Shown: positions 1 through 53,467, counted from the stretch's first letter. The stretch: DNA of 53,467 bases from Candidatus Omnitrophica bacterium CG11_big_fil_rev_8_21_14_0_20_64_10 (GCA_002787095.1 PCVW01000063.1:15608-69074), one strand, 5' to 3'. Notes: a model not told the origin generated them from the letters alone. Made by a program: numbers and translations.

Positions 1-333
1 GCCGATCACCCCTCGGCCGCCGGCCAGCACCGCCGCAAGCCGCTCCTCCCCCTCGATCACCACCCAGCGCTTCATCAGCCGCTCGGTCGCCGGGCCGAAC
101 CGGAAGAAGTCGGCCAGGTACATCCCGAAGTTCTGGAAGACCGCCCGGACCTGCCCTTCGGAAACCGCTTCCCCGACGCAAATCGCCTCCAGGTTGGCCC
201 GAACCGCCCGCCGATCCTTCGGAGAGCGAAGATAGAAAATCTCCCCGATCCGCCGAGCCAGCCAGTAAAGAAACGGCCGGGGGAGAATCGCCGCCAATCC
301 CCACCCGATCTGATACAGCAGGAGGAGCCCCAT
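1..333 (-). CDS. Lysophospholipid/lipid A acyltransferase family protein (LpxL/HtrB-like), N-terminal 111 codons; rest runs off the window
   Basis: Absent from the ORF track because there is no stop inside the window. ATG at 333-331, 3 nt after the upstream stop. My translation MGLLLLYQIGWGLAAILPRPFLYWLARRIGEIFYLRSPKDRRAVRANLEAICVGE...FQNFGMYLADFFRF stays open to nt 1. Hydrophobic N-terminus plus RRxVxxNL resembles this family. Confidence 0.5.
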   Translation of the reverse strand, partial: MGLLLLYQIGWGLAAILPRPFLYWLARRIGEIFYLRSPKDRRAVRANLEAICVGEAVSEGQVRAVFQNFGMYLADFFRFGPATERLMKRWVVIEGEERLAAVLAGGRGVIG

Positions 334-336
334 CCC

Positions 337-1464
337 CTACGCTTCCGGGGAGAAACCCGACAGCACCCGCCGGGCAATCTGGATCGCGGAGTCCGGCCGG
401 CCGAGCGCCCGGGCCTTGGTTTGGAGCCCCTGCAAACGGGCCGGATCGTTGAGAAGATCGGCGACCACCTTCGGGACATCGGCCGGATGATCCGCCTGCA
501 CGGCGACGCCGGCCTCCTTGAGGAAATTGGCGTTCTTGTTCTCCTGACCCGGGATCGGCTCCACGACTACCAGCGGGACCCCCTTGGCGAGCGCCTCGGA
601 GGTGGTCAACCCTCCCGGCTTGGTGATCAAAAGATCGGCGGCCGACATCAGATCGGCGATGAAATCCACATGGCCGAACACCTCGATCGGATGGCGCAGG
701 CGGGGCATCTCCCGGATCAGGGTGTGGTAGAGGCGCTGGTTGGAACCGGTGACCACCAGCATCTGGAACGGATCGGCGATCCGGTCCAGCGCCCGGACCG
801 TTTCCTTAAGCGGCCCCAGCCCCTGCCCGCCCCCCATCAGGAGGATGACCGGAACGCCGGGCTTCAGCTGCAATCGGCTTCGGATCCGCTCCGCATCCGG
901 CGTCTCGGCGAAAACCGGCTGGATCGGGATGCCGGTGGCGAAAACCTTCTCCTCAGGAACCTGACGGTCCAGCATCCAACGGCGGCTCCGGTCGGAAGCC
1001 ACCATGTAGCCGTCCACACAATCATGAACCCAGTAGGCGTGCGGGACAAAATCGGTCACGACGCCGTAGAGCGGCATCCGAACCCCCCGCCGCTTCTTGT
1101 AGTCGGCGACCAGGCCGCAGGGGAAAGCCTGCGTGCAGGCGACCGCCTCCGGCTTGAAGTCCCGGAGGAGCCCCTCCAAACGGGGGGAGTCGTACCGATG
1201 CAACAGGTCCCGGTAGCGGGAGGAGCGGCGGACGATCCTGGGGTTGTCGTACAGATAGTCCCACAACTCCGGCAACCGCTGAATCACCGACATGTAAAGA
1301 CGATCCACGATCGGCGCCAGGATCGGATTGAGGTACTGGAAGGCGTCAATGGTCAGGGTTTCGACCGCCGGGTCCACGACCCGCAGCCCCCGCTCCAGCG
1401 CCCGGGCGGCCTGGTAATGGCCCGACCGGACCGTGATGTACATCAAGAGGACTTTTCGGGACAT
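337..1464 (-). CDS. GT28 glycosyltransferase, MGDG-synthase/UgtP-like diacylglycerol glycosyltransferase
   Basis: 375-aa ORF with ATG at 1464. C-terminal LITKPGGLTTSEALAKGVPLVVVEPIPGQENKNANFL closely resembles the UgtP/MGDG synthase sugar-nucleotide binding region. Confidence 0.7.
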   Translation of the reverse strand: MSRKVLLMYITVRSGHYQAARALERGLRVVDPAVETLTIDAFQYLNPILAPIVDRLYMSVIQRLPELWDYLYDNPRIVRRSSRYRDLLHRYDSPRLEGLLRDFKPEAVACTQAFPCGLVADYKKRRGVRMPLYGVVTDFVPHAYWVHDCVDGYMVASDRSRRWMLDRQVPEEKVFATGIPIQPVFAETPDAERIRSRLQLKPGVPVILLMGGGQGLGPLKETVRALDRIADPFQMLVVTGSNQRLYHTLIREMPRLRHPIEVFGHVDFIADLMSAADLLITKPGGLTTSEALAKGVPLVVVEPIPGQENKNANFLKEAGVAVQADHPADVPKVVADLLNDPARLQGLQTKARALGRPDSAIQIARRVLSGFSPEA

Positions 1465-1466
1465 AA

Positions 1467-2717
1467 TCAGCCCGAAATGTTCAGGACCTTCCCGATGCGC
1501 TCCAACGCGGTTTTAAGGCGCTCCTCCGGCTCCACGAGGGCGAACCGGACGAACCCTTCCCCGTACTCGCCGAAGCCGGTGCCGGGAGCCACGACCACCC
1601 CCGCCTCCTCCACAAGCAGCTGAACGAACTCCAGGGAGCTCAGGGCGGAGAACTTCGGCGGGACATGGGCCCAGATATAGAAGGTGGCTTTGGGTTTGGC
1701 CACCTCCCAGCCGATCTTCTTGAGGCCCTCGACGAAGAGGTCCCGCCGCTTGCGGTAGATCTCTACCCCCTCCTTAACGCAGCTTTGGGGACCAGTGAGC
1801 GCCGCGATCGCCGCCTCCTGGACCGCCCGGAAGATCCCGAAATCGATGTACGATTTGGTCTTCTCGAGAGAAGCCAGGATCTCGGCATTGCCGGCCACCC
1901 AACCGACCCGCCAGCCGGCCATGTTGTAGCTCTTCGAGCAGGTGTGGAACTCGATGCAGGGCAGCTCCTTGGCCCCCGGCACCTGCAGGAGACTGGGGGC
2001 GGTGTAGCCGTCGAAGACGATGTCGGAGTAGGCCAGGTCGGAGGCCATGATGATCTCCTTACTCTTGCCCCAATCCACCCACTCCCGGTAGAAGTCCAGG
2101 TCCACCGTCGCGGTCGTCGGGTTGTGCGGATAGCCGACCAGCATCAACTTCGCCATCCGGGTGATCTCCTTGCTCAACGGCTTGAAGACCGGCTTGTAGT
2201 CGTGCTCGGCGCTGAGCGGCAGGCTCACGAGGATCCCCCCGGCCATGATCACACCGTTGAAGTGAACCGGATAGGCGGGGCTCGGGATCAGGCCGATGTC
2301 GTCGTTGTTCAGGAATGCCAGCGACAGGTGGGCAATCCCCTCCTTCGACCCGATCAGCGGCAGCACCTCCCGCTCCGCGTCCAATTCGACGCCGAAACGC
2401 TGGTGATACCATTTGGCGATCGCCTGCTTGAAGCGGCGCTCGACATCCCCTTTCGGGCGGGAGTAACGCTGATTCTCCACCTTCTTGGCGGCGTTGTGCA
2501 GCGCCTCCACGATGTGCGGCGGGGTCGGCAGATCCGGATTCCCCATCCCCAGATCGATCACATCCACCCCGCGGGCCGCCGCCTTCGCCTTCAGATCATC
2601 GATGATCGTAAAGAGATAGAGGGGCAGCCGCTTCATCCGGTTCGCCTCATGCATCACCGAGGGCTTCCCGGGAAACTCCGGCTTGATCTTGGAATCCGGT
2701 GTCGTTTTTCGCTTCAT
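1467..2717 (-). CDS. Class I/II PLP-dependent aminotransferase (AlaC/YfdZ-like)
   Basis: 416 aa. Contains KRLPLYLFTIIDDLKAKAAARGVDVIDLGMGNPDLPTPPHIVEAL and the PLP-lysine motif SKSYNMAGWRVGW. Its ATG overlaps the lipA stop (ATGA). Confidence 0.8.
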   Translation of the reverse strand: MKRKTTPDSKIKPEFPGKPSVMHEANRMKRLPLYLFTIIDDLKAKAAARGVDVIDLGMGNPDLPTPPHIVEALHNAAKKVENQRYSRPKGDVERRFKQAIAKWYHQRFGVELDAEREVLPLIGSKEGIAHLSLAFLNNDDIGLIPSPAYPVHFNGVIMAGGILVSLPLSAEHDYKPVFKPLSKEITRMAKLMLVGYPHNPTTATVDLDFYREWVDWGKSKEIIMASDLAYSDIVFDGYTAPSLLQVPGAKELPCIEFHTCSKSYNMAGWRVGWVAGNAEILASLEKTKSYIDFGIFRAVQEAAIAALTGPQSCVKEGVEIYRKRRDLFVEGLKKIGWEVAKPKATFYIWAHVPPKFSALSSLEFVQLLVEEAGVVVAPGTGFGEYGEGFVRFALVEPEERLKTALERIGKVLNISG

Positions 2718-3604
2718 CGTTTCCGCTCCAACTGCAAGGCTTCAAAGGCGTTATAGGATGAGCGGACATAAGAGCCGCTCGCCACAAAAGAAAACCCCAT
2801 GGCCTGCCCCCAGGCACGGTACCGCTCAAACGCCTCGGGAGAGAGAAATTCAGCCACAGGGAGGTGCTCCGGCGTGGGCCGGAGGTACTGGCCGACCGTT
2901 AGAATATCACATCCGGCCCCTTTTAGATCGGCCATCGTTTTCCGAACCTCTTCCGGGCGCTCCCCGAGCCCCACCATCAGGCCGCTCTTGACCCGGAGCT
3001 GCTCTCCCCCCAACCGCCGGAGCGCCGCCAGCACCTCCAGCGACCGCCGGTAACCGGCCTGCGGTCGGATCAAACGGGTCAGCCGCTCCACCGTCTCCAG
3101 GTTGTGGCTGACCACCTCCGGCCCGGCCCCCACCACCCGCTCCAAACAATCCGGCCGGACATGAAAATCGGGGATCAACACCTCGATCTGCGTCTGGGGG
3201 GAACGGGCCCGGATCGCCCCGATGCAGGCGGCGAAATGCCCCGCCCCCTCATCCGGCAAATCGTCCCGGGCCACCGAGGTCACGACCGCATACTGGAGCT
3301 TCAGCCGGGCGATCGCCTCGGCCAGGCGCTGCGGCTCTCCCGGGTCCACCCCGCCGGGCCGGGCGGTTCGGACCGAACAGAAACCGCAGGAGCGGGTGCA
3401 GGCGCTCCCCAGGATCATGAAACTGACATTGCCGTGGCTCCAGCACTCCCCGAGGTTAGGGCACTTGGCCTCAAGGCAGACGGTGTTGAGCCGCAGCTCC
3501 CGGACCAGCTGCTTAGCCGGTTCCCATTGGCCGTGCACGCTGAAGGAACGCCGAAGGAATGCCGGAATCCGAACCGCCTCAGCCACGACCGCCGGCACCC
3601 ACAA
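2714..3604 (-). CDS. lipA: Lipoyl synthase
   Basis: Has the N-terminal cluster motif CLEAKCPNLGECW and the radical-SAM motif CTRSCGFC. The track start at 3604 is TTG; the true start may be one of the GTGs a few codons downstream. Confidence 0.9.
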   Translation of the reverse strand: MWVPAVVAEAVRIPAFLRRSFSVHGQWEPAKQLVRELRLNTVCLEAKCPNLGECWSHGNVSFMILGSACTRSCGFCSVRTARPGGVDPGEPQRLAEAIARLKLQYAVVTSVARDDLPDEGAGHFAACIGAIRARSPQTQIEVLIPDFHVRPDCLERVVGAGPEVVSHNLETVERLTRLIRPQAGYRRSLEVLAALRRLGGEQLRVKSGLMVGLGERPEEVRKTMADLKGAGCDILTVGQYLRPTPEHLPVAEFLSPEAFERYRAWGQAMGFSFVASGSYVRSSYNAFEALQLERKR

Positions 3605-3610
3605 CGGAAA

Positions 3611-3666
3611 CGGAGGCCCCAGACCGGGCCACCCGCACCGCCGCGGACACCCCCCCGGGACCTCCG
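3611..3666 (-). terminator. GC-rich imperfect hairpin in the icd-lipA spacer; possible terminator or attenuator
   Basis: On the minus strand CGGAGGTCCC ... GGGGCCTCCG forms a 10-bp stem with one G-U, followed by TTTCCG. It lies in the only spacer longer than about 35 nt between secE and lipA. The U-tract is weak. Confidence 0.2.
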
Positions 3667-3691
3667 CCCAAAACGACGAGGTCGAACGATT

Positions 3692-4774
3692 TCAAGATTT
3701 CAGCTTCTCGACAATGGCGTCGGCCATCTGGCTGGTTCCCACCGGCGCGCCACTCCCTCCTCGCTTCAGATCATAAGTGACCGCCCGTCCCTCCTTGAGA
3801 ACCGCGCTCACCGCCGCCTCCAACCGGTCGGCCGCCTTCCCCTCTCCGAGGTGGCGCAGCATGAGGACCCCCGAAAGGATTGTCGCGACCGGGTTGACCT
3901 TGTTCTGTCCCGCGTACTTCGGCGCCGAGCCGTGTGTCGGCTCAAAGACCGCGGCTTCCGCTCCGATGTTCGCCCCCGGAGCCACCCCGAGTCCCCCGAC
4001 CAAACCAGCGCAGAGGTCGGAGATGATATCGCCGTACAGGTTCGGCAGCACCAGCACATCGAAGATTTCCGGCTTCTGCACCAGCTGCATGCAGAGGGCA
4101 TCCACGAGCCGGTCGTCCGCCTCCACCCGGCCGGCGTATTCGGCCGCCACTTTCCGAAATACCTCGAGGAAGAGACCATCAGAGAATTTCATGATGTTCG
4201 CCTTGTGGATCGCGGTCACCTTCTTCCGCTTGTTCTTCAGGGCATACTCGAAGGCAAACCGGATGATCCGCTCGGAACCTTCCGCGGAGATCGGCTTGAG
4301 CGACACCGCCGCGCTCGGCCGGATCGTCTTGCCGCCGTGCGCCTTGACCCAGCCGATCAGCTCCTTGACCTCGGGGGTGCCGTCGTCGTACTCGATCCCG
4401 GCATACAGGTCCTCGGAGTTCTCCCGGATGATCACCAGATCCACCCGATCGTAGCGGGAATTGATCCCGGGGTAAAGCCGGCAGGGACGGACGCAAGCGT
4501 ACAAGTCCAGGGCATGCCGCAGTCCCACATTGACGGAGCGGATCCCCTTGCCGATCGGGGTCGTGATCGGCCCCTTGATCGCCGTCTTGTTCTTCCGAAT
4601 GGAGGCCAGCAGCGGCTCCGGAAGCGGGGAGCCGAACTTCTCGATTGCCCCCTCGCCGGCGTCGTGCACCTCCCACTCGAACGACACGCCGGTCGCCTCC
4701 AGACACTTGCGGGCCGCTGACGACACCTCCGGCCCGATCCCATCCCCCGGAATAAAAGTCACCCGATGACTCAT
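3692..4774 (-). CDS. icd: Isocitrate dehydrogenase (isocitrate/isopropylmalate dehydrogenase family)
   Basis: 360 aa. Contains FIPGDGIGPEV, IRENSEDLYAGIEY (ICDH-type rather than the LeuB-type loop) and NLYGDIISDL. Its ATG overlaps the aspC stop (ATGA). Confidence 0.75.
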   Translation of the reverse strand: MSHRVTFIPGDGIGPEVSSAARKCLEATGVSFEWEVHDAGEGAIEKFGSPLPEPLLASIRKNKTAIKGPITTPIGKGIRSVNVGLRHALDLYACVRPCRLYPGINSRYDRVDLVIIRENSEDLYAGIEYDDGTPEVKELIGWVKAHGGKTIRPSAAVSLKPISAEGSERIIRFAFEYALKNKRKKVTAIHKANIMKFSDGLFLEVFRKVAAEYAGRVEADDRLVDALCMQLVQKPEIFDVLVLPNLYGDIISDLCAGLVGGLGVAPGANIGAEAAVFEPTHGSAPKYAGQNKVNPVATILSGVLMLRHLGEGKAADRLEAAVSAVLKEGRAVTYDLKRGGSGAPVGTSQMADAIVEKLKS

Positions 4775-5943
4775 TTGAGCTTCTCCGTAAATTCAGCCAG
4801 CCGGTCCAAACCGACCAGCATCTCCTTGGTGTCCAAACAAAAACTGACCCGCAAATGATCGGTCCAGCCGAAACCGCTCCCCGGCACCGCCGCCACCTCC
4901 GCCTCCTTCAGCAACCGCTCGGCCAAGGCGTCGGCATCGAGTCCGGTCCCGGAGATGTCGAGGAAGGCATAGAAGGCGCCGGCCGGCGCAGCGGCAAGCT
5001 TCACCTTCCGTATCCGGCCCACCCGCTCCACGAGCAGGTCCCGCCGCTTCTTGAATTCCCGCGCCATCGCCTCGACCGGCCCCTGCTCCCCGGTCAAGGC
5101 GGCGAGCGCGGCCCGCTGGCTGATGTGGCTCGGACAGGAGGTGGCGTGGTCCTGCAACCGCCCGCAGGCGGCGACCACCTTCTCCGGCCCGGCCAGGAAA
5201 CCGATCCGCCAGCCGGTCATCGCGTAGGCCTTCGAAACGCCGTCCACGATCAAGGTCTGCGGAGCCAGCTCCGGAAGCACCGCGAGGATCGACCGGGCCG
5301 GCCCGTCGAAACTGAGGCGGGCGTAGATCTCGTCGCTGATCACCCAAAGCCCCTTCTCCAACGCGATCCGGCCGATCGCCTTGAGCGTCGCTTCATTCAG
5401 CACCGCGCCGGTCGGATTGGCCGGACTGTTGAGGAGCAGACAGCGGGTTTTGGAAGTGCAAGCGGAAGCGACCTGTTCGGCCGTGAGGCGGAAACCGTCG
5501 GCGGGACGGGTCCGGACCTCGACCGGCGTGCCGCCGGCCAGCCGGACCATCTCCGGGTAGCTGACCCAATAGGGAGAGGGCATCAGCACCTCATCCCCCT
5601 CCTGAATCAGAGCCTGGATGGCGTTGTAGAGCGCCTGTTTGGCGCCGGAGGTGACGGCGACCTGTGCGGGGGAAAAGGAAAGGCCGGAGAACTTCCGGAA
5701 AGCATCGGCGACCGCCTGTTTGAGTTCCGGCAGGCCGGTCGTCGGGGTGTACTTGGTGGCTCCCCCTTCGATCGCGGCGATCGCCGCCTGCTTGATGAAA
5801 GCGGGGGTATCGAAGTCCGGCTCTCCACCGGCCAGGTTGATCACCTTCTTCCCCTGGGCCCGCATCTGCTTAGCCAGGGCGGTGATCTTCAGGGTCGCCG
5901 AGGGCTGGACCGCCTCGATTCTTCGGGTCAGCCCCGAAGGCAT
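4771..5943 (-). CDS. aspC: Aspartate/aromatic aminotransferase, class I
   Basis: Track ORF 4771-6378 trimmed to ATG 5943-5941, 1 nt after the rplQ stop. The discarded 145 N-terminal residues are R/P/S-rich and overlap rplQ. Motifs: INLAGGEPDFDTP and SKAYAMTGWRIGF. Confidence 0.85.
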   Translation of the reverse strand: MPSGLTRRIEAVQPSATLKITALAKQMRAQGKKVINLAGGEPDFDTPAFIKQAAIAAIEGGATKYTPTTGLPELKQAVADAFRKFSGLSFSPAQVAVTSGAKQALYNAIQALIQEGDEVLMPSPYWVSYPEMVRLAGGTPVEVRTRPADGFRLTAEQVASACTSKTRCLLLNSPANPTGAVLNEATLKAIGRIALEKGLWVISDEIYARLSFDGPARSILAVLPELAPQTLIVDGVSKAYAMTGWRIGFLAGPEKVVAACGRLQDHATSCPSHISQRAALAALTGEQGPVEAMAREFKKRRDLLVERVGRIRKVKLAAAPAGAFYAFLDISGTGLDADALAERLLKEAEVAAVPGSGFGWTDHLRVSFCLDTKEMLVGLDRLAEFTEKLK

Positions 5944-5944
5944 C

Positions 5945-6538
5945 TCAAGCGCCGCGGCGCTGGTCGCCGCCGAAGAATCGGCGCAGTCCCTTGAGGAAGC
6001 CCCCCTTCTTAGGCTCCTTGGGGCGATTCTGGGCCGATTCCGGCTTCTTCTTCCGGGAAGCGGGTGGTTGGACCTTTGGCTTCTCCGCCTCGGGGGCGGC
6101 CGACGGCGGCCGGATGGCGAGGGTCGAAACTCCCTTCTTCCGATCCCGGCGGACCGGTTCCGCCTTCTTGTCGAGGTCCGGGGAAAGTTCGGTCCACTCC
6201 AGCACGGCCATCGAGGCGCCGTCGCCGGACCGGATCCCGTTGTGCAGGATCCGGGTGTAGCCGCCGGCCCGGGAAGCGAACCGGGGGGCGATCTGGGAGA
6301 AGAGTCGTCCGACCCCCTGCTTGTCCTGCAGCAGGGCCACCGCCCGGCGGCGGTCGGCAAGCCCCCCCTTCTTGGCAAGAGTCACAAGCCGCTCCGCCAA
6401 CCGCTGGGCCTCTTTGGCCCGAGCCAGCGTGGTGTTGATCCGCTCATGGCGGACCAGCGCCTGTGCCAAGCTCTGGACGGTCGCCGCCCGATACGAGCTG
6501 AACCGTCCCAAATCCCGGGTATGGACCGCGTGTCCCAT
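5945..6538 (-). CDS. rplQ: 50S ribosomal protein bL17 with ~80-aa C-terminal extension
   Basis: The first ~116 aa match bL17 (HERINTTLARAKE..., GGYTRIL). The ATG is 1 nt after the rpoA stop. The tail ends KKGGFLKGLRRFFGGDQRRGA (re-translated by hand). Confidence 0.9.
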   Translation of the reverse strand: MGHAVHTRDLGRFSSYRAATVQSLAQALVRHERINTTLARAKEAQRLAERLVTLAKKGGLADRRRAVALLQDKQGVGRLFSQIAPRFASRAGGYTRILHNGIRSGDGASMAVLEWTELSPDLDKKAEPVRRDRKKGVSTLAIRPPSAAPEAEKPKVQPPASRKKKPESAQNRPKEPKKGGFLKGLRRFFGGDQRRGA

Positions 6539-6539
6539 C

Positions 6540-7541
6540 TTAAAGAACGCCGGCCTCGACCTGCGACAGCGTCCCCTTGTCCAGCTTCATGCCGAGGGTC
6601 AATCCCATCCCCTTGAGAATCTCGGCAATCTCCGCGAGCGACTTCTTGCCGAAGTTGCGGAACTTCAGGATCTCCCCCTCGCTCTTCTGGACGAGATCGG
6701 CGATTGTCTTGATCTTGGCCTCCCGCAGGCAGTTCGCGGAACGGACCGACAACTCCAACTCGGTCACCGGCATCCGGAGTTTCTCGACGACGCCGGCCGG
6801 CAAAACCTCCTCGCCCCCTTCGGCCTCATCGGCCGGGAGTTCCCCGAACCCGGTGAAAACATCCAGGTGCTTCTGCAGGATGTAGGCCGAGGTCAGGAGC
6901 GCCTCCTTCGGATTGATCGCCCCGTTGGTTGTGACCTCCATGATCAGCTTGTCGTAGTCGGTCATCTGGCCGACCCGGGTGTCCTCGACCCGGAAATTGA
7001 CCCGCTTGACCGGGGAGAAGGCCGAATCCAGCGCGATCACGCCGATCGGCTGCGACTCCTTGCGGTTCCGCTCCACCGGCACATAGCCCCGGCCGATCCC
7101 CACCTCCATCTCGACCTTGAAATTGGCCGCCTTGGTGAGGGTCGCGATCTTCAGGTCCGGATTCAGGATCTCGACCGACTCGTCGGTCACGATCTGTCCG
7201 GCGGTCACCTCCCCCTTCTTCTCCACCGACAGGGTCAGCGTCTTCGGGGAGCGGGTGTGCGCCTTCAGGATCACCTGCTTGAGGTTCATGATGATCTCCG
7301 CGACATCCTCGGCCACGCCCGGGATCGCCGAAAAACCATGCGACACCCCCTCAAAACGGACCGAGGTGATCGCCGCCCCCTCCAGGGAGGAGAGCAGGAT
7401 TCGGCGCAGGGAATTCCCGATCGTGCTGCCGTAGCCCCGTTCAAAAGGCTCGGCGGTGAACTTGCCGTAGGTGTTGGTGTAGGTGGACTCGTCGCACTCG
7501 ATCCGCGACGGCATTTGAAAATCTCTCCAAGCGCTGCCCAT
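6540..7541 (-). CDS. rpoA: DNA-directed RNA polymerase subunit alpha
   Basis: 333 aa. Contains YGKFTAEPFERGYG and the C-terminal domain LELSVRSANCLREAKIKTIADL. GGAGG sits 7 nt upstream of the ATG. Confidence 0.95.
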   Translation of the reverse strand: MGSAWRDFQMPSRIECDESTYTNTYGKFTAEPFERGYGSTIGNSLRRILLSSLEGAAITSVRFEGVSHGFSAIPGVAEDVAEIIMNLKQVILKAHTRSPKTLTLSVEKKGEVTAGQIVTDESVEILNPDLKIATLTKAANFKVEMEVGIGRGYVPVERNRKESQPIGVIALDSAFSPVKRVNFRVEDTRVGQMTDYDKLIMEVTTNGAINPKEALLTSAYILQKHLDVFTGFGELPADEAEGGEEVLPAGVVEKLRMPVTELELSVRSANCLREAKIKTIADLVQKSEGEILKFRNFGKKSLAEIAEILKGMGLTLGMKLDKGTLSQVEAGVL

Positions 7542-7553
7542 GGGACGCCTCCG

Positions 7554-8183
7554 TTATTTTGAATAAAGCTCGACGATCAGCTGTTCCTTGATCGGGAACT
7601 GAACATCTTCCCGCTTGGGGATCCCCTTGACGGTTCCTTCAAATTTCTCGGGGTCCCGCTCCAGCCAAGCCGGCACCGCCCGCTCCTCCGACTGCAGCTT
7701 GGCCTCCTTGGCCATCTGCAGCAACTTCTCGGAGCCGTGGATCTGAATGACCTCCCCGGGCCGGACCGAGAAAGAGGGGACATTGACCTTCCGCCCGTTG
7801 ACCTTCACATGGCCGTGGGCGACCCACTGCCGGGCCTGGGCCCGCGTCATCGCGAATCCCAGCCGGTAAATGGCGTTGTCGAGGCGGCGCTCCATGATCT
7901 CCAGGAGGCGCACGCCGGTCTGGCCCTTGGCCCGGGAAGCGGTCTGGAAGGCTTTCCGGAACTGCCGCTCCAGCACCCCGTAGATCGCCCGAACCTTCTG
8001 CTTCTCCCGAAGCTGCAGCCCGTAATCGGAACTCTTCTTCGCCCGAGCCTGCCCATGCTCCCCCGGCGCGTAGGGACGGCGGTTGTAGGGATCCTTGTCG
8101 GTCCCGATCTTGGCCCCCTTGAGCGGCAGGGAAACGCCGAGGCGGCGGGACAAACGGCTTCGAGGACCGGTATACCGCGCCAT
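7554..8183 (-). CDS. rpsD: 30S ribosomal protein uS4
   Basis: 209 aa with N-terminus MARYTGPRSRLSRRLG; in alpha-operon position. Confidence 0.95.
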   Translation of the reverse strand: MARYTGPRSRLSRRLGVSLPLKGAKIGTDKDPYNRRPYAPGEHGQARAKKSSDYGLQLREKQKVRAIYGVLERQFRKAFQTASRAKGQTGVRLLEIMERRLDNAIYRLGFAMTRAQARQWVAHGHVKVNGRKVNVPSFSVRPGEVIQIHGSEKLLQMAKEAKLQSEERAVPAWLERDPEKFEGTVKGIPKREDVQFPIKEQLIVELYSK

Positions 8184-8184
8184 C

Positions 8185-8643
8185 TCAGACCCTCCTCCGC
8201 TTCGGAGGCCGGCAACCGTTGTGCGGAACCGGGGTCAGATCCCGGATACTTCGGACCTGCAACCCGGCCGCCTGCAGCGCTCGGATCGCCGATTCCCGGC
8301 CGGAGCCGGGACCCTTGACATACACTTCGACCTCTTTCATCCCCATCGTCATCGCCTTCTTGGCGGCGTTCTCCGCGGCCACCTGGGCGGCGAACGGGGT
8401 CGCCTTCTTCGATCCCTTGAAGCCGACCGAACCGGTGGAGGCCCAGCAGACCGCGTTTCCCTGGCGGTCGGTGATCGTCACGATCGTGTTGTTGAAGGTC
8501 GCATGGATGTGGACGATGCCGCTGGCCACCTGGGCGCGGGACCGCTTCTTTCCCTTGGCTTCGGCCGGCTTCACCTCGGCCGGCTTTTCTTCGGCGGCCT
8601 TGTTCTCGGCCGGTTTCTTCTCGTTTGGCTTCTTGTCTGCCAT
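8185..8643 (-). CDS. rpsK: 30S ribosomal protein uS11
   Basis: Core [18 protein letters not shown]...[12 protein letters not shown], with a K/P/E/A-rich N-terminal extension. Confidence 0.95.
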
Positions 8644-8646
8644 GAT

Positions 8647-9057
8647 TTATTTCTTTCCTTTCTGAGCGGACGCGGCCGGTTTGGCGGCGGCCGGCTTCGG
8701 AGCCGCCCCGACGGTCTGACGCGGCCCCTTGCGGGTCCGGGCGTTGGTGTGGGTCCGCTGACCCCGCACCGGCAGGCCCCGGCGATGCCGCGCCCCCCGG
8801 TACGACCCGATGTCGATCAGCCGCCGGATGTTCTGGGAAACCTCCCGACGCAGGTCTCCCTCCACCTTGTGGCCGGCAATGATCGCCGCGATCTTCGTGA
8901 CCTGGTCGTCGGTCAGGTCCTTGGCCCGGGTGGCCGGCGCAACGCGAGCCTCGGACAGAATCCGGGCCGACAGGACCGGCCCGATCCCGTACAGGTATCT
9001 CAACGCCACGTCAATCCGCTTTTCACGCGGCAGGTCAACGCCAACGATTCTCGGCAT
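8647..9057 (-). CDS. rpsM: 30S ribosomal protein uS13
   Basis: N-terminus [26 protein letters not shown], with an A/K/P-rich C-terminal tail. Confidence 0.95.
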
Positions 9058-9060
9058 CGC

Positions 9061-9174
9061 TCATCCTTGTCTTTGTTTGTGTCTGGGATTGGCGCAGATC
9101 ACCCGCACCACGCCGCTGCGTTTGACCACGCGGCACCGCTCACAAATCCGTTTGACCGAAGGTTTGACTTTCAT
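9061..9174 (-). CDS. rpmJ: 50S ribosomal protein bL36
   Basis: Below the ORF-track size cutoff. My translation is [37 protein letters not shown] (37 aa, CxxC...C...H zinc pattern). Its ATG overlaps the infA stop (ATGA). Confidence 0.9.
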
Positions 9175-9392
9175 CCTCTATCCCGATAAACGATCCGGCC
9201 CCGGGTCAGGTCGTAAGGAGACATCTCCACCGTGACCTTGTCCCCGGGCAGAATCCGAATAAAATGCATCCGCATCTTCCCGGCCACATGGGCCAGGATC
9301 GGATGTCCATTTTCCAATTTCACCCTGAACATCGCGTTGGGAAGGGCTTCCTCCACAACGCCTTCTACTTGTATGGCTTCTTCTTTGGGCAT
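9171..9392 (-). CDS. infA: Translation initiation factor IF-1
   Basis: 73 aa. Contains [45 protein letters not shown]. The ATG lies 28 nt inside the end of map. Confidence 0.95.
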
Positions 9393-10132
9393 TCCGTCAA
9401 AATCTCTGGACCCTGCGGGGTCACCGCCACCGTTTGCTCAAAATGAGCTGAAATTTTCCCGTCTTTCGCGACGGCGGTCCACCCGTCCGGCAAGACCTCA
9501 ACCGCCGCTCCCCCCAAGTTCACCATCGGCTCGATCGCGAGCACCCAGCCCGCCTCCAGCACCGGCCCCCGCCCCGGCTCCCCGTAATTGGGGACCTCCG
9601 GCGGCTCATGCAGCCGGGTGCCGATCCCATGCCCGACGAAATCCCGAACGATCGCATAGCCGCCCTCTTCGGCGACCGCTTGGATCGCGTGGGAGATGTC
9701 TCCCAACCGGTTCCCGGGCCGGGCCTGCCGGATCCCGGCGTTCAGAGCCGCTTCGGTCGTTGCGATCAAGTCCCGGGCTTCCCGGGAGATCTCCCCCACC
9801 GGAAAGGTCCGAGCCGCGTCGGCGTAATACCCTTCCACGATCGCCCCGACATCCAGCCCCACGATGTCCCCGGCCTTCAACCGCCGGTCCGATGGGATGC
9901 CGTGCACCACCTCTTCGTTGACTGAGGCGCAGATCGTCGCCGGAAACCCCCGGTACCCCTTGAAGGCCGGCTGGCCGCCCTGCTGCCGAATGAACCGCTC
10001 CGCGATTTCATCCAACGCCTGGGTCGTGATCCCGGGCCGAACCTCCGCCCCCAACTGCTCCAACAGCTGTCCCAAGATCCGGCCGGCCGAGCGCATCTTG
10101 TCAAGCTGGACCGAATTCTTCAGCTCGATCAC
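9365..10132 (-). CDS. map: Type I methionine aminopeptidase
   Basis: 255 aa. Contains [45 protein letters not shown] and LAIEPM. The GTG start overlaps the adk stop (GTGA). Confidence 0.9.
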
Positions 10133-10797
10133 GCCGCCCCCACCAGCCGTTCCCGGGTCAACAGCTCGATCATCGCGTCATACTGCGCCGAAACCGACAG
10201 GTCCCCCGGCAGATGGCGCAGGATCCCGGCCGCCTCGTAAAAATCCAGCAACGGCTTGGTCTCCCGCTCATAAACGGCCAGACGCTTCTGAATCGTCCCG
10301 GGCTGATCATCGGAACGGGTCGTAAGTTTCGTCCCGCACCGGTCGCAGACCCCTTCCTGGTACGGCTTGAGGTTCGTCAGATGAAACACCATCCGGCATT
10401 TCGGACAAACCCGGCGCCCGGAGAGCCGGCGGATGATCGCTTCCGGCTCCATCTCGAAATCGATGACGAGGTCTACGGGAGCCTGTCCGGCCCGCCGCAG
10501 CATCTCCTCCAGCGCCTTCGCCTGCTCCGGCGTCCGAGGAAATCCATCCAGCGAAAACGAGCGGCCACTCCCCAGTGCCTCAATCTTTTGAAAGATCAGC
10601 GCCTGAATCCAGGCGTCGGGGACCAAAGCCCCTGATTGCATCTTCGTTTCAATCTCCCGACCCTGCCGGGAACCGGCTTCGATCGCCTCCCGGAGCAGGT
10701 CGCCGCTGGCCAGATGCGGAACCCCGTGCCGCTCCTGAAGCAGTCGGGCCTGTGTCCCCTTTCCAACGCCGGGCGCCCCGACAAAGATCAACCGCAT
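10129..10797 (-). CDS. adk: Adenylate kinase (zinc-lid type)
   Basis: P-loop MRLIFVGAPGVGKGTQA; lid with CPKC...CDRC. I prefer ATG 10797 over the track start at 10806, which is GTG overlapping the secY stop. Confidence 0.9.
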   Translation of the reverse strand: MRLIFVGAPGVGKGTQARLLQERHGVPHLASGDLLREAIEAGSRQGREIETKMQSGALVPDAWIQALIFQKIEALGSGRSFSLDGFPRTPEQAKALEEMLRRAGQAPVDLVIDFEMEPEAIIRRLSGRRVCPKCRMVFHLTNLKPYQEGVCDRCGTKLTTRSDDQPGTIQKRLAVYERETKPLLDFYEAAGILRHLPGDLSVSAQYDAMIELLTRERLVGAA

Positions 10798-10802
10798 GGC
10801 GA

Positions 10803-12149
10803 TCACCTGCGGGCCCGAAGACGCCCTCGGGTCAGAAAGCCCTCATAGTTGCGCATCAGCAGGAACGACTCCGCCTGCCTCAAGGTATCCAAAGTGACGC
10901 CAACCACGATCAACAAGCTGGTTCCGCCGAAGAAGCTGGCAATCAGCCCCGGGATCCCCAGCGACCGGGAGATCAAAATCGGGATCACCGCGATGATCGC
11001 CAGGAAGATCGCCCCCGGCAGGGTGATCCGGGTGATCAGCCGGTCGAAAAATTCCGCGGTCGCCTTCCCCGGCCGAATCCCCGGAACAAACCCCCCATAT
11101 TTCTTCATGTCCTCGGCCATGTGCAGCGGGTTGTGCTGAACAACCGCGTAAAAATAAGAGAAAAAGATGATCAGCCCCGGATAAAAGATCATGTAGATCC
11201 AACCGCCGGGCGAGAGCCAATGGCTGATCTGGTTGAACGCCTCGATCCGGGTAAAGCCGAACAGCGTCGCCGGCATCATGATGAACGACTGGGCGAAGAT
11301 GATCGGCAGCACCCCCGCCGCGTTGACCCGGATCGGCAGGTAGCTGGTCTGTCCGCCGTACACCTTGCGGCCCACCACCCGCCGCGCGTATTGAATCGGC
11401 ACCCGCCGCTGCGCCTGGGTGATCGCAATCACCGACAGCACGACCGCCACCAGCATCACAAGCATGAAGACCAGCGTCGCCGGCGGAATCTGCGGCGCCG
11501 CCATGAGCGGGTTGCCGATCTTCCACAATTGACGAACGGCCGTCGGCAGCGAAGAGAGGATCCCGGCGGTGATCAGGATCGACATTCCGTTGCCGATCCC
11601 ATAAGCCGAGATCTGCTCTCCCAGCCACATGATGAAGGCGGTGCCGCTGGTGAGCGTGATGATCGTCACGATCCGGAAAGCCCACCCCGGCTCGGCCACC
11701 ATCACCTGCCCGCCGAAATTGGCCGGATTCTCCAGCATCAAACTGATGAAGAGAGACTGCATCAGCCCCAAGCCCACCGTCAGATACCGGGTCCACTGGT
11801 TGAAGGTGCGGCGGCCCGACTCCCCCTCCTCCCGCACCATGTGCTCGAGCCTCGGGAAAACCGGGATCAGCAGCTGCATGATGATCGAGGCGGTGATCGT
11901 CGGCATGATCCCGAGCGCGAAGATCGTCATCCCCGAGAGGCTCCCCCCCGAAAAGAGATCCATCAGGGTGAAGAGGGTCTCCCCCAGCTGCTGCGTCATG
12001 GTGTCAAAGAACTGCGTCAAGGCCGCGCCGTCAATCCCGGGCAGCGGGATGAACGCGCCGGCCCGGTACACCGCGATCAGCGCGAAAGTCATCCCAGCCC
12101 GGCGGCGGAGCTCCGGGACCTTCCAGCTGTTCGCGAAAGCTTTCCACAT
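10803..12149 (-). CDS. secY: Protein translocase subunit SecY
   Basis: 448 aa, multi-TM, in spc-operon position. Contains GGSLSGMTIFALGIMPTITASIIMQLL. Confidence 0.95.
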   Translation of the reverse strand: MWKAFANSWKVPELRRRAGMTFALIAVYRAGAFIPLPGIDGAALTQFFDTMTQQLGETLFTLMDLFSGGSLSGMTIFALGIMPTITASIIMQLLIPVFPRLEHMVREEGESGRRTFNQWTRYLTVGLGLMQSLFISLMLENPANFGGQVMVAEPGWAFRIVTIITLTSGTAFIMWLGEQISAYGIGNGMSILITAGILSSLPTAVRQLWKIGNPLMAAPQIPPATLVFMLVMLVAVVLSVIAITQAQRRVPIQYARRVVGRKVYGGQTSYLPIRVNAAGVLPIIFAQSFIMMPATLFGFTRIEAFNQISHWLSPGGWIYMIFYPGLIIFFSYFYAVVQHNPLHMAEDMKKYGGFVPGIRPGKATAEFFDRLITRITLPGAIFLAIIAVIPILISRSLGIPGLIASFFGGTSLLIVVGVTLDTLRQAESFLLMRNYEGFLTRGRLRARR

Positions 12150-12158
12150 CGCCGGGGA

Positions 12159-12599
12159 CTATGCCGTTTCCGTCTTGCCGCCGGCGGCGGCGATCTTCTT
12201 CAATGCGGAGCCGGAAAAAGCAGCCGCCTGGACCGTCAATTTCTGTTTAAGCTCTCCATCCCCCAAAACCTTCACCCGAAGCCCCTCGCTCCGGATCAGC
12301 CCCGCTTCGGCCAATGCCTTCGCATTGACGACCGCGTCGGCCGGGAAGCGGTTGAGCGCCTCCAGATTCACGACCGCGAACGGCCGGCGCTTCTCATGGG
12401 TAAAACCGCGCTTGGGGATCCGACGGACGAAGGGCATCTGGCCCCCTTCAAACTCCGGCCGCTGCCGGAATCCGGTGCGGGCCTTGGCCCCCTTGGTCCC
12501 CCGGCCCGAGGTCTTCCCCTTCCCCGAAGCGCGTCCGCGGCCGAGCCGCTTGGACCGGTGGGTTGCCCCGGCCGGCTTCTTCAGGTTTCCGAGACTCAT
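12159..12599 (-). CDS. rplO: 50S ribosomal protein uL15
   Basis: Track ORF trimmed to ATG 12599, which overlaps the rpsE stop (ATGA). N-terminus [34 protein letters not shown]. Confidence 0.9.
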
Positions 12600-13132
12600 G
12601 ACGCCTCCTCGGTGCCGCTCAAAGCCTTGCGCCGCTCCCGAACCGCTTTCGGATCCTCCAGCCGCTTGAGTCCTTCGATCGTCGCCTGAACCACATTGAC
12701 GACATTGTCCGATCCGAGCGACTTGGCCAGGATGTCGGAGATGCCGGCCGCGGCGCATACCGCCCGCACCGTGCCGCCGGCAATGATCCCGGTCCCGGGA
12801 GCGGCGGGCTTCAGGAGGATCCGGGAAGCGGAATATGCGCCGGTCACCTGATGCGGGATCGTCCCCTGCCGCATCGGGACCCGGAACATCCCCCGCCGGG
12901 CCTGTCCAAAACCTTTCTTGATCGCGTCGGCCACCTCGTTCGCCTTCCCGAGGGACCAGCCGACCTGCCCCTTGCCGTCCCCGACGATCACGACGGCGCT
13001 GAAGGAGAGCCGCTTACCCCCCTTGGTCACCTTCGCGAGGCGGTTGATCGTCACCACCTTTTCGATGATCTCCGGGTCATGCTCCGGCCGGGGCTGCCGA
13101 GGAGCGCCGGTCTGTTTTCGCGCGTAGGCCAT
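12596..13132 (-). CDS. rpsE: 30S ribosomal protein uS5
   Basis: 178 aa. Contains [33 protein letters not shown]. Confidence 0.95.
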
Positions 13133-13134
13133 GC

Positions 13135-13503
13135 TCAGAACTCCAATCCAGCCGACCGGGCCCCTTCCGCCACGGCCCGAACCCGGCCGTGATACGGATA
13201 CCCGCCCCGGTCAAACACCGCCTTGGAGATGCCGGCCTTCACCGCCGCCTGTCCGAGCACCTCCCCCAATTTCTTAGCACCCGCCACCGTCCCGCCGACG
13301 CCCACTTGACCCGAGAACCCCTTACCCCGGGTCGTCCGGTTCAGCAAAGTCTTCCCCTTCAAATCATCAATCAACTGGGCCACCAAATGTTTGGAGGACC
13401 GATGGACCGACAGACGGGGACGCTCGGAAGAGCCGATCACCCGCTTGCGGACCCGCCGGGCCCGCTGCAGCCGCCCCTGTTCACGCGCCGTCAATTGCGA
13501 CAT
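13135..13503 (-). CDS. rplR: 50S ribosomal protein uL18
   Basis: 122 aa. Contains [20 protein letters not shown]...[20 protein letters not shown]. Confidence 0.95.
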
Positions 13504-13506
13504 GCC

Positions 13507-14043
13507 TCACCCCACCGTCTTTCCGGCCTTTCGCCGAATCACCTCGTCCGAATACTTGATCCCCTTGCCCCCATACGGCTCCGGCGGGCAGACCTCCCGG
13601 ATCCGAGCGGCCACCTGGCCCACCTGCCATTTGTTGTTTCCCTGAACGGTCACCTGCGTTGGTTTCGGAGTCTGCACGGTGACGCCGTCCGGAATGTCAT
13701 AAAAGACCGGATGGGAGAAACCGACGAACAACTCCAACCGCTTCCCCTGCATCGAGGCCCGGTAACCGACCCCGCTGAGCTCCAGCGTCTTGGAAAACCC
13801 CTGTGTGACCCCCTGGATCATGTTGTACACGATCGTCCGGGTCAGCCCGTGCAGCTCGCGAACCGTCTTCACCTCGGAAGCCCGCTTGATCTCCACGACC
13901 CCGTCCTTCTGCTCCGCCGAGATCCCGGCGTGAAAACGGTGGGATAGCTTCCCCTTGGACCCCTCAACGGAGATCACCCCGTCCCGGATCTCCACCTTCA
14001 CGCCGGAAGGAATCGGAATCGGCAACCGGCCTACGCGTGACAT
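13507..14043 (-). CDS. rplF: 50S ribosomal protein uL6
   Basis: 178 aa with N-terminus MSRVGRLPIPIPSGVKVEI. Confidence 0.95.
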   Translation of the reverse strand: MSRVGRLPIPIPSGVKVEIRDGVISVEGSKGKLSHRFHAGISAEQKDGVVEIKRASEVKTVRELHGLTRTIVYNMIQGVTQGFSKTLELSGVGYRASMQGKRLELFVGFSHPVFYDIPDGVTVQTPKPTQVTVQGNNKWQVGQVAARIREVCPPEPYGGKGIKYSDEVIRRKAGKTVG

Positions 14044-14049
14044 CGGATC

Positions 14050-14451
14050 TCACCAGACATGACAGATCATCTCCCCACCGGTCCCGCTGGCGCGGGCCTG
14101 CGCGTCGCTCACCACCCCGCCGGGGGTGGACAGGATCGCCATCCCGATCCCCGAAAGGATCCGGGGCACATTGGTCTTCCGGACATAGATCCGCCGGCCC
14201 GGCCGGGAAATCCGGCGCACATGCTGCAGGATCGGCTTGCGGTCCGCCGTGTACTTCAGATAAATCCGGAGCACCCCTTGAGACGATCCCTCCTTGAGGA
14301 ACCGCCAATTCTGGATGAAACCTTCCTGCTTGAGGCACTCGGCGATCCCCTGACTCAAGCGGGAAGCCGGCACATCCACCTGCGGTTTCAGCGCCCGGGA
14401 GGCGTTCTGGACCGAGGTCAGAAAATTGGCGATCGGATCAGAGAGGCTCAT
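14050..14451 (-). CDS. rpsH: 30S ribosomal protein uS8
   Basis: 133 aa with N-terminus MSLSDPIANFLTSVQNA. Confidence 0.95.
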   Translation of the reverse strand: MSLSDPIANFLTSVQNASRALKPQVDVPASRLSQGIAECLKQEGFIQNWRFLKEGSSQGVLRIYLKYTADRKPILQHVRRISRPGRRIYVRKTNVPRILSGIGMAILSTPGGVVSDAQARASGTGGEMICHVW

Positions 14452-14454
14452 GGT

Positions 14455-14649
14455 TCACCAGCTCGCTTTCAGGACGCCCGGGATCTGCCCCCGATGGGCC
14501 ATCTCCCGGAAACAGATCCGGCAGAGGCGGAACTTCCGGTAAACCGCCCGGGACCGGCCGCACTGCGCGCAGCGGCTGTGCCGGATCGCCCGGAACTTCG
14601 GTTTCGCCCACTTTCGCTTCCAAGTTTCCAGTTTCCCAACCTTCGCCAT
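14455..14649 (-). CDS. rpsN: 30S ribosomal protein uS14, short zinc-binding (type Z)
   Basis: 64 aa with [23 protein letters not shown] (CxxC...CxxC), ending in W. Confidence 0.9.
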
Positions 14650-14653
14650 ACCG

Positions 14654-15265
14654 TTACGCGCTCCCCGCCGTCTGCCGGCTTGCCTCCCGGAACGGCATCC
14701 CCAGCCCCTTCAGCAGGGCCCGAGCCTCCTCCGGGTTCGCGGCGCTCGTGCAGAAGGTGATGTGCATCCCCTGCGTCCGAGTCACCTTATCGTATTCAAT
14801 CTCCGGAAAGATCAGCTGTTCGGTGATCCCCAGGGAGAAATTCCCCTGCCCGTCAAATCCCCGGGTCGCGAGCACCCCCCGGAAATCCCGGATGCGGGGC
14901 ATCGCGATGTTGAACAGCCGGTCCACAAATTCATACATGACCGCCCGGCGCAGGGTCACCTTGGCGCCGATCGCCTGCCCGGCCTTCAGTTTGAAGTTCG
15001 AGACCGCCTTGCGGGCGCGGGTCAGGATCGGTTTCTGTCCGGTGATCTGGCCCAGCTCTTCGGCCGCCTTGTGCAGAATCTTCTCGTCCTGGACGGCCGC
15101 CCCGACCCCCATGTGCACGACGACCTTCGTCAGCCGCGGCACCTGGTGCGGGTTCTTGTAGCCGAACTGCTTCCGCAGAGCCGGCGCCACCTCCGAGCGG
15201 TAGCGTTGAAGCAGTCGGGGCGCCGCCTTCGCGGCCCCTTTCTTTGGAGTTTCCGCAGACACCAT
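14654..15265 (-). CDS. rplE: 50S ribosomal protein uL5
   Basis: 203 aa. Contains [29 protein letters not shown]. Its ATG shares 1 nt with the rplX stop. Confidence 0.95.
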
Positions 15266-15576
15266 CAGAAAGTCTCCTTCGAGGCCCGACCGACCCGCAC
15301 CTTCGTGCCGTCCTCCAGAAATTTCGCGCTGACCCGGGTCGGCTTTCCGGTCTTGGGATCCACCGGCATCACCCGATCCATCGGCAGCGGAGCTTCCCGG
15401 TCGATCAGCGCCCCCTGCGGCGCCTCCTGAGAACGGCGCACCCCTTTCTTGACGAGGTTCACCCCTTCCACGATCACCCGGCCCCGCTTGGGATCCACAT
15501 GGAGGATCTTCCCCCGCTTCCCCTTGTCCTTGCCGCGGATCACCGCGACCAGATCGTCTTTTTTCACCCGCGCCAT
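15265..15576 (-). CDS. rplX: 50S ribosomal protein uL24
   Basis: 103 aa with KOW-type N-terminus MARVKKDDLVAVIRGKDKGKRGKIL. Confidence 0.95.
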   Translation of the reverse strand: MARVKKDDLVAVIRGKDKGKRGKILHVDPKRGRVIVEGVNLVKKGVRRSQEAPQGALIDREAPLPMDRVMPVDPKTGKPTRVSAKFLEDGTKVRVGRASKETF

Positions 15577-15577
15577 C

Positions 15578-15946
15578 TCAAATGGCCTCCGGCGCCAGGG
15601 AAACGATCTTCGTGAAGCGCCGTTCCCGCAGCTCCCGGGCCACCGGCCCGAAAATCCGGGTGCCGCGCGGATTCTTCTGCGCGTCGATGATCACGACCGC
15701 GTTGCTGTCGAAGCGGATCGAGGAGCCGTCGGACCTGCGGATCGGATTCCGAGTCCGGATCACGACCGCCTTGATGACCTCCCCCTTCTTGACCATCGCG
15801 TCGGGGGTCGACTCCCGGACATTGGCGGTAATCACATCCCCCACCTCCGCCCAGAGCTTCCCGTGCCGGCCGATGACACCGATCATCGCCGCCTTGCGGG
15901 CGCCGGTGTTGTCGGCAATCTGAACGACCGATCGAATTCGAATCAT
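15578..15946 (-). CDS. rplN: 50S ribosomal protein uL14
   Basis: 122 aa with N-terminus MIRIRSVVQIADNTGARK. Confidence 0.95.
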   Translation of the reverse strand: MIRIRSVVQIADNTGARKAAMIGVIGRHGKLWAEVGDVITANVRESTPDAMVKKGEVIKAVVIRTRNPIRRSDGSSIRFDSNAVVIIDAQKNPRGTRIFGPVARELRERRFTKIVSLAPEAI

Positions 15947-16218
15947 TCCGTGGTCACCTTCTCAATTTCCCGCGTCCGGCGAGTCACCCCGATCAGGCGC
16001 CAGCGCTTGGTTTTGGACAACGGCCGGCACTCCTCAATCCGGACCTCGTCCCCCACATGGGAGGCCGACTCCGGATCGTGCACATGCACCCGCTTGGTTC
16101 TTCGAATGACTTTCTGATAGCGGCGATGACGGACCGAACGGGTCAACTCCACGACCCGGCTCTTCTGCATCGCTTCGGACACCACCACCCCGCTCACCTG
16201 CCGACCCGCCATCGTCAT
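15943..16218 (-). CDS. rpsQ: 30S ribosomal protein uS17
   Basis: The track start at 16260 is TTG. ATG at 16218 shares 1 nt with the rpmC stop and gives a 91-aa protein of normal size (MTMAGRQVSGVVVSEAMQKSRVV...). Confidence 0.85.
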   Translation of the reverse strand: MTMAGRQVSGVVVSEAMQKSRVVELTRSVRHRRYQKVIRRTKRVHVHDPESASHVGDEVRIEECRPLSKTKRWRLIGVTRRTREIEKVTTE

Positions 16219-16424
16219 CAACTCCCCTGTTTTTTCGTCTGCTGATGCCGGCTCAGCCAAGTCATGATCCGGGCCACTTCCCTGCGGGCCAACCGGAGCC
16301 GGTGCGGCTTGTCCAACTTGCCGCCGGTCGCCTGGATCCGCATCTCCAGCATCTCCTGCTTCAGTTTCGTCAACCGCGCCGTCAACTCCTCGACGCTCAA
16401 GTCCTTCAGATCCGATTCCGCCAT
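16218..16424 (-). CDS. rpmC: 50S ribosomal protein uL29
   Basis: 68 aa. Contains LSVEELTARLTKLKQEMLEMRIQ. Confidence 0.9.
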   Translation of the reverse strand: MAESDLKDLSVEELTARLTKLKQEMLEMRIQATGGKLDKPHRLRLARREVARIMTWLSRHQQTKKQGS

Positions 16425-16427
16425 GGC

Positions 16428-16847
16428 CTAAGCCCCCGCCATCCGTCGGACGAAGCGGGTCTTCAGCGGAATCTTGGCCGAGGCCAGCCGCAGAGCATCC
16501 TTCGCCAGGTTCTCAGGGATCCCCTCCATCTCCACGAGGACCCGTCCCCGCTTGATCACCGCGGCCCAGTACGCCACCTCCCCCTTCCCCTTGCCCATCC
16601 GGGTCTCGGCCGGTTTCTTGCTGATCGGCTTGTCCGGGAAGACCCGGATATACACCCGGCCGCCCCGGCGGACATGCCGGGTCAGGGCGACCCGGGCCGC
16701 CTCCAGCTGGGTGTGACTGACCCAACCGTTCTCCAGCGCCTGGAGCCCGTATTCCCCAAAGGAGATCTGGGAACCCCGGGTGGCGACACCGGTCCGACTG
16801 CGCCGCTGCGACTTCCTGTATTTGACCCGGCTCGGAATGAATGCCAT
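16428..16847 (-). CDS. rplP: 50S ribosomal protein uL16
   Basis: 139 aa with N-terminus MAFIPSRVKYRKSQRRSRTGVATRG. Confidence 0.95.
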   Translation of the reverse strand: MAFIPSRVKYRKSQRRSRTGVATRGSQISFGEYGLQALENGWVSHTQLEAARVALTRHVRRGGRVYIRVFPDKPISKKPAETRMGKGKGEVAYWAAVIKRGRVLVEMEGIPENLAKDALRLASAKIPLKTRFVRRMAGA

Positions 16848-16853
16848 CGTCGT

Positions 16854-17552
16854 TTACCCGTTTTTCCCTTCGGGAGCCGGAGCGGCGCTTCCGACCGCCC
16901 CTTTCGGCTCTTCCTTGAGCTGCTCCAACAAGGAGTCGCCCGTGTAAACCCAGCTCTTGACGCCGATCCGGCCATAGGTCGTCTGGGCCTCCGCGAAACC
17001 GAAGTCAATGTTGGCCCGAAAGGTGGAGAGCGGAATCTTTCCCTCCTTGTAGCTCTCCTTGCGGGACATCTCGATCCCGCCCAGCCGGCCGGCGCAGCGG
17101 ATCTTGACCCCCTGGACCCCCGAATCCATCGCCAGCTGGATCGCCCGCTTCATCGCCCGCCGGAAGTTCACCTGCCGCTGCAGCTGGAACGCCACATTCT
17201 CGGCGATCAACTGGGCGTTGCCGACCGGGTCCTTGACCTCCTTGATGTCGATCACGATCTCCTGGTCGGTCAAGCGGTGCAGGTCGTCCCGCAAGCGGTC
17301 GATGTCCGCTCCCCGGCGGCCGATCACGATCCCGGGACGGCCGGAGTGGATGATCACCCGCACCTTCCCGCCGGTCCGCTCGATCTCGACATGGGCGACC
17401 GCCGCATTCTGCAGCTGTTTCTGCAGATGCTTCCGGATCCGGATGTCCTCAGTCAGCAGCTTCCCAAAAGTCTGTCGGGGAGAGAACCACCGGGAAGCCC
17501 AGTCCTTCGTGTAGCCCAGACGATTCGCCAGAGGGGGTACTTTGTGTCCCAC
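16854..17552 (-). CDS. rpsC: 30S ribosomal protein uS3
   Basis: The track start at 17558 is TTG, only 3 nt after AGGAG. GTG at 17552 gives (M)GHKVPPLANRLGYTKDW with AGGAG 9 nt upstream. Confidence 0.9.
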   Translation of the reverse strand: MGHKVPPLANRLGYTKDWASRWFSPRQTFGKLLTEDIRIRKHLQKQLQNAAVAHVEIERTGGKVRVIIHSGRPGIVIGRRGADIDRLRDDLHRLTDQEIVIDIKEVKDPVGNAQLIAENVAFQLQRQVNFRRAMKRAIQLAMDSGVQGVKIRCAGRLGGIEMSRKESYKEGKIPLSTFRANIDFGFAEAQTTYGRIGVKSWVYTGDSLLEQLKEEPKGAVGSAAPAPEGKNG

Positions 17553-17586
17553 GCTCAAAAACTCCTATTGATCAAAAGGTCATCGC

Positions 17587-17922
17587 TCATTTTTTGATGT
17601 CCAACTCCAATGACAAATGGGTCGTCTTCTTCTGAATCGGAACCGCCCGGCCCATCGGGGCCGCCTTGTAGCGGCGCATGATCGGGCCGCCATCGGCCCA
17701 AATCTTCGAGATCACGAGCTGCTCCGGCTGAACGGTCCCTTCCCGCGTCGCGTTATGGATCGCCGAGTTCAGCACCTTTCCGATCGGCTCGCCGGCCCGC
17801 TTCGGCAAATGCTTGAGCGTCGCCTGGGCGGTCAGGACATCCATCCCCCGCAGCAGCCGGATCACCTCCCGGATCTTCCGGGGGGTCGTCCGCAGATACC
17901 GTCCCTTGGCCTTGGCGATCAT
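17587..17922 (-). CDS. rplV: 50S ribosomal protein uL22
   Basis: 111 aa. Contains [25 protein letters not shown]. Its ATG overlaps the rpsS stop (ATGA). Confidence 0.95.
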
Positions 17923-18206
17923 TTCGGACCCGGGGCCTTGGTGACCCCCTTGGAACCGTGCTTCTTGAAGATCCGGCTCGGAGAAAACTCTCCAAGCTTG
18001 TGCCCCACCATGTTCTCGGTCACGAAAACCGGAAGAAACTTGTTCCCGTTGTGGACCAAAAAGGTCAACCCCACGAACTCCGGCAGAATCGTGGACCGCC
18101 GGGACCAGGTCTTGATCGGGGATTTCTCCCCGGCTCCGGAGAGCTTCTCCACCTTCTTCATCAGGTGGTCGGCCACGAACGGCCCCTTTTTGACGGATCG
18201 CGACAT
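17919..18206 (-). CDS. rpsS: 30S ribosomal protein uS19
   Basis: 95 aa. Contains [15 protein letters not shown]...[12 protein letters not shown]. Confidence 0.95.
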
Positions 18207-18210
18207 CGCT

Positions 18211-19053
18211 CTACTTCTTCTTTCTGCTCGGACGACGCTTCACAATGTACCGATTCGACGGCTTCGATCGGGCCCGGGTCTTGAGCCCTTTGGTCGCCTG
18301 ACCCCATGGGGTGACCGGGTGGGGGTTCCCCTGCGGCGCCTTTCCTTCCCCCCCGCCGTGCGGGTGATCATGCGGGTTCATCGCCACCCCTCGGCTCTGG
18401 GGCCGGCGGCCGAGCCAGCGGCTGCGGCCCGCCTTGCCGATTGAGAGGGTCTCCCGCTCCTCATTCCCCAACTGACCGATAGTCGCGTAGCAGGCCGCCG
18501 ACACCATCCGCATCTCTCCAGAGGGAAGGCGCAGGGTTACCATTGTCCCTTCCTTCGCCAAGAGCTGCGCCGCCGCGCCGGCCGAACGGACCATCTGTCC
18601 GCCATGGCCCGGCTGAAGCTCCACGTTGTGCAGCAGGGTTCCGAGCGGAATCTGGGAAAGCGGCAGCGCATTGCCCGGCAGCGCCTCCGCCTGGGGACCG
18701 GCCGAAACCTGACTCCCCACTTTCAGGTCCTTCGGCGCCAGGATGTATCGCCGCTCCTGGTCCGGATATTCGACCAAGGCAATCCGGGCGGAACGGTTCG
18801 GATCGTACTCGATCGCGATCACCTGGGCCGCGGTATCCCGGCGATCCCGTTTGAAGTCGATGATCCGCAGCATCCGTTTGTTGCCGCCCCCCCGATGCCG
18901 GCTGGTGATCCGGCCGTGGGCGTTGCGGCCGCCGCTCTTGCGAATCGGCGCCAGCAGTCCCTTCTCCGGCGTCCACTTCGTGATCTCCTCGAAGCGGGAA
19001 ACGGTCATGTGCCGCCGTCCAGGCGTAATCGGTCGGAATTTTCTCACGCTCAC
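18211..19053 (-). CDS. rplB: 50S ribosomal protein uL2
   Basis: 280 aa. Contains [15 protein letters not shown]...[14 protein letters not shown]. The GTG start overlaps the rplW stop (GTGA). Confidence 0.95.
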
Positions 19054-19334
19054 AGCGCCACCTCGATCTTGTTTCCTTCGGCCAAGGTCACGGCCGCCCG
19101 CTTAACATCCGGCTTGTAGCCCCACTGAGCCCGCACCCGCTTCGGCTTGCCGGACAGCACCGCGGTGCGCACCCGCGTTACCTTGACCTTGAACAGGGTC
19201 TCGACCGCCTTGCGGATCTCCGGCTTCGTGGAGCGGGAACTGACCTCGAACCAATAGGTCCGGTGGTTCAGCATCCGGGTCCCCTTTTCGGTTCGAAGCA
19301 CCGTCCGGATCACGTCCTGCGGCGCGCGGCTCAT
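19050..19334 (-). CDS. rplW: 50S ribosomal protein uL23
   Basis: 94 aa; S10-operon position. Its ATG overlaps the rplD stop. Confidence 0.9.
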
Positions 19335-19978
19335 GACGCAGACTCCTCCGCACGGCCGCCCAGCGCCTTGACCGCGCCGGCCGTCAGCACCAGTTGGGGG
19401 GCCGCCAGCACATCGTAGCAGTTGAGCTCCGCGGCGCTGCGGACTGAAACCCCCGGAATGTTCCGGGCAATCCGGACCAGCGTCGGGTCATGTTTCTCCA
19501 CGACCAGAAGAACCCCGCCGGTCACCGAAAGGGACTTCAGGACCGAGGCCAACGCCTTGGTTTTTGGTTCCAATTCCTCGAGACGGTCCACGATCCGAAG
19601 CCGCTCGGCCTCCAATTTCTGCTTCAGCCCCTCGCTCAGCGCCTGCCGCCGAACGGTCTGAGACAGCGCGATCCGGTAATCCTTCGGCGTCGGGCCGAAG
19701 ACCACCCCGCCCCCCCGCCACTGGGGGGCCCGGATCGAACCCTGCCGGGCCCGGCCGGTGTGCTTCTGCTTCCAGGGCTTTCTCCCGCCGCCGGAGACCT
19801 CGCCCCGGTCTTTGGTCTTCACGGTCCCCTGGCGCCGGTTGGTCCGGTACATCCGAACCGCCTGCCACAGCAGGGCGGTGTTCACCTCTCCCTCCCATCC
19901 CTTCGGAAGGGACTGCTTTCCGACCACCTTGCCGGAACGATCCAAGATATCCATCTGCTTGAGCGCCACGGGGGTCAA
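19331..19978 (-). CDS. rplD: 50S ribosomal protein uL4
   Basis: 215 aa. Contains KDRGEVSGGGRKPWKQKHTGRARQGSIRAPQWRGGG. The start at 19978 is TTG overlapping the rplC stop; an alternative ATG lies at 19954. Confidence 0.9.
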   Translation of the reverse strand: MTPVALKQMDILDRSGKVVGKQSLPKGWEGEVNTALLWQAVRMYRTNRRQGTVKTKDRGEVSGGGRKPWKQKHTGRARQGSIRAPQWRGGGVVFGPTPKDYRIALSQTVRRQALSEGLKQKLEAERLRIVDRLEELEPKTKALASVLKSLSVTGGVLLVVEKHDPTLVRIARNIPGVSVRSAAELNCYDVLAAPQLVLTAGAVKALGGRAEESAS

Positions 19979-20808
19979 CCCTTCTTTTCCTCTTTCTTCT
20001 CAGCCTGCGAACCCTTCTTCTCGGCCTTTGCGTCCTTCTTTTCCGGCTTGGCCTCCTTCTTCTCGGCCTTGCCTTCCTTGGCCTCCCCCTTCCCCTTCTT
20101 CGAAGCGGGAGCGGCGGCCGCCTTCTTCTGCCGCCGGGACTTGACGATCGTCACCACCGACCGATCCGAGCCGGGCACCGCCCCGCGGACCAACAGAAGG
20201 TGGTTCTCGAGATCCACCTGAATCACTTCCAAGTTCTGAATAGTGGTCCGCTCCCCCCCCATCCGGCCCGGCAGATGGTGCCCCTTGTAAACCCGGGAGG
20301 GCTCGGAACTGGAGCCGATCGATCCCGGCGCCCGGTGGGACATCGAACCGTGGGTCGCCGGCCCCCCGCGCCAGTTCCAGCGGGCCATCCCTCCCTGGAA
20401 CCCCTTGCCGATCGAGACGCCGCTGACATCCACCCGGTCTCCCGGCTTGAACAGCTCAACGGTCACGGTGGCTCCCGGAGCAAGCATTTCGGCCGCCGGC
20501 TTCTCGCCCGAAGCAGCCGGCTTCCCGGGCGCGGCGGCGAGCCGGGGGAGCCGAAACTCCCGGACAACCTGCTTCGGAGACACCTGGGCCTTCTTGAACT
20601 GTCCAAGGACCGGCTTGGCCACCCGCTTCTCCGGCCGCTCCCCGAAACCCAGCTGGACCGCCGGATAACCGTCCCCCTCGACCGACTTGACGCGGACCAC
20701 CGAGCAAGGACCGGCCTCCAGGACGGTGACCGCGACCGGCCGGCCATCCTCCCGAAACATCTGGGTCATCCCCAGCTTTCTGCCGATGAGCCCCACGCCG
20801 AGCCGCAT
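19975..20808 (-). CDS. rplC: 50S ribosomal protein uL3 with K/E/A-rich C-terminal tail
   Basis: ATG at 20808 ([18 protein letters not shown]) is 1 nt after the rpsJ stop and is preferred over 20826. The tail reads ...[41 protein letters not shown]. Confidence 0.9.
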
Positions 20809-20809
20809 G

Positions 20810-21117
20810 TTACTTGATCTCCACATCCACGCCGGCCGGCAGATCGAGCTTCCGCAGCGCGTCGATCGTTCGGGCGGTCGGATTCAGGATGTCCAGCAAA
20901 CGCTTGTGCGTCTTGATCTGGAACTGCTCCCGCGACTTCTTGTCGACATGCGGCGAACGAAGCACCGTGTAAATCTCCCGCTTGGTCGGCAGCGGAACCG
21001 GACCGGCAACCTCCGCCCCCGTCCGCTTGGCCGACTCCACAATCTCAATCGTGGAGCGGTCCAGTATCCGGTGATCGTATGCCTTCAGCTTGATTCGAAT
21101 CTTTCTCTGTTCTTCGG

Positions 21118-21121
<4 letters not shown>
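20810..21121 (-). CDS. rpsJ: 30S ribosomal protein uS10
   Basis: 103 aa. Contains [16 protein letters not shown]. Its ATG overlaps the fusA stop (ATGA). Confidence 0.95.
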
Positions 21122-23226
<2,105 letters not shown>

Positions 23227-23232
23227 GAGACC

Positions 23233-23703
23233 TTACCATCGGTAGTGGCTGAAAGCTTTGTTCGCTTCGGCCATGCGGTGCAGATCCTCTTTCTTCTTCA
23301 CCGCCGAACCCTGCGATTGATAGGCGGCGGCCAGTTCGTCGGCGAGCCGCTGGGACATCGGGCCGCCGGCCTTGCCGCGGGCGAAATCCCGAATCCAGCG
23401 CATCGCCAAAAAAATCCCCCGGTCCTGACGCACCTCGATCGGAACCTGATAGGTGGCCCCGCCGACCCGGCGGGACTTCACCTCCACCAGCGGACGGACA
23501 TTCTCAAGCGCCTTGGTGAACAGGTCGAGCGGGTTTTCCACCTTCGCCTTTGTGCTGGCGGCATCCATCGCCTGATAGACGATCCGCTCGGCGGTGGACT
23601 TCTTGCCCCGCTCCATCAGCATGTTGATGAACTTCTGAACCTGCCGCGACCGAAACCGGGCGTCGGGTGCGGTGACCCGCTTAACGATGGCTCTGCGTCT
23701 CAC
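23233..23703 (-). CDS. rpsG: 30S ribosomal protein uS7
   Basis: Track ORF trimmed to GTG 23703-23701, 4 nt after the rpsL stop. Gives (M)RRRAIVKRVTAPDARFRSRQVQKFINMLMERGKKSTAE, 156 aa. Confidence 0.9.
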   Translation of the reverse strand: MRRRAIVKRVTAPDARFRSRQVQKFINMLMERGKKSTAERIVYQAMDAASTKAKVENPLDLFTKALENVRPLVEVKSRRVGGATYQVPIEVRQDRGIFLAMRWIRDFARGKAGGPMSQRLADELAAAYQSQGSAVKKKEDLHRMAEANKAFSHYRW

Positions 23704-23707
23704 CCCA

Positions 23708-24085
23708 TCACTCCTTCGGCCGCTTGGCGCCGTACTTGGACCGCGACTTGCGCCGGTTGTTGACGCCGGCAGTATCCAAGGTTCCCCGAACAATGTGGTA
23801 CCGCACGCCCGGCAAATCCTTGACCCGGCCGCCGCGGACCAGAACGATCGAATGTTCCTGCAGGTTGTGCCCCTCGCCCGGGATGTAGCCGGTGACCTCG
23901 ACGCCGTTGGTCAGACGCACGCGGGCGATCTTCCGGAGGGCCGAATTCGGCTTCTTCGGGGTCATCGTCTTGACCTGCAGACAAACCCCCCGCACCTGCG
24001 GCCGATTCATCAGGGCCGGCGACTTCGACCGCTTGGTTTTCGACTGCCGCCCCTTCCGGATCAGCTGCGAAATCGTCGGGCACAT
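23708..24085 (-). CDS. rpsL: 30S ribosomal protein uS12
   Basis: 125 aa. Contains [13 protein letters not shown]...[10 protein letters not shown]. Its ATG shares 1 nt with the rpoC stop (TGATG). Confidence 0.95.
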
Positions 24086-27000
24086 CAGGCGACTCCTTCC
24101 GGCTTGGCCGGCAACTCAGCCGAAAGCTCCGGAAAAGCCGGCAGCACCGGCTCCCCGAGCTTCTCCGACGCCACCGCCTGGTGTTCCGGCGAACCGGTCC
24201 CCACCGGGATCAGATGCCCCATGATCACATTCTCCTTGAGCCCCAGCAGATCATCCCGCCGGCCGGAAAAAGCCGCCTCGGTCAGCACCCGGGTCGTCTC
24301 CTGGAAACTGGCGGCCGAAATGAAACTTTCGGTCGAGAGGGAGGCCTTCGTGATCCCCAGAAGCAGCTGCGTCGCCTGAGCCGGCTTGCCCCCCTTCTTG
24401 GCAACCCGCTGATTCTCCTTGATGAAGACCGACTTGTCCACCTGCGCTCCGACCAGGAACTCGGTGTCTCCCGGATCGTCCACCCGCAGCTTGCGCAGCA
24501 TCTGCCGGACGATCACCTCAATGTGTTTGTCGTTGATCTTGACCCCCTGGAGGCGGTAGACCTCCTGAATCTCGTTGAGCAGGTATTCCTGCAGCCGCTT
24601 GTCCCCGCCGATCCGCAGGATGTCCTGCGGGACGACCGGACCGTCCACGAGCGGCTCGCCGGCGGTCACCCAGTCCCCCTTGTAGACATTCAGGTGCTTG
24701 CCGTGCGGAATCAGGTATTCCCGCTTCATGCCGGTCGGGCTCTTGACGATGACCCGCCGCAGCCCCTTCTTGGCCTCGCCGAACTCGACGACGCCGTCGA
24801 TTTCGCTGATGATTGCCGGGTCCTTCGGCCGGCGGGCCTCGAACAGCTCGGCCACCCGCGGCAGACCGCCGGTGATGTCCTTGGTCTTGCTGAGCATCCG
24901 GGGGGTCTTGGCCAGCAGGTCGCCGGCGGCCACCTTCTGACCATCCTTGACGACGACATGAGCGCCGGCCGGAATCGGATAGATCGCCGCCACCTCCCCC
25001 TGCGCGTCCTCCAGCACCAGCTGGGGATGGAACTCCCCGCGGTGCTCCATCACAACCCGCTCCGGCAAGCCGGTCGCCGGGTCAATATCGGTCCGGACCG
25101 TGACCCCTTCCTTCATGTCCTCATAGCGGACCTTGCCGGGGATTTCGGTCAGGATCGGGACCGTGTAGGGATCCCACCGCAGGAAGATCTCGTCCTTGCC
25201 GATCTTGTCTCCATCGGCGTACTTCAACGTCGCGCCGGAGGGAACGACATGCCGCTCCAGCTCCCGGCCGTCCGGATCGTTGATCGAGATCTGGCCGTTG
25301 CGGTTGACGACGACGAAGCCCTTGTCCTTCGGAACGATCCGGAGGTTGTGGTGCTTGACGATCCCCTTGTGCTTCGACTTGATCTGAGAGGTCTCGACGA
25401 CCCGGAAGGCGGTCCCTCCGATGTGGAAAGTCCGCATCGTCAGCTGGGTCCCCGGCTCGCCGATCGACTGGGCCGCGACGATGCCGACCGCCTCTCCCAT
25501 ATCCACGAGCTTCCCCGCGGCGAGATTCCGTCCGTAGCAGAGAACGCAGACGCCCCGCTCCGACTCGCAGGTCAGCACCGAACGGATCCGGATTTTCTCG
25601 ATGCCGGCGCTCTCAACCTTCTCCGCGATCTCTTCGGTGATCTCCTGACCGGCCTCCACGATCGTCGTATCGGTGATGACATCCACGATGTTATCCAGCA
25701 CGACCCGGCCGATGATCCGCTCCGCCAGGGAGACAACCACCTCGTCCCCCTCCACGATCGCCGAGACGATGACTCCGTTGAGGGTCCCGCAATCCTGCTC
25801 CTGGATTGAGACATCCTGCGCGACATCCACGAGCCGCCGGGTCAGGTACCCCGAGTCGGCGGTCTTCAGTGCGGTGTCGGCCAACCCCTTGCGGGCGCCG
25901 TGGGTCGAGATGAAATACTCCAGCACGCTCAACCCTTCGCGGAAGTTGGAGGTGATCGGGCTCTCGATGATTTCCCCGGACGGCTTGGCCATCAGCCCCC
26001 GCATCCCGGCCAGCTGTCGGATCTGCTGCTTCGAGCCCCGCGCGCCGGAATCGGCCATCATGAAGACCGGGTTGTCCGGTGTCATTTCGGTGAAGATCAA
26101 GTCGGAGACCCTGTCGGTCGCGTGCGTCCAGATGTCAATGACCTTGTTGTACCGCTCACCGTCGGTGATCAACCCCTTGCGGTACTGGTCCTGCACCGAG
26201 GCCACTTCCTCCTTGGCGGCCTTGATGATCCCTTCCTTCTCGGTCGGGATCTGGAGGTTGTCGATCGCGATCGAAAGCCCCCCCCGGGTCGCCGTCTCGA
26301 AACCAAGCGTCTTGAGATCATCCAGCAACTGGACGGTCCGGGTATGCCCGTACTTCTTGTAGACCTGGACGATCAACTGACCGAGCGACCCCTTGTTCAT
26401 TGTGTCGTTGACGAACGGAAAATCGGTCGGGAAGACGGTGTTGAACAGGACCCGCCCCGGGGTCGTCTCAATGATCTTCCCCTGCTCCATCAGTTGGACC
26501 GTAGCGTGCCAATCCACCTCCTCTTCATCGGCCGCCAGGAGCGCATCCTCCCGTTGAGCAAACGAAGCCCCTTCACCCATGCGCTTGCCGGGGAATTTCC
26601 GGGTCAGGTAGTGCGCCCCCAGCACGATGTCCTGGGTCGGGGTGATGATCGGCTGCCCGTTGGCCGGGGAAAAGATGTTGCTGGTCGCCATCATCAACAA
26701 CCGGGCCTCCATCTGGGCCTCGATCGAGAGCGGGATATGAACCGCCATCTGGTCCCCATCGAAGTCCGCGTTGAAGGCGGTGCAGACCAGCGGATGGATC
26801 TTGATCGCCTTCCCCTCGATCAGGACCGGCTCAAACGCCTGGATCCCGAGCCGGTGAAGGGTCGGCGCCCGGTTGAGCATCACTGGATGGTCTCGGATGA
26901 CCTCTTCCAGGATGTCCCACACCTCCAGCCGGGCCCGCTCGACCATCCGCTTGGCCGACTTGATCGTGTGGACGAAGCCCCGTTCCCGAAGCTTCTTGAT

Positions 27001-28218
27001 GATGAACGGCTCAAAGAGCTCCAGCGCCATCTTCTTGGGCAACCCGCACTGGTTGAGCTTCAGTTCCGGACCGATGACAATGACCGAGCGGCCGGAATAG
27101 TCGACCCGTTTCCCGAGCAGGTTCTGCCGGAAGCGCCCCTGCTTTCCCTTAAGCATATCGGCCATGGACTTCAGCGGCCGGTTGCCCGGGCCCAGCACCG
27201 GCCGGCCGTGCCGACCGTTGTCGAAGAGGGCGTCCACCGACTCCTGCAGCATCCGGCGTTCGTTCCGGACGATCACATCCGGAGCCTTCAGTTCAATCAG
27301 CTTCTTGAGCCGGTTGTTCCGGTTGATCACCCGGCGGTACAGGTCGTTGAGGTCGCTGGTCGCAAAGCGGCCGCCGTCCAACGGCACCAACGGCCGCAAG
27401 TCGGGCGGAATCACCGGGACCGCTGAGAGGATCATCGCCTCCGGATCGTTGCCCGACTTTCGGAGACTGTCGGCCATCCGGAGCATCTTGATCAGCTTCT
27501 TCTGGGCCTGCTCCCCCTTGGCGGTCTTCATGTCCCGCTTGCACTTCTCGACCACCTTCCCAAGGTCCACATCGTTCAGCAGGATCTGCACCGCCTCGGC
27601 TCCCATCCGGGCCTCAAAACTGTGCCCAAACTTCTTGAGGGCCTCCTGATACCGCTCTTCCGAAAGAAGTTCCTTCTTCTTCAGGGTCGTGTCGCCCGGA
27701 TCGGTGACGACATACTCCTCATAGTAGACGACCCGCTCCAAGTCCCGCAGGTTGATGTCCAACAAGGTCCCGAGCCGGCTCGGGATCGCCTTGAAGAACC
27801 AAATGTGGACGACCGGCGTCGCCAGATCGATGTGGCCCATCCGTTCCCGGCGGACCGAAGAGCGGGTGATCTCGACGCCGCAGCGGTCGCAGACGATCCC
27901 CTTGTACTTGACCCCCTTGTACTTGCCGCAGGGGCACTCCCAGTCCCGGGTCGGCCCGAAGATCCGCTCGCAGAACAGCCCGTCCTTTTCCGGCTTCAGG
28001 GTCCGGTAGTTGATCGTCTCCGGCTTCTTGACCTCGCCGCGGGACCAACCCCGAATCACCTCAGCACTGGCCAGGCGGATCGTGATCGCATCGAACGCGG
28101 CCCCTTCACCGGCAGCCCCGTCGGGACCCCAGCCGAGGTCCCGAACCGCCTTCTCGACCCGCTCCAGCGAGCTCTTCTCGTCCTTCAACCGGGATTTCTC
28201 AGCGATCTTTTCAGCCAT
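24085..28218 (-). CDS. rpoC: DNA-directed RNA polymerase subunit beta'
   Basis: ATG at 28218 (MAEKIAEK...) overlaps the rpoB end by 8 nt and is preferred over the track start at 28284. Contains the zinc motif CPCGKYK...CDRCGVE and the catalytic NADFDGDQM. Confidence 0.95.
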
Positions 28219-31200
28219 TGGAGGATCCGTTCTTTTCGGTTCGAATGTCCAGACAAAGCGATTGCAGCTCCTTGACGAGCACATTGAAGGACTCCGGCGT
28301 ACCGGGCTTCAGCGCGTGCTCCCCCTTGACGATCGATTCGTAGATGCGTGTCCGCCCGACCACATCGTCGGACTTGACGGTCAAAAGCTCCTGCAGGATG
28401 TAGGCCGCGCCGTACGCCTCCAGCGCCCACACCTCCATCTCCCCGAACCGCTGACCGCCGAACTGGGCCTTGCCGCCAAGCGGCTGCTGAGTCACCAGCG
28501 AGTAGGGACCAATCGATCGGGCATGGATCTTGTCGTCCACCAGGTGGATCAGCTTCATCATGTAGATGTAGCCGACCGCCACCTTCTGATCGAACGGCCG
28601 GCCGGTCAATCCGTCCCGAAGCGTTACCCGGCCGTCCTCCGGAAGGCTCGCCTGCTTCATCAGTTCCTTGATCTGCGATTCCTCGGCGCCGTCGAAGACC
28701 GGGGTCGCCATCCGCAATCCCAAGGCCTGCGCGGCCCACCCCAAATGGGTCTCCAGAATCTGTCCAACATTCATCCGGGAGGGAACCCCCAGGGGATTCA
28801 AGACGATGTCCACCGGCGTGCCGTCCGGCAGGAACGGCATGTCCTCCTCCGGAAGGATCTTGGCGATCACCCCCTTGTTCCCATGGCGGCCGGCCACCTT
28901 GTCGCCGACCTGGACCTTCCGCTTGGAAGCGGCATAAACGACCACCTTTTTGAGCACCCCGGGCGGAAGCTCATCGCCCCGCTTCAGCTGCTCGACCTCC
29001 CGCTCCTGCTCGTAGGCCAACTCCTCCATTTGATCGTCCAGGACCCGGAGGGCCCGCTTGATCTCGTCCCCCCGCTCCTTGTCCTGGACCCGGAGATCCT
29101 CCAGGTCGGCCCGCTCCAGCTTCGCGATATCCTTGGCCCGAACCACGGCTCCCTTCGAGAAAAGGGAGGCGCCGGTTTCCTCATCCACCAGCGCCTGCTC
29201 CAGCTTCTGGCCGGTCAAGAGCCGGTCCAGGGTCTTCATTCGCTCCTTATGGACCGACTGCATCTGGACCTGATATTCCTTGTAGATCTCGTCAACCTTC
29301 GCCTGCTCGGCCGCCTGCTCTTCCTTCGTGCGGGGGCGGGCCTTCTTACGGTTGAAGACTTTGACATCCACGATCACCCCCTCAACGCCCGGGGGCACCG
29401 TGAGGCTCGCATCCCGGACATCGCCGGCCTTCTCACCGAAGATCGCCCGCAGCAGCCGCTCTTCGGGGGATTGCTCGGTCTCCGACTTCGGGATCACCTT
29501 GCCAACCAGGATGTCCCCCGGCCGAACCTCGGCTCCAAGCCGGACGATCCCCTGCTCATCGAGATCCTTGAGGGCCTCCTCGCCGACATTCGGGATGTCC
29601 CGGGTGATCTCTTCGTTGCCCAGCCGGGTGTCCCGCGCCTCAATCTCGAACTCCTCGATATGGATCGAGGTGAAGATATCCTCCTTGACGAGCCGTTCGC
29701 TGACCAGGATCGCGTCCTCAAAGTTGTAGCCCCGCCACGGCATGAAGGCCACCAGAAGGTTCCGGCCCAGCGCCAGCAGCCCGTCCTGCGTCGCCGAACC
29801 ATCGGCCAGCACATCCCCCGCCTTGACCTTCTGCCCGACCTGAACCAGCGGCCGTTGGTTGATGCTGGTATTGGCGTTCGAGCGGCGGAATTTCTTCAGA
29901 TCGTAAACGGTCCGGTCCACGACGATCCGGTCGGCCTGGACCTCCCGGACGATTCCGGCAGCCTGCGCCGTCACGACCGCGCCGGAGTCCTTGGCCGCCC
30001 GCCCCTCCATACCGGTGCCGATGAACGGCGCCTCCGGAAAGAGCAACGGCACCGCCTGCCGCTGCATGTTGGACCCCATGAGGGCCCGATTCGCGTCATC
30101 GTGCTCGAGGAAAGGAATGAGGGAGGCAGCAACGGAGACCAACTGCTTCGGGGAAACATCTTTGAAGTGAATGTCGTTCGGGTTCATCAGGGGGAAGTCG
30201 CCGCGATGGCGGCAACGAACCAGCTTGTCGAGGAAGCGCCCCTGGTCGCTCAAACGAGCGTTGGCCTGCGCGATCACATACTTGTCCTCGGTGTCGGCGG
30301 CCAGGAACTGCGGCTTCTCGACCACCCGCCCCTTGTCGACGCTCCAGTAGGGAGTCTCGATGAAACCGAACTCATTGATGCAGGCGTATGTGGACAGGGA
30401 GGCGATCAAACCGATGTTCGGACCTTCCGGCGTCTCAATCGGGCAGATCCGGCCGTAATGGGAATGGTGCACATCCCGCACCTCGAAACCGGCCCGCTTC
30501 CGGGAAAGCCCCCCCGGACCCAGGGCCGACAACCGGCGCTTGTGGGTCAACTCCGCGAGCGGATTCGTCTGGTCGAGGAACTGGGACAGCTGCGACCGCC
30601 CGAAGAAGTCCCGGACCAGTCCGGAAACCAGCTTGGCGTTGACCAACTGGTGCGGCAGCGTGGCAGACAAGTCGAAGATCCCCATTCGCTCCCGGACCGA
30701 CCGCTCGACCCGGGCAAAGGCGATCCGGAACTGGTTCTGCAGCAGCTCTCCGACCGACCGAACCCGGCGGGAACCCAGATGATCGATGTCGTCCACCTCC
30801 CCCTGCCCGCCCTTCAGCTGCAGGAGGTACTTGAGGACAGCCAGGATTGTCTTGGGATCCACGACCCGGTCTTCGAGCTTGCCTTCCAGGCCCAACTTCC
30901 GATTGATGATGTACCGGCCGACCCGGCCCAGGTCGTATCGCTTGGGATCGAAATAAAGGCGGTGCAACAGGTTCTGAGCCGAAGCCAGCGTCGCCGGGTC
31001 ACCGGGCCGCAGCTTACGGAACAGGTCCATGACGGAGTCGTCCACATTGCGGAGCCGGTCCTTCTCGAAGGTCTTGAGGATTTCCGGAACCCGGTTTTTG
31101 AGCACCTTGATTTCCCGGATCTCGGAATTCCAAACCATGTTGAGCTGCTCCTTCTCGAGCGTTTGGAACCGGGAGAGGAGCACCCCCTGCGTCTGGGGAT

Positions 31201-31906
31201 CAATCAGGTCCACCGCGAGGATCCGGCCGGCCGCCGCTTTCACATCGGAGAACTCGTGCGCCTTGATCGTCTCCACGCCGCAGAAGGCCTCCAGAATCTC
31301 CTCGTCGGTTCCGGCCCCGATGGCCCGCAGGAAGGTGGTCACGAGCACCTTCCGTTTGCGGTCAATCACCGCGTGCAAAACATCGGAGAGGTCGAACTCG
31401 AACTCCAGCCAAGCCCCCCGGTACGGAATGACCCGGGCGGTGTACATCCGCTTGCCGTTGGGATGAACCCCTTCCTCGAAGAAGGCCCCGGGCGAGCGGT
31501 GCAGCTGGGAGACGACGACCCGCTCATCCCCGTTGATGATGAAGGTGCCGGTCCGGGTCATCAGCGGGATGTCCCCGAGATAAACCTCCTGCTCCTTCAT
31601 CCCCTTCGGGCCCCGCAGGCGAAGCTTCACGCTCAGCGGCGCGGCGTAGGTCAAACCGCGGCGCTGGGCCTCGGGCAGGTCATACTTCGGCTTGCCGATC
31701 GTGTAATGGAGGAACTCCAGGTGGTGCGATCCGTCGGGGCTCTCAATGGGGAACACCTCATTGAAAACCTCCTGCAGGCCGGTATTCTTCCGGCGCGTCC
31801 GGGGAACGTCCCGCTGGAGAAACTCCTCGAACGGCTGAACCTGGATCTCCAGGAGATCCTGCATGTCAAACCGTTCGGAGATCGTGCCGAAGTGGCGGGT
31901 CTTCAT
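28211..31906 (-). CDS. rpoB: DNA-directed RNA polymerase subunit beta
   Basis: 1231 aa. Contains GRHGNKGV and [16 protein letters not shown]. Its ATG overlaps the rplL stop (ATGA). Confidence 0.95.
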
Positions 31907-32340
31907 TTAAGTTCGACCTTCGCTCCCGCCTTTTCCAGCTTCTCCTTGATCGTGTTGGCCTCCTCCTTCGTGGCCCCGGTCTTCACCGGCTTGGGCGCCG
32001 AGTCGACCAGATCCTTGGCCTCCTTGAGACCCAGCGTGGTGACCACGCGCAGTTCCTTGATCACCTGGATCTTATTGGCCCCGACCTCCTTGAGGATCAC
32101 GTCAAAGGAATCCTTTTCCTCAGCCGCCGCCCCGCCCGCCGCAGCGGCACCGCCGCCGGCGGCCACCGCAACCGGAGCGGCCGCGGTCACGCCGAACTTC
32201 TCCTCGAGCGCCTTGACGAGCTGGGACAGTTCCAGCACCGTCATCTTCTCGATGGATTCGATCAGCTTGCTGGACTTCTCCGACAACGGAGCGCCCTTCT
32301 CCCCAGCCGCCTTCGCCTCTTCCTTCACTTCCGTCGACAT
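31903..32340 (-). CDS. rplL: 50S ribosomal protein bL12 (L7/L12)
   Basis: 145 aa with an A/G-rich hinge and C-terminal domain [26 protein letters not shown]. Confidence 0.95.
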
Positions 32341-32341
32341 C

Positions 32342-32902
32342 TCAAACCCCCTTCTGTTTTTCCGCGATCTGATGAAGCACCTGAACCAAATTTCGCTGAA
32401 GCCCGTTCAGGACCCCGACCAAACCGGCCAGCGGCCCCTGAATGGCTCCCACCACCTTGCTCAACAAGATCTCCCGGGAGGGGATCCTACTCAGCTCCAG
32501 CACCCCCTGGGCGTCCAGCACCTGTCCACTGAGGAGCCCGCCCTGAAGGACGAATCCCTCGTGATCCTTTGCGAAGGCGGCCAGCAGCCTGCAGACCGCC
32601 GCCGGGTCTCCCGTCACCGGGGTCACCCCGCAGGTCCCATCGAGCATCCCTTCCAGCCCCGAGAAGCCCATCTTCTTGAAGACCACGCGGCAGAGGGAGT
32701 TCTTGACCACGATCATCGAGACCGAGATCCCCTCCAAGTCCCGCCGCAGCCGGTTGAGGTCCTGCGCGGTGACCCGCTCTGCCTTCGAGACCACCAGCGA
32801 ATCGACGCCGGAGAGACGCTGTTCCAGGTCCCGGGTCAGTCCCTGGCGGACCTGCTGCCCGACCCGAAGCGGCTTGACCGCCTGAGCAGAAGCGGCGGCC
32901 AT
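32342..32902 (-). CDS. rplJ: 50S ribosomal protein uL10
   Basis: Track ORF trimmed to ATG 32902, 2 nt after the rplA stop; 186 aa. Position between rplA and rplL; contains [20 protein letters not shown]. Confidence 0.85.
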
Positions 32903-32904
32903 GA

Positions 32905-33609
32905 TCACGCCTCCACCTTCCCTTGGCGGGCGTCGAGCCGGATCCCCGGCCCCATCGTCGTCGAAAGGGAAATGGAGCGGATGTAGCGGCCCTTGGCCGT
33001 CGCCGGCTTGGCCCGCCAAATCGCCTCCAAGAGCGTCAATCCGTTCTCCTGCAGCGCCTTCTCGGAGAAAGAGCGCTTCCCAATCCCCAAATGAATGTCC
33101 CCCTGCTTGTCCAGCTTGAATTCCACCTTGCCGGCCTTGACCTCCTTGACCGCGCGAGCGACATCCGGCGTCACAGTGCCAGCCTTGGGAGAAGGCATCA
33201 GCCCCCGGGGGCCCAACACCTTCCCCAGCTTCCCCAATTCCCGCATCAGATCGGGAACCGAGATCGCGACATCGAAGTCGGTCCATCCCTTCTGAACCCT
33301 CTCAATCAGCTCTTCGGCCCCGACCTCATCGGCGCCCGCCGCCTTGGCGGCTTCCTGCGCCTGAAGACTCTTGGCGAAGACGACCACCCGCAGGGTCTTT
33401 CCGGTCCCATGCGGCAGCACGACCGTCCCCCGGACCATCTGATCCGCCTGCTTGGGATCCACATCGGTCGAGATCGCCACCTCGACGGTCTCGTCGAACT
33501 GGGCCGCCGGACTCTGCTTCAGCAGGACAACCGCCTCCGCCAGGGAGTGGGCCTTGCCCGGCGTCACCAAGGCGGCAGCCGCCTTCTTCCGCTTGGTCAC
33601 CCGGCTCAT
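32905..33609 (-). CDS. rplA: 50S ribosomal protein uL1
   Basis: 234 aa. Contains [34 protein letters not shown]. Its ATG overlaps the rplK stop. Confidence 0.95.
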
Positions 33610-34031
33610 CCTTCCACCTCGATCCCCATCGAACGGGCGGTGCCGGCCACCTGCCTGACCGCCTCTTCGAGCCGGGTCGTGTTCAAGTCCTTCATCTTGG
33701 TCTTGGCGATCTCCTGCAGTTGGGCCTTCGTCACCTTCCCGACCTTGTCCCGGTTGGGGACGCCGGAGGCCTTCGCGATGCTGCAGGCCTGCTTGAGCAG
33801 CACCGAAGCCGGCGGGGACTTAATGATGAAGGTGAAGGACCGATCCTCGAAAGCCGTGATCACGACCGGGAGCACCAGCCCCTGGCGGTCCTGCGTCTGG
33901 GCGTTGAACGCCTTGCAGAACTCCATGATGTTCAAGCCATGGGAACCCAGCGCGGGACCCACCGGCGGGGCCGGATTGGCCTGCCCCCCCGGGCAATGCA
34001 GCTTGATCAACGCCTTCACCTTTTTCGCCAT
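33606..34031 (-). CDS. rplK: 50S ribosomal protein uL11
   Basis: 141 aa. Contains [30 protein letters not shown]. Confidence 0.95.
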
Positions 34032-34034
34032 GGC

Positions 34035-34577
34035 TCAGATTTTCTCGACCTGCCAGTATTCCAGCTCGATCGGCGTGGCCCGACCCAAAATTGGGACCAT
34101 CACCTTGAGTTTCCCTTTTTCCGGATTCAGTTCTTCCACCACGCCGGTCAGGTTGTTGAACGGCCCTTCGGTGACCCGGACCGACTCTCCCCGGTCGAAA
34201 CTGACCTTCGGGGTCGGTTTCTCCATCTTCTCCTGCGTTGCCCGAAGAATCTGCTTGACCTCTTCGGGCCGCAGCGGCACCGGCTTGGTGCGGGCGCCGA
34301 CGAAGCCGGCGACCCCGGGGGTCGTCTTGATCAGGTACCAGGCCTCATCGCTCAGCGCCATTTCCACCAGGACATAGCCCGGGAAGACATGCCGCTCGGA
34401 GATCTTCTTCTTCCCACCCTTGACCTCCGAAACCTTCTCCATCGGAACCAGCACCTGCGAGATCATCCCGGCCGCCGAGCCGGAATCGAGCGCCTTCTGA
34501 AGCGCCGCCCGGACCTTTTCCTCCTGCCCGGTCAGCGTGTGGATCACATACCAGTTTTTCTGACCTTCAGGCGCCAT
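34035..34577 (-). CDS. nusG: Transcription termination/antitermination factor NusG
   Basis: 180 aa. Contains WYVIHTLTGQEEKV (NGN domain) and a C-terminal KOW domain; secE-nusG-rplK synteny. Confidence 0.9.
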   Translation of the reverse strand: MAPEGQKNWYVIHTLTGQEEKVRAALQKALDSGSAAGMISQVLVPMEKVSEVKGGKKKISERHVFPGYVLVEMALSDEAWYLIKTTPGVAGFVGARTKPVPLRPEEVKQILRATQEKMEKPTPKVSFDRGESVRVTEGPFNNLTGVVEELNPEKGKLKVMVPILGRATPIELEYWQVEKI

Positions 34578-34581
34578 GGAA

Positions 34582-34767
34582 CTAGCGGATGATCCAGCGC
34601 ATCACTTGAGCGAACAGCAGATCGAACAAGCCGATCACGACCGCCGTCCCGGCCACCGTCGCCAGAACGAGCCGGGTGGAAGAGGACAGTTCGCGGGCCG
34701 GAGGCCAGGAAACCTGGCCCATCTCCCCCCGCACATCCTTCAGATATCGAACCGCCCCTTCAAACAT
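34582..34767 (-). CDS. secE: Preprotein translocase subunit SecE
   Basis: 61 aa with a single C-terminal TM segment. Contains YLKDVRGEMGQVSWP, typical of SecE, and sits immediately upstream of nusG. Confidence 0.85.
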   Translation of the reverse strand: MFEGAVRYLKDVRGEMGQVSWPPARELSSSTRLVLATVAGTAVVIGLFDLLFAQVMRWIIR

Positions 34768-34790
34768 CCGACCGCATCCCCTTGATGAAA

Positions 34791-34823
34791 GCGGGGCCAG
34801 CCATCCGAGGATGACAGCCCCGC
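34791..34823 (-). terminator. GC-rich hairpin followed by UUU upstream of secE; candidate terminator/attenuator or processing structure
   Basis: Minus strand reads GCGGGGC-TGTCATCCTCGGATGGCTG-GCCCCGC then TTTCATC. It has a 7-bp outer stem and an inner CATCC/GGATG pairing. The U-tract is short. Confidence 0.3.
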
Positions 34824-34852
34824 GCTGTACTGACGCTTCCCTATATATGTTT

Positions 34853-35009
34853 ACTCAGGCCAGGAGCCGTTCAAATCCCCCGAAACTCAGGCCAGGAGGG
34901 ATTTGATCCCCCTTCAGCGGTTGAGCCGCTCCTTCGTCGCGGCCCCTGCACCGGGTCGGGGTCTCGTTCAAATCCCCCGAAACTCAGGCCAGGAGGGATT
35001 TGAACCCCC
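34853..35009 (-). repeat. Tandem direct repeat containing the 3' part of tRNA-Trp plus its 19-nt trailer
   Basis: 34869-34912 and 34966-35009 are 44-nt copies with one mismatch (34907 t versus 35004 a) at a period of 97 nt. A third 14-nt piece, actcaggccaggag, lies at 34853-34866. Compared base by base. Confidence 0.85.
34888..34961 (-). pseudogene. Decayed tRNA-Trp copy (T-arm and 3' acceptor strand retained, 5' half diverged)
   Basis: Minus strand reads ...GGAGCGGCTCAACCGCTGAAGGGGGATCAAATCCCTCCTGGCCTG. It keeps a T-arm, the acceptor 3' strand and a shortened anticodon-like hairpin. No matching 5' acceptor strand is present. The 5' boundary is set by analogy only. Confidence 0.35.
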
Positions 35010-35058
35010 AACCATCGGATTTGGAGTCCGTTGCTCTACCAGTTGGAGCTACTGGCCT
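34985..35058 (-). tRNA. tRNA-Trp (anticodon CCA)
   Basis: AGGCCAGTAGCTCCAACTGGTAGAGCAACGGACTCCAAATCCGATGGTTGGGGGTTCAAATCCCTCCTGGCCTG folds as a cloverleaf by hand. The 3' CCA is not encoded. It occupies the classic position between tuf and secE. Confidence 0.9.
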
Positions 35059-35093
35059 AAATGCAATCCGACAATCAGAGGAAAACCAGCGAT

Positions 35094-36287
<1,194 letters not shown>

Positions 36288-36365
36288 TGTCCCCTCGCAG
36301 TTGCTGTTGGTTGACTCTATTTTAGTTGGAACAAAAAAGCGTAAAAAACCCCTCCCCACTTTTCC

Positions 36366-36438
36366 AGCTGGAGACGGGAATTGAACCCGTGACCCCGTCC
36401 TTACCAAGGACGTGCTCTACCAACTGAGCTACTCCAGC
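36366..36438 (-). tRNA. tRNA-Thr (anticodon GGU)
   Basis: GCTGGAGTAGCTCAGTTGGTAGAGCACGTCCTTGGTAAGGACGGGGTCACGGGTTCAATTCCCGTCTCCAGCT; cloverleaf folded by hand. Confidence 0.9.
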
Positions 36439-36504
36439 AAAGAACGAAGCTGGGTTCTAAAAAAAGAGACTATTGTTGTCTGTTTTATTTAGGGGTACTG
36501 CAAG

Positions 36505-36539
36505 CTCCCCTATTATAGGGAGATAGGAATAAGTGTCAA
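36505..36539 (-). promoter_or_regulatory. Sigma70-type promoter driving tRNA-Thr(GGU)-tuf and downstream genes
   Basis: Minus strand has TTGACA (36539-36534), a 16-nt spacer, then TATAAT (36517-36512). It sits in a ~140-nt AT-rich island in otherwise GC-rich DNA. The -10 lies at the centre of the imperfect palindrome CTCCCTAT-A-ATAGGGGAG. Confidence 0.7.
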
Positions 36540-36579
36540 GAAAAATTCACTCTTCCCACCTTCGATCCGCCTGAAAACA

Positions 36580-36650
36580 AGCGGGCGAGCGGAATCGAAC
36601 CGCCGTGAGCAGCTTGGAAGGCTGCCGTTCTACCATTGAACTACGCCCGC
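36580..36650 (-). tRNA. tRNA-Gly (anticodon UCC)
   Basis: GCGGGCGTAGTTCAATGGTAGAACGGCAGCCTTCCAAGCTGCTCACGGCGGTTCGATTCCGCTCGCCCGCT; cloverleaf folded by hand. Confidence 0.9.
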
Positions 36651-37187
36651 GAGAAGCTGCTTCAAAATTTCCCGGATGGGTCGGAGCCGAAGCTGGTGTT
36701 CCCCCACACCGCTGCGGCCCCCGGCCTCGTCCCGGACCACCCCCCGGATCCGGTATGGACCAAACGGGTCCCCCGAATCGAAAACCAGCTGGGTCACCGG
36801 CTCCAGGATCAGGACTCCATCGGTCCCGAAGGAGCCGACCCCTTCCCGGTGACCAAAACTTTTCTCATTCCGAATCAGGATCCGCCCATCCGGCCCGATT
36901 AAGAAGAAGTCTCCGGTCAACCGGGTGCTCCCCTGCTCATCCAGCCCGTAGCCGCTGACCAGGAAGGCCACATAAAGCACCTGTCCCGGGAAGGCAGTCT
37001 CCAGCCGGGGAAAGAGGATCTCCTTCCGGTAGGTTTGCCCGCCCCATTCCCTCAAGAACTCCTCGGAGGCGGAGACCGCCACCTGTACCTTCAGCCCCCG
37101 CTGCCGGCTCTGGAGGAAATACCAGCCCCCCCAGCTGACCGCGGCCAGGAGAATCCCCAGCAGCAAGAATCCGGCGAAACGCTTCAT
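36630..37187 (-). CDS. Hypothetical membrane-anchored protein (185 aa) embedded in the tRNA operon
   Basis: ATG at 37187. N-terminal TM/signal segment MKRFAGFLLLGILLAAVSWGGWYF. GC-rich third codon positions match neighbouring genes. I recognise no family motif. The last 21 nt, including the TAG stop, lie inside tRNA-Gly. Confidence 0.55.
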   Translation of the reverse strand: MKRFAGFLLLGILLAAVSWGGWYFLQSRQRGLKVQVAVSASEEFLREWGGQTYRKEILFPRLETAFPGQVLYVAFLVSGYGLDEQGSTRLTGDFFLIGPDGRILIRNEKSFGHREGVGSFGTDGVLILEPVTQLVFDSGDPFGPYRIRGVVRDEAGGRSGVGEHQLRLRPIREILKQLLAGVVQW

Positions 37188-37230
37188 CGGCTCAAAGGAA
37201 ACAAGCGGTCCTCTTGAATCGAAAACAAGG

Positions 37231-37316
37231 TGGTGGGCAGGAGAGGATTCGAACCTCTGTAGGCGTTAGCCACTTGATTTACAGTCAAGCCTCGTTGGCC
37301 ACTTGAGTACCTGCCC
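37231..37316 (-). tRNA. tRNA-Tyr (anticodon GUA), long variable arm, CCA encoded
   Basis: GGGCAGGTACTCAAGTGGCCAACGAGGCTTGACTGTAAATCAAGTGGCTAACGCCTACAGAGGTTCGAATCCTCTCCTGCCCACCA. Confidence 0.9.
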
Positions 37317-37381
37317 CCAGGGGGAACAACATACCCCCGAATCCCTCGGCAAATCAACTCTCTCGATCCAAGATCAAGGAA

Positions 37382-37453
37382 AGCTGGCGAGAGGAATCGA
37401 ACCTCCAACCGACGGTTTACAAAACCGTTGCTCTACCGTTGAGCTACGCCAGC
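37382..37453 (-). tRNA. tRNA-Thr (anticodon UGU)
   Basis: GCTGGCGTAGCTCAACGGTAGAGCAACGGTTTTGTAAACCGTCGGTTGGAGGTTCGATTCCTCTCGCCAGCT. Confidence 0.9.
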
Positions 37454-38322
37454 AAGTTCTGCTTTCGGGCGGCCCTCCGGAAGACTTCCGGGATTCTCTC
37501 AATCAAATCGGAAGCGGTCAACCCCGCCTGTCCGATCGTTTTGGCCGCCAAATCCCCCGCGACCCCGTGGAAGTGAGCGCCGACCGCCGCCGCCGTGAAG
37601 GAAGGAAGCTCCTGGCCCACCAAAGCGGCGATGATCCCGGTCAAGGCATCCCCCATCCCGGCGGTCGCCATGCCGGGATTTCCCGAGCGGTTAATCCGCA
37701 CCTTCCCCGTCGAATCGGCGATCACCGTCCGATGCCCCTTGAGGAGCGCAATCACGCCGAATCGTTTGGCCGCCCGAAGCGCCGCCGCCGGCCGGTCTTT
37801 CTGAACCGCGGCAGTGGAGACCCCCAGCAGCCGTCCCATCTCCCCCGGATGGGGGGTGATCACGACCTCCCCGGCCCCCCGCGGTCGGTCCAATCCCCGG
37901 AGCCCTTTGAGCGCCCAGATTCCATCCGCATCCAGAACGACCGGTTGGCGGGTCTGACGAAGCAGCTTGCGGACGAGGGCCCGGGTCCCGGCGGTCCGGG
38001 AAAGCCCCGGGCCGATCGCCAGAATGCTGGCCCGCTCCAACAGCGGGGCCAGGTTCCGGAAGGCGGCGGCAGTCATCTTCCCTTTTTGATCGGTGACCGG
38101 ATGGACCATCACCTCGGGAGGGGCGGTCCGGGCGACGATCGGATAGACGCTCTTGGGAACCGCGAGGGTCACCAGGCCGGCGCCGGAACGCAGCGCCGCG
38201 GTCGCGCAGAGGACCGGCGCCCCGGTCATCCCGACCGCGCCGGCGACGATCAGCAGGTGGCCGTAATCCCCCTTGTGGCTGGCGGCCCGGCGACGCAGCA
38301 GGGCGCCGGGGACCGATTTCAC
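37444..38322 (-). CDS. nnrD: ADP-dependent NAD(P)H-hydrate dehydratase (YjeF C-terminal domain type)
   Basis: Track ORF trimmed to GTG 38322, overlapping the acpS stop (GTGA). Contains SHKGDYGHLLIVAGAVGMTGAPVLCATAALRSGAGLV and GMGDALTGIIAAL. The stop TAG lies 10 nt inside tRNA-Thr(UGU). Confidence 0.8.
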   Translation of the reverse strand: MKSVPGALLRRRAASHKGDYGHLLIVAGAVGMTGAPVLCATAALRSGAGLVTLAVPKSVYPIVARTAPPEVMVHPVTDQKGKMTAAAFRNLAPLLERASILAIGPGLSRTAGTRALVRKLLRQTRQPVVLDADGIWALKGLRGLDRPRGAGEVVITPHPGEMGRLLGVSTAAVQKDRPAAALRAAKRFGVIALLKGHRTVIADSTGKVRINRSGNPGMATAGMGDALTGIIAALVGQELPSFTAAAVGAHFHGVAGDLAAKTIGQAGLTASDLIERIPEVFRRAARKQNLLA

Positions 38323-38687
38323 GCCGTCACCAGGGCGGAAGCGGCCGCCACCTGCTCGGTATGGGTCAGCGACAGATGGACCCGACAACCGGCCCAACGG
38401 GAAAGTGTCCGGTGAAAACGGACTTTCGGCTGACCGGAGGCGTCCCGGCAGATCTCCAGATCCCGCCACTCCAACCCCAGCCCTTTCGGGGCCCCGAGCG
38501 CCTTGACCACCGCCTCCTTGGCGGCGACCCGAACCGCCAAATGCTGGCCGGCTCGCTTGTGGCGCCGGGCATAGGCCAATTCCTCCGGGGTGAAGAGCCG
38601 GTCGGTCAGACGGTCCCCCCAACGAGCCAGGGCCCGATCGAACCGCGCCACCTCCACCAAGTCCATTCCCAAACCGACCAGCTTCAT
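38319..38687 (-). CDS. acpS: Holo-[acyl-carrier-protein] synthase
   Basis: 122 aa. Contains GLGMDLVEVARF and AAKEAVVKALG. pdxJ-acpS synteny with an ATGA overlap. Confidence 0.9.
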   Translation of the reverse strand: MKLVGLGMDLVEVARFDRALARWGDRLTDRLFTPEELAYARRHKRAGQHLAVRVAAKEAVVKALGAPKGLGLEWRDLEICRDASGQPKVRFHRTLSRWAGCRVHLSLTHTEQVAAASALVTA

Positions 38688-39412
38688 GATCGTCCCTTCC
38701 CTTTCCGAATGGCCCGGCGCATCTCCAGCACCGCTTGCCGCATCCCCACCGTGAGCGCCCGAGCCACGATCGAAAAACCGATGTTCAGCTCCTCCACCGG
38801 AGCGATCCGAACCACCGGCCCGACATTGCCGGTGTCCAGACCGTGCCCGGCGGCGACCGCCAGATTCAGCCGGCCGGCCAGATCGGCCGCCGTCCGAAGC
38901 CGCTCCAGATGCCGCTTCCGGTCCGAGGCGGTCCGGGCCTCGGCGTAGCCGCCGGTGTGCAGCTCCACCATCGGCGCCCCGAGGGCGGCGGCCGCCAAAA
39001 CCGCGGCCGGCGCCGGATCAATGAAGAGGGAAACCCGGATCCCGGCCCGCGTGAGCCGCCGGACCGCCTCCAACAAGCGGCGGTTGCCCCGCTTGAGATT
39101 CAATCCCCCTTCAGTCGTCAGTTCCCGGCGCCGCTCCGGAACCAGCGTTGCCTGCGCCGGCCGAATCCGGCAGGCGATCCGGACGATTTCGGGAACGGCC
39201 GCCATCTCCAAATTCAACGGAATCCCAAGCCCCCGCTTGAACCGAGACAAGTCGCCGGTCTGGATGTGCCGCCGGTCCTCTCTCAGGTGGCAGACGATCC
39301 CGTCGCAACCGGCGCGCTGCGCCTCCTGGGCAAGCCGAACCGGGTCCGGCACCTTCCCCAAACGGGCCTGCCGCACCGTGGCGACATGGTCCACATTAAC
39401 GCCGAGCCGCAT
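38684..39412 (-). CDS. pdxJ: Pyridoxine 5'-phosphate synthase
   Basis: N-terminus MRLGVNVDHVATVRQAR. I prefer ATG 39412; the track start at 39442 is TTG. It overlaps the folP end by 17 nt. Confidence 0.85.
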   Translation of the reverse strand: MRLGVNVDHVATVRQARLGKVPDPVRLAQEAQRAGCDGIVCHLREDRRHIQTGDLSRFKRGLGIPLNLEMAAVPEIVRIACRIRPAQATLVPERRRELTTEGGLNLKRGNRRLLEAVRRLTRAGIRVSLFIDPAPAAVLAAAALGAPMVELHTGGYAEARTASDRKRHLERLRTAADLAGRLNLAVAAGHGLDTGNVGPVVRIAPVEELNIGFSIVARALTVGMRQAVLEMRRAIRKGKGRS

Positions 39413-40250
39413 CCCCCGTCTCAATCGCATAAGCCAGATCAATCACCTGCCGCATCGCCTCCACATCATGCACCCGCAGGATGTCGGCGCCATGGGCCAC
39501 CCCCAACGCCACCGCCGCGGCGGTCCCCATCAACCGACCGGAAACCGGCTGGTCCAGCAGCTGCCCGATGAAGGATTTTCGGGAAGGACCCAGCAGGAGC
39601 GGATAACCCAGTTTCCGAAACGCCCCCAACTCCCGGATCAGTTCCAGGTTGTGCTCCAGCCGTTTCCCAAAACCGATCCCCGGATCCAGCAGAATTCGGT
39701 CCTTCCGGATTCCGGCGGCCAACGCCCGCCGGATCGCCTGCCGGAGCTCGGCCTGCACTTCCCGGATCAGATGGTGGTAGCGGACCCGTTTCCGCATTGT
39801 GCGGGGGGAGCCCCGCATGTGCATCAGGATCACCGGAACCCCCGCCCCGGCAACCACTCGGGCCATCCGGCGGCTCGAGAGGGCGGTCACATCGTTGACA
39901 AGCGAGGCGCCGGCGGCCAGCGCCGCTTCGGCCACCTCCGGTTTGGAGGTGTCCACCGAGATCGGGATCTTCAGCCGGCGGCCAAGCCGCCGGATCACCG
40001 GAACCACCCGCTTCAGCTCCGTCCCCACCGAAACCGCCCGGGCCCCCGGCCGGGTGGACTCCCCGCCGATATCAATCAAGTCGGCGCCCGCCTGCTGCAT
40101 CCGGAGGGCCCGCCGGCAGGCCCGCTCCGGATCGAGGAACCGGCCGCCGTCGCTGAAGGAATCGGGCGTCACATTCAGAATGCCCATCAGGAGGGGGCGG
40201 CCCCCCAAGGGAAGCAGGAAGCGCCCGCAGCGGAGTGGTCGGCGCGGCAC
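39396..40250 (-). CDS. folP: Dihydropteroate synthase
   Basis: 284 aa. Contains MGILNVTPDSFSDGGRF and DIGGESTRPG. GTG start. Confidence 0.9.
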   Translation of the reverse strand: MPRRPLRCGRFLLPLGGRPLLMGILNVTPDSFSDGGRFLDPERACRRALRMQQAGADLIDIGGESTRPGARAVSVGTELKRVVPVIRRLGRRLKIPISVDTSKPEVAEAALAAGASLVNDVTALSSRRMARVVAGAGVPVILMHMRGSPRTMRKRVRYHHLIREVQAELRQAIRRALAAGIRKDRILLDPGIGFGKRLEHNLELIRELGAFRKLGYPLLLGPSRKSFIGQLLDQPVSGRLMGTAAAVALGVAHGADILRVHDVEAMRQVIDLAYAIETGDAARR

Positions 40251-40263
40251 GCCGGCGGCAGAC

Positions 40264-42249
40264 TTAACCGGAGAAACCCGGCCCGGCCGGCGGCGCGCCG
40301 GCCTCAGGCGCGTCGGAAGCGGCCGGTTTTTCTCCGGCCTCCGAGAAGGCCTCGGCCATCACGATCCGTTTGGCCTCGTCCCCATCCAGGATCTCTTTTT
40401 CCAGCAGCACCGAGGCCAACCGGTCGAGACGGGCCCGATGCTGGGTCAGGATCGTCCGGGCCCGGGCATGGGCCTCCTCCACCAGCCGGTGGACCTCCGC
40501 GTCTATCTTCCGGGCGGTCTCATCCGAGTAGTTCTTCTCCTCGCCGATGTCCCGCCCGAGGAAGACCATCTGCTGACGGCGGCCGAAGGTGAGCGACCCG
40601 AGGGCCTCGCTCATCCCATACTCGCAGACCATTCGGCGGGCGATGTCGGTCGCCACCTCCAGGTCGTTCTGCGCGCCGGTCGTGATCTCGCTGAAACAAA
40701 GTTCCTCGGCGGTTCGCCCCCCCAGCAGCACCGCCAGCTTGGCCAACAATTCCTTCCGGGTCATCAGGTACCGGTCCTCCAGCGGCGTCTGCAGGGTGTA
40801 GCCGAGGGCGGCCGTGCCGCGGGGGATGATCGAGACCTTGTGGACCGGATCGGTCTCCGGCAGCATGATCGAGACCAACGCGTGGCCGGACTCATGAACC
40901 GCGACCACCTTCTTCTCATAGGGAGAAATCACCCGGGACCTCCGCTCCGGTCCGGCCATGACCCGCTCGATCGCCGCCTCCATCTCCGCGGTCCCTACTT
41001 CGCTCTTGTTCCGACGGGCCGCCAAGAGGGCCGCCTCGTTGCAGAGGTTCGCCAGGTCCGCTCCGGAGAAACCGGGAGTCTGCCGGGCGATCACCTTTAA
41101 GTCCACTGCCTTGGACAATTTGATCTTGCGGATATGGACCTTCAGGATCTCCTCCCGGCCGGTGAGGTCCGGCCGGTCCACAACCACCTGCCGGTCGAAC
41201 CGCCCCGGCCGCAGGAGGGCCGGGTCCAGCACATCCGGCCGGTTGGTGGCGGCCACCAGGATCACCCCCTCCTGCGTGTTGAAGCCGTCCATCTCCACCA
41301 GCAGGGCGTTGAGCGTCTGCTCCCGTTCGTCGTGGCCGCCGCCGATGCCGGCGAACCGTTGGCGGCCGACCGCGTCGATCTCGTCAATGAAGATGATCGC
41401 CCCCCGGGTCGCCTCCTTGGCCGACCGCTTGGCCTGGTCAAAAAGATCCCGAACCCGACTTGCCCCGACCCCGACGAACATCTCGACGAAATCGGAACCG
41501 CTGATGGAGAAGAAGGGAACCCCCGCTTCGTTGGCGACCGCCCGGGCCAGCATCGTCTTGCCGCAACCGGGCGGGCCGAGCAGCAGCACCCCCTTGGGGA
41601 TCTTCCCCCCGAGCCGCTGGAACCGTTTCGGTTCCTTCAGGTACTCAATGACCTCCTGCAGCTCCTCCTTGGCCTCGGAGACACCCGCCACATCCTGGAA
41701 GGTGACGCCGTTCTTGTCTTCCAGAGAAAGCCGCTTGGCCCGGGACTTGCCGAAAGAAAGGATCCGCCCCCCGCCGCCGGCCTGGGCGCCGCGGTACAAA
41801 AGGAACCAGAAGGCCCCCAACAGCAGAAGCGGTCCCAACAGGTTGAACAGGAGGCCCAACAGGAATGTCTTGGGGGGTTCCACCTTGAAGACAGGAATCC
41901 TCTCCCGCATGAAGGTCATCATCTCCGGGTCGTCGTCCGGCAGGTTGACCAGGAACCGCTGGCCGTCGCTGGCGGTCCCCCGGACCACATTCTCGGTCAG
42001 GACCGCTTCCTGCACCGAGGGGCCGGAGCCGTCGCTCTGGAGCCACCGGTAGAACTCGCTGTAGGTGATTTCCCGGGGAACGCCCCCCTCCAGGGAGACC
42101 GACCCCACCCGGTAGAGGGAGATCAGCGTCAACCCCAAAACGATCCAGACCATCCACCGAAACCAGTTGGGATTCGGGGGCGGCGTGGACCCCTGGGGCT
42201 GCGGCCCCACCGGGGCTTTGGGTCCTCCTTCTGATCGCATCGTCGCCAT
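40264..42249 (-). CDS. ftsH: ATP-dependent zinc metalloprotease FtsH
   Basis: 661 aa with two N-terminal TM segments, Walker [12 protein letters not shown] region and protease motif HESGHAL. Confidence 0.95.
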
Positions 42250-42285
42250 CTTGAGTCCTATCTTACCACAGGGATTTAAGGCCGA

Positions 42286-43833
42286 TCAGGCGGCCGACCC
42301 GGCCAAAATCCGATCGGCCGCCTCCGGCCGGGTCTGCTCCAGCAACCCCCCGGAGAAGGGACCCCCCAGATTGGATTCCAAACCGGCCGAAGCCGCCTCC
42401 AACTGATCCACGACGACCGATTCAAGGGTCTCCCCCCGATCCCAGATAATCCAGTGGCCGGCGGCGTCGATCAGCTTGACCTGCGTCGCCCTCGGGATCT
42501 GGGCCGCCCGCCAGAATTCAACACCGACTCCTTTGTTCTGAAGACCGCCCCGGCCGACTTCTCCGGCTGTTACCGAGTCAGGATAAAACCAGCTGTTTGA
42601 ATGGCGTTTCGATCCGGCTGAATAGGCCATGAGAACAGTGGTCTGCCCCTGATAGGGATGCCGTTCTTTGGGGATCTTGCCAAACTCCAGAAAATTCTCC
42701 CGAGAGCCGGAACGGGAGTAGACAAACTGCCGCTTCGGCACAGCCAGCTCCACCGCCGGGCCCGCTTCCTGCAGATCGTACGGGACAAAATCAGTGGTAT
42801 CGGGGAAAATGCCTCTCTGCGGGTCCCGTCGATGGATCAGCAGCGCCAACTCCAGCGCCGGCGTCGCCGACCGAACCGCCGCCAGGATCGAGCGGGTGAA
42901 CCTGGCCGGATCCGAGCCGGGCAGGCCGATCCCCATCTGGATCCGGCCGGAAGGGAAACGGAACCCGTACAGCTGAGCCCCCTCCGTCCGGTGCAGGAAG
43001 CGTTGAAGCTCCTTAAAATCGGGCCGCTGCCGGATCATCACAAGGGTGCCCGGCCGGCGGGAAGAAGGCCGAAGCTCGGCAAGGCGATTAATCCAGTCCA
43101 CCGGACTGAACGCCAGGGGGAAACTGTCCGCCCCCTGCCGTTCGAAGGACTCCCGAATCATGGCCCGCAGCTGACCGGCGAAACGAAAAAGACTCCGGAC
43201 AACTTCCGGGTTGACATTCGTGACTGAGGCAACCCGATCAACCCATCTTGAAAAGGGCTCATTCAACGGCTGGTTGTCCGCCGTCTGCCGCGAATAGAGA
43301 ACCGCTTCGGTCGCGATCTGGGACACGGTCCGCCCCCGAAGGGCAGGTTCCCAATCGGAAGCCAGCAGCCAGGCCTCCACCAGAAGATCCTCCCCCCGGC
43401 GCCGCCGCTGGGAAAGCTCCGTCCCGATCGGAAAAACCGCCCCACCGATCATCTCACGCAGCGCCCGGCCCGGGGAGACGGGATCCGGACTCTGCCTCAA
43501 ATAAGACCAAAGGATTTCGATGGAAGCCAGCCTGTTCCGGCTCCCCAGAGATTGAACAACATCCGAGATCCGATGCCCATCGACGCTGACCGGAACCCCG
43601 CTGTTGGGCCAGCGCATCTCCAAGCCGCCGGCCGGCCCAGAGGGATCCGAAACCCCAAGCGCCCCAAAGAAAGCCGCCCGCACCGCGGGATCGTTTTCCT
43701 CCAACCCGGCCGGTCGAAGCATCTCGGACGACATCCCCCGCCCTACCGGCATGGCAAAAACCGGCCCCACTTCGAGCAGCAGGGCCCCGGACAGAGATAG
43801 GCAGACAAGTGACTTGATTCGGGAAATAAGCAT
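42286..43833 (-). CDS. Hypothetical exported protein (515 aa), no recognisable domain
   Basis: ATG at 43833. Signal-peptide-like MLISRIKSLVCLSLSGALLLEVGPVFA. GC-rich third codon positions. It occupies the slot between tilS and ftsH. Confidence 0.6.
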   Translation of the reverse strand: MLISRIKSLVCLSLSGALLLEVGPVFAMPVGRGMSSEMLRPAGLEENDPAVRAAFFGALGVSDPSGPAGGLEMRWPNSGVPVSVDGHRISDVVQSLGSRNRLASIEILWSYLRQSPDPVSPGRALREMIGGAVFPIGTELSQRRRRGEDLLVEAWLLASDWEPALRGRTVSQIATEAVLYSRQTADNQPLNEPFSRWVDRVASVTNVNPEVVRSLFRFAGQLRAMIRESFERQGADSFPLAFSPVDWINRLAELRPSSRRPGTLVMIRQRPDFKELQRFLHRTEGAQLYGFRFPSGRIQMGIGLPGSDPARFTRSILAAVRSATPALELALLIHRRDPQRGIFPDTTDFVPYDLQEAGPAVELAVPKRQFVYSRSGSRENFLEFGKIPKERHPYQGQTTVLMAYSAGSKRHSNSWFYPDSVTAGEVGRGGLQNKGVGVEFWRAAQIPRATQVKLIDAAGHWIIWDRGETLESVVVDQLEAASAGLESNLGGPFSGGLLEQTRPEAADRILAGSAA

Positions 43834-43867
43834 GATGGCATTATACCATACTATTCATGACGGTTAA
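43834..43867 (-). promoter_or_regulatory. Extended -10 promoter placed for a leaderless transcript of the 515-aa gene
   Basis: Minus strand has TTAACC (43867-43862), a 16-nt spacer, then TGG-TATAAT (-10 at 43845-40), GCCATC and the ATG. The predicted start site coincides with the A of the ATG. Confidence 0.45.
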
Positions 43868-44870
43868 CAAACAATCGCCACCGATGGGAGCGGCCCGGCA
43901 GAGACCGGGCAGTCAAACCGCCGGGGAAATCGGTCCGGGCCGGGCCGGCCCCCTGACCCATCCGATCGAGCGCCGCCCAATGGGCCTGTTCCCATCCGGC
44001 GACCGATCCGGCGAGCCGTTCCACCGCCCGGCGAAACAGCCGGATCCGGAGGGCCCGCGGGAGGGTCGCCATGACCTCCCCTTTGAAGTCCACCCGGCCC
44101 GGCCCGCTCTTGGCCGCCTGCCGGTAAGCGGCAGCCGCCTCCCGATCCAGCAGTTCCCCTTCTTCCCGCGTGAGCTCCGCCAAATCGGCCAGATGCCGCT
44201 TTAGGTCCCGGCCGGCCGCCGCCTCCAACAGCGGGAAGACTTGGCGGCGAAGCCGGTTGCGGAAGAATCGGGAAGAACGGTTGGAAGGATCCCGCAGGGG
44301 ACGAACCCCGTGCGCCCGGAGGAACCGCTCCACCTCCGTCCGGGGGATCCCCAGCAGCGGCCGAATCACCCGCAGGGGCTTGAGGCGGCCGGACCGGCCG
44401 GTGGGTCGAACCGGCGGGATGCCGGCCAGCCCCTCCGGACCGGTCCCCCGGAGAAGCCGCATCAAGACCGTCTCCGCCTGATCGTCCAGCGTATGCCCCA
44501 GGGCGATCACCCCGCAGCCCAGCCGCCGGGCGGCCGCCTCCAGCGCCTCAAAACGGGCCTGCCGGGCGGCCTCCTCCAGCGATTCGCCGCCCCGTTTCCG
44601 GATGGTCAGCCGCCGGACGGTCACCGGCACTCCGTACAGCTTCCCAAGCCGCCGGACAAAGGCCGCCTCCCGGGGCCCCGCCCCCGGCCGCAAGCCGTGG
44701 CTCAGATGGAGGAGCTGCAGGGAAAAACGCCGTTTGAGGCGCAGCGCGGTCAGAGCCAGCAGAAGGGCGGTAGAATCGGGGCCGCCGGAGACCCCGGCCA
44801 GCACCCGGTCGCCGGAGCGGAGCATCCGGTGACGGTCCAACGCTTCTGAAACGGTCTCAACGAAATCCAT
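43851..44870 (-). CDS. tilS: tRNA(Ile)-lysidine synthase
   Basis: PP-loop VLAGVSGGPDSTALL. I prefer ATG 44870 (MDFVETV...). The track start at 44888 is TTG, only 3 nt from the tRNA end. Confidence 0.85.
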   Translation of the reverse strand: MDFVETVSEALDRHRMLRSGDRVLAGVSGGPDSTALLLALTALRLKRRFSLQLLHLSHGLRPGAGPREAAFVRRLGKLYGVPVTVRRLTIRKRGGESLEEAARQARFEALEAAARRLGCGVIALGHTLDDQAETVLMRLLRGTGPEGLAGIPPVRPTGRSGRLKPLRVIRPLLGIPRTEVERFLRAHGVRPLRDPSNRSSRFFRNRLRRQVFPLLEAAAGRDLKRHLADLAELTREEGELLDREAAAAYRQAAKSGPGRVDFKGEVMATLPRALRIRLFRRAVERLAGSVAGWEQAHWAALDRMGQGAGPARTDFPGGLTARSLPGRSHRWRLFVNRHE

Positions 44871-44890
44871 GATCCGAAGGAAAGCCAAAG

Positions 44891-44967
44891 TGGTGGCGGC
44901 GGCTGGATTCGAACCAGCGACATGGCGGGTATGAGCCGCTTGCTCTACCAGGCTGAGCTACGCCGCC
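44891..44967 (-). tRNA. tRNA with CAU anticodon, elongator type (Met most likely; Ile2 not excluded), CCA encoded
   Basis: GGCGGCGTAGCTCAGCCTGGTAGAGCAAGCGGCTCATACCCGCCATGTCGCTGGTTCGAATCCAGCCGCCGCCACCA. A G1-C72 pair rules out the initiator. The GGCGGxG acceptor and CAUAC loop resemble elongator tRNA-Met as I recall it. Confidence 0.8.
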
Positions 44968-44986
44968 TCCGATCAAAACAAGTATT

Positions 44987-46072
44987 CTACCCGAACCGGG
45001 CGATCCAGCCCCCTCCCAACAGCAGGTCCCCCCGGTAAAAGACCGCCGCCTGACCGGGAGCAATCCCGTCGGCAACCGGCTCGTCGAAACGGACCCGAAC
45101 CCCGGCCGGGTCCGGAATCAGTTCCGCCGGCCGCCGCAGACTCTTGTACCGGATCTTCACCTCGGCCCGGATCGGCTCTTTGGGCGCCGGGATGCCGACC
45201 CAATGAACCGCTTCGGCGAGGAAACCGGTCGAGGACAACTCCTGCTGGGTGCCGACCACGACCCGGTTCCCCGCCGCGTCCAGTTCCAGCACATAGAGGG
45301 GCTCCGGATGCGCCAGTCCCAACCCCCGCCGCTGGCCGACCGTGTAGGCCGCCACCCCGGCATGCCGGCCCAGAAGCGTCCCGTCCCGGAGAACCACCGG
45401 CCCCGGCGTGAACCCTTCCGGTCTGCGGCCCCGCAGGAATTTTTGGGTCTCCCCATCCGGGATGAAACAAAGCTCCTGGGACTCCGCCTTCTCGGCGACC
45501 GGCAGTCCGGCGGCCACCGCCCGGCGGCGGACCTCCGCCTTGGTCAGCTCCCCGACCGGCAGCAGGAGCCGGGCCAGCTGATCCTGGGTCACCTGGGAGA
45601 GGACATACGACTGGTCCTTGTCGGAATCCGCCCCCTGCCGGATCTGGTACCGCTTGTGGGCCTCGCTCCAACCGACCCGGGCGTAATGGCCGGTCGCCAC
45701 CTTCTCGATCCCCAGGGCCCGGGCGCGCTCAAGCAAAATTCCCAATTTAATCTCCCGGTTGCAGGTGACGCAGGGATTGGGGGTCCTCCCCTCGGCATAG
45801 CCCTGAACGAACGGGGTGATGATCTTCTGCTGGAAGATCTCGGCCGCCTCGACCACATAGAAGGGGATTTCCAACCGGGCCGCGACCGCCCGGGCATCCT
45901 CGATGTCCCGGACCGAACAGCAGGTCTGGCGCTTGGGGATCGTCTCGCACATCTCCTCCCCCCAGGTCTTGAGGGTCATCCCCACCACCCGGACCCCCTG
46001 CTCCTTGAGCAGCAGCGCGGCCACCGAAGAGTCCACTCCGCCGCTCATCGCAACCAGCGCCGACTCAGCCAC
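44987..46072 (-). CDS. mnmA: tRNA-specific 2-thiouridylase
   Basis: 361 aa. PP-loop VAMSGGVDSSVAALLL. GTG start overlapping the panB end by 8 nt. Confidence 0.9.
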   Translation of the reverse strand: MAESALVAMSGGVDSSVAALLLKEQGVRVVGMTLKTWGEEMCETIPKRQTCCSVRDIEDARAVAARLEIPFYVVEAAEIFQQKIITPFVQGYAEGRTPNPCVTCNREIKLGILLERARALGIEKVATGHYARVGWSEAHKRYQIRQGADSDKDQSYVLSQVTQDQLARLLLPVGELTKAEVRRRAVAAGLPVAEKAESQELCFIPDGETQKFLRGRRPEGFTPGPVVLRDGTLLGRHAGVAAYTVGQRRGLGLAHPEPLYVLELDAAGNRVVVGTQQELSSTGFLAEAVHWVGIPAPKEPIRAEVKIRYKSLRRPAELIPDPAGVRVRFDEPVADGIAPGQAAVFYRGDLLLGGGWIARFG

Positions 46073-46922
46073 GGAGCAGCCCCTCCAGTTTCTTCAGCTC
46101 CTCCGGCGGCATCCGGTAGCTCTCCTCCGCTCCTGGAAAACCGCCGTTCTCCACCGCCGAGCGGTAATCCCCGGCCGCCCGGGCGATCGTCTCATGGAGA
46201 CGGGCGAAGGCCCGGACGAAACGGGGGACCGCATCGGGCGACATCCCCAAGAGATCGTGGGTCACCAGCACCTGTCCGTCGCAGTCGGGACCGGCCCCAA
46301 TGCCGATCGTTGGGATCGAAAGCCGTTCGGTGACCGCCCGCCCGACCTCGACCGGCAGGCACTCCAGCACCACCCCGAAACAGCCGGCCTGCTCCAATTG
46401 ACGGGCCGCGGCGACCAGGGCGGCCGCCGCCTCGGCGGTCCGTCCCTGCACCTTGAAGCCGCCGACCTGCACCGCGGTCTGCGGCGTCAACCCCAGGTGC
46501 CCCATGACCGGGATCCCGGCCCGATGGATCCCCTTGACCGCCTCCAGCGACTCCAGGGAGCCCTGCCCCCCCTCCACCTTGACCGCATCGCAGCCGGCCT
46601 CCTTCAGGAACCGGCCGGCATTCCGGACCGCGTCATCCACGGAGCGGTTGAAGGACATGAACGGCATGTCGCCGATCAGGAGGGCCCGGCGGACCCCGCG
46701 GCGGACCGCCTTGGCGTGGTGCAGCATCTCCCGCATCGTGACCTGGACCGTGGAAGGATACCCGAGGGTCGCCATGCCGAGGGAATCTCCGACCAGGATG
46801 ATGTCGACGCCGGCCCCGTCAATCAGCCGGGCGGTCGGACAGTCGGCGGCGGTCAGCATCGTGATCTTGCTGCCGGCCTGCCTCTTCTTCAAAAGATCGG
46901 GAATCGTCACCTGGCCCGCCAC
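46065..46922 (-). CDS. panB: 3-methyl-2-oxobutanoate hydroxymethyltransferase (ketopantoate hydroxymethyltransferase)
   Basis: 285 aa. Contains ITMLTAADCPTARLIDGAGVDIILVGDSLGM. GTG start. Confidence 0.9.
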   Translation of the reverse strand: MAGQVTIPDLLKKRQAGSKITMLTAADCPTARLIDGAGVDIILVGDSLGMATLGYPSTVQVTMREMLHHAKAVRRGVRRALLIGDMPFMSFNRSVDDAVRNAGRFLKEAGCDAVKVEGGQGSLESLEAVKGIHRAGIPVMGHLGLTPQTAVQVGGFKVQGRTAEAAAALVAAARQLEQAGCFGVVLECLPVEVGRAVTERLSIPTIGIGAGPDCDGQVLVTHDLLGMSPDAVPRFVRAFARLHETIARAAGDYRSAVENGGFPGAEESYRMPPEELKKLEGLLRG

Positions 46923-46935
46923 CGAACGGCTCTCC

Positions 46936-47808
46936 TCAGCGCCCCGCCGCCTGCAGCTTGAAGGCCTCGACCGTGTTGCGCATCAGGGTAGCGACGACAA
47001 CCGGCCCCACCCCGCCGGGGACCGGCGTGATGAAGCTGGCCTTCCGGGCGGCCGGCTCGAACTCCACATCCCCGACCACCCGGCCGTTGACCAGATTGAT
47101 CCCCACATCAATCACGATCGATTCCGGCCGGACCCATTCCCCCTTGACCAGGCTCGCCTTGCCGACCGCGACGACCAGCACCTCCGCCCGGCGGACATGC
47201 TCCGCCAGCCGGCCCCGGTCGGCGGTCGCGACATGACAGACCGTCGTGGTGCAGAGGCGGTCCAGCAGCATCAGGCTGACCGGCTTGCCGATCAGTTCGC
47301 TGTGGCCGACGATCACCGCTTCCTTGCCGTACAGATCGGCCCCGGTCGAATCGATCAACTCCATGACCGCCAGCGAGGTGCAGGTGCCGATGCGGGACCA
47401 GCCGAACATCGACTGGCCGATGTGCTGCGGATGGATCCCCTCGACATCCTTGCGGGGATCCAGCGCGGCTGAGATCGCCCGGGCGTCGAAACCGGCCGGC
47501 AGAGGGAACTGGATCGTGACCCCGGTCACCTCCGGGTCCCGGTTCCAGTGCTCGATCCTCTTGAGCAGCCCCTCAGGGGTGGTCTCCGGCGAGAGCCGTT
47601 CCAGCCGGTAGCCGATTCCGAGACGCTCCGCCGCCCGGGCCTGCGAACGGGCGAACAGGTCGGAGGCGGAATGAGTCCCCACCTGCACGCTCAACAGGAA
47701 GGGGGCCTCCCCGTGCTTCCGGGTCAACTGCGCCACCTCCCCCTTGAGCTTCTCATACAGCTTGCCGGCGATCGCGCTGCCGTCTAAGATCTGCGCCATG
47801 GTCTCCAT
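46936..47808 (-). CDS. folD: Bifunctional methylenetetrahydrofolate dehydrogenase/methenyltetrahydrofolate cyclohydrolase
   Basis: 290 aa. Contains AQILDGSAIAGKL, IVGHSELIGKPV and PVPGGVGPV. An alternative ATG lies at 47799. Confidence 0.9.
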   Translation of the reverse strand: METMAQILDGSAIAGKLYEKLKGEVAQLTRKHGEAPFLLSVQVGTHSASDLFARSQARAAERLGIGYRLERLSPETTPEGLLKRIEHWNRDPEVTGVTIQFPLPAGFDARAISAALDPRKDVEGIHPQHIGQSMFGWSRIGTCTSLAVMELIDSTGADLYGKEAVIVGHSELIGKPVSLMLLDRLCTTTVCHVATADRGRLAEHVRRAEVLVVAVGKASLVKGEWVRPESIVIDVGINLVNGRVVGDVEFEPAARKASFITPVPGGVGPVVVATLMRNTVEAFKLQAAGR

Positions 47809-47817
47809 CGAAGAGAA

Positions 47818-48348
47818 TTATCCTTTCAAATTCACCTGGACCATCGCGTCGGCCGCCAGGAAGGCCCCCCGGAAGAGGGCCAGCCCCGCCTCGATGTCCG
47901 CCGACAAATGGGGGCCGGCGAACGGCTTGAGCTTCCGCAGCCAGACCGCCCCCTCCACCGCATCCTCACAAATCCCCATCGGAATCTCGATCGCCCGCCG
48001 CTTCAGCCGCCCGCCGGCCTGCCGGCCAGGCAGGGAAACGGTTCCACTCCTTTGAGCGGAAACCGCCCAATCGGCGTAGGCTTTGGCGTCCGCCCGCACC
48101 GCCGCCTCGAACCGCCGGCGGAGCCGATCGAACTGTCGAGCGGTCTGCCGGGCAACCCGGGCCGCCGCGGGCGGCACCTTCTTCTTCCGGTTCAAGAGGA
48201 CGCGGGCCGTCATCTCCCCGAGCGCCGCCCCCATCGCCCCGGCCAAAGCGGCCGCCGCCCCCCCGCCCGGCACCGGCTGCTTGGAAGCCAGCGCCTTGAG
48301 GAAACGGTCGATCCGCCAGGCGGCATGGGGAAGGGCGAAAGGAGCCAT
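47818..48348 (-). CDS. fchA: Cyclodeaminase/cyclohydrolase family protein (FTCD C-terminal-like, FchA-type methenyl-THF cyclohydrolase)
   Basis: Track ORF trimmed to ATG 48348, which shares 1 nt with the fhs stop. Contains FLKALASKQPVPGGGAAAALAGAMGAALGEM. Confidence 0.7.
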   Translation of the reverse strand: MAPFALPHAAWRIDRFLKALASKQPVPGGGAAAALAGAMGAALGEMTARVLLNRKKKVPPAAARVARQTARQFDRLRRRFEAAVRADAKAYADWAVSAQRSGTVSLPGRQAGGRLKRRAIEIPMGICEDAVEGAVWLRKLKPFAGPHLSADIEAGLALFRGAFLAADAMVQVNLKG

Positions 48349-50045
48349 CAGAACAACCCGGTGATCTTTCCATTGGCGTCCACATCCAGCTGTTCCGCCA
48401 GCGGCCGGGCCGGCAGCCCCGGCAGGGTCAGGATCTTGCCGGTCAACGCCACCACGAAACCGGCCCCGGCGGCCACCCGCAGCTGACGCACCTTGAGCCG
48501 CCAGCCGGTCGGCACCCCGACCTGTTTCGGATCGTCGCTCAGGGAGAGCTGAGTCTTGGCCATGTTGACCGGCAGCGCCCCGTAGCCGTTGGATTCCAGC
48601 CATTTGAGATCCGCCGGCGCCGACTCCACGAAGTCCACCCCATCGGCCCCGTACACCTCGGTCGCGATCCGCTCAATCTTCTTCTCCAGGGAGAGCCGAT
48701 CCGCCTGGTAGAGGGGCTTGAACTGGGACCCCTTCTCCTGCAGCGCCCCCATCACCTCCCGGGCCAGCGCCTCCCCCCCTTCGCCCCCCTTCTGGGAGAT
48801 CTCGGAAACCGCGAAGCGGACCTGCAGCCCCAGGCAATGCTCCCGCACGAGCTTGAGCTCCATCGCCGAATCGGAAGGGAACCGGTTGATCGCGACGACC
48901 GGGGTCAGGCCGAACTTCCGGATGATCTTCAGATGATGGGCGAGGTTCGCGAAACCGGCCTGGAGGGCCGGCACATTCTCGCCGGCCGAGGCCGCCTCCA
49001 GCGACAACCCCCCGTGCACCTTCAAGGCCCGCAGGGTGGCCACCAGCACCACCGCGTCCGGCGCGAAACCGGTCCCCGGCAGGACGATATCGCAGAACTT
49101 CTCGAATCCCAGGTCCGCCCCGAAACCGCATTCAGTCACACAGTAGTCGGCCAGCCGCATCGCCAGCTCCACCGCCATGATCGAATTGGCGCCGTGGGCC
49201 AGGTTGGCGAAGGGACCGGTGTGGATCAGGACCGGCTGCCCCTCCAGCGTCTGGACCAGGTTGGGCTGCACCGCCTCCTTGAGCAGCAGTGCCATCGCCC
49301 CGACCGCCCGGACCTGCTCAGCGGTCACCGGGCGCCCCTCTGAATCCCACGCCACCACGATCCGGCTCAATCGGGCTTTCAAATCATCGAAATCCTTCGC
49401 CAGCGCCAGGATCGCCATGATCTCGCTGGCCACCGTGATGTCGAAGCCGGTCGTGCGCTTGAGACTCCCCTCCCCGCCCAACCCTACCTCCACATGCCGC
49501 AGGTTCCGGTCGGGGATCTCGGTCACCCGCCGCCAGAGGATCCGGGCCGGATCGATCCGGTTGGGGTTGCCGTGGGTCACCTGGTTCTCCACCATCGCCG
49601 CCAGCAGGTTGTGGGCGGTTCCGATGGCGTGAATGTCCCCGGTGAAGTGAAGGTTGATGTCGTCCATCGGAAGGATCTGGGCGTAGCCGGAGCCGCAGGC
49701 TCCCCCCTTGACCCCGAAGATCGGCCCGATGGAGGGCTCCCGCAGGGTCAGCATCACCCGCTTGCGCAGCCGCCCCATCGCCTGGGTCAGCCCGATCGCG
49801 GTGGAGGTCTTCCCCTCCCCCGCCTTGGTCGGGGTGACCGCGGTCACCAGAATCAGCTTGCCGTAGGGACGGGTCTTGACCCGGCTCAAAGCCTTCAGGC
49901 CGATCTTGGCCTTGTGCTCCCCGTACATCTGGATCTCCTCCATCCGGAGACCGGCCCGGCGAGCGATCTCGGTGATTTGGAGCGGGCGGGCGCTCTGGGC
50001 GATCTCGATGTTGGACGGAATTTTCCCCGGCGATGAAATGGTCAT
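48348..50045 (-). CDS. fhs: Formate--tetrahydrofolate ligase
   Basis: Track ORF trimmed to ATG 50045 (MTISSPGKIPSNIEIAQSA...); 565 aa. Contains TPTKAGEGKTSTAIGL. Confidence 0.9.
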   Translation of the reverse strand: MTISSPGKIPSNIEIAQSARPLQITEIARRAGLRMEEIQMYGEHKAKIGLKALSRVKTRPYGKLILVTAVTPTKAGEGKTSTAIGLTQAMGRLRKRVMLTLREPSIGPIFGVKGGACGSGYAQILPMDDINLHFTGDIHAIGTAHNLLAAMVENQVTHGNPNRIDPARILWRRVTEIPDRNLRHVEVGLGGEGSLKRTTGFDITVASEIMAILALAKDFDDLKARLSRIVVAWDSEGRPVTAEQVRAVGAMALLLKEAVQPNLVQTLEGQPVLIHTGPFANLAHGANSIMAVELAMRLADYCVTECGFGADLGFEKFCDIVLPGTGFAPDAVVLVATLRALKVHGGLSLEAASAGENVPALQAGFANLAHHLKIIRKFGLTPVVAINRFPSDSAMELKLVREHCLGLQVRFAVSEISQKGGEGGEALAREVMGALQEKGSQFKPLYQADRLSLEKKIERIATEVYGADGVDFVESAPADLKWLESNGYGALPVNMAKTQLSLSDDPKQVGVPTGWRLKVRQLRVAAGAGFVVALTGKILTLPGLPARPLAEQLDVDANGKITGLF

Positions 50046-50083
50046 GATCAAGCCATTATAACGGAAAGAGTTACGGTTGCGAA
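50046..50083 (-). promoter_or_regulatory. Sigma70-type promoter for fhs-fchA-folD-panB-mnmA with a near-zero leader
   Basis: Minus strand has TTCGCA (50083-78), a 17-nt spacer, TATAAT (50060-55), then GGCTTGATC and the ATG. The predicted start site is about 2 nt before the ATG. Confidence 0.45.
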
Positions 50084-50097
50084 GGAAAACGGGCCGT

Positions 50098-52230
50098 TTA
50101 GGCCGATTCGGGGAGAGCCGAGACGGTTTGCATGAAGCTTTCGAAACCGGACCGGGCGGCGATCGCGGCCTCCTCCAGACCGGTCGCCTCCGAAAGAAGC
50201 GCCAGCAAAAGCCCCCGGAAATCAGGCCGGGCCGGGTCCACCAGACTGACATCAATCCCCCGCGCCCCGGCCGACTCGGAAAACTGTTCCCGCTCCCGGG
50301 GAAGCCCCACATAAACCAATCGCTTGGCCCCCGACCGGGCCAACCGCTCCAGAAGGGCCCCGGAATCTTCCTCCGGCTCCAAGAAGATCCCCCGCCCCTC
50401 CAACCCTCTCAGATTCTCCAGTTCCGGGTAGACCGAGCGGACCGCCGAGCCGATCACGATCGGGGCCGGCGCATCCACCCCGGTAAACAGCTCCCCCAAG
50501 AAGGTGTCCGCCACCCCATCCGACCGGGCCGCGACAGGCCCGACCGCCTGAGGGGCCGCGGCGTACTCCAACCCGGCTGCCCGCGGACGGAGACGGAAAT
50601 CCACCTCCAAACTGTCCTCATCCGGATGGATGACAACCGATTGGAGCGCCTCGGCGGCAAGCTCACCGGGCAAACTGCCTCGGACCTGGCGAAGCTGGAT
50701 CGCCAACATGGCCCCGGCAAACGGCTCATCCTCGTCGGCCGGAGTGCCGTTTCGGAGAGCTCCCTGAACACTGTGGACCAAAGTGGTCATGCCGGCCCGG
50801 CGGGCGGCGATGGAATACAGCTTCAGGAGGCGGAGGGTGTATTCCAGGACCGTCTCCTCCGGGAAATAGATCGGAGCCACCTCCAGGATCTCCCGGTCCA
50901 ATCGCTGGAGCGCCACCTCGACGGGATAGGCCTCCATCCCCTCAGGCGCCGGAGCGCCGAAGGCCACATGATCTATCGCCATGTCCTCAAATGAAACGGA
51001 AATAGCCCACTGGGAAGCGGGGTCCAACGCATCCCCGGTCAAGGCGGAGACCGTTTCCTCGATCTCGGCGGCAATCGCGGGAACATCCCGGCTGTCCATC
51101 CCCTCCAGCGTCACCAGCGCCGTCCTGCCGTCCGGCAGCCGGAGGGTCAGACCCGTCTCCGCCGCGCCGTGTTCCGTGGTCACCTCCTTCAGGAACTCCG
51201 CCAGATCGGTCAACATGGTTTCGGTCGGCTCCAGCATCGCAATCGCTTCCAGCCCGCCGGCGGGCTCCTTCGGGGCCAGCCCTTTTAAATCTTCAAAAAG
51301 GTACCGCGCGATCGTTTGCAACTGTTGCTGGGTCGGCGGCTCCCGGTGTATTCCGAACATCGGGCGCTCCAGAATCGAACTGGGAACGGACCCATAGAAC
51401 TGATCGAATCCCTCCTCCATGCCAAGCTCCGTCCGAATTTGGTTCAAGATCGTGTACTGAACAACATGGCTCCATTCATGGCCTTCCGCTGATCTTCGGG
51501 TCTTGAGCATCACCGCGTAATAGGCGGTAAACCCAACCCCCATGAAAACGGCCCCATCCAGTCCCACCACCAGGCTGGATACGGCCCAGGGAAGCAGGTA
51601 GGTCGGATAAAGATGGCTGTTGGGACTGTATTCAACCACAACCCCGTCAGGCGACTCCACCGGCTTCACATTGGGCACATCAAACTGCAGGGCCATCATC
51701 AGGAGCTTGGAGAGGAACCCCCCCCCTTCCCCCAAAGCATATGGGGGTTTTCCGGCCCGAATCAGCCTGAAGATATTCGAGAGGACCGCCTTGGCATCCC
51801 CGAAATGGCGCTGATTGAAAGCAATCAGACCGTAGGACTTCTGCTCCACCGAGACATCCCACTCAGCCGCAAAATCGGTCACGAACCGCTCGTAGGCGGA
51901 AACGCGGTCCGCGAGCGTCGTGCCGGCGGTATCCGGCCTCTGCCAATCTGACAAGCGAGCCATCACCCTCGCCTCAATCTCACCCATCCGAGGATCGTTG
52001 AAAACGGCCGGGTCAGCCTCCAATCCCCCGGCCGCCAAAGAAAATGGGGTTCCCCGACCTGGATTGACCGAGCGGCCGCCCATCAAAGCGGCGCTCAGCT
52101 CCGCCTCCAGCCCGGACTCCACAGGCGCAGTGGAGCGCAGGGCCCAAGCCGGCGGCGCCGGCAACAGACCGACACTTAGCCAAAGCCCCAGAAAAGCGGC
52201 AACGGGTTTCCCCTGTTGGAGTTTCGTCAT
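50098..52230 (-). CDS. Hypothetical exported protein (~710 aa) with HEXXH zinc-metalloprotease motif
   Basis: I prefer ATG 52230 (MTKLQQGKPVAAFLGLWLSVGLLPAPPAWA, signal-like). The track start at 52278 is TTG in AT-rich DNA. HEWSH is encoded at 51466-51480 (checked codon by codon) and follows a hydrophobic stretch. Confidence 0.6.
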   Translation of the reverse strand: MTKLQQGKPVAAFLGLWLSVGLLPAPPAWALRSTAPVESGLEAELSAALMGGRSVNPGRGTPFSLAAGGLEADPAVFNDPRMGEIEARVMARLSDWQRPDTAGTTLADRVSAYERFVTDFAAEWDVSVEQKSYGLIAFNQRHFGDAKAVLSNIFRLIRAGKPPYALGEGGGFLSKLLMMALQFDVPNVKPVESPDGVVVEYSPNSHLYPTYLLPWAVSSLVVGLDGAVFMGVGFTAYYAVMLKTRRSAEGHEWSHVVQYTILNQIRTELGMEEGFDQFYGSVPSSILERPMFGIHREPPTQQQLQTIARYLFEDLKGLAPKEPAGGLEAIAMLEPTETMLTDLAEFLKEVTTEHGAAETGLTLRLPDGRTALVTLEGMDSRDVPAIAAEIEETVSALTGDALDPASQWAISVSFEDMAIDHVAFGAPAPEGMEAYPVEVALQRLDREILEVAPIYFPEETVLEYTLRLLKLYSIAARRAGMTTLVHSVQGALRNGTPADEDEPFAGAMLAIQLRQVRGSLPGELAAEALQSVVIHPDEDSLEVDFRLRPRAAGLEYAAAPQAVGPVAARSDGVADTFLGELFTGVDAPAPIVIGSAVRSVYPELENLRGLEGRGIFLEPEEDSGALLERLARSGAKRLVYVGLPREREQFSESAGARGIDVSLVDPARPDFRGLLLALLSEATGLEEAAIAARSGFESFMQTVSALPESA

Positions 52231-52296
52231 GGGCACACCAAGTATGGCCGATCCGGAGGGGAATTTCAAAATAATCAATTATAGATTTCGTTACTA

Positions 52297-52671
52297 CTAA
52301 TCTCCGTCGGCGTCGAAGGCGCCGGGGATCAGGCGGACGGCCGGCGGTTGATCCTCAGCCAGCGTCACCGCCGCCACATCAAAACGGACCGGCGCCTCGG
52401 AAAGCCCCCGGGCGGCCAACCATCGCGCCGCCAGCTGGACCAACTGGCGCCGCTTGCCGGCCGAGAGATGTTCCTCCGGCGGCACGGCGGCTCCGACCGG
52501 AGCCGATTTCACCTCCACAAAGCAGATGAATCCCCCCTGCCGGGCGATCAGGTCCACCTCCCCGCGGCCCACCCGAACATTCCGCTCCAGGATCCGGTAG
52601 CCGGATCGGGTCAGAAACCGGGCGGCCGCCTCCTCCCCCCTGCGGCCCAATGCGCTCCGGGAACCGGTCAT
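52297..52671 (-). CDS. yraN: YraN family endonuclease (UPF0102)
   Basis: 124 aa. Contains GRRGEEAAARFLTRSGYRILERNVRVGRGEVDLIA...FVEVK. Its ATG overlaps the rnhB stop. Confidence 0.85.
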   Translation of the reverse strand: MTGSRSALGRRGEEAAARFLTRSGYRILERNVRVGRGEVDLIARQGGFICFVEVKSAPVGAAVPPEEHLSAGKRRQLVQLAARWLAARGLSEAPVRFDVAAVTLAEDQPPAVRLIPGAFDADGD

Positions 52672-53297
52672 CGCAGCGGTTCAAAACTGTAGCGGTGAAA
52701 CGGAGAGGGGCCGATCGTCTTGAGAAGCTTCAGATGCTCGGCGGTGCCGTACCCCTTGTGCCGCTCGAAGCGGTACTCGGGCACCAGCCGATGGAGACGC
52801 TCCATCAGCCGGTCCCGGGTCACCTTGGCGACCACCGAAGCGGCGGCGATCACCAGCGACCGGCCGTCCCCCTGAACCAGCGGCTGCGCGGGGAATGGGA
52901 GACCGGGCGGCAGGCGGTTGCCGTCCACCAGGGCCAGCTTGGGAAGGATCGAAAGACGACCGGCGGCCCGGCGCATCGCCAGCCCCCAAGCAGCTTCAAT
53001 CCCCAGGCGGTCGATCTCCTCCGGCAGGGCCACGCCGATCCCGACCGCCGCCTGGCGGAGGATCGCCCCACAGGCCGCGACCCGGGCGGAAGGGGTCATC
53101 TTCTTGGAGTCGTTGACGGGAAGCGTAAAACGGGAATTGTAGAGGACGACTGCGGAAACGACGATCGGTCCGGCGAGCGGGCCGCGACCGGCCTCATCCA
53201 GGCCGGCCAACTCACGAAGTTTAAGCTTGTGCCGGTGCCTCAGCTGCCGGTCGAACGCGGGCAGCGCCTGAGGCAGGGGTGTTGGTTTCCTCAACAC
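52668..53297 (-). CDS. rnhB: Ribonuclease HII
   Basis: Contains [16 protein letters not shown] and KGYGT. The track start at 53297 is GTG and overlaps rplS by 77 nt. A TTG at 53210 just before AGLDEAG would remove the overlap. Confidence 0.85.
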
Positions 53298-53467
53298 GCT
53301 CCTGAATGCGGCCCCCTTTACCGACCTTCTTGCGCAGGTAATACAGCTTGGCCCGGCGAACCTCCCCGCGGCGCACCACCATCAGCTTCTCGATCAGCGG
53401 CGAATGGAGCATGAAAGTCCGCTCCACCCCCTCACCGAAGCTGGTCCGGCGCACGGAGAAGGTCTCG
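53221..53467 (-). CDS. rplS: 50S ribosomal protein bL19, C-terminal part (N-terminus beyond window)
   Basis: The frame stays open to the window edge: [45 protein letters not shown], then a ~35-aa tail. The M in the track is an internal GTG. Confidence 0.85.

Follow-up and report, generated by a model that had tools for sequence, protein, structure and literature searches.

A conserved MinD-like terminal peptide on the tailed ribosomal protein bL17 of Candidatus Omnitrophota, a candidate membrane anchor

Members of Candidatus Omnitrophota carry a form of ribosomal protein bL17 in which a normal core is extended by a long, low-complexity linker and closed by a short, conserved, cationic amphipathic peptide. 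We describe this protein from a 53,467-nt stretch of a Candidatus Omnitrophica genome (GCA_002787095.1, PCVW01000063.1:15608-69074; hereafter the window) and trace it through its homologs. The tailed bL17 and its conserved end are real and are under selection. What does such an end do on a ribosome? Its resemblance to the membrane-targeting sequences (MTSs) of other bacterial proteins points to a peripheral membrane anchor of the MinD/FtsA/FtsY physical type, borne on a flexible spacer and holding ribosomes at the membrane, a reading whose chances we consider evenly balanced. The novelty lies in the carrier: a peptide of the MTS type would here sit on a bona fide bL17, a surprising place to find one, with a function suggested by its sequence.

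The rplQ gene and its extended product

The window is 64% G+C, and its minus strand bears the complete block of ribosomal-protein and RNA-polymerase genes that runs from tuf to rplQ. The local gene order is S13-S11-S4-rpoA-L17, rplQ following rpoA and closing the alpha operon (Table 1). L17 is the sole Pfam domain in the product: PF01196 (Ribosomal_L17) covers residues 22-115 at E=9.6e-33, scoring 113 bits against a cut-off of 27. Chains of bL17 in the PDB match the protein at E~1e-30, those of E. coli at E=1.6e-30. Since E. coli bL17 has 127 aa (PMC5071890), the window protein is some 70-80 residues longer than its model orthologue.

Table 1. Features of the rplQ region, in coordinates of the window
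Feature	Coordinates	Strand	Evidence
rplQ, bL17 of 197 aa plus TGA stop, ATG start	5945..6538	minus	ORF call, Pfam, PDB matches
Globular L17 core, residues 1-116 (...ASMAVLEWT)	6191..6538	minus	Translation; Pfam 22-115; AlphaFold2 pLDDT >90 over residues 11-120
Disordered K/P/E/A-rich linker, residues 117-176, 60 aa	6011..6190	minus	AlphaFold2 coil, pLDDT 56-73
Terminal cationic amphipathic motif with flanks, KKGGFLKGLRRFFGG, residues 177-191	5966..6010	minus	Hydrophobic moment, interfacial sum, conservation
Motif core GFLKGLRRFF	5972-6001	minus	Inside KKGGFLKGLRRFFGG
Post-motif residues DQRRGA, 192-197	5948..5965	minus	Translation
Downstream class I/II aminotransferase (aspC-like), context gene only	4771..5943	minus	Pfam PF00155, E=1.4e-76

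An earlier note on this DNA, written from the sequence, had ended the conserved core near residue 116 and followed it with about 80 K/P/E/A-rich residues; the Pfam match to residue 115 and a tail of 81 aa bear this out. Re-translation agrees as well with the end that it had read, KKGGFLKGLRRFFGG-DQRRGA, and with the position given for it. The rplQ translation closes with ...NRPKEPKKGGFLKGLRRFFGGDQRRGA*, and the whole extension reads ELSPDLDKKAEPVRRDRKKGVSTLAIRPPSAAPEAEKPKVQPPASRKKKPESAQNRPKEP-KKGGFLKGLRRFFGG-DQRRGA. In composition the tail (residues 117-197, nt 5948-6190) contains K13, P11, R10, A8, G7 and E6, for a net charge of +13. Compared with Pfam, the 81 residues matched no family, and among solved structures none was found for the tail. 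Extensions rich in K/E/A also occur in the window on uL3, uS11 and uS13, none of them with a hydrophobic end.

Between the stop codon of rplQ, TGA (5947-5945), and the ATG of the aminotransferase (5943-5941) there is a single base, G, which is the 1-nt spacing already reported in the earlier note. The same aminotransferase follows rplQ in most related loci with enough downstream sequence, at a gap of 5-27 nt, or of 131 nt in two loci. It is the sole conserved neighbor of rplQ; as a partner of the motif it is nevertheless implausible.

Conservation and specificity of the terminal peptide

Among 5.8 billion proteins searched, about 57 close homologs (39-60% identity) were found, all with the tail and with at least 95% of the query covered; the next-best matches were ordinary tail-less L17s of 136-142 aa. 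Two profile searches, one of them against 1.84 billion cluster representatives, enlarged the set, and the L17s sharing the core-linker-motif layout number more than 250. When 280 long-tailed L17s were sorted by their ends, 218 had a long motif of the pattern h-h-x-x-h-[RK]-x-h-h, 7 a short MinD-like one and about 25 a degenerate one, while about 28 had unrelated K/A-rich or acidic tails. Linkers run from 30 to 107 aa (median 61) and consist of K (27%), E (17%), P (15%) and A (10%) in the main. In an end-to-end alignment of 55 sequences, the window protein and 54 homologs, F181, G184, L185 and R186 are each at least 90% conserved beside a linker that is unalignable.

The terminal motif can be written K-P-K-G-F-[LIVF]-x-G-L-R-x-[FLI]-F-K, and tabulating 145 sequences position by position gives K-[PK]-K-G(77%)-F(83%)-[LFVI]-x-G(76%)-L(80%)-R(80%)-[KGRN]-[FLIY]-F(84%)-[KR]-[KRG]. 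The family consensus of the terminal peptide is KPKGFLEGLRKFFKKDRP, also written as KPKGFLEGLRKFFKKDRPKQ. Numbering from the first glycine of the motif, positions 2, 3, 6, 9 and 10 are hydrophobic in 97-100% of these 145 sequences, F, L, I, V, M, W and Y being interchangeable, a figure that arises partly from selection because the sequences were chosen by their score on those positions. The positions of the polar face are free (G/E/D/K at 4, K/G/R/N at 8), and positions -3, -1, 11 and 12 are K or R in 61-81%, the terminal peptide having a median net charge of +5. Identity is 76-80% at G1, G5, L6 and R7 and 83-84% at F2 and F10, whereas L17 cores across the phylum are only 35-40% identical. The motif lies 2-16 residues from the C-terminus in the family and ends 8 residues before it in the window protein. 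The residues that follow it are mostly basic and are kept within clades, as KKDRPxx, KRRDNP or KKERDSL, and the KKERDSL-COOH end is retained even where the hydrophobic core of the motif differs.

How much of the window's own spelling belongs to the family? The earlier note had drawn a close likeness to MinD (KKG-FLK...FGG) and had singled out the ending FLKxLxxFFGG as the thing to look for in orthologues. The resemblance to MinD is correct, and tail and motif are both kept in the relatives found, but the letter-by-letter match is partly peculiar to the window, as the consensus KPKGFLEGLRKFFKKDRP makes plain, and the FFGG end is atypical of a family whose consensus is FFKK. Seven members carry a short MinD-like form in place of the long one, for example KKPGFFKRFFGRNKEK and SFFKKFFQRRTQM, the source of SFFKKFFQRRTQM being named as Omnitrophota. 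Replacements by a shorter motif in another register read GFFKRFFG, LPFWKRMFKK and GLFGKIFNRK, and R7 is lost in GNISKFF and GGIQKMF.

All records that name a phylum belong to Candidatus Omnitrophota or Omnitrophica, Candidatus Zapsychrus exili among them, except for six metagenome-assembled genomes (MAGs) labelled "uncultured Planctomycetia", whose L17s group with the window's clade. The Omnitrophota-named records span this clade (N-terminus MPHAVYTR...) and a large clade with the ordinary MRHRK... N-terminus and an ...FKKERDSL end; of 10 proteins looked up through their clusters, one carried a taxon name. The tail and the motif are apparently common to Omnitrophota generally, within the limits that gathering the L17 sets with tail-containing queries places on claims about the motif's share in the phylum and its absence elsewhere.

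Is the peptide a generic module? We scanned with a strict, back-translated form of the motif, G-F-h-x-G-L-R-[KR]-F-F-K. In one genome each from 185,579 species it gave 16 matches, 13 of which are L17 C-termini and 3 chance-like. The JGI metagenome collection yielded 26 matches, 19 of them L17 ends or tail fragments cut at contig ends and the rest chance-like; no other protein family recurs among the 26. Because both scans match almost exclusively L17 ends, we rejected a module shared with other proteins and regard the peptide as a feature of L17. The motif also offers a simple sequence marker of Omnitrophota L17.

The earlier note had held that the tail is no ORF-calling artefact and had raised an assembly frameshift as a hazard. 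One and the same 197-aa protein is encoded in an ENA assembly, a Logan run and three JGI metagenomes, five independent assemblies in all, so an assembly frameshift does not account for the tail; with the in-frame tails of relatives and a third-position G+C content (GC3) close to that of the core (0.80 in the tail versus 0.86), this rules out a mis-called stop too. At 13 related loci ranging from 47 to 67% G+C, which are illustrative since they were picked by their peptide-level pattern, the motif peptide is kept while third codon positions vary synonymously. Selection thus acts on the peptide and not on the DNA, and an element at the DNA or RNA level beneath the motif is ruled out. It is hardly conceivable, therefore, that the tail is an artefact (frameshift, read-through or mis-called stop) or neutral low-complexity sequence whose likeness to MinD arose by chance. 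Chance can certainly produce such strings, as with GRGFLRFF, spelled in the window itself where an ORF is spuriously extended across tRNA-Thr, and the atypical FFGG end of the window protein might be taken the same way. Against this stand the identical assemblies, the more than 250 homologs of the same architecture, the core-like GC3, the synonymous codon variation and a motif at least 90% conserved beside an unalignable linker; the conservation data already refute it.

Physical character of the motif and candidate functions

The 11-residue motif of the window has a hydrophobic moment of 0.76 on the Fauchere-Pliska scale, the highest in the protein, and one that only 0.6% of same-residue shuffles reach. 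The corresponding values are 0.48 for MinD, the one sequence of these verified in the literature, and 0.84 for FtsA, 0.66 for MreB, 0.42 for FtsY and 0.57 for SepF. The amphipathic end described in the earlier note is consequently confirmed, at no less than the level of MinD; for 9-mers the values are 0.92 in the window and 0.62 in MinD. Terminal 9-mers of the family have a median moment of 0.81, compared with 0.47 in the best linker segment, and 150 of 180 long tails exceed 0.6, while K/A-rich and acidic L17 tails of other types have terminal moments of 0.2-0.4. On the Wimley-White interfacial scale the window motif sums to -1.9 kcal/mol, the short form to -1.9 and the MinD MTS to -0.6. In moment, interfacial hydrophobicity and basic flanks the motif equals or exceeds validated MTSs, to which it is physico-chemically equivalent. 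The E-containing consensus, with position 4 acidic or glycine in most members, comes to +1.3 kcal/mol before any helix-folding term, and this value counts against an anchor. The terminal hydrophobic moment alone was dropped as a discriminator because folded proteins of the window have moments of much the same size; the argument for an anchor is accordingly built on the conservation of the motif and on its place where a disordered linker ends.

Drawn as a helical wheel, the motif has F2, L3, L6, F9 and F10 within an arc of about 120 degrees, with G1 and G5 at one edge, R7 at the other, and x4, K8 and K11 forming the polar face. Variation concentrates at positions 4 and 8, as would follow from a functional role of the hydrophobic face. 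The spacing of F, L, L, F, F at i, i+1, i+4, i+7 and i+8 that the earlier note had pointed out corresponds to F181, L182, L185, F188 and F189. Of the amphipathic helix that it read from this spacing, the helical periodicity of the hydrophobic residues stands, but AlphaFold2, run with deep alignments for both clades, predicts no helix at the motif and gives coil at pLDDT 56-66. The terminal peptide holds two or three glycines. Lipid is no part of an AlphaFold2 model, and folding on a membrane lies outside what such a prediction can show.

How might such a peptide act on a ribosome? The bL17 of this organism, and apparently that of Omnitrophota at large, is made of three parts: a normal rRNA-bound core at the periphery of the polypeptide exit site; a disordered, extended spacer of 30-107 residues, rich in K/E/P/A; and, at the C-terminus, some 11 residues (G-F-L-x-G-L-R-K-F-F-K) forming a cationic amphipathic peptide. 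We propose that this peptide would act as a peripheral anchor, physically akin to the MTSs of MinD, FtsA, FtsY and MreB. The peptide would be unfolded in solution and would form an in-plane helix upon meeting anionic phospholipid, with F2, L3, L6, F9 and F10 entering the bilayer and R7 and the flanking lysines touching the lipid head groups. As each 50S subunit would carry a single weak anchor, a lone ribosome would attach transiently and polysomes would be held by avidity. Translation would in this manner be biased to the cytoplasmic membrane with no need of a nascent chain or SRP. In its full form, namely that every Omnitrophota 50S subunit is tethered to the bilayer by a lipid-binding bL17 helix, independently of nascent chain, SRP and translocon and with avidity supplied by polysomes, the proposal is more tentative, and we place it slightly on the doubtful side of even.

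The geometry would allow it. [quoted passage not shown] The inner ring at the exit is formed only by uL22, uL23, uL24 and uL29 (PMC5071890), and bL17 is therefore peripheral to it. From such a place a 60-residue spacer can reach a membrane on that side, as a disordered chain of this length could span well over 100 Å. Two MinD MTSs have been used in tandem to tether FtsZ (PMC5471200); given that a single one binds weakly, avidity through polysomes is a reasonable, though unproven, corollary.

Two features argue most strongly for the anchor. One is the design, since a motif close to the C-terminus behind a spacer that varies in both length and sequence would fit an anchor on a tether; the other is the pattern of amphipathic substitution within basic flanks. 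A third is that the long motif can be swapped for a short, near-MinD form, which suggests that the requirement is physico-chemical and not stereospecific. What speaks against it, beyond the interfacial free energy of the consensus, is the coil predicted by AlphaFold2, the conservation of G1, G5 and R7, which is more specific than amphipathicity needs, and clade-kept ends such as KKERDSL, which hint at protein recognition.

These same observations make a short linear motif that binds protein the main and a serious rival, albeit one that we judge unlikely. The peptide would then use its hydrophobic face to grip a specific protein, whether a nascent-chain factor, a translocon component or a partner specific to Omnitrophota. 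Phylum-wide identity is high at G1 and G5 (a GxxxG spacing), at L6 and R7, and at F2 and F10, and at G1, G5 and R7 it goes beyond what lipid binding alone would need; the post-motif ends KKERDSL, KRRDNP and KKDRP are kept by clade beside hypervariable linkers; the motif is exclusive to L17 and is not shared as a module by other peripheral membrane proteins; and the lack of an autonomous helix in AlphaFold2 is usual for motifs that fold on binding. A fixed interface, however, would not easily accept a shorter motif in another register or the loss of R7, both of which are tolerated. Basic flanks on both sides of an F/L/W hydrophobic face are, moreover, the signature of lipid-binding helices, and no candidate partner was found, the aminotransferase being the only conserved neighbor. 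Were the partner a membrane protein, the ribosome would still be placed at the membrane, and protein binding of any kind would make the peptide a pointer to an unknown ribosome-associated factor.

Could the tail instead fold back on its own ribosome, or onto a neighboring one, laying a basic aromatic peptide on an rRNA or ribosomal-protein surface? It might there stabilize the exit site, stand in for a missing rRNA or protein element, or take part in ribosome pairing or hibernation. Basic extensions of ribosomal proteins commonly bind rRNA, the tail is strongly basic (+13), and uL3, uS11 and uS13 in the window are extended in similar fashion. A dock at a fixed distance is hard to square, though, with linkers that range over 30-107 residues and conserve no sequence, and conserved hydrophobic residues in a helical i, i+1, i+4, i+7, i+8 pattern are atypical of rRNA-binding extensions. 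The other K/E/A-rich tails of the window have no hydrophobic end, and the long bL17 tails of solved actinobacterial ribosomes carry no such motif. With linker length unconstrained and the conserved residues hydrophobic, we find this explanation quite improbable.

Significance and comparison with known systems

Why would a membrane anchor on bL17 matter? Bacterial ribosomes are not known to reach the membrane other than by their nascent chain, with SRP/FtsY, SecA or transertion as the routes. A lipid anchor in a universal ribosomal protein, present phylum-wide, would be a constitutive and different way to organize translation in space, and would make bL17 the first bacterial ribosomal protein with a membrane anchor of its own. 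Very small cells and a host-dependent lifestyle have been reported for Omnitrophota; the tether would be a fixed trait of an entire phylum of ultra-small bacteria, and the bL17 tail may relate to their small cell size and host dependence. The earlier note knew of no ribosomal protein with such a motif, and we likewise found in 8.3 million full texts no L17 or other bacterial ribosomal protein with a membrane-targeting sequence ("BL17" there mostly denotes a synchrotron beamline). The motif-tailed bL17 has apparently not been described so far.

The membrane-targeting sequence of E. coli MinD is KGFLKRLFGG (PMC5471200), in agreement with the earlier note. Like the L17 motif, it comprises about 10 residues at the extreme C-terminus, is flanked by glycines, places F/L pairs on one helical face and has basic residues before and within it, its moment and interfacial hydrophobicity being similar or lower. 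Some Omnitrophota L17 tails come closer still, the short form GFFKRFFG being almost identical to it. The carriers differ, as MinD is a ParA/MinD ATPase with a deviant Walker A motif and L17 has no such domain and no homology to it; the likeness is convergent and concerns the functional class of the peptide. The L17 motif is also longer, with five hydrophobic positions instead of four, an internal glycine and a near-invariant arginine, and it stands on a spacer of 30-107 residues while the MTS of MinD is attached directly to the fold. MinD possesses a switch in its ATP-dependent dimerization, which L17 lacks, and avidity would there need polysomes.

Similar peptides are found at the C-terminus of FtsA, at the N-termini of FtsY and MreB, in SepF and in segment A of RNase E, all of them short, cationic and amphipathic, folding on the membrane, bringing a soluble machine to the inner membrane and having comparable moments. 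None of these is ribosomal, unlike the L17 motif. To our knowledge, the sequences of other bacterial amphipathic anchors are also far less conserved across a phylum than is this motif. RNase E offers a case in which RNA-processing machinery is placed at the membrane by such an anchor (PMC12594526).

Long tails on bL17 are themselves shared with actinobacteria, whose extended proteins (PDB 5v7q, 180 aa; 5o60, 199 aa) likewise join a core to a long low-complexity C-terminal extension. Their tails have no hydrophobic end, and their terminal moments are 0.2-0.4 as opposed to about 0.8 in the Omnitrophota type; their alignment to the window protein does not extend past about residue 164. A three-part design is better known from FtsZ, in which a variable disordered spacer links a globular domain to a short, conserved terminal peptide with a few basic residues after it, and which is tethered to the membrane through FtsA and ZipA. 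The terminal peptide of FtsZ, of the type D-I-P-x-F-L-R-K, binds proteins and not lipid, unlike what is proposed for L17; the analogy is one of design only and offers a model for the protein-binding alternative.

The closest functional analogs of the proposed L17 tether are found in mitoribosomes, where mL45 in mammals, Mba1 in yeast and mL119 in Chlamydomonas attach the large subunit constitutively to the membrane at the tunnel exit (PMC8998825). Pfam found no Tim44-like domain in the window protein, and the likeness to mL45 and Mba1 is functional only. The mitochondrial tethers are folded proteins (Tim44-like in mL45 and Mba1), act at least in part through the Oxa1 insertase and are additions specific to mitochondria, whereas the L17 tether would combine a universal bacterial ribosomal protein with a short peptide of the lipid-binding type. 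If the anchor reading is right, the bL17 of Omnitrophota would be a free-living analog of the mL45 tether.

Selection on the C-terminus of L17

One large Omnitrophota clade, whose L17 proteins have the ordinary MRHRK N-terminus, has a nearly invariant C-terminal end, FKKERDSL-COOH (proteins P0140, P0151, P0152, P0156, P0169, P0197, P0208, P0267, P0314 and P0333, among others). This end is retained even where the amphipathic core is altered, as in QFFRRIFKSKRDSL and FREFIKRVFKRERDSL. The extreme C-terminus is thus under selection of its own, for which lipid binding alone is an insufficient explanation.

Exceptions within the tailed family are rare, namely the L17 proteins P0128 (163 aa), P0052 (150 aa) and P0256 (218 aa). 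Two of the three have an N-terminus of the MPHAVYTR type found in the window clade and a tail without the motif, while the third carries a motif-like segment, FPEGLFGKRKK, internally, with 30 more residues after it. These exceptions may represent losses, truncations or assembly errors.

Extensions and look-alikes outside L17

K/E/A/P-rich low-complexity extensions also occur on other ribosomal proteins of the window, uL3, uS11, uS13 and uS3, and in no case is there a hydrophobic motif at the end.

Can the bare peptide pattern arise by chance? It can, because a fortuitous look-alike of the L17 motif is encoded where the tuf ORF extends over a tRNA-Thr gene; the tuf region is flanked by genes for tRNA-Trp, Thr, Gly, Tyr, Thr and Met. 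The only motif match within a long non-L17 ORF is in locus L031, a 42% G+C metagenome contig (Ga0306920_100074204), where GEKGFVKGLRKFFKDESL (approximately 2365-2397, minus strand) is internal to a 572-aa stop-to-stop ORF. This match is probably also due to chance.

Features of the window discussed in the text
Feature	Position	Strand	Remarks
aspC-like class I/II aminotransferase	4771-5943	-	same strand as rplQ, directly downstream
uS11	8185-8643	-	extension at N-terminal start
uS13	8647-9057	-	
uS3	16854-17558	-	
uL3	19975-20826	-	283 aa; extension at C-terminal end
tuf ORF, mechanically called	35094-36407		5' end runs upstream across tRNA-Thr gene
tRNA-Thr	36366-36438		overlapped by 5' end of tuf ORF

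Taxonomic reach and linkage to aspC

Five related loci were deposited as 'uncultured Planctomycetia bacterium' MAGs under project ERP125453: L004, L009, L014, L015 and L016 (contigs CAZRTR010000009.1, CAYJSX010000021.1, CAYJTM010000050.1, CAYJVR010000001.1 and CAYJTC010000016.1, respectively). Does the trait, then, reach outside Omnitrophota? The N-terminus, tail and motif of their L17s are all of Omnitrophota type, and rplQ is linked to aspC in these loci as well. The labels are probably wrong; failing that, the trait is not confined to Omnitrophota.

rplQ and aspC lie 1 nt apart in the window. Most of the related Omnitrophota loci show a gap of 5-27 nt, and in two it reaches 131 nt (linkage loci: L004-L006, L009, L012, L014-L016, L023, L027, L029, L032, L035, L036, L038, L042 and L045). 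Co-transcription or translational coupling may lie behind this linkage. The pairing, which places a metabolic gene where the alpha operon ends, is conserved and unusual.
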